Made by a program: the position numbers and the translations under genes
The notes under the pieces: generated by a model
What the model saw: only the letters and a program-made list of their open reading frames with translations
What the model was told of the DNA's origin: nothing
Database searches by the model: none
Part shown: positions 1 through 64,000 of the stretch, piece by piece
Layout: every line of letters begins with the position of its first letter
Numbering within the stretch: the first letter of the stretch is position 1
Assembly: GCA_051861545.1 (NCBI GenBank)
Contig: JBIMKP010000004.1
Location: 41,647-105,646 of the forward strand
Direction: 5' to 3'
Origin: Bacteroidia bacterium
GTDB lineage: Bacteria; Bacteroidota; Bacteroidia; UKL13-3
DNA length: 64,000 bases

Positions 1-586
1 TATTACTGCTTAAAGCAGCTTCGAAATATTTTAAATTCTTGCTAGCAGTATAATGTTCGTCATCTTTACAAACGATTTTTGTATAAGAACCATCACCTTC
101 TAAATACAAGATTTTGTGATGTTCAATTAACCTAATTCCTTCTAATTGCGATATAGCTAACTTTTCGTGATGGGCTCTGCTAAATCTGTGTTTTAGTAAT
201 TGGTATTTTTCTAAATCTGCTAAATGATTCTTTTTACATCTTGCCACAGCTGAAACCAATAAATCGGCATCTACAGGCTTTAGTAAGTAATCAATAGCTT
301 CTAGTTTAAAAGCATTGATTGCATATTCACTATAAGCCGTTACAAAAATAATATCAAAAGTAACCTCCTCATCAACTAAAAAATCAAGCAATTGTAGTCC
401 ATTATGTCCAGGCATTTCAATATCTAAAAACACTAAATCTGGTTTGTATTGCTTTATAGCTTTAATTCCGCTTGCTAAATTATTGCATACGGCTTCAACT
501 TGCACATCCGGACATAAATCTTCAAGCATAGCCTGAAGCAATTGTCTGGCTTTATTTTCGTCATCAATAATTATAGTTCTTATCAT
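1..586 (-). CDS. LytTR/AlgR-family response regulator (3' end cut by window edge)
   Basis: Reverse-strand ATG at 584-586. Manual translation gives MIRTIIIDDENKARQLLQAMLEDLCPDVQVEAVCNN...DLVFLDIEMPGHNG (receiver domain), then ...HEKLAISQLEGIRLIEHHKILYLEGDGSYTKIV (LytTR-like). Lies directly downstream of the LytS-type kinase gene. Confidence 0.85.
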   Translation of the reverse strand, partial: MIRTIIIDDENKARQLLQAMLEDLCPDVQVEAVCNNLASGIKAIKQYKPDLVFLDIEMPGHNGLQLLDFLVDEEVTFDIIFVTAYSEYAINAFKLEAIDYLLKPVDADLLVSAVARCKKNHLADLEKYQLLKHRFSRAHHEKLAISQLEGIRLIEHHKILYLEGDGSYTKIVCKDDEHYTASKNLKYFEAALSSN

Positions 587-653
587 CGTCTCAAAATTAA
601 TTTGTAAAAAATCGGCAACTCAACTTATTTCACCAAATCCATATTTCAATTTA

Positions 654-3581
654 CTAAAATGTATCAATTGGAATAGTAAGTTTAACCGTTGTGCCCAGCG
701 ATTGACCAAATTCATCAACTTTGTCTAAATATTCAACAACCAGTTTATTGTTTTTATTCTGCATTAAAATTTCCAATCGTTTTTGGTTTGCACTTGTTGA
801 AAACGACTGATGAGATTCGCTTCTTGTAGCATTAATTTCAGCTGAACGTTTTCTTCCAATGCCATTATCATCTATTATTACTAATAAATTTGTATCAAAT
901 AAATCAAATTTAATAGTCAAATTCCTTCCATCATCTTTATGCAACAATCCGTGTTTAATGGCATTTTCTACATAAGGTTGTAATATCATAGAAGGCAATT
1001 TTATTTCAGCGGGATTTATATCTTTTGATACATCAATAAAGAAGTTAAAACTCTCTTCAAATCGCATTTTTTCTAATTCTAAATACAATTGCAAAGAACT
1101 TAATTCAATTTCAAGTGAAATGGTATCAGCATTACTCATTTCTAAAATCTTACGTGTTAAAGAAGAAAACTTAGCTAAAAAACGAGTTGCATTTTGTTTG
1201 TCATTTAAATAAATATAGGATTGAATTGTATTTAAAGCATTGAAAATAAAATGCGGGTTCATTTGAGCTTTAATTGAACTCAACATCGACTTCTGAAGGT
1301 TTGATTCTAATGCCAAGTTCTTTGAAAGCAAGGCGTTCTGGCGATTTATTTGTTTAATACGATAAGCATATAATAAGTAAAATCCTGCTCCAAAAGTAAC
1401 AATCAACAAAACATAAAACCACCATCGTTCCCAAATAGGTGGTGAAATATTAATCGAAATACTTTCAATATTAGATACAAATCCTGATGCACTTTCTGCT
1501 TTAAACTGAATAGTATACTTGTTGGGCGATAATGATAATAAATTTAATTCCCGACTTTCATTACCTATTGTAACCCAAGGGTCATTATTTAATTTATATG
1601 AAAAACTTATTTTATCATTTAAGTTTAACCAAGGGAAATCTAAAACTATTCGAATATTATTTTGCAATGCAGATAATTTAATTGCTTGCTCTAAGCTTAT
1701 TGGTGCATAATTGCAATACAACTGATTGACTTTTAATGTGACAGGCATTGAAAATGGTTCAACTCCATTTATAGGAAGCACTTTTACTAATTCACCTCCT
1801 AATAGGTAAATATTTTGATTATCAACCTCTATATCTTTGTATTCATCCAGACCATTTTGGCCTAATCCAGTAACAATTGAGTTTAATTTATTGCTATTAG
1901 GTTCGTAAACAAATGCTCCATTTTCCGATAAAATATAAAGGAATTTATTAATGTACTTTAAGCGAGTAACCGTATTTCCTATGAGCGTATGAAACTGTTG
2001 AAATGAAGTTAATTTCTCCTTCGATAATTTTAGAATTCCAAGATTTTCTGTAGAAATATACAAATCATCATTTATCCATTCTAAGTTAGTTGCTATTACA
2101 TTTTGGTTTTGATAGGATAGTATTTTCTCTGAAGATTTTGAAATTTGAAGTAAGCCTTTTGAACTACCAACATAAATAAGTTGTTGTTGAGAATTGTAAG
2201 TAACAGTAATGTTTCTCAGTCCCTCTGCTATTGAAATCAATCTATAAAAACGATAATTCAAGTTTTTTTCAATTAATCGCAGCTTGTTTTGCCATTTTTT
2301 CTCAAAGTCTGAATTTTCAAAACAAACAAGACCAACCAAACCAGATGCTGCTATTATATAGGTTCCATTATCAACTTTTTTAATTTCTTTAATTGCGGCA
2401 TCTATATATCCTAATTTTTTATCCTTTTGAAAAATAGATAATCTTCCGCTTGCAACCAGTAAACACTTGTTGGAAGAATCATACAACAAGGCGCTAACTT
2501 GCTGCTTAATTTGGGTATTTAAAACTGAATTAAATTGATTTTTATCTTTATCAAAATTATATAAAATACCCAGACTACCTCCAATTAAAACTTGTCCATT
2601 TTTTAATAAACATGAACGTGAAAACAACTCATTTTGCACCTTATATTGTAGTGCATATAAATGGGGGATATATAAAACTCCCTTTCCAATTGTTGTTACC
2701 CAATAAGCTCCATTTTTATCCTGACTTACACCAGAAATGCTATATCCTTTAAATAAAGGTTGACTTGATTGTTCTGACTCTAATTTGTTATTCAACAGGA
2801 ATGTACCATCAGTGGTATTTACCCAAATTAGTGAATCGTTTGTTACAGAAACAGTTTGTATAAACGCATTCCCAAATTCTTGTTTGAGTTCGATTTTTTT
2901 GTGAATTGGAAAAATTTGATAAAGAATGGCCTCGCTAGAAGGTTTTGGAAAACAGTAAATTTTGCCAGAAATAGTAAATGCAAACAACCTTGCTTTTGTT
3001 GGATTTTGTAAAAGATAATTGTTCATCATTGTAAGCCTTTCATTATCATATTTAAATAATCCATTATCGGTTGTTACCGCAAAATGATTTGAAAATAAAA
3101 ATGGAGTGGCAAATTGTTGTTCAATACCAAATTTACCTATCAGTTTAATATCGGAATTATAAACATATACAGAAGAGTCAATTGATATGTAAATTCTATC
3201 TTTTTTATCTATAACAATCGGCTTATAAAATCCAGCAGTTTTTATTTGTTGGGGATAATACAATGAATCTTTAAAAGCATAAAAATGCTGGCCAATAAAG
3301 TTTTGACACCAAATTCTGCCTAAGCCATCTAAATGCAAGTCGGATACAGATTGCCCCGTCATACCTGGATGAGTAAGTACTTTATAGGAGTGGCCATCAA
3401 ACCTTACCAATCCTTTTTCAGTACCAAACCACATATAACCTTCTTGGTCTTGTAAGCTTGTATAAACAGTATTACTTGGTAAGCCATCTTGTTTAGTTAG
3501 CTGCCTAAAAACAGGATGTTGTGCCATTATAGAATAACAATTCAAAAAGGCAAAAAAGAAGAGGAGTGAGGCTCTATTCAT
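654..3581 (-). CDS. Sensor histidine kinase: periplasmic two-component-regulator propeller / Y_Y_Y region, one TM, LytS-type His_kinase + HATPase
   Basis: Signal peptide; repeats such as GLPSNTVYTSLQDQEGYMWFGTEKGLVRFDG; TM segment WWFYVLLIVTFGAGFYLLYAY; H-box MNPHFIFNALNTIQ; ATPase motifs QPYVENAIKHGL and IIDDNGIG. Confidence 0.85.
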   Translation of the reverse strand: MNRASLLFFFAFLNCYSIMAQHPVFRQLTKQDGLPSNTVYTSLQDQEGYMWFGTEKGLVRFDGHSYKVLTHPGMTGQSVSDLHLDGLGRIWCQNFIGQHFYAFKDSLYYPQQIKTAGFYKPIVIDKKDRIYISIDSSVYVYNSDIKLIGKFGIEQQFATPFLFSNHFAVTTDNGLFKYDNERLTMMNNYLLQNPTKARLFAFTISGKIYCFPKPSSEAILYQIFPIHKKIELKQEFGNAFIQTVSVTNDSLIWVNTTDGTFLLNNKLESEQSSQPLFKGYSISGVSQDKNGAYWVTTIGKGVLYIPHLYALQYKVQNELFSRSCLLKNGQVLIGGSLGILYNFDKDKNQFNSVLNTQIKQQVSALLYDSSNKCLLVASGRLSIFQKDKKLGYIDAAIKEIKKVDNGTYIIAASGLVGLVCFENSDFEKKWQNKLRLIEKNLNYRFYRLISIAEGLRNITVTYNSQQQLIYVGSSKGLLQISKSSEKILSYQNQNVIATNLEWINDDLYISTENLGILKLSKEKLTSFQQFHTLIGNTVTRLKYINKFLYILSENGAFVYEPNSNKLNSIVTGLGQNGLDEYKDIEVDNQNIYLLGGELVKVLPINGVEPFSMPVTLKVNQLYCNYAPISLEQAIKLSALQNNIRIVLDFPWLNLNDKISFSYKLNNDPWVTIGNESRELNLLSLSPNKYTIQFKAESASGFVSNIESISINISPPIWERWWFYVLLIVTFGAGFYLLYAYRIKQINRQNALLSKNLALESNLQKSMLSSIKAQMNPHFIFNALNTIQSYIYLNDKQNATRFLAKFSSLTRKILEMSNADTISLEIELSSLQLYLELEKMRFEESFNFFIDVSKDINPAEIKLPSMILQPYVENAIKHGLLHKDDGRNLTIKFDLFDTNLLVIIDDNGIGRKRSAEINATRSESHQSFSTSANQKRLEILMQNKNNKLVVEYLDKVDEFGQSLGTTVKLTIPIDTF

Positions 3582-3707
3582 TACAACAAGTATACATGCT
3601 TTTAAGAAACATGTCTATCATTTTGCCAATTGAAATAATGATTTGGTAAAACGCTTTTGGCCACCAATTCTATTCTTTCAATTTTTGCTTCGAGAAATTT
3701 ATAGAAA

Positions 3708-6700
3708 ATGAAATATTTAAAATCAAACATGAACAGCCGGCTCAAAAAATTGAGTTTATTACTGTTATTTAATTTACTTATTGGCTTACAGCTAATAATG
3801 GCGCAAAATACGCCACAACTGGTTTACAGTAGCCAAATCTTTATTCCAAGTCAACCAACAGGATTTATTGGTTCTAGCATCACGCCTCTTGCAAGTAAAA
3901 CAGATGCACAAGGTAATACTTATGTTATTGGTTCATTTAAAGGTACTGTTGATTTAGATCCTGGAGTTGGAGTTGTAACTGCCACTTCTACGAATTCAGG
4001 CGGTTCACCGGCAACATATTTTCAAGCAACTTATTTGGTAAAGTTTAATAAGTTTGGTGAATATGTTTGGTCTAAAACACTCGCATCTGCTGCTGGTAGT
4101 CAAAACTGGCCTGAAGGTATAGATTTTACAGCTCAAGGAAAAATATTTGTTAGTGGCTTTTTTAATAATTCTATAACTGTTGGTACTACTACTTTAAATG
4201 GTATTGTTAGCTCAAGAGCACCATATTGCGCTTATATGATTCAGTTTAATACTGATGGAACAGTTCACTCATCAAATAAATTACAAGGTGCAGTTGTGTT
4301 TAGTGCACCAACTGTAAGTTATTTATTTACTAATATTGAATTACAAGCATCTAAAATTGATGAAGATGGTAACATACTTGTCGCAGGTATTGTTAGTGGT
4401 GATTTGGGCGGAAACGGAGTAGATCTTGAATTAAAAACCTCCACAGTTGTGAGTTATGTTAAAGGTGATTGTTTTATTGCAAAATATGATACTGGTTATA
4501 ATTTATTAGCTAGTAAAAAAATCTCTTTCTCAAATTCAAGTACTTTTAATATCGACCAAATTGTAAACAAAGACGATACATTTTTTGTACAAGGATATTC
4601 AAACCAATTAAATTTAAATTTTAATGGTATTGCATTTCCCCCTTCAATTCCAACAAATAATGGAAACTACTTTACTGCTGCTTATACCTCAAATAACCTT
4701 TCTTGTATTTGGGCATTTAAACTAGAAACAGAAAAACAAAAAATTAGAGTAAATCCAACTGGAGGATTAGCTTTTGCATGGCAGGCTAGTGGTTCGACTT
4801 TTGATATCGACCCAAGTTCAAATTCATTTTTATTAAATGGTGGAATGACTACTAATATTTTTATGTCGCATTTTGACACCAAAACTGGCGCTTTAATTAC
4901 AACAGGAAACAAGTCACCAAGAAGAATTAGTGATACTTTAATTAATACATCTTTATATTTAGGTGATTTTGGTTTTATGCCGACTGGTGCTTACTACATA
5001 AGTGGAAGCTTTGAATCTAGCACAAACAATATTGATATGGATCCAAGTTCAGGTGTTTATCATATCAGTTCAAAATCATTTTTCGCAAAAGACTGTTTCG
5101 TTGCAAAATATAATGCTAATAACAGCATTAATTTTGCTCAAGGAATTATATACCAAACTACCATTGATGAAGAGATAATTGGACTTGAAAGTATTGATAC
5201 GAGTACGTTTGTACTAACTGCGAAGTATACTGGAAATGGATTAAATTTAGATCCCAAAAATCATGCACCAAGTAATTCATTAGGCTCATATTATGCAGGT
5301 GTTTACGCAAAGTTTACTGGTGGTTTAAATAATTTAAATGTGAGTGTAAATAGTCCAGATACTGTTGAATCCTGCAAGTTATCTGCAACAATTACTGCAA
5401 CATCTAACAACAATAATTATTCTTATTTTTGGTATAAAAATGGAACTCTTATAGCAAATGAAATTAGTGCTACTATCAATAGAACAGATGCTGGAACTTT
5501 TCAATGTTTGGTTAGAAATAGTAACAGCCAACAATGGAGTAAAAAATTACTCTTTAATATTTTAACTAATTATACACTTAACTTTAATTATCCTTTAGAT
5601 GGAAGTTCAGCTAATACAACTTCGTTAAATAATAATGGAGTTGCTACAGCAGTAACTTATGGTAACGACAGATATGGCAGAGCAAATTCCGCTGCTAATT
5701 TTAATGGAACTTCATCTGAAATTGTAGTTTCAGGCTCTGTAATTAGTAGCAACAATTCAGGTGTTTCTATTTGGTTTAAAAGGGCAAATAGCAACCGTAG
5801 AGCAATGAGTTTAATAAGTTACCAAGTTGCAAGTCCTGGTGGCTGGAACCCTATTTTGTATTTAGATTCTACTGGACGTTTATCTGGACATATTTTATCA
5901 AGTGGTGGAACTCCAATTTATTCATCTGCCATAGTACTTGATACAAATTGGCATCATGCCGCTTGGACATTTGATGTTTCAAAGGGCAGACAAATAATTT
6001 ATTTAGATGGAAATGAAGTTGGTTCAAGAGCTTCTTCAAATATTGTACTTAATGGTTCAAACTTATTTAAAATTGGAAACGGATTTTTAACCCTCAATTT
6101 GCAAAATGTAAATGCAACAGGAAACAACAACTTTTTTGAAGGAAGTATTGATAATGTAAAAATTACTTCATCATTAAAACCTGGAAATATTATACAACTT
6201 TACAATGAAATTATTATAACAGCAAAATACCCTCCAATAACTTCAGGTTTAAATAATTTAGTTTGTGCTGGATTTCCAGTTACAACAACTATAGTTACTG
6301 GCAACAGTAATATTAATTACGAATGGTATTTTGGGAATGGTGTAGTTCAAGCTAATGATACAAACTTTATTGGTGTAGGAACAAATAGTTTTACTATTAA
6401 AAACATGCCAGCAGGAACTTTATCTGGACATTACGCTTTCTTGTCAGATAATTTTTGTAATAACTTATATTATGAAAGTTTTGGATTAAAAGGTGAAACT
6501 ACAAGCGCTATTTTAAGTCAGCCTAGTAACCAAACAGCCTGTTTAGGGGGTAAAGCAATTTTTGCAGTGAAAGTAAGTGCTGCAAAAAGTTATTTATGGA
6601 AAAGAAATGGAATTAATATTCCAAATTCAAACAACGATACCCTTTTGTTAAATAACATAACAAGTACTGATTTTACTAATTATACCTGCACAATAACAAG

Positions 6701-9700
6701 CTGTAGCGATAGTGTAGTTACCACAAATAGTGCAAACTTATCTCAACTTCAAATAGCTATTAATAGTCAACCCGTTTCACAATCTGCATGTTTAGGAAGT
6801 TCAGTAACTCTTAAAGTAGTAAGTAACAGTAATAATGTTAGTTACCAATGGAGAAAGAATGGAGTTGATTTGTTAAATGCAAACAAAGATTCCTTGGTTA
6901 TAAATCCTGTTCAGGCAAGTTCTTTTGGTGCTTATACAGTTTTCCTTGGAGGTTGTGCCAATTCATTAAACAGTGATACTGCCTATTTAACACAATCTCC
7001 TAGTTCTTCATTAAGCACTACTAGTTTAAGATTACATCTAAAATTTCAAGGTAATGCCTCTGATGCAACTGGTTTAAACAGTTCTGCTAGTTTCGGACCA
7101 ACTAGTTACGTAAATGATAGAAATAATGCAGCCTTAAGTGCCGCCGATTTTAACGGATTGACTTATATTAATGTTGCACATTCAAGTAATTTAGTATTTA
7201 GCAATACTATAAGTATTGCATTCTGGTTGAACCCAAAATCACATAATGGATGTAGATTTATCGATAAATCTGCAGGTAATACCAACAACTTTTTTGTTGA
7301 CCAAACCGGCACGTTTTTTAGAGCATTTATAGCTGGAAGATCTGTATTAGTTAGTGAGTTACCTGAGATAAACAAATGGACACATATATCGGTGACCTAT
7401 AACTCGGCAGGTTCATTAAAAGTGTACTATAATGGTATCTTAAAAGGAAGTACAGCCGGAAGTAATTCTAATTTAACTTCAAATACAAATCCATTATTAA
7501 TTGGAGCAGTTCAAGGAGCTACATGCAAAGCAGATGCTAGAATGGACGATGTTAGAATATATGGAATTGAATTAAGTAATGCAGAGCTTAATTCAATAAT
7601 GAATTCAGTTGAAGTAACTTATGCTAGTTCAGCTCAAGCAGTTTGTGAAGGCAATAGCTTTACTACAGAAGTAACAGCTGTTAACTCCGTTTTTCAATGG
7701 TATAAAAACGGTGTTATAATCCCCGGAGCTACCAATTCAACTTATACAAAAATCAATGCTTCAATTAGCGATTCTGGCACTTATAGCTGTGATGTATTTT
7801 CTCCAAATTGTCAAAAGCAAACAGTTGCAACAGGTAAGATTACTGTAAATCCAAAAGCAACTATTATTACAGAACCAAGTCATGCAAGTGCTTGTGTTAA
7901 TGGAAATGTTCAATTAAGTGTAGTAGCTCTTGGAGTTGGAAATACATATTCGTGGTTGAAAAATGGTGTTGTTTTAACAAATGGAGGAAATATATCTGGT
8001 GCTACAAGTAATTCTCTAAATATTGCTTTCTTATCCTCAAATGAAGTTGCTGCATACCTTTGTATTGTTGCAAATAGTTGTGGAATTGATACTTCTATTG
8101 TTGCAAACATCAGCTTAAATACTGCTTTACAAATCACACAGCAACCTGTAAGTCAAAATGCTTGTCAAAATGGAAATGCTCAATTTGTTGTAAAATCAAA
8201 CTTACAAAATGCGAATTATTCATGGCGCAAAAACGGAGTTGTTATTCCAAATAGTAATAATGATACTTTGTTTTTAAATAACTTAAGCAGTTCAAATGCT
8301 GGAAATTATCAAGTGTTTTTAAGCAGCAGTTGTGGAAACGATAGCTCATCAATTGTTAGTTTAACAATTAATGCAAATACCCAAATTACAAGTCAACCAT
8401 TAGGTAAAACAATTTGTGGCAATACTGGATTTACCTTATCAACAGTTGCTACAGGTACTAATTTAACTTATCTATGGAAACGTAATGGAATTAGTTTAAG
8501 TAATGAAACAAATAGTACATTAAGCAGAACTCAAACTACTTTAGCTGATTCAGGAAATTATACTGTTGATGTAAATGGAACTTGTGGAAATGTAACTTCA
8601 AATATTGCTCGTATTAACATTGCTAATTCAGTAAGTATAATTAGTCAACCAGATTCTGCTTTAAACGCTTGTCCAGCTGATAAAGGTTTAACAGCCAGAG
8701 TAATTGCTAATGGAAGTATTTTTGGTTACCAATGGCTTTTAAACAATGTTTCCATTTCAAATAATTCTCAAATAAGTGGTGCGAATAGTAACCAAATAAG
8801 TTTTGATGGAAATGCTATTTCAGCTGGGAATTTAGTTTGTAAAATATATGGTTCTTGTGATACTTTATCAAGTAATGCTGTAGTTTTAAGGTATTATGAA
8901 AACCCTGTTATTGTATCAAATCCTATTTCACAAAGTATTTGTGTTGGAGCAAATGCTAATTTTAAAGTAAAAGCCAATCATGCAATTTCATATAAATGGT
9001 TTTTAAATGGTACTTTAATTACAGATATTCCTAACAAGTTTATAGGGTCTGCAACCGATTCGTTTACTGCCTTAAACCTAACTACTATTGATTTTGGTGA
9101 TAATGATGCAACGGTAATGGTTCAAGCTTTGGGAGCTTGTGCAGGAAGTTTAGTGGAATCTAACATCGCTACTTTAACATTAAATTCAGGTATCAATATC
9201 ACAAAACAATCGGGTACTACTATCAGTACTTGTCAAAATTCAAGTTTGATTTTATTTGTTAATACAAATAGCAATGCAAATTATGTTTGGAAGAAAAATG
9301 GTGCAGTTTTAAACAACCAAACTAACGACACTTTACTCATTTCAAACGTAAGTAATTCTGATGCCGGAACATACAGCTGTGAGGCAACTAGTTTATGTGG
9401 TAATGTTACATCAAACAACATGGTAGTAACTGTAAATGAAGCATTACAACCTACAATCATTCAAACAGGAAACACACTAGCAACTCAGTTATTTGCAACT
9501 TATGAATGGCGCAAAAACGGAATTGTAATTCCTGGGGCCAATGCACAAACATATACAGCAACAGAAAACGGAATTTATAGTGTATTTGTAACTAATACAA
9601 CTGGATGTAATGAACTTTCTGCTAACTACAATTTAACTTCAGTAAGCATTAACGAATTGCAAAACCTAAGAAATCTAATTAAGGTTTATCCAAATCCTGC

Positions 9701-9908
9701 TAATGAGTTTATAAATGTAAATTCTGAATTTGAAGGCAGTGCAGAATGGACAATAGATGTTTTAGACATTAGAGGTGCAAAAATTGAAAGTACTAGTATG
9801 TTTAAAGAAACTACAATTTCAATTCAAAATCTTGCAAAAGGTGTTTACTTTATAAAGGCTAGCCATTCAAATGGACAAACAGCAATAATTAAATTCATAA
9901 AAGAGTAA
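3708..9908 (+). CDS. Giant secreted adhesin-like protein with a beta-propeller-like N-terminus, 2 LamG/concanavalin-like domains, ~12 Ig-like repeats and a T9SS C-terminal sorting domain
   Basis: Signal peptide MKYLK...LIMAQ. Recurrent ~85-aa repeat carrying Y.W(R/K)KNG...NSNNDTL.L.N....D.G.Y.C. Two regions with LamG-type wording (NFNGTSSEIVV...IDNVKI and DFNGLTYINV...MDDVRIYG). C-terminus KVYPNPANEFINV...GVYFIKASHSNGQTAIIKFIKE is typical of T9SS cargo. Confidence 0.8.
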   Translation: MKYLKSNMNSRLKKLSLLLLFNLLIGLQLIMAQNTPQLVYSSQIFIPSQPTGFIGSSITPLASKTDAQGNTYVIGSFKGTVDLDPGVGVVTATSTNSGGSPATYFQATYLVKFNKFGEYVWSKTLASAAGSQNWPEGIDFTAQGKIFVSGFFNNSITVGTTTLNGIVSSRAPYCAYMIQFNTDGTVHSSNKLQGAVVFSAPTVSYLFTNIELQASKIDEDGNILVAGIVSGDLGGNGVDLELKTSTVVSYVKGDCFIAKYDTGYNLLASKKISFSNSSTFNIDQIVNKDDTFFVQGYSNQLNLNFNGIAFPPSIPTNNGNYFTAAYTSNNLSCIWAFKLETEKQKIRVNPTGGLAFAWQASGSTFDIDPSSNSFLLNGGMTTNIFMSHFDTKTGALITTGNKSPRRISDTLINTSLYLGDFGFMPTGAYYISGSFESSTNNIDMDPSSGVYHISSKSFFAKDCFVAKYNANNSINFAQGIIYQTTIDEEIIGLESIDTSTFVLTAKYTGNGLNLDPKNHAPSNSLGSYYAGVYAKFTGGLNNLNVSVNSPDTVESCKLSATITATSNNNNYSYFWYKNGTLIANEISATINRTDAGTFQCLVRNSNSQQWSKKLLFNILTNYTLNFNYPLDGSSANTTSLNNNGVATAVTYGNDRYGRANSAANFNGTSSEIVVSGSVISSNNSGVSIWFKRANSNRRAMSLISYQVASPGGWNPILYLDSTGRLSGHILSSGGTPIYSSAIVLDTNWHHAAWTFDVSKGRQIIYLDGNEVGSRASSNIVLNGSNLFKIGNGFLTLNLQNVNATGNNNFFEGSIDNVKITSSLKPGNIIQLYNEIIITAKYPPITSGLNNLVCAGFPVTTTIVTGNSNINYEWYFGNGVVQANDTNFIGVGTNSFTIKNMPAGTLSGHYAFLSDNFCNNLYYESFGLKGETTSAILSQPSNQTACLGGKAIFAVKVSAAKSYLWKRNGINIPNSNNDTLLLNNITSTDFTNYTCTITSCSDSVVTTNSANLSQLQIAINSQPVSQSACLGSSVTLKVVSNSNNVSYQWRKNGVDLLNANKDSLVINPVQASSFGAYTVFLGGCANSLNSDTAYLTQSPSSSLSTTSLRLHLKFQGNASDATGLNSSASFGPTSYVNDRNNAALSAADFNGLTYINVAHSSNLVFSNTISIAFWLNPKSHNGCRFIDKSAGNTNNFFVDQTGTFFRAFIAGRSVLVSELPEINKWTHISVTYNSAGSLKVYYNGILKGSTAGSNSNLTSNTNPLLIGAVQGATCKADARMDDVRIYGIELSNAELNSIMNSVEVTYASSAQAVCEGNSFTTEVTAVNSVFQWYKNGVIIPGATNSTYTKINASISDSGTYSCDVFSPNCQKQTVATGKITVNPKATIITEPSHASACVNGNVQLSVVALGVGNTYSWLKNGVVLTNGGNISGATSNSLNIAFLSSNEVAAYLCIVANSCGIDTSIVANISLNTALQITQQPVSQNACQNGNAQFVVKSNLQNANYSWRKNGVVIPNSNNDTLFLNNLSSSNAGNYQVFLSSSCGNDSSSIVSLTINANTQITSQPLGKTICGNTGFTLSTVATGTNLTYLWKRNGISLSNETNSTLSRTQTTLADSGNYTVDVNGTCGNVTSNIARINIANSVSIISQPDSALNACPADKGLTARVIANGSIFGYQWLLNNVSISNNSQISGANSNQISFDGNAISAGNLVCKIYGSCDTLSSNAVVLRYYENPVIVSNPISQSICVGANANFKVKANHAISYKWFLNGTLITDIPNKFIGSATDSFTALNLTTIDFGDNDATVMVQALGACAGSLVESNIATLTLNSGINITKQSGTTISTCQNSSLILFVNTNSNANYVWKKNGAVLNNQTNDTLLISNVSNSDAGTYSCEATSLCGNVTSNNMVVTVNEALQPTIIQTGNTLATQLFATYEWRKNGIVIPGANAQTYTATENGIYSVFVTNTTGCNELSANYNLTSVSINELQNLRNLIKVYPNPANEFINVNSEFEGSAEWTIDVLDIRGAKIESTSMFKETTISIQNLAKGVYFIKASHSNGQTAIIKFIKE

Positions 9909-9925
9909 AATTCATTTATTAAAAG

Positions 9926-9955
9926 AAGCCCGCATTTTATGCGGGCTTTTTTTGT
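9926..9955 (+). terminator. Rho-independent terminator after the adhesin gene
   Basis: aagcccgcat-ttt-atgcgggctt stem followed by a T-run. Confidence 0.7.
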
Positions 9956-10064
9956 TTATAATGAGATATCACTTTAGAACTTGAGTTCTTTATTAAATAA
10001 AAAGTTTGATTTCAATTCATTTAAATCTATTTTGAATTTGTTTTCAATAGTTAATAATTAAAAT

Positions 10065-10457
10065 ATGGTAAAGTTTGGATACACAATTTTATATGTCAAT
10101 GATGTTTCGAAATCAGTAGAGTTTTATGAAAATTCATTTGGTTTCAATAGAAAATTCATCACTCCTGAAAATGATTATGGCGAACTTCTTAGTGGAGAAA
10201 CAACCATTTCATTTGCTTCAAAAAATCTAGCCAATTCAAATCTTAAAAAGGGATTTATTGAGAGTAATCTGAACCAAAATCCTTTTGCAATTGAAATTGG
10301 TTTAGTTACAGAAGATGTCCTGGAAACGGTATTAAATGCTCAAAAGTTTGGAGCCATTGTTTTGGAGGAACCAAAGGTTAAGCCATGGGGACAAACGGTT
10401 GCTTATATAAGAGATATTGATGGTTTTCTGATTGAAATCTGTACGCCAATTTCGTAG
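10065..10457 (+). CDS. VOC/glyoxalase-family protein
   Basis: 130 aa. N-terminal FGYTILYVNDVSKSVEFYENSFGF and C-terminal RDIDGFLIEI are typical of glyoxalase/bleomycin-resistance fold proteins. Confidence 0.75.
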   Translation: MVKFGYTILYVNDVSKSVEFYENSFGFNRKFITPENDYGELLSGETTISFASKNLANSNLKKGFIESNLNQNPFAIEIGLVTEDVLETVLNAQKFGAIVLEEPKVKPWGQTVAYIRDIDGFLIEICTPIS

Positions 10458-10459
10458 AG

Positions 10460-10738
10460 ATGAAGCTAGAAAAGTTTGAAACTTTACATCCAATTTCAGG
10501 TAAAATCAATAAGAAAATTGATGTAGAAAAGTATCAATATATCAAACAACATATTTTAGCCATTCTTTCAGAAAATACATTTACTCATACTGATTTAATG
10601 GAGGAACTTTATAAAAGAGTTCATCACGAATTTGATGGTGGAGTTCAATGGTATGGCGAAATTGTAAAGCTCGATTTAGAAGCAAGAAAATTGATTTTTA
10701 GAAAAAAGGAAAAGCCTGAAAAATATAGCTTATTATAA
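10460..10738 (+). CDS. Hypothetical small protein, likely co-transcribed with the VOC gene
   Basis: 92-aa ORF starting 2 nt after the upstream stop. No motif recognised. Confidence 0.45.
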   Translation: MKLEKFETLHPISGKINKKIDVEKYQYIKQHILAILSENTFTHTDLMEELYKRVHHEFDGGVQWYGEIVKLDLEARKLIFRKKEKPEKYSLL

Positions 10739-10812
10739 ATGCTTTAGTTTGGCTATTATGTTTTAGAAATAAAATTAAATCCTCTATAATTACCAATTCA
10801 AAAAAAATCATT

Positions 10813-11220
10813 ATGACAAAACAAATCTTCATTAATTTAGCAGTAAGTGATGTTCAAAAATCAATGGATTTTTATACAGCACTTGGTTTTACAAACAACC
10901 CTCAATTCTCTGATGACTCTGGAAAATGTATGGTTTGGAGTGAAAATATATTTTTGATGATTCTTTCTCATGAAAAATTCTTAAGCTTTACAAGCAAAGA
11001 AATCGCAGATACCAAATCAAAAATTGCTGGATTGTATTCATTGTCGCTTGAAAACATTGATGAAGTAAACAACATGATGGAAAACGGACTAAAAGCAGGA
11101 GGGATAGAGCCTAATGAAGCAAGAGATTATGGCTTTATGTTTCAAAGAACCATTGAAGATTTTGATGGCCATACATGGGAAATATTCTTTATGGATATGT
11201 CGAAGTTTCCAACGGAATAA
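10813..11220 (+). CDS. VOC/glyoxalase-family protein (second copy)
   Basis: 135 aa. IFINLAVSDVQKSMDFYTALGF and EDFDGHTWEIFFMD resemble the VOC fold. Confidence 0.75.
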   Translation: MTKQIFINLAVSDVQKSMDFYTALGFTNNPQFSDDSGKCMVWSENIFLMILSHEKFLSFTSKEIADTKSKIAGLYSLSLENIDEVNNMMENGLKAGGIEPNEARDYGFMFQRTIEDFDGHTWEIFFMDMSKFPTE

Positions 11221-11301
11221 ACAATTTGGTGTTAAGATTTCAACTTACAAAAAGTGTAATTTTTAACTCTAACCATCGTTTTTAATGTCTAATTTGACAT
11301 C

Positions 11302-11919
11302 ATGAAAGTAAAATTACTTTTTCTTTTTTTGCTGATTTCTTTGAGTTCCAGCGCACAATTTTACAGCAATGATACTTTGGTTTTAATTAACCATAATAGA
11401 ACATATTATGTTCCAAGAGTTAGTGTTTCTTTTCAGAGAAGTTTACTCTTAGAGGCAGGTATTTGCAGACAATGGTCGTTTAGAAAGAACTCTTATTCTA
11501 AAACAAATGGTTATGATCCAAAAGGTTCAGTTGCCTATTTTGGAACTTATTTATCTGGTGAAGCTGTTGTAATTAACAGAGATTATATACCTGGAGTAAA
11601 ATTGGGTGCGGAGTTGGCATTTGTAGGAGGTTCATCTGCAGGATATATTTTAGGTTTAGAAGCAACAAATTATTTTTATCAATCAAATCAATATTTAGGA
11701 CTTAGTCCAAAAATTATCATTCCTGTAACTAAGAATTTAACGCCATTGGCATTTTTATCCTATGGTTATTGCTTTAACGATTTCAATTCCCTTTCAAATT
11801 TTATTGGTAATCATAGGTTTTCGTTGATTGTGAATTTGTGCTTCAAAGAGCACAAACAAATCAACAAAATGGAAAAGGATTTTATTGAAAAAGTAAAGTT
11901 AATTAAGAGTGGTAGTTAA
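11302..11919 (+). CDS. Hypothetical secreted/outer-membrane protein
   Basis: Signal peptide MKVKLLFLFLLISLSSSAQ; Gly/Tyr-rich beta-strand-like composition. Confidence 0.45.
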   Translation: MKVKLLFLFLLISLSSSAQFYSNDTLVLINHNRTYYVPRVSVSFQRSLLLEAGICRQWSFRKNSYSKTNGYDPKGSVAYFGTYLSGEAVVINRDYIPGVKLGAELAFVGGSSAGYILGLEATNYFYQSNQYLGLSPKIIIPVTKNLTPLAFLSYGYCFNDFNSLSNFIGNHRFSLIVNLCFKEHKQINKMEKDFIEKVKLIKSGS

Positions 11920-12020
11920 AAAAAATCTTCTTGATATAAGTTAAAATTCAAAACTTAAATATCAATTTGAAAAGTTTTAGAAATACCAATTTTGGGATTT
12001 ATGAGTAAAGTTTAAAAAGA

Positions 12021-12197
12021 ATGAAAAATACATCAATATCAAATGAAGCTTATCTTTTGGAAAATGAAGATAGAAAAGAAACTTCGTTGAGAATCGCAAT
12101 TCAAAAAGGCTTAGGAAGTCCAAGAGTTGAAAATTTTGACTTCGACGAAAATTTAAATCAACAAAAAGCTAAAAAGAGGAAAAAAGGGCTAAATTGA
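12021..12197 (+). pseudogene. 58-aa ORF resembling the C-terminal half of a ParD-type antitoxin (possible remnant)
   Basis: ATG 12021, TGA 12195-12197, below the 60-aa ORF-track cutoff. MKNTSIS...LLENEDRKETSLRIAIQKGLGSPRVENFDFDENL resembles the ParD C-terminal pattern (L.ENE...LR.AI..G..S......FD.D.F). Too short to hold an RHH domain. Confidence 0.3.
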
Positions 12198-12215
12198 ATT
12201 TAAGACAAGAAGCCA

Positions 12216-12833
12216 TTGATAAATAAAAAACATTTCATTTTCCCTACAGGAATTATCAGCCTGCTTTTACTTCCAATTCTAGGTATTTGGCAGCTGAATG
12301 AATTTCAGGTTTTCGATAAATTCGGTTTAATAGAAGCTAATTATTTTTTTGATGATGAACCAACTTGTATTAATCTAAAAAGTCATCCAGAAATAAATTA
12401 TACTAGTTTCCATTTTACTGGAGACAAAAGTGCAGATAGAAGAAATCTAGATTTAGCCCAATTAGAAATCAGAAGATTAACACAATCAAAAAGCCTTAAA
12501 AATGGCATTTGTTTTCAATTTGGAGATTCATCAAAACTTTGGGCACTTGTAAAGGTATTTGAATTGTGTAAACTTGAAAAAGCCGAAAATTGCATAGGAG
12601 AAGGGAATAAGATTTGGGTTTTTAATAAAAAGCTGGAACCTCCAATGGTTAATGATTATTATAAAATATGTGGGGCTATTGATTCAATTAGGTTTCTGGA
12701 AAAAGAAACTCAAATCAACCAATACGAAAATATTTTTAGCTTATTTGTTGTCCCCTTTATTCTTTATTTGATTTTGGTGGTTTTAACTTTTCATAAAATA
12801 AGAACCTTTAGTTTTTTTAAAGAATCACAATAA
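12216..12833 (+). CDS. Hypothetical membrane-anchored protein (TTG start in the ORF track)
   Basis: N-terminal TM (GIISLLLLPILGIW) and C-terminal TM (FSLFVVPFILYLILVVLTF). No family recognised. Confidence 0.4.
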   Translation: MINKKHFIFPTGIISLLLLPILGIWQLNEFQVFDKFGLIEANYFFDDEPTCINLKSHPEINYTSFHFTGDKSADRRNLDLAQLEIRRLTQSKSLKNGICFQFGDSSKLWALVKVFELCKLEKAENCIGEGNKIWVFNKKLEPPMVNDYYKICGAIDSIRFLEKETQINQYENIFSLFVVPFILYLILVVLTFHKIRTFSFFKESQ

Positions 12834-13006
12834 AATTATTGCTTATCAGGATGTTTTGGTGATAAATAGCTCTAAATAAATTCTACCCCCTTTTATTTTT
12901 TTTTGTTTAACATGTGTAATGAAAATAATTAAAATCTTATTTTTATTGCGTATACTAAACAAAAATAGTATTTTTGAGTCTTATATTATCTGTATACAAT
13001 ACAAAT

Positions 13007-14215
13007 ATGACTTCAAATACTATAATTCATCAAAGAAATCGCTATATCAATAAGATTAAACCTTTTATTGGTAAAGGACTTATAAAGGTATTTGTAGGAC
13101 AAAGAAGGGTTGGGAAAAGTTATTTACTTTTTCAATTGATGGATTTAATCAAAACCCAAAATAAAGAAGCTACAATTTGTTATATAAATAAGGAAGATTT
13201 AAGCTTCGATTTTATTAAAACAGGAAAAGATTTAAGCGATTATGTTATCAGTCAAAAAAAAGGCAAAACCTATGTTTTTATTGATGAAATACAAGACATA
13301 AAAGGATTTGAAAATGGTTTAAGATCATTGCTTTTAGATGAGGAATTGGATTTATACTGCACAGGAAGTAATGCCAATTTATTATCAGGAGATATTGCGG
13401 GATATTTAAGTGGACGTTTTATAGAAATTGTAGTTTACAGCCTTTCTTATGAGGAGTTTTTGGAATTTCATTTACTTCAAGACAGCTCTGATTCCTTAGA
13501 AAAATACATGAAATTTGGAGGATTACCTTATTTAAAACATCTTCCTTTAGAACCTGAAATTGTATTCGATTATTTGAAAAATATCTATTCTTCAATTGTT
13601 TACCGAGATATAATCAATCGATTTGAAGTTAGAAATACTATTTTTCTTGAACAATTAGTTCAGTTTTTAGCAAGTAATACTGGTAGTTTGTTTTCTGCCA
13701 ATAAAATTAGTGCTTACCTAAAATCTCAAAAAACCAACATGAGTGTTAACCAGGTTTTAAACTATACTGAATATTTAACCAATGCATTTTTAATTCACAA
13801 AGTTGGTCGATATGATATCATTGGCAAAAGAGTTTTTGAAACAGGAGAGAAGTACTACTTTGAAAACTTAGGAATTAGAAACGGAATTTGGGGCTACCGA
13901 CTAGAAGATAGAGGTAAAATCATTGAAAATATAGTTTACAATCACTTACTCATTTTTGGATATAAAGTTTCAATTGGAGTAATTGGCGCTGAGGAGATTG
14001 ATTTCGTATGCGAAAAAGATGGAGAAAAAGCGTATGTTCAAGTAGCTCTTAGCATTCAAAATGAAAATACACTTATAAGAGAATTCGGTAATCTTCAGAA
14101 AATAAAAGACAATTATCCTAAATGGGTAATTAGTTTAGATGATTTTATATCAGCAAGTTACGAAGGAGTTAAACATTTAAATTTGAGAAAATTTATGTTG
14201 TCTGGTTTGAATTAG
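13007..14215 (+). CDS. AAA+ ATPase of the AAA_14/DUF4143 type
   Basis: Walker A VGQRRVGKS; Walker B YVFIDEIQ; C-terminal region typical of the DUF4143 architecture. I prefer ATG 13007 (MTSNT...) over the TTG at 12974. Confidence 0.8.
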   Translation: MTSNTIIHQRNRYINKIKPFIGKGLIKVFVGQRRVGKSYLLFQLMDLIKTQNKEATICYINKEDLSFDFIKTGKDLSDYVISQKKGKTYVFIDEIQDIKGFENGLRSLLLDEELDLYCTGSNANLLSGDIAGYLSGRFIEIVVYSLSYEEFLEFHLLQDSSDSLEKYMKFGGLPYLKHLPLEPEIVFDYLKNIYSSIVYRDIINRFEVRNTIFLEQLVQFLASNTGSLFSANKISAYLKSQKTNMSVNQVLNYTEYLTNAFLIHKVGRYDIIGKRVFETGEKYYFENLGIRNGIWGYRLEDRGKIIENIVYNHLLIFGYKVSIGVIGAEEIDFVCEKDGEKAYVQVALSIQNENTLIREFGNLQKIKDNYPKWVISLDDFISASYEGVKHLNLRKFMLSGLN

Positions 14216-14351
14216 TTTCATAAATCATTGTTAAAATCCATAACGGTTAGTTTCATTTCTTTCATAAATTTTACTATTTCACAAAACATGACATTCTTAA
14301 ATTTTCCAATATTATTAAGATTTAATCTAAATAGTTAGATATTTGCAGTAA

Positions 14352-15452
14352 ATGAGCAAACACGGAAAAATATTGGTAGCCATGAGTGGCGGTATCGACA
14401 GTACCGTTGCGGCTGTCATGTTAAGAGAAGAAGGCTACGAGGTTGTTGGTATTACCATGAAAACTTGGGATTACCAAAACAGTGGCGGAAGTAAGAAGGA
14501 GACGGGTTGCTGCAGCTTAGATTCAATAAATGATGCCAGAAGTATTTCTGTGCAATATGGTATTCACCACATGATTCTTGATATTAGAAACGAATTTGGT
14601 GATTATGTAATAGATAATTTTGTTGAAGAATATTTAGCTGGCAGAACGCCAAATCCTTGCGTTTTATGTAATACGCATATTAAATGGGAAGCACTTTTAA
14701 AAAGAGCTAATCAGCTTGATTGTGAGTTTATTGCTACTGGACATTATGCGCAAATCAGAAATGAAAATAACCGTTATGTTATTTCTAAGGGATTAGATGA
14801 ACACAAAGATCAATCTTACGTGCTTTGGGGCTTAAGTCAGGAAAGTTTAGCTAGAACTCGTTTCCCTCTAGGTGGTTTTCATAAAGCTGATATCAAACAA
14901 ATGGCTATTGACCGCGGATTTACCGAATTGGCTAAAAAGAGCGAGAGTTATGAAATCTGCTTTGTTCCTGATAATGATTACCGTGGCTTCCTAAAAAGAA
15001 GGGTAGATGGACTTGAAGAAAGAGTTGATGGTGGTAATTTTGTGAACCGTGAAGGAAAAATCTTGGGTAAACATAAAGGTTATCCATTTTATACGGTTGG
15101 ACAAAGAAAAGGTTTAGAAATAGCTTTAGGAGAGCCGATGTTTGTTTTAGAAATTCAACCAGAATCAAATACTGTTGTATTAGGTAGGGAAGAGGAATTA
15201 CAAAGAAAAGGTATGTGGGTTAGAAACCTTAATATGCAAAAATTTGAATCGATTGAAAAACCAATTGAAGCTTTAACAAAAGTTAGGTATAAGGATGCTG
15301 GAACTTTCTCGTTAATTGAGCAACATGAAAACAGAATGATGGTGAATTTTTACAGCAATGTTAAAGGAATCGCACCTGGCCAATCAGCTGTTTTTTATGA
15401 TGGAAATGATGTAATTGGTGGCGGTTGGATTCAATCTAGCTTTGATTTATAA
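14352..15452 (+). CDS. mnmA: tRNA 2-thiouridine(34) synthase
   Basis: PP-loop VAMSGGIDSTVAA; NPCVLCN; DQSYVLW; full-length 366 aa. Confidence 0.95.
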   Translation: MSKHGKILVAMSGGIDSTVAAVMLREEGYEVVGITMKTWDYQNSGGSKKETGCCSLDSINDARSISVQYGIHHMILDIRNEFGDYVIDNFVEEYLAGRTPNPCVLCNTHIKWEALLKRANQLDCEFIATGHYAQIRNENNRYVISKGLDEHKDQSYVLWGLSQESLARTRFPLGGFHKADIKQMAIDRGFTELAKKSESYEICFVPDNDYRGFLKRRVDGLEERVDGGNFVNREGKILGKHKGYPFYTVGQRKGLEIALGEPMFVLEIQPESNTVVLGREEELQRKGMWVRNLNMQKFESIEKPIEALTKVRYKDAGTFSLIEQHENRMMVNFYSNVKGIAPGQSAVFYDGNDVIGGGWIQSSFDL

Positions 15453-15453
15453 T

Positions 15454-16134
15454 TTGAAAAAAACGTATTTATATAAGCAGTTTTTTTTATTTCTGATTGG
15501 AGTAATCAGTGTAATTTCGTCGTGCAAAAAAGAAGAACCAATCACTGAAGAATTCGGTTATCATTACCTCTTATTAGATTCAGGAACTGTTAATATTTAT
15601 CGTTTCGACTCAATTGCTTTCGATGATAATAAGGAATCAATCGACACTTTTAATTATTATTTGAAGGAAGTTTATTCTGGTTATTTAATTAATCAGAATA
15701 ATGAAAAAATTCAAATCATAGAAAGATTGGTTTCTAAAAACGATACGAATAATTGGGTTTCAAGAGAATCAGCTTTTTCTGAATTGAAGCAAAAAACCTA
15801 CGAAAGAATAGATCAAAATCAAAGAAGAATAAAATTGGTTTTTCCTATAAAACAAAATGCGATTTGGAATGGAAATGCATACAATGATTTAGGAAAAATC
15901 AATTATTTATTAAGTCCGGTTTTTGATAAAAAAGTTTATTCTGGTTTAACTTTTACCAATGTTATTGAGGTTCAAGAAGCCAATCTTGTAAACTTTATTG
16001 AAACATTAAAAGAGAAAAGTGCTTATTCAAAAAACATTGGATTGGTTTATTACGAATCAACAAAACTGAGCACTCAAAGCAATAAAACATCAGGTTATTC
16101 GCTAAAATTAACCCTAATTAGTCAAACTCGTTAA
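15454..16134 (+). CDS. Hypothetical lipoprotein
   Basis: The ORF-track start overlaps mnmA. The TTG at 15454 gives (M)KKTYLYKQFFLFLIGVISVISSCKKEE, a lipoprotein signal with a Cys lipobox. Confidence 0.5.
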   Translation: MKKTYLYKQFFLFLIGVISVISSCKKEEPITEEFGYHYLLLDSGTVNIYRFDSIAFDDNKESIDTFNYYLKEVYSGYLINQNNEKIQIIERLVSKNDTNNWVSRESAFSELKQKTYERIDQNQRRIKLVFPIKQNAIWNGNAYNDLGKINYLLSPVFDKKVYSGLTFTNVIEVQEANLVNFIETLKEKSAYSKNIGLVYYESTKLSTQSNKTSGYSLKLTLISQTR

Positions 16135-16183
16135 TTTTTGGTTTCTCAACTATGTTTTTATTCGTTAATTGCGAATTACTAGT

Positions 16184-17839
16184 ATGAGAACTTCATTTTT
16201 GCTTTTATTTTGTTTGATGTATTTGGGTTTATCGGCCCAAAAAAGTAATTATTATTTTATTGGTTTTAAAGATAAGCCAAGGTATAAGGAAACCTTAAAT
16301 CAACCTTTTTTATACATATCTCAAAAGGCAATCGAGCGCAGGTTAAAATATAAAGTTCCTGTTTCTTCAAATGATATTCCTCCTGATTCGGGCTATATGT
16401 CGCAAATGCTGAAATTGCCTTTAGAATATTGTGGTCAGACGCGTTGGTTTAATGGCTTTTTAGCTAAAATACCACAATCGTTTGATGTTGATTCTATAAG
16501 AAAATTTCCTTTTGTTGATAAGGTTGAATACTTAGGTCCTTATGTTGCTTGGGAAGAAGAAGTGGAAAGATCAGAAACCCCAATAGAAGAAAATATTGGT
16601 CAATTAGAAGAATCATTCAAAAAGAAAGATAAAAAAGATACAAGTTTTTTCGGAATGAGTGCGATTCAGTTTAAGCAATTAAATTACGCTAAGTTTTACC
16701 AAGATGGAAGTTTTTATCCAGGTGATGGAATTAGGATTGCAGTAATTGATGCCGGTTTTAAAAACATGGATAATCTGCAAGCTTTTAAACATCTTTTTAA
16801 AGAAAAAAGAATTGTAAGTTCTTATGATTTTGTTGAAAGAGAGGAAGAGGTTTTTGATGATGATGTGCATGGATTAGCTGTTATTAGTTGTTTAGCATCG
16901 AGATTACCAGGTGTTTTAATGGGCACAGCTCCGAATGCTGATTATATTTTATTACGTTCTGAAAATGCTGTTTCAGAATATTTGCTTGAAGAATATTATT
17001 GGTTACAAGCTGCTGAATATGCAGATAGTGCTGGTGCTGATATTATCAATTCTTCTTTAGGATATACCAAACATGATGTTTCATCGATGGGACATAAATA
17101 CAAGGAATTAAATGGCCAAACCACCGTTGTTAGTAGAGCTGCGGAGATTGCGGCATCAAAAGGAATTCTGGTTTTTGTAAGTGCTGGAAACGAAGGAATG
17201 GATGTTTGGAGGCAAATTAGTGCGCCTGCAGATGCTGAACATGTAGTTTCGGTTGGAGCGGTTGCAGAAGATGGCGATATAGCTTCATTTAGTTCAGTTG
17301 GCCCAACAGCCGATAAAAGAATAAAACCAGATGTTGTTGCTTTTGGAAAAGGAATTTCTGTACTTTCTGAAAATGGAAGTATTTATCCAGGAAATGGTAC
17401 TTCTTATGCCTCACCAGTTTTAGCTGGAACGGCATCATATTTAATGAAAAAGTATCCAAGAAGAAGTTTGAATGAAATTAGAGATACTTATAAATTAGCT
17501 GCTAATCAGTATTACAAACCAGCTAAACAAAAAGGCTGGGGAATTCCTGATATAGATTTAATGTGCAAGTTTTTAGGTTCAACAAAAGATAGCTTGTTAG
17601 ATGCACAAGTTTTGGATAATGGCAAAATGCACATCAGCCTAAGATTAAAGCAAAGCAAAAGTGTAAAAATTAAATGGTTAAGTGGGACTACTATTGTTGA
17701 AGAAGAAAGCTTTAGCTCCAAAACACCTGGAACTTTTAGGTTTGAATCAGCATTAAATAAAAAACGCTTAAAAGGTATTACCCATTTAAGCGTTTCTTTT
17801 CAAGATTATGAAAATCTAATTCAAATTTCTGGCTATTGA
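16184..17839 (+). CDS. S8 (subtilisin-family) serine peptidase
   Basis: Catalytic triad contexts AVIDAGF (Asp), HGLAVIS (His) and GNGTSYASPVLAG (Ser). Signal peptide MRTSFLLLFCLMYLGLSAQ from ATG 16184. Confidence 0.85.
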   Translation: MRTSFLLLFCLMYLGLSAQKSNYYFIGFKDKPRYKETLNQPFLYISQKAIERRLKYKVPVSSNDIPPDSGYMSQMLKLPLEYCGQTRWFNGFLAKIPQSFDVDSIRKFPFVDKVEYLGPYVAWEEEVERSETPIEENIGQLEESFKKKDKKDTSFFGMSAIQFKQLNYAKFYQDGSFYPGDGIRIAVIDAGFKNMDNLQAFKHLFKEKRIVSSYDFVEREEEVFDDDVHGLAVISCLASRLPGVLMGTAPNADYILLRSENAVSEYLLEEYYWLQAAEYADSAGADIINSSLGYTKHDVSSMGHKYKELNGQTTVVSRAAEIAASKGILVFVSAGNEGMDVWRQISAPADAEHVVSVGAVAEDGDIASFSSVGPTADKRIKPDVVAFGKGISVLSENGSIYPGNGTSYASPVLAGTASYLMKKYPRRSLNEIRDTYKLAANQYYKPAKQKGWGIPDIDLMCKFLGSTKDSLLDAQVLDNGKMHISLRLKQSKSVKIKWLSGTTIVEEESFSSKTPGTFRFESALNKKRLKGITHLSVSFQDYENLIQISGY

Positions 17840-18351
17840 GCTATTTTTTTGAATGAAGGAATATTTATTGTAATTAAATAGAAACTGCCGAATAAAGCAG
17901 CTGAATAAAATAAATCACCTGCTAATGCATTTCTAAAAAATGGAATTCCACTTACGTATGATTGTATAATTCCACTAAAATTGTGTGGGTATAAAGTTTC
18001 TGGGTAAAAAAGTGCAAAATTAGTAAATACATAAAATACTACTGAAGATGCAATACTTGTTAAGCCAACTCTAACAATGCTTTTATTATTTTGCAAGTTG
18101 AATCCCATTAAGATGGTTAAAACAAAACCTATATAAGGAACCAACATTTCCCATCCATAAAAACCAAGGTATAAATCACTTAGTAATAAAGCAGCTAAAG
18201 GAACAATAAATGCTAAAATTCTATTGGTGATATAAGCACCTGCAAATAGTGCAATGGCTCCAACTGGAGTGAAATTAGGCAAATGATCGATTAATCGAAA
18301 AGATGCTGCTACCAAAATTAGGCCTACAATTAGTGCGAACTGTTTTTTCAT
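17833..18351 (-). CDS. Small polytopic membrane protein (DUF6580-like putative transporter component)
   Basis: 172 aa with 5-6 hydrophobic spans. The N-terminal FRLIDHLPNFTPVGAIALFAGAY pattern is recalled for that family. The 3' end overlaps the convergent S8 gene by 7 nt. Confidence 0.5.
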   Translation of the reverse strand: MKKQFALIVGLILVAASFRLIDHLPNFTPVGAIALFAGAYITNRILAFIVPLAALLLSDLYLGFYGWEMLVPYIGFVLTILMGFNLQNNKSIVRVGLTSIASSVVFYVFTNFALFYPETLYPHNFSGIIQSYVSGIPFFRNALAGDLFYSAALFGSFYLITINIPSFKKIAQ

Positions 18352-18637
18352 TTTAATTTAGTTTTTCTTTTTAATATACAACTTTGCGAAAGTATAAACC
18401 TTTCTGCTAAAAGTAAAGGTAAATTAAAAAGCTTTGTTCACAATCACCCTAACTTTTACACAAAAAACTATCCGTTTAGGTATTTGCAAGCCCTTTTAAA
18501 AAAAAATTGTCGCGATTATCTGAAAGTACCTATTTTGCAAAGGATTTTTAGACGAAAAATTATGAAACGGTTTTAGCGAACTAGAAATAATTCAGACTAA
18601 TTATCAAAAATTAAAGAAAACTATTCAATTTTATAAC

Positions 18638-21535
18638 ATGAAGAAAATTACACTTTTCTCAGCTGCAGCTGCCTTAATGCTGGCAGGAAGTAGCCTGAAA
18701 GCTCAGGCTCCTGTTCAAGCAAACCCAAATCAAACGGTTTTGCTTGATAAGGTGACAGCCAATCCGGGTGAAATGAAAATCTCTTATGAGAAGTACAAAT
18801 TACCAAACGGATTAACTCTTATTATTCATGAAGATCATTCAGATCCAATTGTGCATGTAGAAGTTACTTACCATGTTGGTTCTGCAAGAGAAACTCCTGG
18901 AAAATCTGGTTTTGCCCATTTCTTTGAGCACATGATGTTCCAAGGTTCAGTTCACGTAAAAGATGAAGAGCATTTTAAAATTGTACAAGGTGCGGGTGGT
19001 CAAATGAATGGTACTACCAATCGCGACCGTACAAATTATTTCGAAACATTACCTGCAAACTACTTAGAAACTGCTCTTTGGTTAGAAGCAGATCGTATGG
19101 GTTATTTATTGGATTCTGTAACTCAAAAGAAATTTGAAGTTCAAAGAGCTACAGTTAAAAATGAAAAAGGCGAACGAGTTGATAACGTTCCTTATGGTAA
19201 AGTAGATGAAATTAAAGATGCTACTTTATATCCAAACGGACATCCTTACAGCTGGCCAACAATTGGTTATTTGGAAGATTTAGATAGAGTAAATGTTGAA
19301 GATTTGAAAAACTTCTTCATGCGTTGGTATGGTCCTAACAATGCTTGTTTAGTTGTTGCGGGTGATGTAAATCCTGCTGATGTAGTAAAAATGGCTGAGA
19401 AGTATTTTGGTCCAATCCCTAAAGGTCCAGAAGTACGTGCTCAAAGAATTGAGCCAGTTCGTTTACCTGATAATAAATATGCTAACTATGGTGACAATGT
19501 ATTTTTACCTTTGTACTATATAGTTTATCCAACTGTAAAGAACTACCATCCAGATGAGCCTGCTGTTGATTTATTAGCTAGCATCTTAGGTTCTGGCAAT
19601 AACTCAATTTTCTACAAAAACTTCATCAAAACTGAAAAAGCTTTCCAAGCTCAGGTTTTCCACCCAGCTTCTGAATTATCGGGTGAATTTACAATGGCTA
19701 TATTACCATTACCAAATATTGATGGTGATATAGATGTTGAGAAAATGGTGGCTTCAACTTTAGAAGAGTTTGAAAAAACTGGTATTTCTGATGATGACTT
19801 AGCTCGTGCAAAAGGTAGTATTGAAGGTAATTTAATCTTTGGTATGCAAAGTGTTGCTGCAAGAGCAAGCACTTTAAGTATGTTGTGGTATTTGGCTCAT
19901 GGTAATCCTAAATTAGAGAAAAACTTCAATATTTCTGATGAGTTAGCTCGTTACCAAAAAGTTACTAAAGAAGATATCATGCGTGTTTATAGAACTTATA
20001 TCAAAGACAAAAAATACGTAATGGTAAATGTTTTCCCTAAAAAAGCTAATGCTGCTGTATCAAAAGAAGAAACTAAAGCTGTTACTAGTTCTGGTGTTGC
20101 TAAAACTGAATTAGAATACAAAGGATTATCTTATACAACTCCAAAAGACAATTTTGATAGAAGCAAAAAACCATCAACTGGTGCTGCAAAATCTCCTGAA
20201 ATTCCTAGTTTTTATACTACTACTTGGGATAATGGAATCAAAGTTATTGGAACAGAAACAAAAGAATCACCTGTTGTAACTTTATTAATTACTATGAAAG
20301 GTGGAAATATTGCAGTTGGTGATCCTTCTAAAACTGGATTGGCTTCTTTAACTGCTGATATGATGACAGAGGCTACTCAAAATTATACCAGTGAAGCTTT
20401 TGATAATGAAATGCAAAAATTAGGTAGTTCTATCTCATTTAATGCAGGTTCTGATGTTACAACTGTTCAAGTAGTTACATTGAAAAAGAATATTGATGCT
20501 ACTTTAAAATTGTTCGAAGAAAAATTACTTCGTCCTAAGTTTAATGCAGATGAGTTTAAGTTAAACCAATCACAAAACTACCAAAACATCAGCTCTCAAA
20601 AATTTGATGCTGGTGCTACTGCTGATTTAGCTTTTAATAAATTAGTATACGGAAAAACAATTGCTGCTGAGCCTGTTGAAGGGACTTTGAAATCAATCAA
20701 ATCTATTACAATTAAAGATGTTCAAAATTATTATGACCGTTATTATGGTCCTGATTTTGCTAGCTTAACTGTTGTTGGTGATATCACTGAATCTGAAATT
20801 ATGCCTAAATTAGGTTTCTTGAAAAACTGGAAAAAGAAAAACATCAGTTTCCCTCCACTTCCAATTCCGCCAGTTGCTGCTAACAACAACAAACAAATTT
20901 ATTTGGTTGATAAATACAAAGCTGCTCAATCTGAAATCAGAATTGGTATGGTTGGACAGAAATACGATTGGAACGGAAATTACTTCAAAACAAATGCAAT
21001 GAACTTCCCATTAGGCGGAAACTTTAATAGCCGTTTAAACTTAAACTTACGTGAAGACAAAGGATTTACTTATGGTATTCGTTCAATGAACTATGGTTAT
21101 AAAGATAGAGTAGGTGCTTATCAAATTGCTACTGGAGTTCGTACTTCTGCAACTGATAGTGCTATGAAAGAAATAATGACTGAAGTAACTAATTTTGCTG
21201 AAAATGGTATTACTGATGAGGAAATGAAGTTCATGAAGAATTCAATTACTCAAAGTGATGCATTGCGTTATGAAACTGCTTTCCAAAAAGCTGGTTTCTT
21301 AAACAGATTAATTGAGTATAACTTACCTAAAGATTATATCAAACAACAAAACGATATCTTAAATTCTTTATCAAAAGAAGAGTTAAATCGTTTAGCTAAA
21401 GAAGTTCTTCAATCTGATAAAATGACTATTTTAGTTGTTGGTGATAAAGAAAAAATCAAAGCTAATCTTGAAAAACTTGGATACAAAATTGTTGATTACA
21501 AAGAAGTAGAAACTGCTACTTACGAGAAAAACTAA
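18638..21535 (+). CDS. M16 (pitrilysin/insulinase) family zinc peptidase, double-length
   Basis: Signal peptide; inverted zinc motif HFFEHMMFQG with downstream E (ENEKGE); 965 aa, consistent with active plus inactive halves. Confidence 0.9.
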   Translation: MKKITLFSAAAALMLAGSSLKAQAPVQANPNQTVLLDKVTANPGEMKISYEKYKLPNGLTLIIHEDHSDPIVHVEVTYHVGSARETPGKSGFAHFFEHMMFQGSVHVKDEEHFKIVQGAGGQMNGTTNRDRTNYFETLPANYLETALWLEADRMGYLLDSVTQKKFEVQRATVKNEKGERVDNVPYGKVDEIKDATLYPNGHPYSWPTIGYLEDLDRVNVEDLKNFFMRWYGPNNACLVVAGDVNPADVVKMAEKYFGPIPKGPEVRAQRIEPVRLPDNKYANYGDNVFLPLYYIVYPTVKNYHPDEPAVDLLASILGSGNNSIFYKNFIKTEKAFQAQVFHPASELSGEFTMAILPLPNIDGDIDVEKMVASTLEEFEKTGISDDDLARAKGSIEGNLIFGMQSVAARASTLSMLWYLAHGNPKLEKNFNISDELARYQKVTKEDIMRVYRTYIKDKKYVMVNVFPKKANAAVSKEETKAVTSSGVAKTELEYKGLSYTTPKDNFDRSKKPSTGAAKSPEIPSFYTTTWDNGIKVIGTETKESPVVTLLITMKGGNIAVGDPSKTGLASLTADMMTEATQNYTSEAFDNEMQKLGSSISFNAGSDVTTVQVVTLKKNIDATLKLFEEKLLRPKFNADEFKLNQSQNYQNISSQKFDAGATADLAFNKLVYGKTIAAEPVEGTLKSIKSITIKDVQNYYDRYYGPDFASLTVVGDITESEIMPKLGFLKNWKKKNISFPPLPIPPVAANNNKQIYLVDKYKAAQSEIRIGMVGQKYDWNGNYFKTNAMNFPLGGNFNSRLNLNLREDKGFTYGIRSMNYGYKDRVGAYQIATGVRTSATDSAMKEIMTEVTNFAENGITDEEMKFMKNSITQSDALRYETAFQKAGFLNRLIEYNLPKDYIKQQNDILNSLSKEELNRLAKEVLQSDKMTILVVGDKEKIKANLEKLGYKIVDYKEVETATYEKN

Positions 21536-21559
21536 TCAATAAAAATTATTAAATTAGAA

Positions 21560-21591
21560 AGGGCTGCATCTGAAAAGATGTGGCCCTTTTT
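21560..21591 (+). terminator. Rho-independent terminator after the M16 gene
   Basis: agggctgcatc / gatgtggccct stem (two G-U pairs in RNA) followed by ttttt. It contains the ORF-track ATG at 21578. Confidence 0.6.
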
Positions 21592-21604
21592 GCTTAAATT
21601 GCCG

Positions 21605-24025
21605 ATGTTGAAGCCTATTCAAATCATACAAAAATATTTTAACAAAAAGTCATTTAAAGCTTTTGCTTTTCAAGAAGAATCTTGGAATGCTTATTTTGAT
21701 GGAAAAAGCGGTTTAGTAAATGCACCAACAGGTAGTGGAAAAACATTTTCATTAGCACTTCCAATTTTAGCAGCGGGTTCAATTTCAAACAAAAAAGGAC
21801 TCAAAGCTATTTGGATTACACCCATTAGAGCCTTGAGTCAGGATTTAGAAAAAGCCATTAGTGAAGCGGCAATTGAAATGGATATTAACTGGGATATTGC
21901 TTTAAGAACAGGAGATACAGATTTAAAAGAACGAGCACGTCAAAAAAAGCAACATCCAGATTTTTTAATTACAACTCCCGAAAGCCTTCATATTATGTTG
22001 GCGTCAAAAGGTTATCATGAATTGTTTAAAAACTTAGAATGTGTTGTAATTGATGAATGGCATGAATTAATTGGAAGCAAAAGAGGTGTTCAAGTTGAAT
22101 TGGCTTTATCAAGGCTTCGTGGTTTAAATCAAAACTTAAAAACATGGGGCATTAGCGCAACAATTGGTAATTTAGAAGAAGCTGCAGATGTTTTATTAGG
22201 TATAAGTTTTCCTAATGATAAAAAGGTTTTAATAAAAGCAGGAATTGAAAAGAAAATTGAAGTAAAATCTATTATTCCAGATACAATTGAAGAATTACCT
22301 TGGGCGGGGCATTTAGGTATTAAAATGATTGATAAGGTTTTGCCATTGTTTGATTTAGCTAAAACAAGTTTAGTTTTTACAAACACCCGTTCTCAAACAG
22401 AAATTTGGTACCGACAACTTATAGAAAAAGATGCTGATTTAGCTGGATTATTAGCAATGCACCATGGTTCTTTAAGCGGTGAAATGCGCTCTTGGGTTGA
22501 ATCTGCATTACACCAAGGCTTTTTGAAAGCTGTAGTTTGTACCTCAAGTTTAGATTTAGGTGTAGATTTTCGTCCTGTTGAACAAGTTTTACAAATTGGA
22601 AGTCCGAAAGGAATCGCTCGTTTTTTACAAAGAGCTGGTAGGAGTGGACATCAACCTGATGCTGTATCAACCATATATTTCGTGCCAACCCATGCACTCG
22701 AATTAATGGAATCGAGTTGTATGCGCAAAGCAATTGAAGGGAAAATCATGGAAAACCGAGAGCCTTTCATTAGGGCTTTTGATGTGTTGATTCAATACTT
22801 AGTTACTTTAGCCGTTTCTGAAGGATTTAATCCAAATGAAATAAAAAAGGAAGTTTTAGATACTTTTTGCTTTTCAACGATGAATGATGAAGAGTGGGAC
22901 AAAGTTTTATCGTTTTTAATACATGGAGGAAAAAGTTTAGGTGCATACGATGAGTTTTCGAAACTAGAACTTGTGGGTGATGTATATAAAGTCACAAGTA
23001 GAAAACAAATAATGCGACACCGATTAAGTATTGGTACTATTGTTAGTGATCCTGTAATAAAAATAAAAACGATTAAAGGAAAATACCTAGGCAGTATAGA
23101 AGAATACTTTATTAGCAAATTAAAACCAGGAGAAGTTTTTTGGTTTGCTGGCAATTGTTTAGAGTTGATTCAGGTGAAAGAAATGACGGCCTTGGTTAGA
23201 AAGAGTGAAGAGAAAAAAGCACAAATTCCATCATGGGCTGGTGGAAGAATGCCATTATCAGGACAACTAAGCGGAATGTTAAGAAGAGAATTATCTGCAT
23301 TTGTAGATGGTTCTATAAAAATGGACGATGAATTTAGAAGTCTGATTCCTTTATTAAACAAGCAAAAAGAAACATCAATCATTCCTAAATCAAACCAACT
23401 TTTAATAGAGCAATATGAAAGTAAAGATGGTTTTCATGTTTTTATTTTTCCATTTGAAGGAAGATTGGTTCATGAAGGATTAGCAGGATTAATGAATTAC
23501 AGAATAGGGCAGTGGATGCCAATTTCGTTTTCAATTGCAATGAACGACTATGGCTTTGAAATGTTAAGCAACCAGGAGATTCCAATTGAAGAAGCATTGG
23601 CCAATAATGTATTTGGAACCGAAAACTTAAGCAATGATTTACTAAATAGTATGAATGGAATTGAAATGGCCAGAAGAAAATTTAGGGACATTGCAGGAAT
23701 TTCAGGCCTTGTATTTCAGGGCTTTCCGGGAAAACAGATACAAAGTAAACACTTACAAGCATCCTCTGGTCTGTTTTTTGATGTCTTTAAAGAAAATGAA
23801 CCTGATCATCTTTTGTTGCAACAAGCTTATGAGGAAGTATTATTGCAACAAATGGAAGAAAAGAGATTGAGATTAGCATTGGAAAGAATAGAAAATGCAG
23901 AAATTGTGATAATTAAATTAAGTGAACCATCGCCATTTTCATTTCCAATTATGGTTGATAGGTTAAGAGAAAAAATGAGTTCAGAAAGTTTAGAGGATAG
24001 AATTGCAAAAATGCAAAGAAAATAA
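21605..24025 (+). CDS. Lhr-type (ligase-associated DNA damage response-like) DExH-box helicase
   Basis: Walker A APTGSGKT; DExH box VIDEWH; motif VI QRAGRSGH; long C-terminal Lhr-like extension. In-frame ATG 21605 is preferred because 21578 lies inside the terminator stem. Confidence 0.85.
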   Translation: MLKPIQIIQKYFNKKSFKAFAFQEESWNAYFDGKSGLVNAPTGSGKTFSLALPILAAGSISNKKGLKAIWITPIRALSQDLEKAISEAAIEMDINWDIALRTGDTDLKERARQKKQHPDFLITTPESLHIMLASKGYHELFKNLECVVIDEWHELIGSKRGVQVELALSRLRGLNQNLKTWGISATIGNLEEAADVLLGISFPNDKKVLIKAGIEKKIEVKSIIPDTIEELPWAGHLGIKMIDKVLPLFDLAKTSLVFTNTRSQTEIWYRQLIEKDADLAGLLAMHHGSLSGEMRSWVESALHQGFLKAVVCTSSLDLGVDFRPVEQVLQIGSPKGIARFLQRAGRSGHQPDAVSTIYFVPTHALELMESSCMRKAIEGKIMENREPFIRAFDVLIQYLVTLAVSEGFNPNEIKKEVLDTFCFSTMNDEEWDKVLSFLIHGGKSLGAYDEFSKLELVGDVYKVTSRKQIMRHRLSIGTIVSDPVIKIKTIKGKYLGSIEEYFISKLKPGEVFWFAGNCLELIQVKEMTALVRKSEEKKAQIPSWAGGRMPLSGQLSGMLRRELSAFVDGSIKMDDEFRSLIPLLNKQKETSIIPKSNQLLIEQYESKDGFHVFIFPFEGRLVHEGLAGLMNYRIGQWMPISFSIAMNDYGFEMLSNQEIPIEEALANNVFGTENLSNDLLNSMNGIEMARRKFRDIAGISGLVFQGFPGKQIQSKHLQASSGLFFDVFKENEPDHLLLQQAYEEVLLQQMEEKRLRLALERIENAEIVIIKLSEPSPFSFPIMVDRLREKMSSESLEDRIAKMQRK

Positions 24026-24069
24026 GGCTGAATTTTATCAATATAGAAACCTAAAATTCGAATAATCAT

Positions 24070-24077
24070 TACATTTG
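24070..24077 (+). promoter_or_regulatory. Candidate Bacteroidota -7 promoter box (TAnnTTTG)
   Basis: tacatttg lies 37 nt upstream of ATG 24114. Confidence 0.35.
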
Positions 24078-24113
24078 CCAGAATTGAAGAAAATTAACTT
24101 AAATAAAAATAAC

Positions 24114-25496
24114 ATGAAAAAGCTGTTAGTAGCGCTGATGCTCATTTCGGGTATTCAAGTTTTTGCTCAAAAAAACAAAGTTGAATCTGCTGCACTTTAC
24201 CTTAGAAACGGTGAAGTAGAAGATGCTAAAAAAGCAATTGATCAAGCAATTGAACATCCTGACACAAAAGCAGACCCAAAAGCTTGGTTTTATTATACTT
24301 CTGTTTATGATACCATTTACAGAAATCCTGCTTATGCTAGTTTAGCCGGCACAGATTTAGTAGATAAATTTTTTAATGGCTGCATTAAATGTATTGAACT
24401 TGATGCTAAAGAAAGATATACCTACTACTGTAAAGAACAAGCTATTATAAACTCAGCTTTTATGTCGTATAACAAAGGTTATACTGCTTATGAAGAAAAG
24501 GATTTCAAAAATGCCATTAAGTATTACAAAATGACATTAGACGTACTTCCTTATGATAAAAATGGTGATTTGAAGAAAAATAATCTTTCTGAGAAAAACA
24601 TTTATTTATATATGGCTTATGCTGCTGTGCAAGCTGAAGACAAAGCTAGTGCAAAAGTATATCTTCAAAAATTAATGGATTTAAATTACGAAGACCATTT
24701 GATTCACATGCAAATGGTAAATATCTATTTAGAAGAAAAAGATACAGCAACAGCTCTTACATTTTTAGACAAAGCAAGAATTAAATTTCCAAATGAAAAG
24801 GATTTAATTAACCAAGAGTTAAACATTTACTTAGCTCAAGGTCGCCAAGATTTATTGTTAGAAAAATTGAATGCTGCTATTGAAATCAATAATGAAGACC
24901 AAACTTTAATTTATGTTAGAGGTAATGTTTACGACAATTTTGCTAATGATGCATTAAAAAAGTACAAACACGAAAGAGATACCGCTAGCACATTAAAAAA
25001 GAAAGCTCAAACTGAAAAGTCGGTAGACAAAAAAACGAAGTTTAACAATGCTGCAACTGCATTTATGAAGAGTGCAGAAGCCAACCAGAAAAAATCAAGT
25101 AATTATGCGGCTCAAGCAGAAATAGATTATTTAAAAGTAATAGAATTAAATCCTGATTTTATTGATGCTTATTTTAACTTAGGTGCAATGAGTAACAATA
25201 AGAGTACTGAAATTGTAGAAAAGATTAACAATATAACAGCTTCAACTCAAGTTGAATACGACAAAAAATACAAACCATTGAAGCAAAAACAAGATTCCAT
25301 TTTAAATACAGCATTAGGTTATTTTAGTCGTGCATTGGAAATTGCAGAAGCAAAAGCTGATGATACTCCTGCAAAGAAGAAAGAGAAAAATGCTTATTTA
25401 ACAGATATTTTGTATTCAATGCAACAGGTTTATGCCAATTTAGGAAACGAAAAGAAAACCGTTGAAATGAAAAAACGCCGCGAAGAACTCGAGTAG
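24114..25496 (+). CDS. TPR-repeat secreted protein
   Basis: Signal peptide MKKLLVALMLISGIQVFAQ. Repeated A..Y......P.....AY.N.G-type TPR helices along the protein. Confidence 0.7.
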   Translation: MKKLLVALMLISGIQVFAQKNKVESAALYLRNGEVEDAKKAIDQAIEHPDTKADPKAWFYYTSVYDTIYRNPAYASLAGTDLVDKFFNGCIKCIELDAKERYTYYCKEQAIINSAFMSYNKGYTAYEEKDFKNAIKYYKMTLDVLPYDKNGDLKKNNLSEKNIYLYMAYAAVQAEDKASAKVYLQKLMDLNYEDHLIHMQMVNIYLEEKDTATALTFLDKARIKFPNEKDLINQELNIYLAQGRQDLLLEKLNAAIEINNEDQTLIYVRGNVYDNFANDALKKYKHERDTASTLKKKAQTEKSVDKKTKFNNAATAFMKSAEANQKKSSNYAAQAEIDYLKVIELNPDFIDAYFNLGAMSNNKSTEIVEKINNITASTQVEYDKKYKPLKQKQDSILNTALGYFSRALEIAEAKADDTPAKKKEKNAYLTDILYSMQQVYANLGNEKKTVEMKKRREELE

Positions 25497-25499
25497 CAC

Positions 25500-25627
25500 C
25501 GCGATTTATCGCGGTGTACATTGCGATACATCGTAATGTATTTCGAAATGAAATCATCATCGCAATTTATCGCGGTGTACATTGCGATACATCGCAATGT
25601 ATTTCGAAATGAAATCATCATCGCAAT
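25500..25627. repeat. 61-bp tandem repeat, 2.1 copies, each unit built of stacked palindromes
   Basis: Unit 25500-25560 matches 25561-25621 with 2 mismatches, and a third copy starts at 25622. Each unit holds cgc(g/a)at-tt-atcgcg, tacattgcga-taca-tcg(t/c)aatgta and atttcgaaat. Confidence 0.9.
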
Positions 25628-25644
25628 AAATTCAGGATGAAAAT

Positions 25645-25690
25645 CACAAAAAAAACACCACGAAAAATTTTCGTGGTGTTTTTTTTTATT
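25645..25690. terminator. Bidirectional Rho-independent terminator between convergent genes
   Basis: A-run, then caccacgaaaa / ttttcgtggtg stem, then a long T-run. Confidence 0.7.
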
Positions 25691-25746
25691 AACAGCGATG
25701 AATCTATGCACCGCGATGAATCGCGGTGGTACAGGGGATTAATCAA

Positions 25747-26115
25747 TCAGCATTTTTCATTTGGGTTTGGATAATTATCCGATTGGTCTTCAAAAGTATT
25801 ATCAAGACAAACGAAATCCTTTTCCAATAAAAGAAACAATTTTGAACCATTTTGCAATGGAAATTCATACTGGAATCCAACAATGTCGGTTTCTGTCCAT
25901 TCTTTATAAATATGCACTGGTACTCCAAATGTCATAGTATCATCTTTAAAAAATGCACATAAATTGGGCTGATTTTGAACAACTTTCAAAACATAACAAA
26001 AAATTGAATTCCCAAAATCAGTAAACTCCTCAACATATTTTTCTTGTTTAAACTCTTCAACTTCCGATTTGCTCAATCTGTATCTAATGGAATTTCCTTT
26101 GATTCTAATTTTCAT
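25747..26115 (-). CDS. Hypothetical 122-aa cytoplasmic protein
   Basis: Clean ORF (MKIRIKGNSIRYRLSKSEVEEF...). No catalytic motif recognised. The alternative-frame ORF 25743..25928 is ignored. Confidence 0.5.
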   Translation of the reverse strand: MKIRIKGNSIRYRLSKSEVEEFKQEKYVEEFTDFGNSIFCYVLKVVQNQPNLCAFFKDDTMTFGVPVHIYKEWTETDIVGFQYEFPLQNGSKLFLLLEKDFVCLDNTFEDQSDNYPNPNEKC

Positions 26116-26312
26116 GGTATTCGTTTTATATCCTTCAAATATTCAAATATTTTTAGTTGCTTTCCTATCATATTAAAATTTGAGAGAAATTAGCTGTTTA
26201 AAGGCTTGATGTATTGTGGATAAAACATACATTTTTCTTAAAAAAATAGAATTCGTCTTTTTTATGTAATAATTTGGCAACCATTTTCGTAAATTGGTGT
26301 CTAATTAGTCAA

Positions 26313-27056
26313 ATGATGAAAACCAAACTTACCCTTTTCTTAGTTTTTAATACTTTCTTTCTAGCAAATATACTTGCTGAGGAGACGCCCGTAACTAGTC
26401 AATTAAAAGCACTTCCTACTAGATCACCTATTCAGGAAAAACCTAAATTAGTTCAAGTTGGAGTAAATGCCACCGACTTTGTTCGTCAATATTTGGTTTT
26501 TAACAGCAATAACCTAAATCTTACAACAAGTCCATACGATTTGAATATCAAACTATTTCAAAACAAATTAAATTTAGCTCCGAATACACGAATAGGGCTT
26601 AGAATGGGATTTGGGTACCTATTTGCAGAAAACAGTAATACGCAAAACAACTCATCAAGTAACTTTAAGACCAAAACAGAAGGATTAAACTACCGATTGG
26701 GATTTGAATTTCAACAAGATTTATCTAAACGATTTACAGTTTTTTACGGATTAGATTACAGAAGAGGAAAAAACAAAAATCTGACTGAAAATACATTTGA
26801 AAACAATGGAGTTAAAGAAACTAGTACTAATGAAAATTCAAATAAATCAAGAGGTGCCCAAATTGCATTTGGAGTTCAGTTTAAAATAACAAATTATTTA
26901 AACATCAATACAGAAGCATTATTTGGCTATGTTACAGGCGAATCAAGTACAAAATTTACCGGTAGTGCTTTTCCAAATGGAAGAGTAGATGCTGGAGGTT
27001 TTCGTAATTTTTTCTTTATTCCACCAGCTTTTATCAATTTAAATTTCATGTTTTAA
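26313..27056 (+). CDS. Hypothetical outer-membrane beta-barrel-like protein
   Basis: Signal peptide from MMKTKLTLFLVFNTFFLANILA; alternating beta-strand pattern; C-terminal ...NLNFMF ends in an aromatic residue, as in OMPs. Confidence 0.45.
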   Translation: MMKTKLTLFLVFNTFFLANILAEETPVTSQLKALPTRSPIQEKPKLVQVGVNATDFVRQYLVFNSNNLNLTTSPYDLNIKLFQNKLNLAPNTRIGLRMGFGYLFAENSNTQNNSSSNFKTKTEGLNYRLGFEFQQDLSKRFTVFYGLDYRRGKNKNLTENTFENNGVKETSTNENSNKSRGAQIAFGVQFKITNYLNINTEALFGYVTGESSTKFTGSAFPNGRVDAGGFRNFFFIPPAFINLNFMF

Positions 27057-27066
27057 TACCATCAAA

Positions 27067-28218
27067 ATGAAAAAAACAATTTACGTTTTAGCAGGATTTC
27101 TAATTTTTTTAGTAGCCTGTAAAAAGGTTACAAACAGCGAATCAACTTATTTAACTTCAGAAACACCTTTATTAGGTGAAACTGCCGCTGATTATTCTAT
27201 CAGAGGTAAAGAAAAACATCTACCATTTCAATTATCCCAAAACTCAGTTTATTCAAATGAAAAAGTTGAATTAGGAAGAGTTTTATTTTACGACAAAAAA
27301 CTATCTGTAAATCAAGCTATTTCATGTGCAAGTTGTCACAAACAAGAATTAGCTTTTTCTGATGGAGTTAAATCAAGCAGAGGTTTCGGAAATGAAGGTA
27401 CTCCTAGAAACTCAATGGCAATTGTAAACTCTGACTTTGGTAGGGGTTTGTTTTGGGATTTAAGAGAATTTAATGTCAAATCGATGGTAACCAAACCCGT
27501 TCAGGACCATATTGAAATGGGTTTTGATTCAATTACTCAAACATTAGAAAGACTTCAAAAATCATCTTACTACCCAGCATTATTTGAAAGAGCATTTGGT
27601 ACTAAAACTATTACTGTTGAAAACCTTTCAGAAGCTTTAGGTGGATTTGTTTCAAATTTAATTTCGTTTAAATCACCTTATGATTTTGCTGCAGAAAACA
27701 ATTTTGCAAGTTATACCTCTGAAGAAATTAGAGGTTGGGAGATTTTTAATGAAAAAAGATGCATTAGTTGTCATGGTTTTGATTTAAACAAAGGCTGGTC
27801 GACAGAAGTGGCAAATATTGGTTTAGATTTAGTTTACAAAGACAAAGGTGCTAAAAATCCATTTAATGGAGGAATTTTAGAGCCACCTTTTGATCCAAGA
27901 TTTAGTTCAGGTGAAGGTTTCTTTAAGGTTCCAACATTAAGAAATATAGCTTTAACCGGACCTTATATGCACGATGGTAGATTTGCAACTTTAGAAGAAG
28001 TGGTTGAACATTATAATTCAGGAATCAAAGATCATCCAAACTTGGATTGGGTTTTAAGAGATGAGAATTCATCTGATTTTTCAAAAGTTAAAGCTAAGAA
28101 AATGAACTTAAGTGCTTATGATAAAAAGGCATTAATTGCTTTCCTAAAAACATTAACCGACCAAAGTTTTATTCAAGACAAGAAATTTTCTAACCCTTTT
28201 GTAGCAAAAGCCAATTAG
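27067..28218 (+). CDS. Di-haem cytochrome c peroxidase / MauG-family lipoprotein
   Basis: Lipobox LVACKK; two CXXCH haem motifs (CASCH, CISCH); PTLRNIALTGPYMHDG is typical of bacterial CCP. Confidence 0.85.
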   Translation: MKKTIYVLAGFLIFLVACKKVTNSESTYLTSETPLLGETAADYSIRGKEKHLPFQLSQNSVYSNEKVELGRVLFYDKKLSVNQAISCASCHKQELAFSDGVKSSRGFGNEGTPRNSMAIVNSDFGRGLFWDLREFNVKSMVTKPVQDHIEMGFDSITQTLERLQKSSYYPALFERAFGTKTITVENLSEALGGFVSNLISFKSPYDFAAENNFASYTSEEIRGWEIFNEKRCISCHGFDLNKGWSTEVANIGLDLVYKDKGAKNPFNGGILEPPFDPRFSSGEGFFKVPTLRNIALTGPYMHDGRFATLEEVVEHYNSGIKDHPNLDWVLRDENSSDFSKVKAKKMNLSAYDKKALIAFLKTLTDQSFIQDKKFSNPFVAKAN

Positions 28219-28248
28219 AATTGCGACTTTTGAAAAAAGGCCAAATAA

Positions 28249-29478
28249 ATGAATCATTTTATTGATAACATAAAGAGAGCTAGCCTTTGGGCAAGCTCTC
28301 TTTTTTTATTTACACTAGTTGTATCTTGCAGCAAACCGCAAAAAGAATTTGTTTTAAAAGTGAAGTTAAATAAACTTCAAGGAGATCAAATTTTCGATAA
28401 AGATTTGGTTTATGACGTGGTTTTTGATGCAAATGAATTTGAATTAGATTCAACTCAAAAAATTGCTCGAGAAGTTTTTTTAAGAGGATTAGATGAATTC
28501 AAAAACAAGAAAAACACTCTTAAAGCCATCACTTTATTTAAAGAATCTCTCTTGTATTTCCCTGAAGCAAAAACTTATTATGAATTGGGAAGTGCATTAT
28601 TAGCATTTAGAACCAATTCTGAGTTCTTAGAGCAATCGAGAAACTGTTTTGAAATTGCTCAAATTTTATCTTTTAAACCCGAATATGCTATTCATTTAAA
28701 ATTAGCGAAAGTTGAAGTTTTTCTAGCGAAACTAAATAAAGAAGATAATTACAGATGGTGGGATGTAAATTCTGAATTTAGAAGAGCATTTAATACAGGC
28801 TATTTTGACACAACTGCTATTCAAAATGATCCTGATTTTGCAGAATATGTCAAATCACCTTCTTATAAAGAGCTCGTAATTAATGTTTTGACTCAAAATT
28901 CTTCAATAGGAGGAACTTACTCTAAATTTAATATTTTCAAAAACTCATTTACAAATTTTAACCCAGATTTTAAAATTTCAGACAATGAAGTTTCAATGGA
29001 AAACTACAAACAATCAATTAGTTATGAGTTTTCTGACTTCATTCCTGAGATGGAAAATGTAAGTTTTGGTAGGGAAGTATCAAACGATTTTTATTATGTA
29101 GCCAAGGTTGCTGAAACTGCCGATTATGTGGCTTTAGTTTATGCAACTTCAAGTTTTGGTGGAGATGGATATCAGCCAGTAGAAACCATTTTAGCGGTTT
29201 ACGATAATAATGGAAAGCAAATTTCAAGAAAATTGATTGCTTGTCAATGTAATGCTGAAAAAATAAAAACTTGTAGTTTTAGTTCAGGTAAATTAATTAT
29301 TGAAGAGAAAAAGAGGAATTGGGAAAAACCAATCAGTTCTTTCGGCATCGATGAAAATACTGTTGAATCTGTTGATTTAATAGCAAAAGCAGTATTTAGT
29401 TTTAAAAATAATGGGATGATTCAAGCAGAAGATGTACCTGCTAATTTTAATGATTCAGTAAGAATTGCAAAGAAATAA
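28249..29478 (+). CDS. Hypothetical lipoprotein with a TPR-like N-terminal region (paralog A)
   Basis: Lipobox LVVSCSK. AITLFKESLLYFPEAKTYYELGSALL parallels the next gene. Confidence 0.5.
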   Translation: MNHFIDNIKRASLWASSLFLFTLVVSCSKPQKEFVLKVKLNKLQGDQIFDKDLVYDVVFDANEFELDSTQKIAREVFLRGLDEFKNKKNTLKAITLFKESLLYFPEAKTYYELGSALLAFRTNSEFLEQSRNCFEIAQILSFKPEYAIHLKLAKVEVFLAKLNKEDNYRWWDVNSEFRRAFNTGYFDTTAIQNDPDFAEYVKSPSYKELVINVLTQNSSIGGTYSKFNIFKNSFTNFNPDFKISDNEVSMENYKQSISYEFSDFIPEMENVSFGREVSNDFYYVAKVAETADYVALVYATSSFGGDGYQPVETILAVYDNNGKQISRKLIACQCNAEKIKTCSFSSGKLIIEEKKRNWEKPISSFGIDENTVESVDLIAKAVFSFKNNGMIQAEDVPANFNDSVRIAKK

Positions 29479-29481
29479 AAC

Positions 29482-30654
29482 ATGAAAAAGCTATATTATT
29501 TAATTTTCGCAATAATCTTTATTGTTTCATGTAAATCTGAAATAGAAAAAGTAGAAGTTGAAGTTCCAGCAATAAGAGCATCTAAATTGTTTGATGCAGA
29601 TTCTGTTTATTCTTACATGATTCAAAATGGAGATAAATACCAACATCTTGCTCATTCCTATTTAAATAAAGCAAAAGAGGAGAAAGACCCAGAAAAAGCT
29701 GTTTGGTATTTTAAAAGAGCGATTAGTTTATACCCTCAGGTTGATTCTTATAGAGAATTGGGTGCTTTATGCTTAAAAAACAAAAATTACCAGGATGCTT
29801 ATGATTGCTACCGATTAATTACTCATGAAGCTTATTTAACAATTAAAGGTGATTACAATGGTGTTCATATTTTCGGGAAACCAAGTCAGGAAGATTTTGA
29901 GAACTATATTATAAGTGGTTATAATTCAACAACTTTTTATCAAGATTTAAGCGGATTAATCTATAACTCTTTGGAAAATGGAGCTGATAAAAAGCAACTT
30001 GAACAATTTGTATTTTCTAATTCTGGTATTGATTTTTTAACACAACCTAAACTAAAAAAACATATCGAATTGATTTTTTTGGAGGAAGAAGAGCTTCAAA
30101 AATATACTGAAAATATTGAAAACTTTAGAACATACATTGCTGATTTTAAGAATCTTGATGAACCTTATCTTTTAAACTTCGAAGACATACAAAAATTCGA
30201 ATACCAAGCATATCAACAAGAGGAGGGCTCTTCAGAAGTTGATTTGGGTTATTTAGAAAGTAATTTTCTGCCACAAAGAAAAGAAAACCCCAATAAGTAC
30301 TTGAAATACAATAAAGTTGCTAAATCGGTATTTCCAGATTCAACTATTTTAGCCATTTATAGTTTAGATAGTTCTGATTACGGAATAGAAAAACTAAAAC
30401 GTAATATTTCATTTTATGGAGTGGTATATTCAGCTACAGGACAAATAATTGATTATAAAAAGATTGCTTGGCAGGAAAACAAAACATCAGCTACTGTAAG
30501 CTATAGTAATTCTAGTTTTGAAATCTCTATTTACAATAGAATTTGGGAGAAAAAAGAAGAAGTATTATCGAGAGATAATGAATTAAAAAACATTGTATTT
30601 AGCAAAAAAGAAACTTTCGTTTTAGATAAAGGGAAGTTTATTCTGAAGCCTTAA
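29482..30654 (+). CDS. Hypothetical lipoprotein with a TPR-like N-terminal region (paralog B)
   Basis: Lipobox IFIVSCKS. AVWYFKRAISLYPQVDSYRELGALCL parallels paralog A. Length and C-terminal layout are similar. Confidence 0.5.
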   Translation: MKKLYYLIFAIIFIVSCKSEIEKVEVEVPAIRASKLFDADSVYSYMIQNGDKYQHLAHSYLNKAKEEKDPEKAVWYFKRAISLYPQVDSYRELGALCLKNKNYQDAYDCYRLITHEAYLTIKGDYNGVHIFGKPSQEDFENYIISGYNSTTFYQDLSGLIYNSLENGADKKQLEQFVFSNSGIDFLTQPKLKKHIELIFLEEEELQKYTENIENFRTYIADFKNLDEPYLLNFEDIQKFEYQAYQQEEGSSEVDLGYLESNFLPQRKENPNKYLKYNKVAKSVFPDSTILAIYSLDSSDYGIEKLKRNISFYGVVYSATGQIIDYKKIAWQENKTSATVSYSNSSFEISIYNRIWEKKEEVLSRDNELKNIVFSKKETFVLDKGKFILKP

Positions 30655-30708
30655 CGTATTGTATTTTAATACAATAAAAAGACTAATTTCAACCAAAAAT
30701 TTAAATAG

Positions 30709-30750
30709 GGCCTGCTGAAAATCTCTCATAATCTGAATTTTCATCAGGCC
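30709..30750 (+). terminator. Long hairpin, possible terminator after the paralog pair
   Basis: ggcctgctgaaaat ... attttcatcaggcc (14-bp stem, 1 mismatch) followed by T-rich sequence. Confidence 0.4.
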
Positions 30751-30866
30751 TTAAATGTTTTATTTCGATACAATATTCATTGCAACCAATTCTGTAATAT
30801 TGTGGACTTTTAACAAGATGATTTTAGGGATTTAGCTAATAATCAAAGTATAATATTAATATAAAA

Positions 30867-32483
30867 ATGAATGTTCAATCGAAGCTTTTGTTATTAGCAT
30901 TCTTACTTTTTGCTAGTTTAATACTCCCAACAACACATCTTTTTGCACAACAAAATATAATCTTAACGCTTAAAGATTCAAAAACTAAAAAGCCAATTGA
31001 ATATGCTTCAATTACTTTTCAAAAGCAGTATTATTTGTCGGATATATACGGACAGTCGAGAATAAATTATGCTAAAAACAATGAAAACGACACAATTTAT
31101 GTAACCATTATTGGATATAAAACTGTTAAACACCCAGTAAATCAGTTTAAATCAAATTTAGAATTGCTTATTGAAGAATCAAACTTTGAATTTAAGGATG
31201 TAATTATTGCTGGATACAAAAAAGAAGTACTTTTCAATTTTATAAGAGATGGAATTTTAAAGGCTAAAAAAGCCATGAAACCATTTTCTGCACAAATTGT
31301 AACATTAACATTTGGAGAAAATAATTTATACCCAATTGAGTTTTTAAATGGGCTTTATAATGTTCAAAATACTAAATCAGGACTTAATAACACTGAGATT
31401 TATTTGGGAAATTTGACCATGAAAAATGAAAACTTGTTTCAAAATTACATGTCAATTGGGAATACAAAACTTCTTTTATCATCAAATCTCTTAGGTATCC
31501 CAAGTATCTATTTTCATAATCCATTTGCATTATCTTATAAAAGTCAAGCTGATGTTTTAAATCTGGATTTCAAGAACTTAGGCTCAAATAAACTAAATAT
31601 CAAATTTAAACACCCAAAAGTGGAAGGTGAAATCATTTACAATTTGATTTCTGGTTTTGTTGAATCTTGCAATATGGAATGGAAATATTTCAAAAATCTG
31701 CCAATTGTTCCTTTATCTAATTCTGGGTATTTATCTGATAGTATGATAATTAAAAGTAAACAATACTTTGTTGATGGAAAACTATTAGCACAAAATTTAA
31801 GGTTAAACTACCATTATAATTCAGAAAAAATTCAAACTCAAACTTATCTTACTTTTATTTCTGATACATTAAATGATTTACCTTTAAATAGCTTAGAATT
31901 TAACAATGATTATCTAGATATTCTTTCAAAACCTGATAATCTCATTGAAAATCAATCTTTAAATAGTTCTTTAGGTGAAATATTATCAGACCAATTAAGC
32001 AAAAACATTGAATTAGAATCTCTTATAGAAGGTCAGCAAATAGATAAAGTACAAATAGAAAAAATAACAGGAATTGCTTATTTCAATTCTAATTGGAGAT
32101 TAAATTGGGAGCTAATTCCGGATTGTAAAACGAATTATAAAGAAACAAAAATTTCAATAAACCTATTTGCTCAAAAAGTTAAAAATCGCTATAAAACAGC
32201 TACATACATTGATTATTTGAGCACAATTTATTGCAATGAAAGAAATGAGTCGGCGAGTATTTATTTAACTTTAGCATTGTTGGTGGGAGAAAAATATCGA
32301 CTTGAGCTTGACAAACAGCTTAATTCCAATGAACAAGGAAAGAATTCTCAATTGATTTATAATAATGTAATTAAAAAAATGAATTCAGAATTATGGCGAT
32401 TAAAATTCGAAACTAATGGTGGCAATAATTTTGAAGAAGTTGAGAAATGGAAAAAGCAACTCATTGAATATAGTCCGTTTTAA
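30867..32483 (+). CDS. Hypothetical secreted protein with an N-terminal carboxypeptidase-regulatory-like domain
   Basis: Signal peptide. IILTLKDSKTKKPIEYASITFQ...SDIYGQSRINY resembles the CarboxypepD_reg fold. The rest is unassigned. Confidence 0.45.
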   Translation: MNVQSKLLLLAFLLFASLILPTTHLFAQQNIILTLKDSKTKKPIEYASITFQKQYYLSDIYGQSRINYAKNNENDTIYVTIIGYKTVKHPVNQFKSNLELLIEESNFEFKDVIIAGYKKEVLFNFIRDGILKAKKAMKPFSAQIVTLTFGENNLYPIEFLNGLYNVQNTKSGLNNTEIYLGNLTMKNENLFQNYMSIGNTKLLLSSNLLGIPSIYFHNPFALSYKSQADVLNLDFKNLGSNKLNIKFKHPKVEGEIIYNLISGFVESCNMEWKYFKNLPIVPLSNSGYLSDSMIIKSKQYFVDGKLLAQNLRLNYHYNSEKIQTQTYLTFISDTLNDLPLNSLEFNNDYLDILSKPDNLIENQSLNSSLGEILSDQLSKNIELESLIEGQQIDKVQIEKITGIAYFNSNWRLNWELIPDCKTNYKETKISINLFAQKVKNRYKTATYIDYLSTIYCNERNESASIYLTLALLVGEKYRLELDKQLNSNEQGKNSQLIYNNVIKKMNSELWRLKFETNGGNNFEEVEKWKKQLIEYSPF

Positions 32484-32499
32484 ACTTTCAATTCAAAAC

Positions 32500-33135
32500 T
32501 TAATAAAACTTAATAGTCTGAAATCGTGCATAATAATGAGCCAAAATTAAATTAGGAATCCAACTTAGCCAAGCTACTAATGCATACATTGTTGTGGAAG
32601 GAAGATGGAAGAAAAACGGCAAAACCATTACATAAAAACGCAAGCTTAATGCCGATAAACAAAGCCCAAAACTCAAACTCATCCAATAATAATGGGAGTT
32701 AAAATTCATCTCTTTTGCCTTTTTATAAGCTATAAATGTAGTTAGCATCCATAATACTGCGCTAAGTACAAAAGAAATTTTGCCATAAATACCACCATTT
32801 CCGTAAAACCCCATAATCATTCCTCCAGGACCAGAAATAGTTAAAATCAATATCACATATAATTTCCCTAACACTCGATGAATTTTGGGATAAATAAGCC
32901 TGATTTGATTAAAAAACTGTAAAAAGCCAAAAATCAATACGAAAATTGAAGACCAAACATGGATTTTAAATCCTATTTGCCAAGTTAATTTATGCTGTAC
33001 CGAAATTTTGCTCAATAAAAACCTGGTTTCTGGATTTGCTGAAAAATAGGGGATGCTAATCCGAATCATAGCCACTATTCCAAAAACAATAAAGATAAAA
33101 AGCAAAATATGAATTGTTCTTTTTAAAATTATCAT
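32500..33135 (-). CDS. Polytopic membrane protein (DUF2306-like)
   Basis: 211 aa, about 6 TM spans. Family assignment is from memory of this architecture only. Confidence 0.45.
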   Translation of the reverse strand: MIILKRTIHILLFIFIVFGIVAMIRISIPYFSANPETRFLLSKISVQHKLTWQIGFKIHVWSSIFVLIFGFLQFFNQIRLIYPKIHRVLGKLYVILILTISGPGGMIMGFYGNGGIYGKISFVLSAVLWMLTTFIAYKKAKEMNFNSHYYWMSLSFGLCLSALSLRFYVMVLPFFFHLPSTTMYALVAWLSWIPNLILAHYYARFQTIKFY

Positions 33136-33373
33136 GATTGTAAATTAAAAATAATGGTAAATCGAGCTTTAATTGGAGTCAAATTTAAATCAACAAAGTT
33201 ATTAAACTCTAAATTTTCCAAAATCAAACAATACGACTTATCAATAAAACTTCAATAAATATCAATTATCAATAATGATTTTAAAAATCTCTTATTAAAG
33301 TACAATTTTCATGATTAAAATCTTTGATTTAAAGCCAATTTAATAGGAAATTGCAGAACCTTTACATGAGAAT

Positions 33374-34678
33374 ATGAGAAAAACCAACTTTATAAAAGAT
33401 TGGATATTTAACTATAGAAATGATTTAGAAGTTACTACCAAACTTTTTATTATTAGTAATTTTATTGTTTCAGTAACATGCTTTGTTGGTTTTGTTGGAA
33501 ATGCGTTATTAGGATTTTCACTAGAATTAATATTGCTAACATTTTTGATGTTTGTTACAAGTGGAATTCTTTTTTTCTACGTACGACAGTTAGGTTATGC
33601 CACTAAAAAAATGGGCATATTATTAACCTTATTCAATTTATTGTTTATGTTAATTTTTTGGCCAAGAAATGGAGGATTTTCTGGGCCGATTTTGCTTTAC
33701 TATTCAATTATACCCATATGCTTAGGAATTTTTCTTAGTAGAAAAGAATCATATATCTCATTGGTAATAGGCTATTTATTGACTATTGGATTCTTAGTAA
33801 CTTATTTCCTAAACGACTCATGGATAATACCTTATGAAAGTAAACTAGTTCAGTTAATTGATTATACCATTTCTTTGTTTATGGTTGCTTGGAGTGTTCT
33901 TGAGATTTCTTTGTTTTATAAAGAACAGCAACAAAAACTGCTAAATGATTTAGCAGAAAAAAATAGACTTATTGAGCTGCAATACACAGGTTTACAAGAT
34001 CTTGATAATTATAAAAATCTTGTTTTTGCAACATTATCTCACGATATAAAAACACCAATTAAAAATGCAAAAACCATTTTCGAACTTCTATTAGATGATG
34101 ATTTAGACAAAGAAGAAAAGAATAGAATTATTGAATTGGCTAGTATTCAGATGGCAGAAACTGGCAGTTTAGTTGAGAATATATTGTATTGGGCAAAATC
34201 TCAAATGAATGGTTTAAAAGTAAATAAAACTGAATTTAAGCTGAAAGATTCGATAGACCAAGTATTGAGCAACAATCAAATTCAATTAAAATACAAACAA
34301 ATTGAGCTACATAAAAATGTTTCAGATGGAATTTTTGCTTATGGCGACAAAGAATTCTTTGAAATTATTTTAGGCAATTTGGTTAAAAACGCCATAAAAT
34401 ACTCAAATTCAGGAGCTAAAATCACCATTATAACCCGCAGCAATGCCGATAGAATGATTGATATTCAGGTAATTGATGAAGGGATTGGAATTCCTGCTGA
34501 TAGAATGAAAGATATATTTTCGGTAGGAATTAGCACCAGAGGAACATTAAACGAAAAAGGAACTGGATTAGGCTTAAAAATCTCAAAATTATATACAGAA
34601 CTTAACGGAGGTGAAATTTACATTTTTAGTAAAGAAGGTGTAGGTAGCAAAATTGGATTTACGATTCCGCAAATGTAA
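33374..34678 (+). CDS. Membrane sensor histidine kinase (HisKA + HATPase_c), no adjacent regulator
   Basis: About 6 N-terminal TM spans; H-box FATLSHDIKTPI; N-box LVKNAIKYS; G-boxes IDEGIGI and GTGLGLKIS. Confidence 0.85.
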   Translation: MRKTNFIKDWIFNYRNDLEVTTKLFIISNFIVSVTCFVGFVGNALLGFSLELILLTFLMFVTSGILFFYVRQLGYATKKMGILLTLFNLLFMLIFWPRNGGFSGPILLYYSIIPICLGIFLSRKESYISLVIGYLLTIGFLVTYFLNDSWIIPYESKLVQLIDYTISLFMVAWSVLEISLFYKEQQQKLLNDLAEKNRLIELQYTGLQDLDNYKNLVFATLSHDIKTPIKNAKTIFELLLDDDLDKEEKNRIIELASIQMAETGSLVENILYWAKSQMNGLKVNKTEFKLKDSIDQVLSNNQIQLKYKQIELHKNVSDGIFAYGDKEFFEIILGNLVKNAIKYSNSGAKITIITRSNADRMIDIQVIDEGIGIPADRMKDIFSVGISTRGTLNEKGTGLGLKISKLYTELNGGEIYIFSKEGVGSKIGFTIPQM

Positions 34679-34943
34679 TAGGTAACTGACCTTATTATTT
34701 TTTTAGATTTATTAGGTACTCAGATCAAAATCTACCAACTTTTATTTCTGATTATTATTGATTTTAAAAGGAAATTGAATTCAATTCTTGAGCTTTTTAA
34801 TACTTTAAAATATCCTATAATTAATATTATGTTAAATAGCAATGTTCACATAATAAAGTACTTAAGTCCGTTCTAAGTACTTTAAGGCATAATATCCGCC
34901 AGAATCTAACAATTTTAAATCCCCTATTTTTCATCCAATTTCT

Positions 34944-35834
34944 TTATAAATACAAAGGTCCAAACTTTTGAATCTTTTTTGCAGCCAGCTCAATCCCACT
35001 TTTAATACAAGCTGCAGAATCTAGTCCTTCTAATCTACTGCTTAAAAATCCGGCCCAAAATGCATCACCAGCTCCTGTAGTATCTTTAACATCATTTACA
35101 AAAACAGCTTCGGCTTTAATCCATTCTCTAGATTCATTTGTATACCAAACGCCATCCGAGCCACATGTTAAGCACGAAATTGATGTATTGTATTGATTTA
35201 GAAACTCTTTGGCCATTTTAACATCAGCTGAATCATTTCCAATAAACCTTCTAAAGTCATCAAGACTCATTTTAAGCAAAGGTTTCATGCTACATAAATC
35301 TTCAAAAACACTTATTCCATTGTCGTTCTGCCAAATCTGAGGCGCAAAGTTCCAATCAACTGAAATTTCTTTTCCTATTACAAATGCAGATTTAAAAGCT
35401 ACTAAAATATTTTCTCTAGCTGGTTCTTTACTTAAAGCAAAAGCACTGGTATGCAATATTTTAGACTCTTTTATTAAGCCAGTTTCTATTTGTGGAATTT
35501 GAGAATCAGCCATTCTATAAGCTATAAAATCTGGTGAGTTTTTGCTTTTGCCAACTAAAACCAATGAGCTTGGGAAATCTTCATTTCTAGTAATATAACT
35601 AGAGTTCAATCCAACTTTAGCCAAATTTTCAATAAGAAAGTCCCCTACCGAATCTGTTCCTACACAAGCACTTAGCTCTGCATTTTTACCCAGCCATTTT
35701 AAATTGGCACATAAATTTGCAGGACTTCCACCTTGAAACATTTCGAATGATTTCACCTGCGACAAATTATTTACATAATCGCCACTAATTAAATCAGCTA
35801 ATAATTCTCCTATTGCTAAAACATCAATTTTCAT
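34944..35834 (-). CDS. PfkB-family sugar kinase (fructokinase-like)
   Basis: GGSPANL motif near the N-terminus; DTTGAGDAFWAGF near the C-terminus. Confidence 0.85.
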   Translation of the reverse strand: MKIDVLAIGELLADLISGDYVNNLSQVKSFEMFQGGSPANLCANLKWLGKNAELSACVGTDSVGDFLIENLAKVGLNSSYITRNEDFPSSLVLVGKSKNSPDFIAYRMADSQIPQIETGLIKESKILHTSAFALSKEPARENILVAFKSAFVIGKEISVDWNFAPQIWQNDNGISVFEDLCSMKPLLKMSLDDFRRFIGNDSADVKMAKEFLNQYNTSISCLTCGSDGVWYTNESREWIKAEAVFVNDVKDTTGAGDAFWAGFLSSRLEGLDSAACIKSGIELAAKKIQKFGPLYL

Positions 35835-36996
35835 ACAATCCTTTCTCTGCTAAAATGTATCCTGCGGCACTCCAACTGCAAAAAGCTATGCCATTTGGTT
35901 TTCCGGTTTTTGAATTCAAACATTCATTAAACTCCCATCTATCTTCTTCATTTATAGCTAAATGACAAGCTTTTTCTATACTTAACTTTAATCGTTCAGA
36001 AAATTCTGGAGCTAAAGGCTTCAATGCTGCTGCCATTAATCCATTCCAAACAGGCCAAATTCCTCCATTGTGAAACTCATTTGCCTGATTTCTAAATCGA
36101 TAAGCATAATTATTCTTTAAAACTTCCATCTGCTTTTCACCTTCTTGTATACTAGGGTGAAATGATGGAAAAAGCTGCTCATTTGAATTAAACCAATTTC
36201 CTAGATTAGCTATTATTTGTTCCTGTATTTCAGCACTTCCCAATTTTAAAATTAATGCCATTGCATTGGCTTGTAAATCGAAAAATGGGTAAACTTCAGC
36301 TGGATTAAATCCCATTAACCAAAAAGATTCAGGGAATTGCTCTTTTTCTCTGTTTAATAATGGCAAATATGGATTTAAACCTAAGTTTTCTTTCCAGTAA
36401 TTCTGCTCTATTACTTCTCTAATTTTTAGTGCTTTACTTTTCCATATCTCAACTTCAAATTGAACTGAAGCAAGTTCTAATGCATATAATCTCAAAAGTT
36501 GATCAAAGAGAATATACCCATGTTGAAAATACTCATCGGCCCAATCTCCACTTAAAGGAACATAAATCAAATGTTTGCCATTAAACTCCCAAGCTTCCAA
36601 AACCTCAAATGCTTTTTTTACTTGAGGAAATAAGCGTTGTTTCATTTCCTCACTATGCACCTTTTTCAAATAAGAGCACAATCCAATTATTGCCCAGGAT
36701 GGATTATCAGCTCTTCCAACTGCTCCGCCATAACTCACTTTTCCTGTTTCAGGAATTACATTTGAAGGAAAATAGCCAATTGGGTGTTGGAATTTAAAAA
36801 TGGTTTCTAAAGTACTTTTAAAGGTAAGTATCAAATCGTTGTCTCCACTAGCCAATGCTGCTAAGCCACAAACAACTCCATCTCTTGTCCAGATTCTAGA
36901 ATAGTTATCCTGACCATTAGCACTTGCTAAAAATCCTTCTTTTACAGATGCTTCTTTTAAAACATCTATGGCTCTACCATAAACCTCTGTTAGCAT
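35824..36996 (-). CDS. (alpha/alpha)6-barrel glycoside hydrolase, GH100-like (putative neutral/alkaline invertase)
   Basis: GFLASANGQDNYSRIWTRDG, GDWADEYFQHGY, GGIWPVWNG and FCSWSAAGY resemble GH100/GDE_C-type enzymes. Lies between a symporter gene and a fructokinase-like gene. Confidence 0.5.
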   Translation of the reverse strand: MLTEVYGRAIDVLKEASVKEGFLASANGQDNYSRIWTRDGVVCGLAALASGDNDLILTFKSTLETIFKFQHPIGYFPSNVIPETGKVSYGGAVGRADNPSWAIIGLCSYLKKVHSEEMKQRLFPQVKKAFEVLEAWEFNGKHLIYVPLSGDWADEYFQHGYILFDQLLRLYALELASVQFEVEIWKSKALKIREVIEQNYWKENLGLNPYLPLLNREKEQFPESFWLMGFNPAEVYPFFDLQANAMALILKLGSAEIQEQIIANLGNWFNSNEQLFPSFHPSIQEGEKQMEVLKNNYAYRFRNQANEFHNGGIWPVWNGLMAAALKPLAPEFSERLKLSIEKACHLAINEEDRWEFNECLNSKTGKPNGIAFCSWSAAGYILAEKGLYEN

Positions 36997-36997
36997 C

Positions 36998-38584
36998 TTA
37001 TCTAAAAATATAAACTACTGTAAATGTGATAACAAGAAGTATTACACTCAAAATTCTGTAATTATTGTACCACTTAATTCCTTTCATTTCAATGGTTTCT
37101 TCTTTGAAAAGTTGTGGATTCCAGACCAATCCTTTTAATTCTTCTTTTGGTTTTGCTGGTCCAGTTAATGAAACCAAATAAGTGACACTTAAACAGGCAG
37201 CAAAAATCATTGGTGCTTTTAATAAGAATGGAATTCCCGCAGCCCATTCATTTCCAAGCATTTGAAGTAAAACAAATCCAATTCCGAAGATGAAACCAGT
37301 AATTAATCCTGCAAATGCGCCATTTGAAGTTGTTCTCGATGAAAACAATCCTGCAAGAAAAACCGCAACAACTGGTGGTGAAATCAGAGCCAATACACCT
37401 TGCATATAATCCATAAACGATTCTGCTTTAGCTATTTGTGGAGCCCATAATACTGCAATTACCATAAAGAACATCGTTGCAATTTGTCCGCTTAATACTA
37501 ATTTTTTGGAGCTGATGGTCGGATTGAATTTTTGTATAATATCCATACTCACCAATGTTGATGCAGAGTTTAATGTTGCACTAACAGCTGATGCCATTGC
37601 TGCTAAAAATCCCGCAATTGTTAATCCTATTAATCCACTTGGTAGAAATTTAAACAACAAAGTTGGATATGCTTCACTACTATCCTTTAAGTTTGGAAGT
37701 AGTTGAATTGCAATAATTCCTGGAAATACCAATAAAAATAAAACTGGAATTTTTAATAATCCCGCAAATAATGCACCTTTTCTTCCTTCATCTATATTCT
37801 TGGCGCTCAAGGCTCTTTGAACTATAAATTGATTATTACACCAAAAATAAAATCCTAATAAAGGAACACCTAAAACCAAACCTAGCCAAGGCATACTCTT
37901 ATTTGAATTTGGCAATACCAAATGCATCATATGATCTCCTTTTACATTAGCTAAGGCTTTAATTTCTTCCCAAGAACCGGCATTTTGAAAAACCAAAAAT
38001 GCTAAAACACAAGCAGAAAATAGAAGAATCAAAGTATTAATAACCTCTGTTTTCATAACACTAGACAATCCACCCAAAACAGTATAAGATGCTGCAAATA
38101 AAGCCAATGCACCAATTACCAAATAAGGATTTAAATCTCCAGCAATGAATGAAATGGTTTTATATCCTGCGTATAAAGTACCCGCAGTATCAATAAATAT
38201 GTTTCCAATGAGGGTAATTACCGAAAAATAAAAGCGACTTCGGTAATCAAAACGTTTTTCAAAAAACTCAGGCATAGTATAAATGCCAGTTTTGATATAA
38301 AAAGGTAAAATAAAAATACAAAAAATAACCAGCACCACAGAACCCATCCACTCATAATTAAAAACTGAAATACCGCCATTATATGCGCCTCCGGTAATGG
38401 CAACCAGCGAATTGCTTGAAATATTAGCTGCAAACATCGACAATCCAATAACTGGCCAAGTCATTGATTTTCCGCCAAGAAAGTATTCTTCTGAACTCGA
38501 TTTTTTTCCGGATTTAATTCCGTAAATGATAATTCCTGTTACATAAACAAAAATTATAATGAGGTCGATTTGTGTAATATTCAT
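36998..38584 (-). CDS. Sodium:solute symporter (SSS/SGLT family)
   Basis: 528 aa, about 13-14 TM spans. N-terminal EEYFLGGKSMTWPVIGLSMFAANISS is typical of SSS transporters. Confidence 0.85.
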   Translation of the reverse strand: MNITQIDLIIIFVYVTGIIIYGIKSGKKSSSEEYFLGGKSMTWPVIGLSMFAANISSNSLVAITGGAYNGGISVFNYEWMGSVVLVIFCIFILPFYIKTGIYTMPEFFEKRFDYRSRFYFSVITLIGNIFIDTAGTLYAGYKTISFIAGDLNPYLVIGALALFAASYTVLGGLSSVMKTEVINTLILLFSACVLAFLVFQNAGSWEEIKALANVKGDHMMHLVLPNSNKSMPWLGLVLGVPLLGFYFWCNNQFIVQRALSAKNIDEGRKGALFAGLLKIPVLFLLVFPGIIAIQLLPNLKDSSEAYPTLLFKFLPSGLIGLTIAGFLAAMASAVSATLNSASTLVSMDIIQKFNPTISSKKLVLSGQIATMFFMVIAVLWAPQIAKAESFMDYMQGVLALISPPVVAVFLAGLFSSRTTSNGAFAGLITGFIFGIGFVLLQMLGNEWAAGIPFLLKAPMIFAACLSVTYLVSLTGPAKPKEELKGLVWNPQLFKEETIEMKGIKWYNNYRILSVILLVITFTVVYIFR

Positions 38585-38626
38585 ATTTGATTTACTAAGC
38601 TAAATTTAAAATCCTTAAATGAAAAC

Positions 38627-38648
38627 CGGGGCCGATAAATCGGCCCCG
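38627..38648 (-). terminator. GC-rich hairpin between the receptor and symporter genes (partial terminator/attenuator candidate)
   Basis: cggggccga-taaa-tcggccccg. On the minus strand it is followed by gttttcattt. Confidence 0.4.
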
Positions 38649-38701
38649 ATTTCTCCCACCAACAAAAACAATTTTACTGTCTTGCAATTAAACAGTGCTT
38701 T

Positions 38702-41338
38702 TTAAAAGCTCAATCTTAAAGTAGCAGAAATAGATCTACCCATAATTGATCTTGCTCTAATAATATTATCTGTGTTTTCGGTAATTGAACCTTCTTCTGA
38801 TTCTGTAATACCAATGGCATTCAGTAAGTTATTACCATTTAAAGAGAACATTAAATTCTTAGTTACTGCAAAATTTGCATAAGCGCCAGTTATTACATAA
38901 GCAGGCATTACCAATTTATTATCGTCTTGAGCATAAGATGCTCCAGTTCCAATAAAGTTCAATCCAACTGAATGTTTACCCATTTTGTAATTAGCAAACA
39001 AATTATAAATTACTGGTGATTGTCTTCTTGGTGTTTTGTCTTTGTTAGCACCTGAAGTGATTTTAGCATTTGTATAAGTCAAACTTCCTCTTAAATCGAA
39101 GTTTTTATTAATAGAATAAGTTCCTTCAATTTCTAAACCCATTGATTGATAATCGTTTTCTATAACTTTTTGAGTTGTAGCTTCATAGCCACCTTGCTCA
39201 TTAACATTTGCATAAAATCCTGTTACAAATAATCCACCTTTTTTATGTCTTAATTTGTAACCAATTTCACCTTGTGAAATTTCATCGTAAGTTGCTCTTG
39301 CATCTCCACCAGCTAAAATTGAAGAACTGAATAAAATTCTATCAGCTTTTGCTGCTGCACCAGTGCTATATCTACCAAAAACTGCACTCGATTCATTTAA
39401 TTTATAATTTGCACCAACTGAATATGATAAATAGTTATAAGTATAATCAACTGCTGTAGATGCAGCATAGTTGATTGATGAAACGCTGATTTCATTTGCA
39501 GAAATTACACCATCATTATTCATATCAGATGTTGATTGTGATGCACCTGCAAATGTTCCTGTTACATGACCAATATCGTATCTCAAGCTAGCATCAACCG
39601 ATAAATCTTTCATATCGAATGTTGCACCAACAGTTGGAGCAGTGATATCATACTTCGTATCGTAACTTCTTGTACAACAATTTCCCCAAACTGGAACTCC
39701 ATAAGCAAATTGTCCATTATGTGTTAATCTAGTTGCACCAGTATCGATATTTAACAATCTTCCACCATCACCATTTACATCCATTAAGTATGAATTCCAC
39801 AACCAAGTCATTGAAACTGTTTGGTTTGATTTGTATAAACCTACATTGATATTAATATTATCGTTTACTTTCTTTTTGATTTTGAAATCGTTAACAAACA
39901 AATTGAAGTTTCTTAATTCAGTATCAAATAAGTGAACCAACATTGCTTTATCACCTGTAAATGCAGCACCATTATCAGCATAAGTTAAAGTAGGATTATT
40001 TAATGTCCATCCCATTGCGCCTTGTAATGCAGTTAATTGAGAAGCAGTTGAACCAACACTAGCAGGAAATGGAGCTATGAAGTTTCCATTATTAATAGAA
40101 AAACGACCACGGTTTTCTAATGACCAACCTTCACCTAAATCGAAATTAAATTCAGCACCAATTGCTTTTGAAACTGGGTGCATTCCATCAGAAATATCAG
40201 CTCTTCTTAATTCACCGCTGTTTCCATATCCAACGCTTTGTTGTAAAAATGGTGAATGTAATGTTCCTCTTAAAGCATCGAAGGTAGAAAGTGATTTGTA
40301 AACAGGATCTGCATTTGTTCCAGAAACTTGAATTGGCATTGGCATATAAGCAGCAGCTCTGTCATTTAAAAACTTCATGTATAAACGAGCATATCCTTTG
40401 CTGAATTTCTTAGTTAAACTTGCTTTAATTTGTCCGCCATTGTTAGCATTATAACCCGCAGTTCTAACACCTTCGCCAGTTCTATAGAAACCACCAATAT
40501 GAAAACTTAAATCTTTGCTAATTGGACTTCCATAATCGAAATCTGTTCTGAAGCTTTGGTAATCTAAACCTAAAGTATTAGCAACACTTCCACCCTCTAC
40601 TTCACCAGTTTTGCTGATAAAGTTAATGATACCAGCTGGAGAATTGCTCGACATTGTTGATGCAGAACCTCCACGAATTGCCTCGATTCTAGAAATACTT
40701 TGGTCGGCTCTTAAAAAAATATCTGAAGTAGCAAAAGCCATATCACCAAATTGTAATACAGGTAATCCATCTTCTTGTAATTGAAGGTATTTTGAACCTC
40801 CAGATGAAATTGGAACACCACGAACTGTGATATTTGTGTTTCCATCTCCAGCAGAAGCTTCAGAACGAATACCAGGAATAGCTCTAAAAATTTCAGCCGT
40901 TGTTCTTGGTGCGGCTTGATTAATGTTTTCAGCTCTTAAGGTTGAAATCGAAACACTCGATTCAAGTTTTGATTTAGGATTTGTTACCCCAGTTACGACC
41001 ATTTCTTTCAAACCCATTTGGTCTTGTTTTAAAGAAAAGTTTTGAGTGAAATTTTCACCACTAAAAGCAATTGTAGCTTTTGCTTTTTCATAACCAACCA
41101 TAGTTGCAACAACTACAGCTTCTTCCATTCCTGAAGCATCAAAACTTAATTTGTAGTTTCCTTTTTCATCACACATGTTTCCAATTTGTGTTCCAGAAAT
41201 CATTACCACAGCACCAGGCATTGGTGCATTGGTTTCATCCAATACTTGGCCCTTAATTGTCTTTGTTTGAGCCATTGAAATTAGTGATGCTAAACTAAAG
41301 CCTAGACTTAACATCAATTTCATGTAATTTTTTCTCAT
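38702..41338 (-). CDS. TonB-dependent receptor with an N-terminal carboxypeptidase-regulatory-like domain
   Basis: Signal peptide; IKGQVLDETNAPMPGAVVMISGT...GNYKL; plug region SISTLRAENINQAAPRTTAEIFRAIPGI; C-terminal ...ATLRLSF. Confidence 0.85.
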   Translation of the reverse strand: MRKNYMKLMLSLGFSLASLISMAQTKTIKGQVLDETNAPMPGAVVMISGTQIGNMCDEKGNYKLSFDASGMEEAVVVATMVGYEKAKATIAFSGENFTQNFSLKQDQMGLKEMVVTGVTNPKSKLESSVSISTLRAENINQAAPRTTAEIFRAIPGIRSEASAGDGNTNITVRGVPISSGGSKYLQLQEDGLPVLQFGDMAFATSDIFLRADQSISRIEAIRGGSASTMSSNSPAGIINFISKTGEVEGGSVANTLGLDYQSFRTDFDYGSPISKDLSFHIGGFYRTGEGVRTAGYNANNGGQIKASLTKKFSKGYARLYMKFLNDRAAAYMPMPIQVSGTNADPVYKSLSTFDALRGTLHSPFLQQSVGYGNSGELRRADISDGMHPVSKAIGAEFNFDLGEGWSLENRGRFSINNGNFIAPFPASVGSTASQLTALQGAMGWTLNNPTLTYADNGAAFTGDKAMLVHLFDTELRNFNLFVNDFKIKKKVNDNININVGLYKSNQTVSMTWLWNSYLMDVNGDGGRLLNIDTGATRLTHNGQFAYGVPVWGNCCTRSYDTKYDITAPTVGATFDMKDLSVDASLRYDIGHVTGTFAGASQSTSDMNNDGVISANEISVSSINYAASTAVDYTYNYLSYSVGANYKLNESSAVFGRYSTGAAAKADRILFSSSILAGGDARATYDEISQGEIGYKLRHKKGGLFVTGFYANVNEQGGYEATTQKVIENDYQSMGLEIEGTYSINKNFDLRGSLTYTNAKITSGANKDKTPRRQSPVIYNLFANYKMGKHSVGLNFIGTGASYAQDDNKLVMPAYVITGAYANFAVTKNLMFSLNGNNLLNAIGITESEEGSITENTDNIIRARSIMGRSISATLRLSF

Positions 41339-41416
41339 ATAATATTTGATTAGGTGAATCGAAGTTATCAGACCACACTATGACTTGTTCCGCAACAAAC
41401 TCCGCAAACCATTGCG

Positions 41417-41426
41417 CAAACGTTTG
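41417..41426. promoter_or_regulatory. Candidate LacI-family operator (perfect palindrome CAAACGTTTG)
   Basis: 10-bp perfect palindrome with a central CG, about 80 bp upstream of the receptor start and within 600 bp of the divergent LacI gene. Confidence 0.4.
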
Positions 41427-41527
41427 TTGTGGATAAGTTTGGACTAAAACCAATTCAAAATCAGCATAAAAGAGAAGAAAAAATGCAAATTGAATTCTAA
41501 AAGCTGCAATTAAATTGATGCAAAAAT

Positions 41528-41890
41528 CTAGATTTCTCTGTTAACGCTTTCTATGCTAAAAGCAGGTATACAAACACTCCAATAATTAGCTGGTTCTTCA
41601 AAAGGATTTGAATATTTTATCCTTGCTCCAGCCTTGATTAATAAGGTTTCTCCAGCATTAAGTATTACTTCTTCCCCATCTATTTCAATTAGTTTTTTAC
41701 CGCTAATCATTATTGTAACTTCATCAAATGTGGGTGTTTGATGCGGTTCCGACCATCCATTTGGGGCAATCATGTGGGCAATACTAAATTTCGAATCGCC
41801 ACTGCTAGCCAAGCCAAAATGTTCTTCAATGGTTTTTCCATCGTTGGTTGGTACTACAAATGGATTTTGTTGTAGGATATATTTTTTCAT
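41528..41890 (-). CDS. Cupin-domain protein
   Basis: About 120 aa from MKKYILQQNPF. GWSEPHQTPTFDEVTIMISG...GETLLIKAGARIKYSNP fits the two-motif cupin barrel. Confidence 0.6.
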   Translation of the reverse strand: MKKYILQQNPFVVPTNDGKTIEEHFGLASSGDSKFSIAHMIAPNGWSEPHQTPTFDEVTIMISGKKLIEIDGEEVILNAGETLLIKAGARIKYSNPFEEPANYWSVCIPAFSIESVNREI

Positions 41891-42020
41891 CTTGTTTTTT
41901 TTATTTCCAAATAACATTAAAAAATACAATTAGTTGCCAAATCCCATGAATTAATATTCTTGCTCCAACATTTGTAGGTTTGGAATGTATCAATTGAATT
42001 TATATATTGTATTTAAATCC

Positions 42021-43064
42021 ATGAATAGAGTTACCATTAAGGACATAGCCAGATACCTCAATATCAACCCATCAACAGTATCTAGGGCATTACGAAACCA
42101 TCCTGATGTGAGCGCAAAAGTTAAGGAATCGGTGGTTCAATTAGCAGATAAACTAGGTTATAAACCCAATTTTGCTGCCATCAATTTAAGAAAAGGAAAA
42201 AGCGGTACTATAGGATTAATTATCCCTGAAATTGCTAATTATTTCTTTCCAAATGTTGTAAAAGCAGTTGAAGAAATTGTTCATGAAAGTGGTTACAATT
42301 TATTGATTCTACAATCGAATGATAGTTTAGATAGAGAAATTCAAAACGCTGAAATCTGCGCCAGACTTGGTGTTGAAGGAATTTTAATTTCTTTAACAAA
42401 AGAAAGTTCAGACATTGAGCATTTTCAGGAACTCATGTATAATGGCACTCCTATTGTATTTTTCGATAAAATTATTCATGATACAGTTGCATATAAAGTT
42501 ACAATTCCTGGAGAGCAAGCTGCTTATGATGCGGTGAATTTTTTATTGAGTAAAAACAAAAATGCCAAACGTATTGCTGGTATTTTAGGTGATGAACGCC
42601 TTTCAATTACACAAGACAGATTGAGTGGTTTTAATAGGGCTTTGCGCGAACATCAAGTAAAAGCTAGTCCAGGCCAAGTTCATTATGCCCATAATTCGTT
42701 TGAAGCTGGTGAAATTTTTGAAGAACTTTGGTCGAATCCAAAACGTCCAGATTGTATGTTTTTAATGAGTGATGAAATTTTGGAAGGTGTAATGAAAAAG
42801 GTTTATAAAATGAAACTGAACCTTCCTCATGAAATGAAAATAATTTGTATGAGTGATGGCTTTCTTCCAACCTTATACAATTTCGACTTCCCTTATATAA
42901 AAACTTCGGGTTTTGATTTAGGTAAAGCAGCGGCTGAGTTATTATTCAAACTTATGAACAATAAGCCAATGTCGACACAAACCTATTTTATTGAAACTCC
43001 CTTGGTTGATCCAGATTATATCGCACCTTTAAGAATGAGTTTAGATGCAAGCAACAAATCATGA
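42021..43064 (+). CDS. LacI-family transcriptional regulator
   Basis: HTH VTIKDIARYLNINPSTVSRALRNHPDVS plus a periplasmic-binding-protein-like effector domain. ATG 42021 preferred. Confidence 0.9.
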   Translation: MNRVTIKDIARYLNINPSTVSRALRNHPDVSAKVKESVVQLADKLGYKPNFAAINLRKGKSGTIGLIIPEIANYFFPNVVKAVEEIVHESGYNLLILQSNDSLDREIQNAEICARLGVEGILISLTKESSDIEHFQELMYNGTPIVFFDKIIHDTVAYKVTIPGEQAAYDAVNFLLSKNKNAKRIAGILGDERLSITQDRLSGFNRALREHQVKASPGQVHYAHNSFEAGEIFEELWSNPKRPDCMFLMSDEILEGVMKKVYKMKLNLPHEMKIICMSDGFLPTLYNFDFPYIKTSGFDLGKAAAELLFKLMNNKPMSTQTYFIETPLVDPDYIAPLRMSLDASNKS

Positions 43065-44055
43065 TTCAATTTATAGAATTGCTGCAATCTGGGCTTTTGC
43101 AGAATCTGGTTTAGGCGGATTAATGCATGCATTTAAAATTCCTTTTACTGGAATTTTTATTGGTGGAATGGCGGTGATTATGTTAATACTTTTAGCTCAT
43201 CAAACTTCAAGTAAAAACATTATTCAAATGACACTTTTGGTAATGTTAGTAAAGCTAATTGCTAGTCCACAAGCCCCTGCTCCTGCTTATTTAGCCGTTG
43301 CTTTTCAAGGATTTTCTGCTGCTTTAATTTTTGGAATCATTCCTCATAAAAAAATTGCAAGTCTTTTATTTTCTGTATTAGCAATGATGGAATCGGCTTT
43401 GCAAAAAATCATCATTACAACCCTTATTTATGGAAAAGCTTTTTGGGAATCAATAGATATGTTTTCTCAATCTGTACTTAAAGATATGGGAACATTCTCT
43501 GACTTTGAGTTAAGCTGGTGGCTAATTGCAAGCTATTGCGGCATTTATTTTGTTTGGGGATTTTTTCTTGGTTTTTGGGGATTATCGATTCAAAAAAGAA
43601 AAGAACAAATGGGCGTTCATCTTTCTAATTTTATAAAAGAAAATCAAATTGAACTACCTACTGAACTCGAATCAAAACATAAAAAACACAAAAACATTTT
43701 GCCTTTTATTTCAATTGGGATAATCATTGGAATGATGTCTATTTTTTATTTTATGGGATTTAAAAGTAAAGAGATTGTTTGGGTTTTAATGAGAAGTTTA
43801 TTTGCTTTACTTTTTATGATTTTCGTATTAAATCCAATCATTAAATTCTATTTAAAAAGATGGTCAGAAAAGCAATCAGATAAAAGAAAAAAAGAAATTG
43901 ACTTGGTATTAGGGCAATTGCCTTTTATTAAAGAAAATTGGTATTTATCGAAAGAAATTACACGAATTTCAAATATTGGAAACAGAAGTATTTTTAGAAC
44001 ACTAGAAACTTTTATTTTTTTGAGTTTATCTAATTATGATTCCAGCAGAAAATAG
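43045..44055 (+). CDS. Hypothetical polytopic membrane protein
   Basis: 336 aa, about 8 TM spans. Overlaps the LacI stop and the next gene's start by 20 nt each. The start codon is uncertain. Confidence 0.45.
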   Translation: MQATNHDSIYRIAAIWAFAESGLGGLMHAFKIPFTGIFIGGMAVIMLILLAHQTSSKNIIQMTLLVMLVKLIASPQAPAPAYLAVAFQGFSAALIFGIIPHKKIASLLFSVLAMMESALQKIIITTLIYGKAFWESIDMFSQSVLKDMGTFSDFELSWWLIASYCGIYFVWGFFLGFWGLSIQKRKEQMGVHLSNFIKENQIELPTELESKHKKHKNILPFISIGIIIGMMSIFYFMGFKSKEIVWVLMRSLFALLFMIFVLNPIIKFYLKRWSEKQSDKRKKEIDLVLGQLPFIKENWYLSKEITRISNIGNRSIFRTLETFIFLSLSNYDSSRK

Positions 44056-45103
44056 AATTATTATTTTAAGTGATGATATAAGAACTGGAAAATCAATTGC
44101 TTTATCCAATTGGCTGAAAAACATCCGTTCTAAGGGTGGATTTCTAACGCCAGATATTGATAATAAAAGGAAGTTACTGAGTCTAAATACAGGAATTTAT
44201 CACAATTTTGAAGTTGAAGAAACAGCAGTTGATAAGGTCTCAATTGGCCGTTTTCATTTTTCAAAAAAGGTTATGGATGATGCTGCTGAGGAAGTATTAT
44301 ACATTATTGATAAAGGCGTTCAGTATTTAATAATTGATGAAATTGGTAGACTTGAAATTGAATCAAATTTGGGCTTCTTCCCTATTTTAAATGAGCTAAT
44401 TTCAAGTTATCAAAAACCAGGATTGGGTTATTTAATATTAGTAATTCGACAATCACTTTTACAAAAAGGAATTGAAAAATTTCATCTTCAAAATGCCAAA
44501 ATATTAAACTTAAATGAGTTTAATTCTGCCATTCAAAGCCAAGGTTTAGTTTTAGCTGGTGGAGAATCTAGTCGTATGGGAATCTCAAAAGGTTTAATTA
44601 ATTACCACGGGCTTAATCAACAAGATTTTTTATACAAAGAATTATCAAAACATTGTGAAAAGGTATACTTGAGTTTGAAACAAAATACTTTTGAAAACAA
44701 TCCTAGTAATTTACCAAGCATAATCGATAATCCTCTATTTGCTGATAAAGGCCCAATGTCGGCTTTGATTAGTGCTATACTAGAAAATCCATTAGCTAAT
44801 TGGTATGTTTTAGCCTGCGATTATCCCTATTTAAAATGCAGAGATATTGAGTTTTTATACAAGTTTTTTATTAATTCTGAAGCAAGTGTTTGTTTTGGAA
44901 AAGATAAAACATACGAGCCTTTATTGGCAATTTATCACAACAATGATTTTAATACTTTATGGAAAATGTTTAGTAAAGGAAATGAATCATTAAAGAAATT
45001 TCAAGATACTATAAAACCTAAAGTTTTAATGCCAATTCATGATGATATTTTAATAAGTGTGGATACCCCAGAACAAATGAATGAAGCTAAATTGAAATTA
45101 TGA
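44036..45103 (+). CDS. mobA: Fusion of a P-loop NTPase-like domain with molybdenum cofactor guanylyltransferase (MobA-like)
   Basis: N-terminal DDIRTGKS (Walker A-like) and YLIIDEIGRLE (Walker B-like). C-terminal half has GLVLAGGESSRMG, the MobA signature. Confidence 0.65.
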   Translation: MIPAENRIIILSDDIRTGKSIALSNWLKNIRSKGGFLTPDIDNKRKLLSLNTGIYHNFEVEETAVDKVSIGRFHFSKKVMDDAAEEVLYIIDKGVQYLIIDEIGRLEIESNLGFFPILNELISSYQKPGLGYLILVIRQSLLQKGIEKFHLQNAKILNLNEFNSAIQSQGLVLAGGESSRMGISKGLINYHGLNQQDFLYKELSKHCEKVYLSLKQNTFENNPSNLPSIIDNPLFADKGPMSALISAILENPLANWYVLACDYPYLKCRDIEFLYKFFINSEASVCFGKDKTYEPLLAIYHNNDFNTLWKMFSKGNESLKKFQDTIKPKVLMPIHDDILISVDTPEQMNEAKLKL

Positions 45104-45933
45104 AAAACAGTGGTGTTAAAGTTTTTTCGATTAAATCGTATAAAGAGCAAAATGCTGATAGTAAAGATGACTTATTAGTTGTTGAAGAGCCTTTAGAGAT
45201 AAGACTAAGATATGGCTTAATTAACGATAGAAAAGAAATGAACTTGGCTATTACTATGCGCACGCCAGGCCACGACTTTGAATTGGTTCGAGGTTTTTTG
45301 TTTAGTGAAGGAATTATTCATAAAGTAAATGACATTATCAGTATTAAATATTGTATAAATACCAAAGAGGAAGAAGAAAATAATATTGTTAAAGTTGAAC
45401 TTTCTGAAACTGTATTATTGGATGAAAAGTTATTTAAAAGAAATTTTTATATTAGTTCTAGTTGCGGTGTTTGCGGGAAATCAAGTATAGAATCTGTAAT
45501 GGATTCTTGTAATATAAAAGTTGATTCTAATACCAAATTTAAAGCTTCTACCCTCTTATTATTGCCTGATGCATTAAGGAATGAACAAATAAGTTTTAAA
45601 TATACTGGAGGCTTACATGCATCAGCTTTATTTGATGAAAATGCGAAGATTATTTTATTAAGGGAAGATGTAGGTAGGCATAATGCATTAGACAAAGTTA
45701 TTGGAGCTAGTTTAGGGAATTCTTTAATAAATTATGGCTTAATTTTAAGTGGTCGCATTAGCTTCGAACTTATGCAGAAAGCGGCCATGGCGGGAATTCA
45801 ATTGGTTTGTGCAATTGGAGCTCCATCGAGCTTAGCAGTCGAAATGGCCAAAGAGTTTAATATCACATTAATTGGTTTTCTTAAATCAGATAGAATGAAT
45901 ATTTATGCTGGAGAAGAACGAATTATCTATTAA
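45100..45933 (+). CDS. fdhD: Formate dehydrogenase accessory sulfurtransferase FdhD
   Basis: SSCGVCGKSSIE, GGLHASALF and EDVGRHNALDKVIG. ATGA overlap with the upstream gene. Confidence 0.85.
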   Translation: MKNSGVKVFSIKSYKEQNADSKDDLLVVEEPLEIRLRYGLINDRKEMNLAITMRTPGHDFELVRGFLFSEGIIHKVNDIISIKYCINTKEEEENNIVKVELSETVLLDEKLFKRNFYISSSCGVCGKSSIESVMDSCNIKVDSNTKFKASTLLLLPDALRNEQISFKYTGGLHASALFDENAKIILLREDVGRHNALDKVIGASLGNSLINYGLILSGRISFELMQKAAMAGIQLVCAIGAPSSLAVEMAKEFNITLIGFLKSDRMNIYAGEERIIY

Positions 45934-45950
45934 GAAAAAAGCAAAACATA

Positions 45951-46694
45951 TGAACCTTTATGGTTCATGAAATTGAGCTAATTAGATTGTTTATTAAACC
46001 AATTAAAATCAAACTTCAAACCCAAAATCTAACGACTCAGAAGGAGTCGTATGTTTATAGCAATCTCCCGATGAATTGGTGCGACCCTGAAGGGGTCGAA
46101 TTGCATTTTGCAGGAATGTTGCTATAAACATGTGAACCTTTCTGGTTCAGAAGATTTTGCTAAATTAGTTGCTTGTTGAAAAATATCAAATTCATGTTTC
46201 AAAATAGAAAACGCACGACTCAGAAGGAGTCGCATGTTTATAGCAATCTCCCGATGAATTAGTGCGACCCTGAAGGGGTCGAATTGCATTTTGCAGGAAT
46301 GTTGCTATAAACATGTGAACCTTTCTGGTTCAGAAGATTTTGCTAAATTAGTTGCTTGTTGAAAAATATCAAATTCATGTTTCAAAATAGAAAACGCACG
46401 ACTCAGAAGGAGTCGCATGTTTATAGCAATCTCCCGATGAATTGGTGCGACCCTGAAGGGGTCGAATTGCTTCCTCATGAATGTTTCTATAGACATGTGA
46501 ACCTTTCTGGTTCAGAATACTGAGCAAATTCTATCGTTAATTTATACCAATTAAAATCAAGTTTTATAACGAAATCTCACGACTCTGAAGGAGCCGTATG
46601 TTTATAGAAATACTCTCAAAAAATATGCGACCCTGAAGGGGTCGAATTGTGTCCTCATGAATGTTTCTATAAACATGTGAACCTTTCTGGTTCA
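45951..46694. repeat. Array of structured repeats: 4 units with 183/183/181-bp period plus a leading partial unit
   Basis: The acgactc(a/t)gaagga anchor recurs at 46032, 46215, 46398 and 46579. Each unit holds hairpins cgactc-agaag-gagtcg, cgaccc-tgaag-gggtcg and tgaacc-tttct-ggttca, and the inverted pair atgtttatagcaa/ttgctataaacat. Confidence 0.92.
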
Positions 46695-46729
46695 TTAAAT
46701 TCAAAAATTCTTAAACAATCAAGTTTAAA

Positions 46730-47191
46730 TCAATCATACCATTCAAATAAATATTCATCTTTAAAATCAATATTAAACTTACTAAGAAATTCAATATATT
46801 CTGATTTAAAGGACTTTTTCATATGATGCGCTTTTTGATTATTAATATATTTTATAACTGCTTCTAAAGCAGATTGATTGTAAGAAAAAGCACCAAAACC
46901 TTCCTGCCATGAAAATTTATATTTTGAAAAACTTCTTTCATTAATAAACACATTTGAGGATTTTTTTATTTCTCTAATTAAATCTGATAAACAACATGAT
47001 GGCTTCATTCCAATCAATATATGTATATGATCAGGCATACCATTTATAGCTAATATTTTTTGATTTTTATTTTCGACAATACCTGTGATATATTTATAAA
47101 GGTCTTCTTCCCAACTCTCATTTATTAAAGATTGTCGACCTTTTACAGCGAAAATAATTTGAATATATATTTGTGAATACGAACCCGGCAT
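46730..47191 (-). CDS. IS200/RAYT-type Y1 (HUH) tyrosine transposase, 153 aa
   Basis: HUH motif MPDHIHILIG; catalytic-Tyr context AVIKYINNQKAHH; size and N-terminus (YSQIYIQIIFAVKGR) are typical of the Y1_Tnp fold. Confidence 0.85.
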   Translation of the reverse strand: MPGSYSQIYIQIIFAVKGRQSLINESWEEDLYKYITGIVENKNQKILAINGMPDHIHILIGMKPSCCLSDLIREIKKSSNVFINERSFSKYKFSWQEGFGAFSYNQSALEAVIKYINNQKAHHMKKSFKSEYIEFLSKFNIDFKDEYLFEWYD

Positions 47192-47315
47192 ATTCTCAAA
47201 AGTCTATTGAATATTTTATAAAACAATGACATGTAATAAAATTTAAGGCTTACCTAAATAACATTAATAGTTTCCTTAAAAATTGCATTTTTTACAAAAA
47301 AATTAAAAATTTTAT

Positions 47316-47540
47316 GCAACCACCTTCGGTGTCGAATTTCATACTTATGAATATCTCTATAAACATGTGAACCTTTCTGGCTCAACAGATTGCGCAAATT
47401 CTATCCTTAATTTATACCAATTAAAATCAAGTTTTATAACGATATCTCATGACTATGAAAGAGTCGAATGCTTATAGGCCAACCTCGTTGAAGATAAGAC
47501 CCTGAAATGGTTGTATTGTATTCTCATGAATGCTTATAAT
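47316..47540. repeat. Decayed copy of the same repeat unit, same orientation, on the other side of the transposase gene
   Basis: gcaaccaccttcggtgtcgaatt...ctctataaacatgtgaacctttctggctca...atttataccaattaaaatcaagttttataacgatatctcatgactatgaaagagtcg...aagaccctgaaatggttg is collinear with 46448-46670. Confidence 0.8.
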
Positions 47541-47578
47541 TTGGCAAATCATATGATTTAACAATTCTAAAAACAAAA

Positions 47579-47604
47579 ATGCCGCTCCAAAATTGAAGCG
47601 GCAT
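47579..47604 (-). terminator. Bidirectional Rho-independent terminator downstream of gyrA
   Basis: atgccgct-ccaaaattga-agcggcat flanked by an A-run and a T-run. Confidence 0.7.
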
Positions 47605-47627
47605 TTTTTTTATTTTAAACCAATCAA

Positions 47628-50207
47628 CTATTCTGTTGGTGGTGTTTCATCTTCTGGAGTTGTTTCTTCTGGAGAAACTTCTGCATTGTCTTCAGGAATA
47701 TCTATTGTTAAATCAATTGGTCCATCAATTATAGTTCCATCATCTTCTAACAATTCATCTTCTTCACCTTCAATTACATCAATTTTAGCAACTGATGCAA
47801 TCTCGTCTTTTCCACCAATATTAATCAACCTAACACCTTGAGTTACGCGACCCAATACTCTTAAGTCTTTCATGGCTAAACGAATGGTAATACCTGACTT
47901 ATTGATAATCATGATATCGTTGCTATCATCCACATCTTTAATAGCTACCAATTTACCAGTTTTATCAGTAATATTCATAGCACGAACACCTTTACCACCA
48001 CGATTGGTAATACGGTACTCTTCTACCTCAGAACGTTTACCCATTCCATTTTCACTAACTACCAAAACATTGGTTGTAGCAGGATCGGCAATAGAAACCA
48101 TTCCAATAACTTCATCACCTTCATCTAAACGTATTGCTCTAACACCAGTGGCATTTCTACCCATCGGACGAACTGTACTTTCGTTAAAACGAATTGCTTT
48201 TCCTAATCTTGAAGCAATAATGATTTCGCTGGTACCACTGGTTAATCTGGCTTCAACCAAATGATCGCCTTCTCTAACTGTGATTGCATTAATACCATTT
48301 GCTCTTGGGCGACTATATGCTTCCAATGTTGTTTTTTTGATAGTACCTTGTTGGGTTACCATAATTACATTGGCTTGGTTGATATATTCTTGGTCGTTAA
48401 GGTTTTTAACATTCAAGAATGCTTTCACTTTATCATCAGCAGGCATATTGATAAGGTTTTGAATTGCTCTACCTTTAGAAGTTTTTTCTCCTTCTGGAAT
48501 TTCAAAAATCCTCAACCAGAAACATCTTCCTTGTTCTGTAAATAATAACAAGAAATTATGGTTGGTTGCCATGAAAATGTATTCTACAAAATCTTCTTGA
48601 CGTTTAGCAACGCCTCGGCTTCCTCTTCCACCGCGGTTTTGTGTGCGGTATTCGCTTAATGAAGTTCTTTTAACATAACCCAAATGTGAAATGGTAATAA
48701 CCACGTCATCATCTGGAATAAGGTCTTCCATGCTCATTTCGTTTCCACTCATTTCAATAATTGAACGACGAGCATCAGCATATTTTTCCTTCATTTCAAG
48801 TAACTCATCCTTGATAATTTTCATTCTGATAGATTCATCAGCAAGAATTTCTCTTAAATGAGTAATGAATTTCATTAATTCAGCATATTCAGCGCGTATT
48901 TTATCTCTTTCAAGTCCGGTTAAACGCTGTAATCTCATATCTAAAATAGCTTTCGCTTGAATTTCAGATAATTTGAAGTTTTCCATTAATCCTGATTTTG
49001 CATCATCTGGATTAACACTTTTTCTAATTAATGCAATAACTTCATCTAAATGATCTAATGCAATTAATAAACCTTCTAAAATATGAGCTCTTTTTAAAGC
49101 CTCATCCAATTCATATTGAGTTCTTCTAACTACAACTTCATGTCTATGTTCAACATAAAATTTAATTAAACCTAATAAGTTTAATGTTTCTGGTCTTCCT
49201 TTTACCAAACAAACATTATTAATATTAAACGAAGTTTGTAATTGAGTGTATTTATATAATTTGTTTAAAATTACATTTGGAACTGCTTCACGTTTTAAAT
49301 CGTAAACAATACGCATTCCATCTCTATCACTCTCATCTCTGATATCAGAAATTCCTTCAATTACTTTTTCATTGATTAACTCTGCAGTTCTTTCAATTAA
49401 GCTTGATTTATTTACTTGATAAGGAATTTCAGAAACTATGATTTGGTTTTTACCAGTTGCAGAAGTTTCAAAATTAGCTTTAGCACGCATCACTATTCGT
49501 CCGCGACCAGTTTCAAAAGCTTCTTTTACACCCTCGTAACCATAAATTGTACCACCTGTAGGAAAATCTGGTGCCTTCACGTACTTCATTAAATCGGCAA
49601 CTGTAACATTATTATTATCAATATATGCTACTACACCATCAATAACCTCACCTAAGTTATGCGGAGCCATATTTGTGGCCATACCAACAGCAATACCAGA
49701 AGCGCCATTCACTAATAAATTAGGAATTTTTGCTGGCATTACAGTAGGTTCTTGCAAACTATCGTCGAAATTGGGACGAAAATCAACTGTATTCTTCTCT
49801 AAATCAACCAATAACTCTTCAGCAATTTTTCTCAATCTTGCTTCGGTATAACGCATAGCAGCAGGAGGATCACCATCCACCGAACCAAAGTTTCCTTGGC
49901 CATCAACCAGCATATAACGCATATTCCACTCTTGTGCCATCCTAACCATGGTATCATAAACCGATGAATCACCATGTGGGTGGTACTTTCCTAATACCTC
50001 TCCAACAATTCTCGCTGATTTTTTGTAAGGCCTGTTCGATGCCAGACCCAATTCTGTCATACCATACAAAACCCTTCTATGCACGGGTTTTAATCCATCT
50101 CTCACATCCGGTAAAGCCCGGCTTACAATAACCGACATCGAATAATCGATGTAGGCGGTCTTCATTTCATCCTCAATGTTAATCGGAATAATTCTGTCTT
50201 CTGCCAT
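47628..50207 (-). CDS. gyrA: DNA gyrase subunit A
   Basis: [17 protein letters not shown] and [10 protein letters not shown] (active-site Tyr); C-terminal beta-pinwheel repeats; acidic tail. Confidence 0.97.
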
Positions 50208-50409
50208 TATTTAGGTTTTATTTTATCATTTAGCTCAAAAAAGGTTTTAGTAGTACCCTGATACCATTTGTAGAGCCAAAATCAAAGCAACGCAAAATAG
50301 GCAATTAAAATGAGCTTTTAAGCTGAAAATACCCACATGAAAAATAGTTTTTGTGGAAAAATAGAGAGCTAAATTTTATCTAATTATTAAATGGATATTA
50401 ATAATTGAA

Positions 50410-52764
50410 ATGCGATATTCGAAACTTATGCAAAGTACTAAAATCAAATCATACTTTTTAATAGTCTTTTTACTACTAATTTCTTCTTCACAAGCTGCAG
50501 AAAGACTTTTTATATCTAAATATACAATCAATTTAAAAATCAGTAGTTCTGAGCCTAAAACAATTTCAGGACATGTTTTAATCAATGGCTTGAATGGTAT
50601 TCCAAGAAAAAGTGAAGAAATACAATTTGATTTATTGAAATTACAAGTTTCTGAAGTTACTTATGGCAACCAACAATTGGAATTCTTTCAAAATGATTCA
50701 ATTCTTACTGTAAAATTGGCTATAAATATTGATCCGATTTCAACTCCAATTAAAATTGTTTATAGCGGTCAACCCGTTGCTGATGCTAAATGGGGAGGAT
50801 TTTATTTTACTGGTAATTATGCATTTAATATGGGTGTTGGTTTTGCCTCCAATCCTCATAATTTTGGTCGTTGTTGGTTTCCTTGTAATGATAATTTCAC
50901 AAACCGGTCAAGTTACGAATTCAATATTCAAACAGATTCTGGTTATTCTGCCATCTGTAATGGCGAGTTTTTAGGAGTTCAGGATAATATTTGGAGTTGG
51001 AAGTCTGATTTGATTCCCACTTATCTTGCATCTGTGGCAGTTGGAAAATATGTCATGGTAAAGGATGAATTTCAATCAAAAGATAGAATGATTCCAATCA
51101 TACTTGCATCAGAAGCAAAAGATACAAGCAATTTTAAAGCTTCATTTACCCATTTAAAACAAGCCATCACCTGCTTTGAGGAAAAATTCAATCCTTATAA
51201 ATTTTCACGTGTTGGTTTTGTGGGAGTTCCTTTTAATTCGGGAGCTATGGAACATGCGGCAAATATTGCTTATCCACTTTATGCAATCAATGGTAATTCC
51301 GATTATGAAACATTAATGGCTCATGAACTTTCGCATCATTGGTGGGGAAATTTAGCTACTTGTAGAACTGCTCCCGATATGTGGCTCAATGAAGGTTGGG
51401 CAAGCTTTTGCGAGGCTTTATTTTTGGAATGTCTTTATGGAAAAGATAAATACAATGAGGATATCAAAGACAAAACTTTCGAAGTATTTAGATGGGCGCA
51501 TGTAAGAGATGAAGCTTATAGAGCAGTATCTGGTGTTCCTCATGAATTTACTTATGGTACTCATGTTTATACTAAAGGTGCTTTAATGGTTAATACGCTT
51601 CGAACTGTTTTGGGTGATGAAGCTTTTTTTAATGCTTGTAAGGCTTATTTGGCAAAAAATAGCTTTCAGGATGTTTCATCTGCCAGCTTGTTAAATGAAT
51701 TTCAAAAATTTACAACTATCAATCTAACATCCTTCTTCGATCATTGGATTTATAATGCTGGAAATACGAATGTTTATTTGAATAAATGGAAATTCACTTT
51801 GGGAAATGCTCATAATTTACTAGAAGTTTCATTTAGAGAACATGTAAAAATTTCAAAATCACTTTATACACCTCTTCCTTTGGTTTATAGAGTTTTCGAT
51901 AAAAACGGAAAAAGTTTAGATTTCCCTTTTTCTTTGAATGCTGAGTTACTAGATACTTTTTTTATGACTCCATTTGATTTTATTCCGGAGTATGGAATCA
52001 TTAATCCAGATAACAAAATTGCCTTGGCTAAAACCTACGAACACCAAATAATTAAAGGAACAGGCGTAAAACAGCTTCCAAATGCTTTATTAACTATTAC
52101 AGTTCAAAACAACCCAGACTCATTCACCATTTTAGCTGAAAACTATTTTACAGGTGTCAATCCTAATGAATTTGCAGTAAAAGGTTTAAGATTTTCTCCA
52201 GACAGATTCTGGAAAATTGATGGCTCATTCCCTCCTACTTTTAAAGCAACTGCATTTTTTAATTATGATGGAAGTAGTCCTTCTTCAAAAAATGGTGGAG
52301 GTTTAGATAATGAACTACTAAAAATTGATGAAAACGGTTTGGTTTTATTATATCGTTCTCGTCCAGATACCGCTTGGACAATTGAAACCGAATTAACTTG
52401 GCAGACTGGTTCGTCTTTAACTGATAAAACAGGTAGATTTTGGGTGAATAATCTTAAAAAAGGTGAATATGCTTTTGGTAGACAAGAAACTGGTGCTGGG
52501 TTTAAAGAATCAAATAAAAAGAAAGCAGAGTTAAAAGTTTTTCCAAATCCGAATAAAGGTAAGTTTTCAATTGAAATGCCTGAAAACCATACAGCTGGAA
52601 AAATAAGTATTTACGATAAAAATGGGATTTTAATTCAAGATGAAATCATAAAAGCAGGTATTCCTATTTATGAATGTCAAATTAAAAACCCTGTTTCATC
52701 AAGCTATTTTATTGTTTTTGAGGATGAAAAAGGAATAATAAATGCCCAGTTAGTGGTGCAATAG
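50410..52764 (+). CDS. M1-family aminopeptidase with a T9SS C-terminal sorting domain
   Basis: GAMEHA, HELSHHWWGN...NEGWASF (HEXXH-18-E); C-terminal KVFPNPNKGKFSIEM... tail. Confidence 0.85.
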   Translation: MRYSKLMQSTKIKSYFLIVFLLLISSSQAAERLFISKYTINLKISSSEPKTISGHVLINGLNGIPRKSEEIQFDLLKLQVSEVTYGNQQLEFFQNDSILTVKLAINIDPISTPIKIVYSGQPVADAKWGGFYFTGNYAFNMGVGFASNPHNFGRCWFPCNDNFTNRSSYEFNIQTDSGYSAICNGEFLGVQDNIWSWKSDLIPTYLASVAVGKYVMVKDEFQSKDRMIPIILASEAKDTSNFKASFTHLKQAITCFEEKFNPYKFSRVGFVGVPFNSGAMEHAANIAYPLYAINGNSDYETLMAHELSHHWWGNLATCRTAPDMWLNEGWASFCEALFLECLYGKDKYNEDIKDKTFEVFRWAHVRDEAYRAVSGVPHEFTYGTHVYTKGALMVNTLRTVLGDEAFFNACKAYLAKNSFQDVSSASLLNEFQKFTTINLTSFFDHWIYNAGNTNVYLNKWKFTLGNAHNLLEVSFREHVKISKSLYTPLPLVYRVFDKNGKSLDFPFSLNAELLDTFFMTPFDFIPEYGIINPDNKIALAKTYEHQIIKGTGVKQLPNALLTITVQNNPDSFTILAENYFTGVNPNEFAVKGLRFSPDRFWKIDGSFPPTFKATAFFNYDGSSPSSKNGGGLDNELLKIDENGLVLLYRSRPDTAWTIETELTWQTGSSLTDKTGRFWVNNLKKGEYAFGRQETGAGFKESNKKKAELKVFPNPNKGKFSIEMPENHTAGKISIYDKNGILIQDEIIKAGIPIYECQIKNPVSSSYFIVFEDEKGIINAQLVVQ

Positions 52765-52767
52765 GAA

Positions 52768-53298
52768 TTAAATTGTAACAGTCAAGTTAATTTGTTTTTC
52801 AATAGCAGGTCGCCATTTCTTCTGATTTGACATTGTTTCAACAATTTTTTCTAAGTAAAATATTTGAAACCAAATATTGCTATTAAATTCACATACATTT
52901 TTAAAAACAAATTCCGAGTGAACCATCAATTTTAATATGAATTCCTCTTGAGGATTTCTGTGGTTGTTAATAAGATGACTTAGACTAATTGGTGAAATTC
53001 CAATATCAATAGCAAAGGCATTTCTCCGTGAATAAATTATGTCAATGTATTTTTCTAAAAATTGCGTAAAGTACTTTTCATGATTATAAACTGGATTTTT
53101 AATGAAATCATCCATTTTCAATTTCAATTGAAGCAATTTTGCTCTTTTAATATCTTCATTTGATAATTTTTTAATTCGATTTAACCTTGCTTCCATTAAA
53201 TAAACCGAATCTTTCTCCTTCACTTTATCTGAATCATATCGAGAATCTATGCCATATTCGGCATCATTAATTAGAGTTGATTCTATTTTACTTTTCAT
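52768..53298 (-). CDS. Hypothetical protein with an XRE-like helix-turn-helix segment
   Basis: RRNAFAIDIGISPISLSHLINNHRNPQEEF resembles an HTH_3-type motif, preceded by a charged coiled-coil-like N-terminus. Overlaps the upstream gene by 11 nt. Confidence 0.45.
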   Translation of the reverse strand: MKSKIESTLINDAEYGIDSRYDSDKVKEKDSVYLMEARLNRIKKLSNEDIKRAKLLQLKLKMDDFIKNPVYNHEKYFTQFLEKYIDIIYSRRNAFAIDIGISPISLSHLINNHRNPQEEFILKLMVHSEFVFKNVCEFNSNIWFQIFYLEKIVETMSNQKKWRPAIEKQINLTVTI

Positions 53299-53758
53299 CG
53301 TTGTAGGTTTTTATTAAATCAAGAATTTCTGGAACTTCTAAGCTCAATGTTAATCCAGTAATATTCATTTTATATTTTTCAATATAATGCTTTGCAATTT
53401 TAGTTTTGGGCTTTAAAGAAACACAGGCAAATTCTCCAAATTCTTTTACGGCAATTACTGAAACAAAAGACAAAAGATTTCCAATAATTTTATCATACCT
53501 CTTCATTGAACCTTTGTTTTCTATTGAAACTGTAATTAATCTAACATGAATTCTCCATTCCTCAGGAATTATTTCAAATGAAATTAGACCAAGAATATCA
53601 TCAGTCCCTTTTATGATTAATTTATAGATTCTATATTCTGATTCAAGTTTCCAATTAAAGAAATACCGTTTTTTAGTAATTGATTTAAAATCAACTTCTA
53701 ACACGGGTAAAATTTCGACTTGAAACTTTTCTCCAGTGGTAGTGTCAATAATATTCAT
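53288..53758 (-). CDS. Hypothetical 156-aa protein, possibly GNAT-fold
   Basis: The strand/helix pattern YKLIIKG..ILGLISFEII...RIHVRLITVSIENKG...YDKIIGNLLSFVSVIAVKE...ACVSLKP...IAKHYIEKYKM fits beta2-beta3-beta4-alpha3-beta5-alpha4 of acetyltransferases. There is no canonical Q/RxxGxG/A motif. Confidence 0.3.
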   Translation of the reverse strand: MNIIDTTTGEKFQVEILPVLEVDFKSITKKRYFFNWKLESEYRIYKLIIKGTDDILGLISFEIIPEEWRIHVRLITVSIENKGSMKRYDKIIGNLLSFVSVIAVKEFGEFACVSLKPKTKIAKHYIEKYKMNITGLTLSLEVPEILDLIKTYNDEK

Positions 53759-53774
53759 TATTCAAATTTACAAA

Positions 53775-53815
53775 AAGTATACGATAATTGTAAATTAATA
53801 TTACAAAGTATACGA
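53775..53815. promoter_or_regulatory. Two direct copies of AAGTATACGA (with flanking TACAAA) in the promoter region of the 53758 cassette
   Basis: Copies at 53775-53784 and 53806-53815, each containing the GTATAC palindrome. The first is bracketed by atttacaa/ttgtaaat. On the minus strand, taaatttg (TAnnTTTG) lies just before the ATG. Confidence 0.35.
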
Positions 53816-53833
53816 AAAAAGTATTAACTTAAT

Positions 53834-55234
53834 CTATTCCTCACAAACTACTCTACTTGTATAAGTTCCATTTTCATTGATAAACTGAAGGATAAAAATT
53901 CCACTTTTACGAATTTGAATTACATTTTCTAAGCCTGCTTTTATATCAGACTCTAAAATAGTTTTGCCAGATAAATCGGAAACTTTTAAGATACCATCTG
54001 TTTTTGATATAAGTTGAATATCTCTGTTTATTTGAGCTGGATTTGGATAAAACTTAAATCCGTTTTCAAACCTAATATCTTGTATACCTGATAATACTTC
54101 TTTGGTTGAAAAACTTTTAGGCTCAGAATATTGACCACAAGGATTTGCTTTTGTAATTGCTTTAACTCGCCAACTATACGACCAAGTTCCATACAATGTT
54201 GCTATTGCCTGTGTATCTTCTGTTAGTGTTTCAAAATTTAAAAATTCCCAAGCCCCAAATCTAGCTGCTTGCACATAATATGCATAAGCTCCCGGAATTT
54301 TCTCCCAAACTAATTGAACCGATTTTGGATTTAAATTCGAATCTATTTCACTTGGATAAATTGCTTTAGGTGGATTTAAAGTATCAAAATTAACTGGTGA
54401 TTTAGCTATATTCCTACCATTTAAATCAGATTGCATTGCCAATTGCTGTTCAAGACTAAATCTACTTTGACAAGCATCTAATGAGTAACTCATATAAATG
54501 GAACTATCAGGTTTGAAAAATATACCATTTGGATCTTGTAAATTATATGCCAATGGACAAGCCCATCTATCAGAAACATAATCAGCTTTAGTATCACAAA
54601 ATCCATCACCTGCATCTCTGCAATTTGAGCCATCCAGCTTTTCAATAAAGAATTCACTAGGTCTACTCCCGCCTTCCCAGCCTTCAAAAGTATGTGGCAA
54701 GTTGAAAAAATGACCTAATTCATGGGTTAATGTTGTTGCATTAGGACCTTGACATCTATTTAGAACAAAAACTACATCTACATCAGGAAAATATACTCCA
54801 CACCATTGATTTCCTGTTCCTTGAAATAATACATTTACTGCACCCGCCGATTTGTAATCTTCCACAGTATTATAAATAGCTTCAATATCACCTTTATAAA
54901 AATCGCTATTATTTATATATTTTATTGGGCCATTTAGGTAAAACTTAAATCCAGTTTGAGCAAAATCGTTATTAATATCACATAAAACCTGCAAAACGCT
55001 TTCAATTTTAAAATAACCTACACCTTGGTCGGTTCCAGTTATATGAAATTGAAGTGGTATATATTGAATTTCGGCTTTTTTAAGCAAGTTTTTATTCTGA
55101 TCGAGTTTAGATTGGAAATTTCTTAATTTTACAATTTGAGTAGTTGACATTTCTGTCGCACAGTGCTTTTCCTGCGCCAATAAAGACTTTGACAGAAATA
55201 ACAAACCTATTATGATTAGTTTTAAATGCTTCAT
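53834..55234 (-). CDS. M43-like (pappalysin/cytophagalysin-type) zinc metalloprotease with a T9SS C-terminal domain
   Basis: HELGHFFNLPHTF; signal peptide MKHLKLIIIGLLFLSKSLLAQ from ATG 55232-55234; C-terminal FKFYPNPAQ...GIFILQFINENGTYTSRVV. The longer ORF-track start would run over the hbd promoter. Confidence 0.75.
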   Translation of the reverse strand: MKHLKLIIIGLLFLSKSLLAQEKHCATEMSTTQIVKLRNFQSKLDQNKNLLKKAEIQYIPLQFHITGTDQGVGYFKIESVLQVLCDINNDFAQTGFKFYLNGPIKYINNSDFYKGDIEAIYNTVEDYKSAGAVNVLFQGTGNQWCGVYFPDVDVVFVLNRCQGPNATTLTHELGHFFNLPHTFEGWEGGSRPSEFFIEKLDGSNCRDAGDGFCDTKADYVSDRWACPLAYNLQDPNGIFFKPDSSIYMSYSLDACQSRFSLEQQLAMQSDLNGRNIAKSPVNFDTLNPPKAIYPSEIDSNLNPKSVQLVWEKIPGAYAYYVQAARFGAWEFLNFETLTEDTQAIATLYGTWSYSWRVKAITKANPCGQYSEPKSFSTKEVLSGIQDIRFENGFKFYPNPAQINRDIQLISKTDGILKVSDLSGKTILESDIKAGLENVIQIRKSGIFILQFINENGTYTSRVVCEE

Positions 55235-55301
55235 ATTATCAAACATAACATAAAGTTTTGAAGAAAGGTTTAAATGTACTTTTAAATATACATGGCTTTT
55301 A

Positions 55302-55309
55302 TACATTTG
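55302..55309 (+). promoter_or_regulatory. Candidate Bacteroidota -7 promoter box (TAnnTTTG) for hbd
   Basis: tacatttg lies 20 nt upstream of ATG 55329. Confidence 0.35.
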
Positions 55310-55328
55310 CGGGGCAAAATTTTTAGCA

Positions 55329-56219
55329 ATGAAGAATATTACAGTTATTGGATCGGGAACAATGGGAAATGGAATTGCCCACGTATTTGCGCAAAATGAT
55401 TACAGCGTAAACTTGATCGACGTAAATGAAACTCAATTAAAAAAAGCCATTGAAACCATTGGCAAAAATCTCGACAGACAAGTGTCGAAAGGAAGTTTAA
55501 CAGAGGCCGATAAATCGCGCACTTTGGGAAACATTACAACTTTTACAAGTTTAAAAGATGCTTGTGCAAATGCTGATTTAGTTGTTGAGGCAGCAAGTGA
55601 AAACATCAATATCAAATTAGATATTTTTAAACAAATTGATGAGTACACTCCCGCTCATTGTATTTTAGCTTCAAACACTTCTTCTATTTCAATCACTAAA
55701 ATTGCAAGTGTTACCAAAAGAGCTGATAAAGTAATTGGAATGCACTTCATGAACCCAGTTCCAGTAATGAAATTGGTTGAAGTTATTAATGGTTACAAAA
55801 CTTCTGCTGAAGTGAGTGAGGCTGTTGTTACTTTATCAAAAGCTATTGGAAAAGTACCTGCTATTGCAAATGACTACGCAGGATTTATTGCCAACCGTAT
55901 TTTAATGCCAATGATTAATGAGGCTATTATTTGCCTACAATCTGGTGTTGGAACTGTTGAGTCTATTGATACTGTTATGAAATTAGGTATGGCTCATCCA
56001 ATGGGTCCATTACAATTAGCCGATTTTATTGGTTTAGATGTTTGTTTGGCAATTATGAATGTATTGTATGATGGATTAGGTCAAGATAAATATGCTCCTT
56101 CTCCATTATTAGTAAACATGGTTACAGCTGGAAACCTTGGTGTGAAATCAGGTGAAGGTTTTTACAAATACACTGCTGGCAGCAAAGAACTAGTTGTTAG
56201 TGATTTATTCAAGAAATAA
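55329..56219 (+). CDS. hbd: 3-hydroxybutyryl-CoA / 3-hydroxyacyl-CoA dehydrogenase
   Basis: Rossmann motif ITVIGSGTMGNGIAHV, then SNTSS and GFIANR; 296 aa. Confidence 0.9.
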   Translation: MKNITVIGSGTMGNGIAHVFAQNDYSVNLIDVNETQLKKAIETIGKNLDRQVSKGSLTEADKSRTLGNITTFTSLKDACANADLVVEAASENINIKLDIFKQIDEYTPAHCILASNTSSISITKIASVTKRADKVIGMHFMNPVPVMKLVEVINGYKTSAEVSEAVVTLSKAIGKVPAIANDYAGFIANRILMPMINEAIICLQSGVGTVESIDTVMKLGMAHPMGPLQLADFIGLDVCLAIMNVLYDGLGQDKYAPSPLLVNMVTAGNLGVKSGEGFYKYTAGSKELVVSDLFKK

Positions 56220-56237
56220 AAAACACTTTAAATTATA

Positions 56238-56273
56238 AAAGAGGCTATTTCATTTGAATTAGCCTCTTTTTTT
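56238..56273 (+). terminator. Rho-independent terminator after hbd
   Basis: aaagaggcta ... tagcctcttt stem followed by a T-run. Confidence 0.7.
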
Positions 56274-56297
56274 ATGTAACAATGCTAATCTTAAAGC

Positions 56298-56335
56298 ATA
56301 AAAAAGGCTATCTCAATTGGTTCGAGATAGCCTTT
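56298..56335 (-). terminator. Rho-independent terminator for the minus-strand lipoprotein gene
   Basis: aaaggctatctc ... gagatagccttt stem. A T-run follows on the minus strand. Confidence 0.65.
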
Positions 56336-56353
56336 CTTTTAATTAATTGAAGC

Positions 56354-57124
56354 TTATTTACAAGTATATCCGTAAGTTGTTAATGAAACCTCTTCGCCAG
56401 AATCTTCATCTTTCTGAGTTTCTTTAGTAACTTTTCCTGTTGAATCATACTCGTAAGTATAATTTACAACTGTTTCATTACCCTCTGTATCTAAAGTTAC
56501 TGATTGTTTTATCAAGTTTTTCGAACCTTTTCCTTGTACATCAATAACATAAGTTTTAGACATACTTAAAGCTCTACTATCAGATTTATCTGTAAAATAA
56601 GTATAAGTTGTAACATCTTTTTCTTCAGGAGCAGCTTCATTATAAGCTGATTCTTTAGTTAAATTACCATTTGTATATTCGTAATCAACTATTGAATTCA
56701 TTTCTTGTCCAAAAAACGCTAATGATTGTTTTGATTTAATACAATGTCCTTCACTGTCGTAAGTATAAGTGAAATTTATTGTAATTGGAAGGCCCATATA
56801 TGAAGTAACAAATTTACCACTAGTAGGATAATTACTGGTATTCAAAGTGTATTCTGCGTTTATTGTCATTGAATCACCAATGATAGCAACAATTGCTTTA
56901 TTTCCAGAATAAGTATAAGTGGCAGACTGACCTTCAGATTTCAATGATGTAATTCTATTTTGCGCATCATAAACTATTGATCCATCATCTAAAGTAGTTA
57001 CTAAACAAGTTTGAGCTGCATTTCCTCCGCCGCCATTGTCAGTTGTGCTTGTTGATTCTTTTTTACATGATGTAGGTAACAACGCCCAAGTTGCTGCTAC
57101 TAAAATTAAAAGGGTCTTTTTCAT
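56354..57124 (-). CDS. Hypothetical lipoprotein with YD/TYTY-like repeats
   Basis: Lipobox LLPTSCKK; recurring ..TYTY...G....(K/E) motifs. Confidence 0.5.
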   Translation of the reverse strand: MKKTLLILVAATWALLPTSCKKESTSTTDNGGGGNAAQTCLVTTLDDGSIVYDAQNRITSLKSEGQSATYTYSGNKAIVAIIGDSMTINAEYTLNTSNYPTSGKFVTSYMGLPITINFTYTYDSEGHCIKSKQSLAFFGQEMNSIVDYEYTNGNLTKESAYNEAAPEEKDVTTYTYFTDKSDSRALSMSKTYVIDVQGKGSKNLIKQSVTLDTEGNETVVNYTYEYDSTGKVTKETQKDEDSGEEVSLTTYGYTCK

Positions 57125-57336
57125 ATTTATGTTTTATACGTTTAAATAATGGAATTGCAAATATGTAGATATTTTTCATACAATTCTGATAAATAGCTGC
57201 TTTTATGCCAAATTTTACTCTGCTTTGATATTCAAACATGATAATATGTTCATATATTCAGTCAATTTGTCTTTATTAGATAAATTGTTAATAATTGGAT
57301 TGGCATTTGCCATAACTTTACAATCAATTATTTATT

Positions 57337-58284
57337 ATGTCAAACCAAATCGAACATGTAGAATGCCTGATTGTAGGAAGTGGTCCTGCTGGGTATACAG
57401 CAGCCATTTATGCTGCAAGAGCTGATATGAAACCTGTTATGTACGCTGGAATGCAACCCGGTGGACAATTAACCATAACCACAGATGTAGAAAACTACCC
57501 AGGATATCCAGAAGGAATTATGGGTCCAGAAATGATGGAGCTTTTTCGTAAACAAGCTGAAAGATTTGGTACCGATATTAGATATGGTATGATTACTAAA
57601 ACAGATTTTTCAGGAAAACCTCCTTATAAATTAGAAGTTGATGAAAACCACGAAATTTTAGCTGAAACTGTCATTATTGCAACTGGTGCTAGTGCTAAAT
57701 GGCTTGGAATCCCATCAGAAGAAAAATTAAATGGCCGTGGTGTTTCTGCTTGTGCTGTTTGTGATGGATTTTTCTTCCGTGGAAAAGACGTTGCAATAGT
57801 TGGTGCTGGCGATACTGCTTGCGAAGAGGCTAGTTACCTTGCGAAAATTTGTAGTAAGGTTTATATGATTGTTAGAAAATCAGAATTCCGCGCTTCTAAA
57901 GCTATGCAAAATCGTGTTTTAAACACACCAAATATTGAAGTTTTATTCAATTCTGAAACCGATGAAATCTTAGGTGAAGAGAAAGTTAATGGAGTTCGTG
58001 TTAAAAACAATCAAACTGGTGAAACCAAAGAAATTGAAATTCAAGGTTTCTTCGTAGCAATTGGACACAAACCTAATACCGATATATTCAAGCCATTTAT
58101 TAATATGGATGAAACCGGTTATATCCAAACAATTCCAGGTACAAGTAAAACAAATATTGAAGCTGTTTTTGCATGTGGTGATGCACAAGATAAAGTTTAC
58201 CGTCAAGCTGTTACTGCCGCAGGAAGTGGTTGTATGGCTGCATTAGACGCCGAAAGATACTTAGCTGCCAAAGGAGATATATAA
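57337..58284 (+). CDS. trxB: Thioredoxin-disulfide reductase
   Basis: GSGPAGYTAAIYAAR, redox CAVCDG, and GAGDTACEEA. Confidence 0.93.
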   Translation: MSNQIEHVECLIVGSGPAGYTAAIYAARADMKPVMYAGMQPGGQLTITTDVENYPGYPEGIMGPEMMELFRKQAERFGTDIRYGMITKTDFSGKPPYKLEVDENHEILAETVIIATGASAKWLGIPSEEKLNGRGVSACAVCDGFFFRGKDVAIVGAGDTACEEASYLAKICSKVYMIVRKSEFRASKAMQNRVLNTPNIEVLFNSETDEILGEEKVNGVRVKNNQTGETKEIEIQGFFVAIGHKPNTDIFKPFINMDETGYIQTIPGTSKTNIEAVFACGDAQDKVYRQAVTAAGSGCMAALDAERYLAAKGDI

Positions 58285-58286
58285 TC

Positions 58287-58634
58287 ATGAATTGGAATAC
58301 TTTAAATCGGTCTGAACAATTGGCCGAAATTGATAAAGTTTCTTTTGAACATCCTGTACTGTTATTTAAACACAGTACAAGATGTTCTATAAGTAGCAGC
58401 GCTCTTGCCAGAATTGAAAGGCATTGGCAAGATTCAGATAATGCAATCCTTGAACCTTTTTATCTTGATTTGCTAAATTATAGACCTATTTCTAATGAAA
58501 TTGCTCATCATTATGGAATTGAACATCAATCACCACAAGTTTTGATTATTAAAGATGGGAAATGTGTTTACAATGCTTCTCATTTAGAGATTCATTATGA
58601 TGTTGTGTTAAAATCTGCAGCTACTCTAGCTTAG
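58287..58634 (+). CDS. ytxJ: YtxJ-type monothiol thioredoxin-fold protein (DUF2847)
   Basis: ATG 58287 gives MNWNTLNRSEQLAEI...VLLFKHSTRCSIS (T-x-C-x-I-S motif). 115 aa, directly after trxB. Confidence 0.7.
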   Translation: MNWNTLNRSEQLAEIDKVSFEHPVLLFKHSTRCSISSSALARIERHWQDSDNAILEPFYLDLLNYRPISNEIAHHYGIEHQSPQVLIIKDGKCVYNASHLEIHYDVVLKSAATLA

Positions 58635-60048
58635 GTTCTGCCAATATCACATCTTCCCTATCAACTCTTACTTGTCCGGGCAATGCTCCTTTGGGTTTCC
58701 GAACAAACTTTTTTTCTGTAACCATAACAGCTACAAGTCCACTCGATTTTGATTTGGAAAAATAGGCTGCCAACTCCGCTGCTCGTTGAATTACGTGCTC
58801 CGGAGTTTTTCTTTTTTGTTGATTCTTAATAATAACATGACTTCCACTAACTCCTTTAGCATGTAACCACAAATCATCTTTTTTTGCGAATTTTAATGTT
58901 AAAACATCATTATTCTCCGAATTCCTACCTACATAAATCTTAAATCCATCACATTCAAATTCTTTAAAACCGGAAGCATTTTTCTGTTCAAATTCAATTT
59001 TATCTTTTTGCTTTAAAGCTTTTTTAGTTTCTGCTAATTGAACTTCTACTAGCCTTGGCTTTAACAACTTTAACTTTTCTTCAGCTTGAACAATCATTTT
59101 ATATGCTTGTTCAATTTCTAATTTTCTGTTTTTAGCTTTTCGGTAATATTGAGCAGCATTATCCTGTGGACTTAATTCCTTTTTTAATTTTATGCTGATA
59201 TTTACATTCCTGTAAAAATCGAACAACTCAGTTTTTTCATCACCTTTATTTATCGCATGCAAATTGGCCATTACAATATGTCCTATCTCCTCAGGATTAA
59301 TAGCATTTTCTAAATAATGAAGTCGGGTTTTGTTGTTATATAAAACCTGTTCCTGTCTTTTAATTTGATCTGATAATGATTTAAGTAAAGACTCCTTTTC
59401 CTTTAAAAAATGATATTGTTGAATATATCGTTGTGAGAAAAAAGTATAAGCATCTAAAATATCATACGAAAAATAAACCTGCTCCTCCTCTATTTGCTTA
59501 TCAATCTGCAATTCATATTGATTGTTTTTTTTATAAACGAAGTATGATATTTTATTTTTCGATTCTTCTATTTCTAAGCTCAATTTTTCAGAAGCAAGCC
59601 TATCAAGTTGATTTAATTGAACTTGAAAATCATTAATTATTGAACTTCTATAAGATTCTTTTGCAATGTTTTTTTCAATCAAAATAACATTACTTAAAGG
59701 GCCATAACACTTAAATAAAAGTGTTAAATCTTGTTCAAACTCTAGCAAAAATGAACGGTCATTTTTACTTTGAATAATACTTTTAATTCTTTTGTATTTG
59801 ATTGATTCAAATAAAGGTTGTACTCCAGAACTTCTGCTTAATTCATAATCAAAAAACTGAAACAAACCTTGCCTACATGAAGTATTTAAACTCATTGAAA
59901 AATAGCTTTCATCTAATTTAAATACTAAACTCAATTCATCTTCTTTATACCTGAATGCATCAGATAAAACAGCATTTTCTAATATTGATGTAAGTGTAAA
60001 ACTTATACGTTCAATACATATGTAATGTTGGTGAAAAGAAGCAATCAT
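58621..60048 (-). CDS. NFACT-family (RqcH/FbpA-like) protein with an NFACT-R/DUF814 domain
   Basis: C-terminal DDLWLHAKGVSGSHVIIK...ELAAYFSKSK; central coiled coil; ATGA overlap with the upstream gene. Confidence 0.7.
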   Translation of the reverse strand: MIASFHQHYICIERISFTLTSILENAVLSDAFRYKEDELSLVFKLDESYFSMSLNTSCRQGLFQFFDYELSRSSGVQPLFESIKYKRIKSIIQSKNDRSFLLEFEQDLTLLFKCYGPLSNVILIEKNIAKESYRSSIINDFQVQLNQLDRLASEKLSLEIEESKNKISYFVYKKNNQYELQIDKQIEEEQVYFSYDILDAYTFFSQRYIQQYHFLKEKESLLKSLSDQIKRQEQVLYNNKTRLHYLENAINPEEIGHIVMANLHAINKGDEKTELFDFYRNVNISIKLKKELSPQDNAAQYYRKAKNRKLEIEQAYKMIVQAEEKLKLLKPRLVEVQLAETKKALKQKDKIEFEQKNASGFKEFECDGFKIYVGRNSENNDVLTLKFAKKDDLWLHAKGVSGSHVIIKNQQKRKTPEHVIQRAAELAAYFSKSKSSGLVAVMVTEKKFVRKPKGALPGQVRVDREDVILAEPKLE

Positions 60049-60824
60049 TCTGATTTAAAATCTAATTGCAATCCATCATAAGCCAAATGAATATGACTTG
60101 GTAATTCTTTTTCAACTTCATCATGCAAACCCAATTGATGACTAATATGAGTTAAAAAAGCTTCTTGTGGATTTAATTCGTTTATTAATTCAACTGCTTC
60201 ATCTAAAGTAAAATGAGAGATATGTTTCTCTCTACGTAATGCATTTAAAACAAGATATTTACATCCCTTAATTTTCTCTTTTTCTCCATCACTAATTGCA
60301 TTCGCATCAGTTATATAAACGAATTCGCCAAATCGAAAACCTAAAACAGGTAATTTATGATGTAAAACCCTAATAGGTCTAATTACATTTCCGAATAACT
60401 CAAAACTTTCAGTGCCAATTCTATGAATATTCATTTCAGGAACACCAGGATATTTAGGCTCTGTAAAAGCATAATGAAATTCAGAGCGAATTGAATTTTC
60501 AACCCATTCTTCGCAATAGACATCAATTGCCTTTTTCATAATGAAGTTAAATCCTCTTATATCATCTAATCCAGCTAAATGATCTCTATGTGCATGAGTA
60601 AATAATATGGCATCTAAATGTCGAATTCCAGAAACCAACATTTGTTCTCTAAAATCGGGGCCAGTATCTACAACAATATTTCTATCATCAGTTTGAATTA
60701 AAATACTCGACCTCAATCTTTTATCACGTTTATTTGTAGAAGAGCATACCAAACAATCACATGCAATAATTGGCACGCCTTGTGAGGTTCCTGTTCCTAA
60801 AAATGTTACTTTCATTCTAGGCAC
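60045..60824 (-). CDS. MBL-fold metallo-hydrolase
   Basis: HAHRDHLAG (HxHxDH) and the downstream His/Asp pattern; 259 aa. Confidence 0.8.
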   Translation of the reverse strand: MPRMKVTFLGTGTSQGVPIIACDCLVCSSTNKRDKRLRSSILIQTDDRNIVVDTGPDFREQMLVSGIRHLDAILFTHAHRDHLAGLDDIRGFNFIMKKAIDVYCEEWVENSIRSEFHYAFTEPKYPGVPEMNIHRIGTESFELFGNVIRPIRVLHHKLPVLGFRFGEFVYITDANAISDGEKEKIKGCKYLVLNALRREKHISHFTLDEAVELINELNPQEAFLTHISHQLGLHDEVEKELPSHIHLAYDGLQLDFKSE

Positions 60825-60884
60825 AAATTATAGAATAATCTTGAAAAGTAATTTGCAAAAAGCAAATTTTATAAAATTCTTCAA

Positions 60885-62342
60885 CTAACTAATTTTAACA
60901 TAAACTTTTTTGCCATTAAGTTTTTTTTCTTTTTCCCACTCTACTGCCAAAAACATATATGCCCAGGTAAAATAAATAATATATCCAGTAGGTTGTTGAC
61001 CTAAAACTTGATTTCCGTAACTAGCGGCTGCAATTCCAAAAAAGCCTGCAGTTAGAGCAATAATCTTTTGCCGCAGTTTTGGCTCTTGAATACGAAAACA
61101 ATTAATAACTCCATAAATGAGAATAATTATTAAGGATGAAATATGAATATATAATCCAATGATTCCTGTTTCCACCCAAACTTTTACATACCAACTATCT
61201 AATGCGGTTTCAGCCAAAAACGAACCCGGCGTAAATCTTTGTCCCCAGCTACCACCAGAGCCAATTCCACCACCTAAAGGACGAGAAGCTAAATATGCCT
61301 TTAGTTTTTTCTGGTTATCTAACCTTACTTGAAGCGAAGCATCATTTGGATCCAGAGCTGTTCTCATTCTATGAATTTGGTAATTAGCATCACCTATATG
61401 TGTGTATTTTAGGGCTCCAAATAATAATCCACCAATAATACCACCAATGATTAGAATTCGAACATTTCCGATTAAAAACAAATAGAGGGCCCCTCCTGCT
61501 GCTAAAACAAATAATGGTCCTCTGCTACCTGATAATGCATACCCCCAAAAACATACAGCAACAACAATCCAATAAAAGTATTTTACTTTTTTCTCAAAAG
61601 GACCAATAGCCATTAATAATGCAAATAAAGTAGAATGTGCCATTGCTGCGCCAAATTGCCCAGCATCTGAATAAAATGAAAAAATTCTTAATTGGCCTTG
61701 AATCTCATGTGTAATACTTCCTCCATTATCTAACCATTTTCTTTCGCCTGCTGTAACTCCTAAATAATGCATTTTAAATCCATAAAATGCTGATACTAAA
61801 CTCCAAATCATCCAGATAATAATAAATCTATCTAATTCTTCCTCAGTATCCATTATTACATAAATTAATGCAACAATTTGCATTGGATAAAATGACAATC
61901 CTCTAACGGCATAAAACCAAGCTTCTTTACTTCTAGCTTCTGGATTTACTAATTCAACAAAAGTAAATAAAAACCAAGCGAACATTATCCAAAACAATGG
62001 GCTAGTAAAGCTTCTATACCCTTGTTTATCAGACTTTTTAAAGATTAAGGCAACAATACATAGTAAAAGTAAAAAATCAACTCCTAAACCCCAGGGAATA
62101 TTACCATCTATAAATCGTGTAATTCCATTTGAGATAAATGATAAATGAAAACTATATAGTAATGCTAAAATAGGTTTATAAAAAATACTAACTAAAAATA
62201 CTATTATGAATGGTAAGGCAATTAAAAAACCGATGGTGGCAACTTGCCCTTTCCCAATCATATAGCCTATGATGGCAGCTATTAATATAAAACCCATTAA
62301 AGGTTTTAAATCATTCCGAATACTTTTTAATAATTCAGACAA
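60885..62342 (-). CDS. O-antigen ligase/polymerase-like (Wzy_C) membrane protein
   Basis: 485 aa, more than 10 TM spans, with a large loop around SGSRGPL...; adjacent to a chain-length determinant gene. Confidence 0.65.
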   Translation of the reverse strand: MSELLKSIRNDLKPLMGFILIAAIIGYMIGKGQVATIGFLIALPFIIVFLVSIFYKPILALLYSFHLSFISNGITRFIDGNIPWGLGVDFLLLLCIVALIFKKSDKQGYRSFTSPLFWIMFAWFLFTFVELVNPEARSKEAWFYAVRGLSFYPMQIVALIYVIMDTEEELDRFIIIWMIWSLVSAFYGFKMHYLGVTAGERKWLDNGGSITHEIQGQLRIFSFYSDAGQFGAAMAHSTLFALLMAIGPFEKKVKYFYWIVVAVCFWGYALSGSRGPLFVLAAGGALYLFLIGNVRILIIGGIIGGLLFGALKYTHIGDANYQIHRMRTALDPNDASLQVRLDNQKKLKAYLASRPLGGGIGSGGSWGQRFTPGSFLAETALDSWYVKVWVETGIIGLYIHISSLIIILIYGVINCFRIQEPKLRQKIIALTAGFFGIAAASYGNQVLGQQPTGYIIYFTWAYMFLAVEWEKEKKLNGKKVYVKIS

Positions 62343-62348
62343 AATATA

Positions 62349-64000
62349 TTAATATTTTTGGCCCCCTAATGCTAATTTTAGCTTTCGACGAAAATTAGAT
62401 CGTTTCTTAGGAATTTCACCATAAATTGATTCTAATAAATCAGGTTCTACATGATTCAAAATCACTTTAATTTTTCCTTCACACAATTTTTGGTAATTTT
62501 TCAATTGAAAACGGTCAGCATTTGTCCAAGATTTTTGAGCATGTACAACCAAAATAGACAAATTTGATATTGAAATGAGTTGCGATGGAATTGGATATTT
62601 TTTTAATTCGGGAATTTCTAAAATGGTATAAGATATATCATCATTTGGACCTGATTCATTCTCTCGTAAAAAATCATTAATACCATTATAATCAATGATA
62701 TCTTCATTAACCTTATATACTTGAGTAACAACTTTAGGATTATTTTCACTCAATTGAGCATCTAATACTTGTGAAGTTTCTGGATAAAGATATAAAACCT
62801 TATTTCGGATTCTTGATAGCTTTTTCACCAATTCTTCTGCGAAAAATGATTTCCCCTCACCTGACTTTACACTAAAAATGGCAATTAAATAATTTTTGCT
62901 ATGAGGATTACTTTGTCTCAAATCAATAAAAACTTCATTAACTACTTGTTGCATCATTGAAGAAGCAACTTCATCAATTCCAATTAATTTTGAATTTATT
63001 CCTTGTTTTTCAGGTAAGGCATTCAATAATGGTAAACCCAATATACTTTCTACTTTATCTGGCGACCTTAATGATTTATTAGTTAGTTCTTTGCCAATGT
63101 AAAATGAAAGTAACAAAACTAAACCAGCAATAAAACTACCAACAATTAATAAGGCTCTTTTTGAAGGAAGCGGTTGAAGTGGAAAAAATGGATTATCGAT
63201 AACTTTGAGATTATTACTCATTTCTAAACTTTGTTGTCTAAGTTTAGCTAAGTTTAAACCATGCAAAACCGACAAATACTCTTTTTCATTTACTGAAATT
63301 TCTCTTTCTAATCTTCCTAATGTTGAACCTAATGGTGCAAATTCTTGATAAATACCTTCGTATTGCTTCATTCGCATTTCAAATACTTGAAGCCTTCCTT
63401 TAGATTCTTCTAATTCAATAATCTTGCTCAACCATTCATTTAACAAAGATTCTTGAGGAACCCATTCTATTGAATTATTGAATTCGTAATAGTCTCTTGC
63501 CTTTTCTTTAAGTTTAATTTTTATAGCTTCTGCTTGGTCTTTTAAGTCTGCAATATTTTCTGCATTTGCTTTGTAAATTGAAGCATTCGTAATTTTAAAA
63601 TTGATATTTGCTAAGTCTTGTCGCAATGTAACCAACTCCTCATTGTAGCCCACAAAATCGGAATAGTTGTTCATTTTTTCCTCTATTCTGGTTGTAGCTT
63701 TTTGAGCAGCTTCCAATTTCATTTTTTCTTTGTAGTAATCTGTCGACAAATCCTCTTTAGACTCTGCAACAAATTTTGCTTGTTCGTAATAATTAATGAT
63801 TTTATTGTTTACACCAAAATCTCTCAGTTTATTTTCTGAAGATTGTAAAACAGAAAATGCATGTTGTAGTTGTTGTTCGAAATATTTAACGACATTTTGA
63901 GTTTCGGAACCTTTTATTCCTCTATATCTCATTGAAAATGCCTCAATATAAAACTTCATAGCATTCCAACAAACACCAGGATCATTAGACTTCAGCGACA
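62349..64000 (-). CDS. Polysaccharide chain-length determinant / Wzc(GumC)-like protein with a P-loop domain (5' end beyond the window)
   Basis: Long coiled-coil periplasmic region, a TM span (ALLIVGSFIAGLVLLLSFYIG), and P-loop SVKSGEGKS. The reading frame stays open from 63959 to the window edge, so the real start is probably outside. Confidence 0.7.
   Translation of the reverse strand, partial: SLKSNDPGVCWNAMKFYIEAFSMRYRGIKGSETQNVVKYFEQQLQHAFSVLQSSENKLRDFGVNNKIINYYEQAKFVAESKEDLSTDYYKEKMKLEAAQKATTRIEEKMNNYSDFVGYNEELVTLRQDLANINFKITNASIYKANAENIADLKDQAEAIKIKLKEKARDYYEFNNSIEWVPQESLLNEWLSKIIELEESKGRLQVFEMRMKQYEGIYQEFAPLGSTLGRLEREISVNEKEYLSVLHGLNLAKLRQQSLEMSNNLKVIDNPFFPLQPLPSKRALLIVGSFIAGLVLLLSFYIGKELTNKSLRSPDKVESILGLPLLNALPEKQGINSKLIGIDEVASSMMQQVVNEVFIDLRQSNPHSKNYLIAIFSVKSGEGKSFFAEELVKKLSRIRNKVLYLYPETSQVLDAQLSENNPKVVTQVYKVNEDIIDYNGINDFLRENESGPNDDISYTILEIPELKKYPIPSQLISISNLSILVVHAQKSWTNADRFQLKNYQKLCEGKIKVILNHVEPDLLESIYGEIPKKRSNFRRKLKLALGGQKY

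What the first reader, a model, noticed from the sequence alone, without database searches (positions are those of the whole stretch)
45951..47540. Single Y1 (HUH) transposase gene embedded in a same-orientation array of structured ~183-bp repeats
- **Seen in the sequence:** a 153-aa IS200/RAYT-type gene (HUH = HIHIL; Tyr in KYINNQ) lies at 46730-47191. About 4.3 repeat units lie on its 3' side (45951-46694). One decayed unit in the same orientation lies on its 5' side (47316-47540).
- **Position within the array:** the gene sits between hairpin 3 of one unit and hairpin 2 of the next. It looks as if it interrupts the array.
- **Established knowledge:** Y1 HUH enzymes act on ssDNA hairpins. 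RAYTs are typically single-copy genes flanked by the REP/REPIN sequences they mobilise.
- **What is unusual:** the unit is large (183 bp), multi-hairpin and tandemly arrayed. The Tyr motif (YINNQ) looks more IS200-like than the classic RAYT YxxxNP.
- **Inference:** this may be a REP-like system of a little-studied Bacteroidota Y1 clade.
Basis: partly seen in the sequence, partly recalled or inferred. Interest (0 to 1): 0.72.

Follow-up and report, generated by a model that had tools for sequence, protein, structure and literature searches.

The report
Domesticated IS200-like gene with hairpin-repeat array
A single, vertically inherited IS200-like (Y1/HUH) gene sits between gyrA and fdhD inside a tandem array of a ~120-nt three-hairpin DNA element that accompanies this gene clade across Bacteroidota, which makes it a REP/RAYT-like system from the IS200 branch whose partner repeat I did not find described in the papers I could search.

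Summary
A 153-aa Y1/HUH gene (46730-47191, minus strand) lies between about 4.2 tandem 183-bp units (45944-46696) and about 1.1 decayed units (47316-47540).

Each unit has a ~120-nt core that folds as single-stranded DNA far better than shuffles (z -7 to -8). The core consists of:
- two inverted "hairpin + ATGTTTATAG tail" modules (H1 and H3);
- a central, nearly invariant hairpin H2 (CGACCC-TGAAG-GGGTCG).

The protein belongs to the IS200 branch, not the classic RAYTs. It carries the Y---Q--HH signature of TnpAY1 subclass 1.2 (Quentin 2018).

The gene is at the same gyrA-Y1-fdhD position in two relatives. Its dS matches its neighbours and dN/dS is 0.13-0.15. Array length there is 4, 2 and 1 units.

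Across 80 independently sampled subclass-1.2 loci, 47 have hairpin+tail modules within 300 bp of the gene, about 50-100 times the density beyond 1 kb. Outer stems covary. Lineages 74-78% identical, in other genomic contexts, carry the same three-hairpin arrays beside the gene.

No copy occurs elsewhere in this 64-kb window.

Verdict: a REPtron-like cassette of a domesticated IS200-like enzyme, a new variant of a known kind. That the enzyme cuts these elements is inferred, not shown.

The parts
45100..45933 (+). fdhD (FdhD-NarQ family), the left flanking gene, convergent with the Y1 gene
   Evidence: ORF. Its orthologues in L003 and L004 carry PF02634.
45944..46031 (+). Partial unit U0: an H3-like hairpin (45950-45968) plus an AT-rich spacer
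   Evidence: nhmmer hit to unit positions 94-174. The hairpin is listed.
46032..46214 (+). Unit U1. It holds H1 46033-46049 with tail ATGTTTATAG 46051-46060; central hairpin H2 46082-46098; inverted tail CTATAAACAT 46122-46131 with H3 46133-46149; and a spacer running to 46214.
   Evidence: Covariance model R1 scores it 113 bits.
46215..46397 (+). Unit U2, differing from U1 at 2 of 183 positions (a recent duplication)
   Evidence: R1 scores it 112 bits.
46398..46578 (+). Unit U3, with the same core but a different H2-H3 linker and a spacer of the type seen in U5
   Evidence: R1 scores it 109 bits.
46579..46696 (+). Unit U4, core only. H1 carries an A-C mismatch. H3 ends 35 nt before the stop codon of the Y1 gene.
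   Evidence: R1 scores it 108 bits.
46730..47191 (-). Y1/HUH gene, 153 aa: HUH = H55-I-H57, Tyr115, Q119, H122-H123 (YINNQKAHH), plus a ~30-aa C-terminal extension. IS200-like, TnpAY1 subclass 1.2.
47192..47315 (-). AT-rich region upstream of the Y1 gene. It is the presumed promoter and 5' UTR, but no promoter was identified.
47316..47448 (+). Partial unit U5: decayed H2', inverted tail with H3 (47357-47384, one G-T pair on the minus strand), and a spacer. On the gene's strand this reads hairpin + CATGTTTATAG, 166 nt upstream of the start codon.
47449..47540 (+). Partial unit U6: decayed H1 with tail ATGCTTATAG, and decayed H2''
   Evidence: It folds no better than chance.
47569..47614 (.). 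Terminator hairpin after gyrA (22-nt arms)
   Evidence: (inverted repeat I13)
47628..50207 (-). gyrA, the right flanking gene, on the same strand as the Y1 gene
   Evidence: Synteny.

Best explanation
**What it is.** The locus is a REPtron-like cassette. A vertically inherited, single-copy IS200-like Y1/HUH enzyme (TnpAY1 subclass 1.2) is flanked by its cognate DNA elements.

**The element.**
- The basic element is a short G+C-rich hairpin (NNNCC-loop-GGNNN) followed by a conserved 3' tail, ATGTTTATAG.
- Two such elements in inverted orientation (H1 and H3) bracket a nearly invariant central hairpin (CGACCC-N4-5-GGGTCG). Together they form a ~120-nt three-hairpin element that folds into a four-way junction on either single strand.
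- Here the element, with a 46-63-nt spacer, is repeated in tandem 3' of the gene. A further decayed copy lies 5' of it.

**Inferred mechanism.**
- By analogy with IS608/ISDra2 TnpA and E. coli TnpA-REP, the enzyme would bind the hairpins when the DNA is single-stranded, for example at a replication fork.
- It would cut and rejoin at or near the conserved tail.
- This would copy, delete or move hairpin-bounded segments, producing the local arrays and, in other genomes, dispersed copies.
- In this lineage the elements appear confined to the gene's own locus. Array length changes between close relatives (about 4, 2 and 1 units).

**Shown:** enzyme family and catalytic residues, orthology and purifying selection, the structure of the unit, covariation of the outer stems, and the family-wide gene-element association.

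**Inferred:** that the enzyme binds and cleaves these elements, the cleavage site, and that it (rather than slippage) changes the array.
For: **Enzyme.**
- PF01797 at E 1e-27.
- NCBIfam IS200 scores 71 bits, above its cutoff of 55.
- HUH, Tyr and Q are invariant.
- The AlphaFold model (pLDDT 73) matches IS608/ISDra2/IS200 TnpA at E about 1e-8.

**Domestication-like behaviour.**
- The order gyrA-Y1-fdhD is the same in L003 and L004.
- Y1 has dS 0.48 and dN/dS 0.13-0.145. gyrA has dS 0.58; the other neighbours have dS 0.76-1.9.
- There is one copy in the window.
- Only 2 of 72,556 plasmid records and no phage record encode a relative.

**Element.**
- Fold z-scores are -7.3 and -8.4.
- On 20 units from 13 loci (including the window), 91% of cells pair, against 27-49% when the partners are slid.
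- H1 and H3 have compensatory changes at 5 of 6 and 4 of 6 pairs. H2 is nearly invariant.

**Association.**
- In 80 loci chosen by protein only, 47 have a perfect hairpin (5 bp or more) plus tail within 300 bp of the gene.
- Density is 2.2/kb in the 250 bp upstream (same orientation) and 1.2/kb downstream (inverted). It is 0.03-0.07/kb beyond 1 kb and 0.02/kb in shuffles.
- Anchoring on the tail alone, 74 of 90 have a hairpin immediately 5' of it, against 1.8% of shuffles, with 18 different stems.
- All 20 complete Y1 genes found next to the H2 19-mer carry Y---Q--HH, although they are only 34-88% identical to the window protein.
- The same three-hairpin arrays abut the stop codon of Y1 genes that are 76-78% identical but lie in unrelated contexts (L204, period 119 x 3.7; L205, 3 units). 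L124 has at least 10 units.

**Extragenic bias.** Only 19 of 132 H2 copies fall in ORFs, against an 82% background.
Against: - No biochemical or in vivo evidence links this enzyme clade to any DNA substrate.
- There is no copy of the element elsewhere in the 64-kb window. In two related MAGs the exact H1 and H3 patterns occur only at the Y1 locus. The mobilising activity is therefore not visible in this lineage.
- Tandem copy-number change and the near-identity of U1 and U2 are equally well explained by replication slippage or unequal recombination.
- Orientation of the modules relative to the gene is not fixed across the family.
- From the gene side, only 59% of loci show the simple module. 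Only 33 of 78 give any hit to the three-hairpin model, 7 of them at 60 bits or more.
- The exact H2 19-mer itself is near only about 12% of the sampled genes.
Confidence: 0.6

Rival explanations
1. The hairpin elements are primarily RNA-level or transcription-level signals, such as terminators, insulators or mRNA-stabilising structures between convergent genes. The array grows and shrinks by replication slippage or unequal recombination. On this view the Y1 protein does not act on them today.
For: - The terminator-like scan finds 17 sites in 45800-47700, against 0.9 expected.
- The array lies between convergent fdhD and Y1.
- U1 and U2 are near-identical neighbours, as slippage would give.
- There are no dispersed copies in this lineage.
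- E. coli REPs are known to act as terminators and mRNA stabilisers (background in PMC6006769).
Against: - A generic terminator role does not explain why the same sequence-specific tail and central hairpin are enriched about 50-100-fold next to one gene clade in unrelated genomic contexts.
- It does not explain why they occur on both sides of the gene and in both orientations.
- Most hairpins are not followed by a T-run. The tail is ATGTTTATAG.
- There is no strand bias of G-T over A-C mismatches (8 versus 13). An RNA read from one strand would be expected to show such a bias.
Confidence: 0.2
2. Each unit encodes a structured small RNA with a four-way junction, repeated in tandem. This RNA would work with or regulate the Y1 gene, in the way that IS200 carries regulatory RNAs or IS605-family elements carry guide RNAs at their ends.
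For: - There is strong, conserved secondary structure with compensatory changes.
- The arrays start at the stop codon of the gene in L204 and L205, a position where transposon-end RNAs are encoded in related elements.
Against: - There is no Rfam family match at E of 1 or below or at gathering scores in 20 loci.
- The structure forms equally well on both strands. R1 scores both strands highly.
- Unit orientation relative to the gene differs between lineages: the window is flipped relative to L205.
- There is no G-U excess.
- There is no TnpB/IscB partner gene nearby.
Confidence: 0.1
3. It is an ordinary, currently mobile IS200 insertion sequence that happened to land in, or next to, an unrelated repeat array.
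For: - It passes the NCBIfam IS200/IS605 equivalog cutoff.
- Databases name relatives 'IS200/IS605 family transposase'.
- In lineages 76-78% identical the gene is in other genomic contexts.
Against: - The position is orthologous in three genomes, with dS equal to that of neighbouring housekeeping genes and dN/dS 0.13-0.15.
- There is one copy in the window.
- The flanks are shared with the array rather than being discrete short identical ends.
- Relatives are 72-79% identical across Bacteroidota families, whereas IS families typically occur as near-identical copies within a genome.
- It is almost absent from plasmids and absent from phages.
- It has the subclass-1.2 signature, described as lacking IS properties (PMC6006769).
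Confidence: 0.05

Closest known systems
TnpAY1 subclass 1.2 (Quentin et al. [quoted passage not shown] 2017 (PMC5581495)
   Same: - It has the Y---Q--HH signature (YINNQKAHH) and a short core followed by a conserved C-terminal extension.
- It has low copy number and a Bacteroidota host.
- It behaves unlike an IS.
- Bertels' Group 3 likewise has no duplicates, is not on plasmids, and has abundant flanking 16-mers.
   Different: - Quentin et al. describe the subclass as generally lacking the typical IS200 terminal secondary structures, and in the sections I read they report no cognate repeat for it.
- Here, and in 47 of 80 sampled loci, the gene is flanked by a specific hairpin+tail element, often as three-hairpin arrays.
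- The equation with Bertels' Group 3 was not verified.
REPtron / REP-RAYT (TnpA-REP) systems and REPINs (Nunvar 2010; Bertels & Rainey 2011; Ton-Hoang 2012; Messing 2012, PDB 4ER8)
   Same: - A single-copy, vertically inherited Y1 gene is flanked by its own extragenic palindromes.
- Inverted doublets form a long hairpin, as REPINs do.
- Clusters of alternating-orientation palindromes with two kinds of linker resemble E. coli BIME-2 arrays (this comparison is from my own knowledge).
- The stems covary between genomes.
   Different: - The protein is on the IS200 side of the family: Y-x3-Q rather than Y-x3-N-P; the NCBIfam REP model scores 35 bits against a cutoff of 80; 4ER8 ranks only 30th in the fold search.
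- There is no 5' GT[AG]G tag. Instead there is a conserved 10-nt 3' tail.
- There is an additional invariant central hairpin.
- No dispersed copies are detected in this lineage.
IS200/IS605 TnpA (IS608, ISDra2, IS200)
   Same: - It has the same fold, HUH and Tyr, and the Q four residues after the Tyr.
- These enzymes recognise subterminal DNA hairpins on one strand and cut at a short sequence some nucleotides from the hairpin. The hairpin plus 10-nt tail resembles this arrangement.
   Different: - It is not multi-copy and not on plasmids or phages.
- The position is orthologous between genomes.
- The flanking modules are commonly inverted (tails pointing towards the gene), not direct left and right ends.
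- There is no tnpB partner.
- It has an extra C-terminal domain.

Membership tests
IS200/IS605 TnpA (Y1 HUH transposase, Pfam PF01797 / NCBIfam NF033573) | Y1_Tnp domain above curated cutoffs | tested here: met
   PF01797 scores 97 bits (cutoff 23), covering profile positions 2-121 of 121. NF033573 scores 71.2 bits (cutoff 55).
IS200/IS605 TnpA (Y1 HUH transposase, Pfam PF01797 / NCBIfam NF033573) | HUH motif, catalytic Tyr and Q four residues after it; TnpA fold | tested here: met
   H55, H57, Y115 and Q119 are invariant. Foldseek top 29 hits are IS608, ISDra2 and IS200 TnpA at E 1e-8 to 1e-6. The model is only moderately confident (pLDDT 73).
IS200/IS605 TnpA (Y1 HUH transposase, Pfam PF01797 / NCBIfam NF033573) | Behaves as an insertion sequence: several near-identical copies, variable positions between close relatives, frequent on plasmids | tested here: not met
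   There is one copy in 64 kb. The position is orthologous in three genomes with neighbour-like dS. Only 2 of 72,556 plasmid records and 0 phage records match. The complete host genome was not available.
IS200/IS605 TnpA (Y1 HUH transposase, Pfam PF01797 / NCBIfam NF033573) | Discrete left and right ends with similar subterminal hairpins in direct orientation, and a target tetranucleotide | tested here: inconclusive
   In the window, hairpin+tail modules of the same orientation lie 166 nt upstream and 35 nt downstream of the gene. No element boundaries or target site can be defined. Family-wide, the commonest layout is inverted.
TnpAY1 subclass 1.2 (Quentin et al. 2018) | Y---Q--HH motif | tested here: met
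   Y115-INN-Q119-KA-H122-H123. The motif is conserved in relatives 33-88% identical.
TnpAY1 subclass 1.2 (Quentin et al. 2018) | Conserved subclass-specific C-terminal domain; low copy number; Cyanobacteria/Bacteroidetes distribution | tested here: met
   The C-terminal ~30 aa are conserved (F128, E131, Y132, F135, L136, L148, F149 invariant). There is a single copy here. The named hits are Bacteroidota. The authors' own profile was not available for comparison.
RAYT / TnpA-REP (class 2 TnpAY1) | REP_Tyr_transpos model above cutoff; Y-x3-N-P motif | tested here: not met
   NF047646 scores 35.1 bits against a cutoff of 80. The motif is YINNQ, not Y---NP. 4ER8 is absent from the sequence search and ranks 30th in the fold search.
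RAYT / TnpA-REP (class 2 TnpAY1) | Flanked by REPs carrying a 5' GT[AG]G tag at the foot of the hairpin | tested here: not met
   The hairpins here are preceded by variable bases and followed by the conserved tail ATGTTTATAG.
RAYT / TnpA-REP (class 2 TnpAY1) | Single copy, vertically inherited, under purifying selection | tested here: met
REP / REPIN (dispersed extragenic palindromes mobilised in trans) | Inverted doublet of palindromes able to form one long hairpin | tested here: met
   41-nt arms are 76% complementary with 55 nt between them. The fold shows a 13-bp tail-tail stem capped by H2. The layout is conserved in 20 units from 13 loci, including the window.
REP / REPIN (dispersed extragenic palindromes mobilised in trans) | [quoted passage not shown] | tested here: not met
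   - The window has no copy outside 45944-47540, by HMM, motif scan and covariance model.
- The related MAGs CALRIT02 and JBMLOK01 have exact H1 matches only at the Y1 locus.
- In other genomes the H2-type element is dispersed and extragenic: for example, 9 loci in MAG DATHKF01, and 19 of 132 copies in ORFs against an 82% background.
- Whole-genome counts were not possible.
REP / REPIN (dispersed extragenic palindromes mobilised in trans) | Bound and cleaved by the associated Y1 enzyme | not testable with these tools
   This needs protein biochemistry.

The most novel reading that the evidence does not exclude
Subclass-1.2 IS200-like enzymes and the ~120-nt three-hairpin element form a second REP/RAYT-type partnership that has not been described. 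The element consists of variable outer hairpins, conserved ATGTTTATAG tails and an invariant central CGACCC...GGGTCG hairpin. The partnership would have arisen on the IS200 branch independently of the classic RAYTs. It is widespread in Bacteroidota, and its H2-type hairpin is also found next to such genes in other phyla. The invariant centre and tails would be the protein's recognition and cleavage sites. Arrays next to the gene would act as the reservoir from which dispersed copies are seeded.
Probability: 0.4. Interest if true: 0.75.

Novelty: new variant of a known kind. Interest (0 to 1): 0.6.

Why it matters
REP/RAYT systems are the textbook case of a domesticated bacterial transposase living with its own population of miniature elements. 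All well-studied cases come from the RAYT branch, mostly in Proteobacteria.

Here the same lifestyle appears on the IS200 branch proper, in Bacteroidota. Its partner element has a different grammar: a 3' tail instead of a 5' GTAG tag, and an extra invariant hairpin.

If confirmed, it would show three things:
- It would support repeated evolution of the enzyme-plus-palindrome partnership, although Bertels et al. leave open a single domestication that includes IS200 Group 3.
- It would give a defined, conserved candidate substrate for an enzyme clade that has none.
- It would explain a class of intergenic arrays that break Bacteroidota assemblies.

The conserved tail and centre also make the recognition and cleavage question directly testable with oligonucleotides.

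Tried and rejected
1. **Finding the host genome.** The window's protein is not on record as a called gene. Two metagenome scans, one with H1+tail and one with the lineage-specific H2 pattern, found nothing. Genome-wide copy number in the host therefore could not be measured.

2. **H2 as a cross-phylum conserved sequence.**
   - The exact 19-mer occurs in at least 119 stretches across several phyla.
   - I do not read this as special conservation. The scan only sees that one variant. About 9 hits are expected by chance, and one hit is a 16S rRNA helix.
   - From the gene side only 10 of 80 loci have it within 3 mismatches.
   - The general hairpin+tail rule explains the data better.

3. **Strand test.** I compared G-T with A-C single mismatches in stems to tell a strand-specific RNA or ssDNA from a duplex palindrome. 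The counts were 8 versus 13, which is uninformative.

4. **Known RNA families.**
   - There is no Rfam match to the units.
   - A Flavo-1 RNA hit near a Y1 gene in L170 is a separate element. It was seen in 1 of 20 loci.

5. **Boundaries of array indels.** Boundaries between the window, L003 and L004 might have revealed cleavage sites. They cannot be placed, because the spacers have diverged and tandem duplications have no unique breakpoints.

6. **Promoter for the Y1 gene.** The sigma-70 scan is at or below chance (7 found, 9.7 expected), and I found no clear Bacteroidota-type -7 motif by eye.

7. **Link to replication and repair neighbours** (gyrA, recQ, rarA). A tblastn check on 80 loci found 3 further cases. 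That is too few to conclude anything.

8. **Literature.** No paper in the library contains the H2 string. The tail strings occur only as primers in the top-ranked 15 of 134 papers that hold them.
Full report
**1. What is there**

Between fdhD (45100-45933, +) and gyrA (47628-50207, -) lies a 1.7-kb non-coding stretch that contains a single 153-aa ORF on the minus strand (46730-47191).

- Tandem Repeats Finder reports a 183-bp period, 3.6 copies and 88% matches at 46032-46694.
- An HMM built from the units adds a partial unit at 45944-46023. It also finds two partial decayed pieces 5' of the gene (47328-47445 and 47451-47536). All are in one orientation. It finds nothing else in the 64-kb window.
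- Units U1 and U2 differ at 2 of 183 positions, so at least one duplication is recent.
- The three hairpin patterns occur 4-5 times each, against 0 expected in shuffles.

**2. Anatomy of the unit**

H1 (CGACTC-AGAAG-GAGTCG) is followed by the tail ATGTTTATAGCAA. H3 (TGAACC-TTTCT-GGTTCA) is preceded by the reverse complement of that tail. H1+tail and H3+tail are thus inverted copies of one module (41-nt arms, 76% complementary, 55 nt apart).

Between them sits H2 (CGACCC-TGAAG-GGGTCG). A 46-63-nt AT-rich spacer, of two sequence types, completes the 183 bp.

The 135-nt core folds as single-stranded DNA into a four-way junction: H1, a 13-bp tail-tail stem capped by H2, H3, and a short closing stem.
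- The energy is -30.8 kcal/mol on the + strand and -31.3 kcal/mol on the - strand.
- Shuffles average about -11 kcal/mol, giving z -7.3 and -8.4.
- The 5'-side copy has decayed (z -1.0).

**3. The protein**

- It matches Pfam Y1_Tnp over the full domain (E 1e-27).
- NCBIfam places it with IS200/IS605 (71 bits, cutoff 55). It fails the REP-associated tyrosine transposase model (35 bits, cutoff 80).
- The nearest solved structures by sequence are ISDra2, IS200 and IS608 TnpA. RAYT 4ER8 is not found.
- A moderately confident model (pLDDT 73) matches those TnpA structures at E about 1e-8. 4ER8 ranks 30th.
- H55, H57, Y115, Q119, H122 and H123 are invariant in close relatives and in relatives only 33-66% identical.
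- The motif YINNQKAHH is the Y---Q--HH signature of TnpAY1 subclass 1.2 (Quentin et al. 2018, PMC6006769). [quoted passage not shown]
- Bertels et al. 2017 (PMC5581495) describe a "RAYT-like IS200 Group 3" with no duplicates, no plasmid copies and abundant flanking 16-mers. This may be the same clade. I could not verify that.

**4. Inheritance**

Two related genomes carry the same order gyrA-Y1-fdhD: L003, which matches the 402-kb contig of MAG CALRIT02, and L004 (= L122) of MAG JBMLOK01.

| Gene, window versus the two relatives | Protein identity | dS | dN/dS |
|---|---|---|---|
| Y1 | 86-88% | 0.48 | 0.13-0.145 |
| gyrA | 96.7% | 0.58-0.59 | 0.03-0.04 |
| other neighbours | 75.5-94% | 0.76-1.9 | 0.04-0.14 |

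The gene is therefore orthologous and under purifying selection at a level like its neighbours.

- The repeats flank the gene in all three genomes. The number of complete units 3' of the gene is about 4 (window), 2 (L003) and 1 (L004). About one unit lies 5' of the gene in each.
- A fourth MAG contig (L002) ends inside the array next to gyrA.
- More than 100 relatives at 71-79% identity come from many Bacteroidota families.
- Only two ~600-kb plasmid records of 72,556, and no phage record, encode a relative.
- At 76-78% identity the gene sits in other genomic contexts.

**5. Is the element tied to the gene?**

*Hairpin-side test.*
- The H2 19-mer (GACCCWGAAGGGGTCGAAT) was scanned in one genome for each of 185,579 species. 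About 9 are expected by chance, by my own estimate from the pattern and collection size.
- 17 of about 115 loci outside the close relatives hold a Y1 gene or fragment, usually within 150 bp of the hairpin.
- All 20 complete Y1 genes found in these loci and in the close relatives carry Y---Q--HH, although they are only 34-88% identical to the window protein.
- The copies avoid ORFs: 19 of 132 fall in ORFs, against an 82% background (p about 1e-63).
- Some MAGs have them on many contigs, for example 9 loci in DATHKF01.

*Gene-side test, independent of the hairpin.*
- 80 loci were fetched by protein patterns only.
- 47 of the 80 have a perfect hairpin of 5 bp or more followed by an ATGTTTATAG-like tail within 300 bp of the gene.
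- Density is 2.2/kb in the 250 bp upstream (same orientation as the gene) and 1.2/kb in the 250 bp downstream (inverted). It is 0.03-0.07/kb beyond 1 kb and 0.02/kb in shuffles.
- Anchoring on the tail alone, 74 of 90 tails have a hairpin immediately 5' of them, against 1.8% of shuffles. There are 18 different stems, nearly all of the form NNNCC-loop-GGNNN.
- The specific H2 19-mer is near only 10 of the 80 genes within 3 mismatches. It is one variant of a general rule, not a uniquely conserved sequence.

**6. The three-hairpin unit is a family trait**

- In L204 (Y1 78% identical, near recQ) a 119-bp unit repeated 3.7 times starts at the stop codon of the gene.
- In L205 (76% identical, next to rarA) three ~230-bp units do the same.
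- Both have the layout outer hairpin + tail, central CGACCC...GGGTCG hairpin, inverted tail + outer hairpin. The outer stems differ from those in the window.

An alignment of 20 units from 13 loci (including the window) gives 91% paired cells, against 27-49% when the partners are slid.
- H1 shows compensatory double changes at 5 of 6 pairs, and H3 at 4 of 6.
- H2 is almost invariant (4 of 6 pairs never vary).
- The tail stem is conserved mainly in sequence.

A covariance model built from this alignment gave the following results.
- It finds the four window units (108-113 bits) and nothing else in the window apart from the decayed 5' copy.
- It finds arrays next to Y1 genes in L124 (Profundicola chukchiensis, at least 10 units) and L045, and arrays at contig ends in L053 and L094.
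- It finds single copies without a nearby Y1 gene in Sphingobacteriaceae loci.
- 33 of 78 gene-sampled loci give a hit at E of 0.01 or below, 7 of them at 60 bits or more. These E-values are rough.

**7. Interpretation**

The best-supported reading is a REPtron-like cassette: a domesticated IS200-like enzyme with its cognate palindromic elements. This parallels RAYT/REP and REPIN systems and the alternating palindrome clusters of E. coli (the last comparison is from my own knowledge).

The grammar differs in four ways:
- the protein belongs to the IS200 branch;
- there is no 5' GTAG tag;
- there is a conserved 10-nt 3' tail;
- there is an invariant central hairpin.

The hairpin plus a tail of about 10 nt recalls the right end of IS608, where cleavage occurs a few nucleotides 3' of the hairpin. 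That analogy, and the claim that the enzyme cuts at the tail, are inference.

In this lineage the elements look confined to the gene's own locus. The mobilising half of the REP model is therefore not visible here. Array-length change could equally be due to slippage.

The layout is conserved in relatives, and family-wide the gene normally carries such modules at both ends.

**8. Rivals**

- An ordinary active IS200 is unlikely (orthologous position, neighbour-like dS, single copy, rarity on plasmids).
- A purely transcriptional or RNA role does not explain the gene-specific, sequence-specific association. It cannot be excluded as an additional function: there are 17 terminator-like sites against 0.9 expected.
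- A structured small RNA lacks support. There is no Rfam match. Both strands fold equally well. Unit orientation relative to the gene varies. There is no G-U excess.

**9. Novelty and limits**

The enzyme clade is published, as is its non-IS behaviour. I found no description of its partner element, the hairpin+tail rule or the three-hairpin arrays in the searchable literature. That library is incomplete.

I rate it a new variant of a known kind.

Main limits:
- no complete host genome;
- MAG assemblies that break at these arrays;
- a gene-side sample that is not phylogenetically corrected;
- no experiment.

Noticed in passing
window 25499-25726: A second, unrelated set of intergenic palindromes (CACCGCGAT-TT-ATCGCGGTG and CATTGCGATACATCGCAATG). 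They form a 61-bp unit repeated 2.1 times, with a third copy at 25711, between convergent ORFs. They are found only at this spot in the window.
   Followed up: partly
L170 3600-3659 (-): A Flavo-1 RNA (RF01705, 58.6 bits, gathering score 42) lies about 160 bp 3' of a subclass-1.2 Y1 gene in Flavobacterium sp. J49, between two terminators. It is a separate element from the hairpin+tail repeats. It was seen in 1 of 20 loci scanned.
   Followed up: partly
window 47628-50207; L204 1537-3732; L205 3578-4855; L187, L157, L199: Genes next to subclass-1.2 Y1 genes are repeatedly replication or repair genes: gyrA here, recQ, rarA/mgsA twice, and gyrA/parC-like twice. The numbers are small and no statistics were done.
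   Followed up: partly
L002 1-77; L053 38-2233; L094 992-1723: Arrays of the three-hairpin element sit at contig ends, so they break short-read assemblies. Copy numbers of these elements in MAGs are probably underestimated.
   Followed up: no
L001 / L003 (CALRIT020000001.1): A 402-kb contig titled Vulcanococcus limneticus (a cyanobacterium) is syntenic with this window, which has about 31% G+C and relatives labelled Bacteroidota. GyrA is 96.7% identical. The record looks mislabelled or mis-binned.
   Followed up: no
L170 2755-2990; L176 upstream of the Y1 gene: In some Flavobacteriia the gene is preceded by tandem arrays of the simple module alone, without the three-hairpin arrangement. An example is ATCCC-GTTA-GGGAT + TAGATGTCGGTAGAAAAA with period 58, about 4-5 copies.
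   Followed up: no
L005, L040, L062, L079, L090, L102 (Acidobacteriota loci): In Acidobacteriota the H2-type hairpin is preceded, about 22 nt upstream, by a different conserved hairpin (TAGCCGGGGGCAACGCCCCCGG) instead of the ATGTTTATAG-tailed module. It is sometimes followed by its own inverted copy. This may be a distinct composite element.
   Followed up: no

Follow-up and report, generated by a model that had tools for sequence, protein, structure and literature searches.

In a 64,000-nucleotide stretch of DNA, called the window here, we found a tandem repeat array that encloses tnpA, a gene for a Y1/HUH single-strand DNA transposase-like protein. The array is probably a REPtron/BIME-like cluster of tandem composite DNA modules, with its hairpins as the putative cognate single-stranded DNA (ssDNA) sites of the enclosed Y1/HUH enzyme. 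The repeats have a common structure and fold, their stems covary, their number varies, copies are dispersed without the gene, and gene, hairpin and tag are associated across the phylum.

TRF reported the tandem array at 46032-46694, with a period of 183, 3.6 copies and 88% matches. Every one of four tandem 183-bp units carries three hairpins with a 6-bp stem and a 5-nt loop (H1, H2 and H3) and a 13-nt long-range stem formed by a left and a right arm. The features of the locus are as follows.

45944..46031, plus strand: partial unit 0, just 3' of the fdhD stop codon, with an H3-like hairpin ATGAACC-TTTAT-GGTTCAT (45950-45968) and spacer-like sequence
46032..46214, plus strand: unit 1, subfamily A, with H1, left arm, H2, right arm, H3 and spacer A
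46215..46397, plus strand: unit 2, subfamily A; H1 46216-46232, left arm 46234-46246, H2 46265-46281, right arm 46302-46314, H3 46316-46332
46398..46577, plus strand: unit 3, chimera; H1 46399-46415, left arm 46417-46429, H2 46448-46464, right arm 46484-46496, H3 46498-46514
46578..46694, plus strand: unit 4, subfamily B, lacking the spacer; H1 46580-46596, left arm 46598-46610, H2 46628-46644, right arm 46664-46676, H3 46678-46694
46730..47191, minus strand: tnpA, 153-aa Y1/HUH single-strand DNA transposase-like protein fitting TnpA-Y1 subclass 1.2 (Pfam Y1_Tnp, E 1.1e-27)
47317..47449, plus strand: unit 5, B-type, 5' of tnpA, eroded and truncated; H2 (decayed) 47317-47334, right arm 47354-47366, H3 47368-47384, copy of spacer B 47385-47449
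47450..47540, plus strand: unit 6, strongly decayed; H1-like TGACTA-TGAAA-GAGTCG 47450-47466 (nhmmer E 2.8e-10)
47575..47608, minus strand: terminator hairpin downstream of gyrA that faces the fdhD side as well; right boundary of the inserted block

An earlier note on this DNA had resolved unit 1 into three hairpins and two arms, and each of these elements was confirmed in place: H1 is CGACTC-AGAAG-GAGTCG (46033-46049), the left arm ATGTTTATAGCAA (46051-46063), H2 CGACCC-TGAAG-GGGTCG (46082-46098), the right arm TTGCTATAAACAT (46119-46131) and H3 TGAACC-TTTCT-GGTTCA (46133-46149). Unit 2 differs from unit 1 at just 2 of 183 positions, indicating a recent duplication. The fully paired arms that the note had described for unit 4 exist, ATGTTTATAGAAA (46598-46610) pairing with TTTCTATAAACAT (46664-46676) at 13 of 13 positions, and each arm lies one base away from where it had been placed. 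Unit 3 combines an A-type left half with a B-type right half and spacer; its C-type left arm and T-type right arm give a C.T mismatch and a T.G pair, leaving 11 of 13 Watson-Crick pairs in the long stem. Neither this chimera with its mismatch nor the broken pair in H1 of unit 4 (46580-46596) appeared in the earlier note. H3 of unit 5 retains 5 of 6 pairs, and unit 0 is 75% identical to unit positions 96-173 (blastn). The unit contains a 41-nt inverted repeat with 76% complementarity that includes the 13/13 arms, a REPIN-style inverted pair able to form one long hairpin. A CRISPR-like array was rejected because its would-be spacers are themselves repeated (spacer A twice, identical; spacer B twice).

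The enzyme encoded by tnpA looks intact from its translation, with a Y1_Tnp domain and the HUH and Tyr motifs (DHIH, SWQEG and YINNQKAHH). It passed the NCBIfam IS200/IS605 model NF033573 (71.2 bits, cut-off 55) and fell short of REP_Tyr_transpos (NF047646; 35.1 bits, cut-off 80), having YINNQ instead of Y---NP. The closest solved structures were those of IS200/IS605 TnpA (2fyx, 2f4f, 2xm3 and 2a6m), among them IS608, ISDra2 and Sulfolobus TnpA. IS200/IS605 TnpA enzymes bind subterminal DNA hairpins in single-stranded DNA. The protein fits TnpA-Y1 subclass 1.2, for which Table 1 of Quentin, Siguier, Chandler and Fichant 2018 (PMC6006769) gives DH[IV]H, WQ and YIKNQKEHH (Y---Q--HH). The array surrounds the gene, with intact units running up to a point 36 nt beyond its stop codon and eroded units beginning 126 nt upstream of its start codon. 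This gene and the decayed units that continue to 47540 were context absent from the earlier note. The genome has six Y1 paralogues with 26-87% pairwise identity and no near-identical copies; the array tnpA is single-copy, and its closest paralogue is 52% identical. All five other paralogues are flanked by repeated or palindromic sequence of their own kind, and two of them (on C8 and C72, 87% identical) have GATGGG-N5-CCCATC and ATAGGG-N5-CCCTAT hairpins in common.

We compared the fdhD-gyrA site among related genomes. The complete order fdhD-array-tnpA-array-gyrA was found in G008 and G006, where tnpA is 86-88% identical; G005 has fdhD and an array at a contig end, and G002 an array and gyrA at a contig start. 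The site is empty in G003, G007 and G009 (58-95 bp, terminator only), and G004 holds a relic of the array. The terminator hairpin of gyrA recurs in G002, G003, G004, G006, G007, G008 and G009 and marks the right limit of the block because it is the sole fdhD-gyrA feature in the empty-site genomes. On the fdhD side, the window has 4 full units, with partial and eroded units also at the locus; G008 has 2 and a partial one, G006 has 1 and a partial one, and G005 has at least 4. The gene is found at this site in three or more species, probably five, indicating that tnpA has not moved recently. Gene and array are vertically inherited at one locus.

Genome-wide blastn and nhmmer searches showed that the family is almost limited to this locus, with gene-less copies at C14:59912-59979 and C17:~67790-67848 and a weak match on C6. 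This is far from the tens to hundreds of dispersed copies of REPINs, and together with genome-wide pattern counts it excluded a high-copy REP family. The pattern CGACCC-N5-GGGTCG occurs 5 times in the 4.48-Mb genome against about 0.3 by chance, and the reversed-pattern control gave 0. In G002 the C14 copy is a complete unit; it is missing from G008 and G004, where the intergenic DNA is too diverged and too full of other repeats for a comparison; these sites gave no excision junction and no clean empty/filled pair delimiting the element ends. G001 has 24 hairpins over 7 contigs with only 2 Y1 genes, and a complete Bacteroidales chromosome carries 24 hairpins, spread over about 16 loci, and a single orthologue.

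Several of these results would also suit an autonomous IS200/IS605-type insertion sequence (IS), with the hairpins as its left and right ends and the 183-bp units as gene-less miniature derivatives (PATE/MITE-like) inserted head to tail beside their parent. Enzyme fold and catalytic motifs are shared with IS608 and ISDra2, the gene is flanked on both sides by like hairpins, and the entire block is missing in three congeners. H3 of unit 5 (47384) and H3 of unit 4 (46678) span about 707 bp, the size of an IS200 element. On either strand the conserved tag precedes H2 by about 20 nt, a spacing close to the 19 nt between cleavage site and hairpin at the left end of IS608. We nevertheless consider such an element unlikely. 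The gene has no tnpB and shows no sign of movement, being present in one copy with only a 52% identical relative in the genome and at the same locus across species; it is flanked by complete composite units in direct orientation and not by separate left and right ends; and the Bacteroidales chromosome combines a single orthologue with many hairpin loci. Subclass 1.2 is also reported to lack IS properties (Quentin 2018, PMC6006769).

The association of gene and hairpins was then examined at 79 orthologous Bacteroidota loci outside the genus, from many orders. The density of hairpins with a 6-bp stem and 5-nt loop was 2.0 per kb up to 700 bp from the gene and 0.16 per kb beyond 1.2 kb, a difference of about 13-fold, and 71 of 80 orthologous loci had at least one perfect hairpin of this kind within 700 bp. 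Only loops of 5 nt, or of 3 nt with a 7-bp stem, were enriched. The arm sequences GTTTATAG and CTATAAAC were 13-17-fold enriched beside the gene. Loops vary freely, whereas stem and tag sequences are fixed across the phylum. The earlier note had argued for selection on structure rather than on primary sequence, which does not hold at this scale: across Bacteroidota, sequence itself is conserved in the H2 stem CGACCC/GGGTCG and in the arms GTTTATAG/CTATAAAC, so the constraint is not on structure alone. Arm complementarity was 7.0 nt within a locus and 6.95 nt between loci (5.65 in shuffles). Locus-specific covariation of the arms across the phylum was therefore rejected, and the arms represent a conserved inverted motif there rather than free covariation.

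Both strands of each unit were folded, as DNA and as RNA, a check that the earlier note had suggested. The MFE folds recovered H1, the long stem tipped by H2, and H3 in every unit except unit 3. Over all units z-scores ranged from -4.4 to -8.9, and 0 of 200 shuffles folded equally well. The DNA fold of unit 1 reached -30.1 kcal/mol (z -7.6). Unit 3 folded most weakly (DNA -22 kcal/mol, z -4.4), its DNA fold retaining the long stem only in part and its plus-strand RNA MFE pairing the H1 sequence with the H3 sequence as an outer stem.

The RNA folds (z -4.7 to -7.2) matched the DNA folds in significance, the stems covary, and the hairpins with the T-rich tags after them form weak terminator-like sites (17 against 0.7 expected). 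Such features would be expected if the units were structured non-coding RNAs in tandem or a cis-acting RNA element (for instance, a structured tnpA 3' UTR or an sRNA precursor), but we regard this explanation as very improbable. Rfam searches of 45000-48000 (E <= 1) and of 11 related loci (E <= 0.1) turned up no relevant family; the hits were sub-threshold noise from plant miRNA hairpins. Promoter-like sites were not enriched (7 against 8.8 expected, in a scan whose models do not cover Bacteroidota promoters). A search for sequencing runs containing the stretch matched DNA contigs and no RNA run, the best match probably being the source sample. The module is near-palindromic, reading alike and folding equally on both strands; units stand on both sides of the gene; and the H2 loop of G001 switches orientation from one array to another with respect to the outer hairpins. 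The near-palindromic module and the flipped loop fit a DNA-level element better than an RNA. The variable loops beside fixed stems and tags likewise speak against an RNA, and variable unit number and dispersed copies are DNA-element-like. The earlier note had left both an ssDNA structure and an RNA in play; ssDNA is now far likelier because a Y1/HUH transposase gene adjoins the repeats, and RNA is unlikely.

The note had also proposed that pairing is under constraint, and this claim was supported by an alignment of 26 units from six genomes of the genus, covering 31 pairs. In this alignment 90.4% of cells pair, compared with 27-51% when partners are slid. Both sides changed in 11 of the 31 pairs, and double-change cells numbered 74 against 30 +/- 4 in shuffles, none of 500 shuffles attaining 74; these counts are not phylogenetically independent. 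H1 showed clean double changes at four different stem positions, and the base of the long stem switches between ATG/CAT and AGG/CCT with zero unpaired cells. The example that the note had chosen, agCaa/ttGct against agAaa/ttTct, proved to be among the worst-kept positions (AU 10, CG 3, GU 3, UG 1, unpaired 9 of 26). Its own counter-explanation, recombination between two subfamilies, describes the evidence within the window, where covariation comes down to a single event separating subfamily A (units 1-2) from subfamily B (units 4-5), with a mismatch in chimeric unit 3. For the long stem, concerted evolution of two inverted copies could mimic the selection signal.

A functionless local satellite would agree with the single event in the window, the recent duplication of units 1 and 2 and the near-absence of the family from the rest of this genome. 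Slippage or unequal crossing-over would have copied a segment rich in inverted repeats, and two subfamilies with hairpin-templated repair would give the compensatory look. There is little to recommend this explanation: identical stem, geometry and tags recur beside orthologues at the 79 loci with their local enrichment, and within the genus the stems stay paired through no fewer than four distinct double changes. Neutral decay is seen where expected, in units 5 and 6, which points to either maintenance or young age for the intact units.

On the preferred reading of a REPtron/BIME-like cluster, each unit is a REPIN-like inverted pair, with H1 followed by the tag ATGTTTATAG on one strand and H3 followed by ATGTTTATAG on the other. 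H2 (CGACCC-N5-GGGTCG) is a central third hairpin about 20 nt from each tag, and pairing of the two inverted tags forms the 13-bp long-range stem. In single-stranded DNA, as at a replication fork, the unit is predicted to fold into H1, the long stem tipped by H2, and H3. A TnpA dimer would then recognise the hairpins, with cleavage and rejoining close to the tags, which would lead to occasional dispersal of units in trans and to gain or loss of units in phase. Homologous recombination between units would subsequently yield chimeras such as unit 3. Growth in unit number may be mostly plain slippage or unequal crossing-over without the enzyme, because the copy number (about 6 units at the locus and 2-3 solo copies here, at most 24 hairpins per genome elsewhere) is tiny relative to the hundreds of classical REPs.

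The published arrangement closest to this locus is that of E. coli REPtrons and tandem BIME-2 clusters with TnpA-REP/RAYT (Ton-Hoang et al. 2012, PMC3333891). In both, a single Y1/HUH gene keeps to one conserved chromosomal locus, from which some relatives have lost it; the gene is bordered by tandem composite units (inverted hairpin pairs and linkers) in variable number; tandem copies at one locus are nearly identical; and the unit does not travel with the gene and has copies in trans. The enzyme here differs in belonging to class 1 subclass 1.2 (Y---Q--HH) rather than class 2 (Y---NP). The hairpins are 17-nt and perfect, whereas REPs are imperfect palindromes of 30-40 nt; the tag ATGTTTATAG lies 3' of the hairpin, whereas REPs have GTAG 5' of the foot; each unit has three hairpins; and genomes hold 5-24 copies (5 CGACCC hairpins here, at most 24 in the other genomes examined) instead of hundreds. 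REPIN-RAYT systems of Pseudomonas (Bertels and Rainey 2011, PMC3116915) also have two inverted REP-like halves that form a long hairpin and change in correlation, together with a single-copy, vertically inherited partner gene. In contrast to the few, mostly tandem units here, REPINs are dispersed singly by the hundreds; the central hairpin is an addition here, and the enzyme belongs to a different clade.

Subclass 1.2 has been described in Bacteroidetes and Cyanobacteria as having a median length of 148 aa, low copy number and divergent intragenomic copies, without REPs and generally without terminal secondary structures (PMC6006769). The array protein agrees in its motifs, its length and its low-copy, divergent paralogues, and differs in that its gene, like the 79 orthologous loci, is flanked by a conserved hairpin-and-tag module. 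Its membership of the subclass stands because the lack of REPs is a reported property, not a definition. Either the subclass 1.2 survey missed REPs, or the association of hairpin and gene needs independent confirmation. Our literature search, whose coverage was incomplete so that an earlier description is possible, found no paper on this three-hairpin module.

More tentatively, and with considerable doubt, we propose that subclass 1.2 enzymes and the three-hairpin module form a phylum-wide, vertically kept ssDNA system in Bacteroidota that is distinct from IS200/IS605 and RAYT-REP. Its layout would be a hairpin with ATGTTTATAG, a CGACCC hairpin, and an inverted tag with a hairpin; the long stem might juxtapose the outer hairpins and pre-form the synapse of a TnpA dimer, and the enzyme might add or remove unit-length ssDNA pieces, giving length-variable arrays that the host may use.

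The one systematic survey found reports no partner repeats for subclass 1.2, and the 6-bp/5-nt hairpin with its 8-10-nt tag offers a simple, conserved candidate DNA partner. Hairpin and tag together provide a substrate on which an uncharacterised branch of enzymes can be tested directly, and the finding would extend the REP/RAYT idea of a 'domesticated transposase' to Bacteroidota. At least 7990 clusters of the subclass 1.2 type were found in the database at E <= 1e-10, annotated inconsistently as IS200/IS605 transposase or RayT. Repeat arrays are a possible reason why subclass 1.2 genes fall on short assembly contigs.

The region at 46032-46694 is a tandem array with a period of 183 bp (3.6 copies, 88% matches). 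Each unit carries three hairpins with 6-bp stems and 5-nt loops (H1, H2 and H3), and two 13-nt arms that flank H2 and pair as a long stem; a spacer follows in units 1 to 3. The unit 1 features listed in the earlier note were all found where it had placed them; the unit 4 arms also exist and pair at 13/13 positions, but the note had located each arm one base off. The features of the locus are as follows.

45100-45933, fdhD
45944-46031, partial unit abutting fdhD
46598-46610, left arm of unit 4, ATGTTTATAGAAA
46664-46676, right arm of unit 4, TTTCTATAAACAT
46730-47191, minus strand, tnpA, Y1/HUH transposase-like, 153 aa (Pfam Y1_Tnp, E 1.1e-27)
47317-47384, truncated, eroded unit beyond tnpA
47385-47449, second copy of spacer B
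47450-47540, decayed unit
47575-47608, terminator hairpin downstream of gyrA

The array resumes beyond tnpA, which places the gene within a run of units in the same orientation; this run fills the space from fdhD to the gyrA-side terminator hairpin. Folding each strand of the units, as ssDNA and as RNA, recovered the proposed architecture in all but unit 3: H1, then the long stem tipped by H2, then H3. Fold z-scores were -4.4 to -8.9, and 0 shuffles folded as well. In unit 3 a C-type left arm meets a T-type right arm, giving a C.T mismatch and a T.G pair; its DNA fold kept the long stem only in part, and in its plus-strand RNA fold the H1 sequence paired with the H3 sequence instead. One pair of H1 is broken in unit 4. 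H1 with its arm and the right arm with H3 are inverted copies (41 nt, 76% complementary), indicating that the unit is a quasi-palindrome with H2 at its centre.

The tnpA product scored 71 bits against NCBIfam IS200/IS605 (cut-off 55) and 35 bits against REP_Tyr_transpos (cut-off 80), and its closest solved structures are IS200/IS605 TnpA. Its motifs DHIH, WQ and YINNQKAHH match TnpA-Y1 subclass 1.2, a group that Quentin et al. (2018, PMC6006769) report from Bacteroidetes and Cyanobacteria and characterise as low in copy number, unlike IS and 'REP: no'. The gene upstream of fdhD (44036-45103) encodes an NTPase_1 domain fused to a MobA-like NTP-transferase domain (Pfam).

We compared the locus in 10 genomes of the genus. 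The complete fdhD-array-tnpA-array-gyrA order was present in G008 and G006, with tnpA 86-88% identical, while G005 has fdhD and array up to a contig end and G002 has array and gyrA from a contig start; the number of units varies from genome to genome. The sites in G003, G007 and G009 are empty, with only 58-95 bp and a shared terminator. The otherwise empty fdhD-gyrA spacer of G004 (466-583 of stretch L124) holds a relic, TTATAAACTTTTGAACCTTTTGC, corresponding to the right arm and H3, which suggests that the block was lost rather than primarily absent. G001 carries 24 CGACCC hairpins in arrays on 7 contigs and only two Y1 genes. Its C11 and C4 arrays (L117, L119) carry the central H2 loop in opposite orientations with respect to the outer hairpins, as would be expected had the loop undergone inversion inside its palindromic stem. 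The closest relative's contig, CALRIT020000001.1 (L032/L112), is syntenic with the window, has Bacteroidota-type genes and is titled a Vulcanococcus (cyanobacterium) MAG; a wrongly labelled bin or a mixed culture is the probable explanation.

Within its own genome the unit is nearly restricted to the fdhD-gyrA locus, with one weak match on contig C6 and two solo copies.

C14:59912-59979, solo unit copy
C17:~67790-67848, solo unit copy

The genome holds six Y1 paralogues (26-87% identity), none of them a recent copy, and each has its own type of repeated or palindromic sequence in the flanks. An autonomous IS200-type element is unlikely, as the gene is single-copy and its synteny is conserved.

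We set the array beside REPtrons and tandem BIME-2 clusters as described in the literature (PMC3333891). As in a REPtron, a single, non-transposing Y1 gene at a fixed locus is bordered by a variable number of near-identical tandem inverted-hairpin pairs, with repeats present in trans too and the block lost from some relatives. Because anatomy and distribution match this description, the units probably serve the embedded enzyme as its cognate single-strand-DNA sites in a REPtron/BIME-like array, and we infer that the enzyme binds and cleaves them. The array differs from a REPtron in its enzyme (class 1 subclass 1.2 rather than RAYT), its hairpins (17-nt perfect rather than 30-40-nt imperfect), its tag (ATGTTTATAG 3' of the hairpin rather than GTAG 5' of it), its third, central hairpin and its very low copy number. 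Systems that pair a Y1 enzyme with cognate hairpin repeats are already well known; our literature search found no paper describing the hairpin-tag module, and the sole survey of the subclass reports no REPs (PMC6006769). On this reading the units would multiply locally and recombine with one another, as suggested by the mere 2/183 differing positions between units 1 and 2 and by the chimeric unit 3.

The earlier note had argued from paired substitutions for selection on structure. In an alignment of 26 units from six genomes of the genus, 90.4% of cells pair, compared with 27-51% for slid partners, which supports a pairing constraint. Both sides changed in 11/31 pairs, and double-change cells numbered 74 versus 30 +/- 4 in shuffled data (0/500 shuffles reached 74), although these counts are not phylogenetically independent. 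The H1 variants CGACTC, CGATTC, CGACCC, CAATCC and TGACCC each come with a 3' half that matches; at the long-stem base, ATG/CAT alternates with AGG/CCT (12 vs 14 rows, 0 unpaired cells); and H2 is invariant. Pairing is often lost at the note's own example (columns 32/103), where 9/26 cells are unpaired. Such pairing could also reflect a structured RNA, which we consider improbable: the strands are symmetrical, the H2 loops are flipped in G001, loops are free while stems and tags are fixed, and Rfam gave no relevant match at 45000-48000 (E <= 1) or at 11 related loci (E <= 0.1).

Across Bacteroidota, we examined 80 orthologous loci (63-88% identity) for perfect hairpins of 6-bp stem and 5-nt loop containing three or more G/C pairs. 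Their density was 2.0 per kb up to 700 bp from the gene versus 0.16 per kb beyond 1.2 kb, with at least one at 71/80 loci and at least two at 52/80; only loops of 5 nt, or of 3 nt with a 7-bp stem, were enriched. CGACCC/GGGTCG was the dominant stem (115 copies), and many of the copies listed have GTTTATAG ~20 nt upstream and CTATAAAC ~22 nt downstream, tags enriched 13-17-fold near the gene. Arm complementarity was 7.0 nt within loci, 6.95 nt between loci and 5.65 in shuffled sequence; this equality within and between loci argues that at this scale the arms are conserved as an inverted sequence motif and do not show free covariation. One complete Bacteroidales chromosome has 1 orthologue and 24 hairpins at ~16 dispersed loci, and another complete genome has two arrays with one gene copy beside each. 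A functionless satellite, an unlikely reading, would account for the in-window 'compensatory' pair but leaves this phylum-wide conservation unexplained.

Other repeats were found in the genome to which the window belongs. Its two closest Y1 paralogues, C8:83137-83589 and C72:2297-2752 (87% identical), share GATGGG-N5-CCCATC and ATAGGG-N5-CCCTAT hairpins, again of 6-bp/5-nt geometry; the former has the loop TGCAG, AGCCCTGAARGGGCG also flanks these genes, and a few more copies lie on C37 and C25. The more divergent paralogues (C65:256-717, C22:457-924 and C2:26667-27131) have their own flanking direct repeats with small palindromes, and C65 carries a 16-nt tandem repeat, TTCATCGCGTATCCG, as well; the C65 and C22 genes are located at the ends of their contigs, suggesting that assembly was interrupted by repeats at these points. 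Among G/C-containing 6-bp/5-nt palindromes, GCGGAC-N5-GTCCGC (x46) and GCGAAC-N5-GTTCGC (x27) are the most frequent genome-wide; they could represent a further family of hairpin repeats or belong to a structured RNA gene. An unrelated ~140-bp repeat (L126:1114-1255, C14:~60113-60254) is present more than 10 times in this genome (C6, C37, C34, C28, C65 and others) and occurs in congeners too. GGC/GCC-periodic stretches such as TTTGGCTGTTGGCTTTTTGC and CAAGCCAGAGGCCAGCCGCCAGTTGCCAGCAGC (C14:~60001-60032 and ~60350-60385; C17:~67685-67720) adjoin both solo unit copies and recur at the congeners' orthologous sites.
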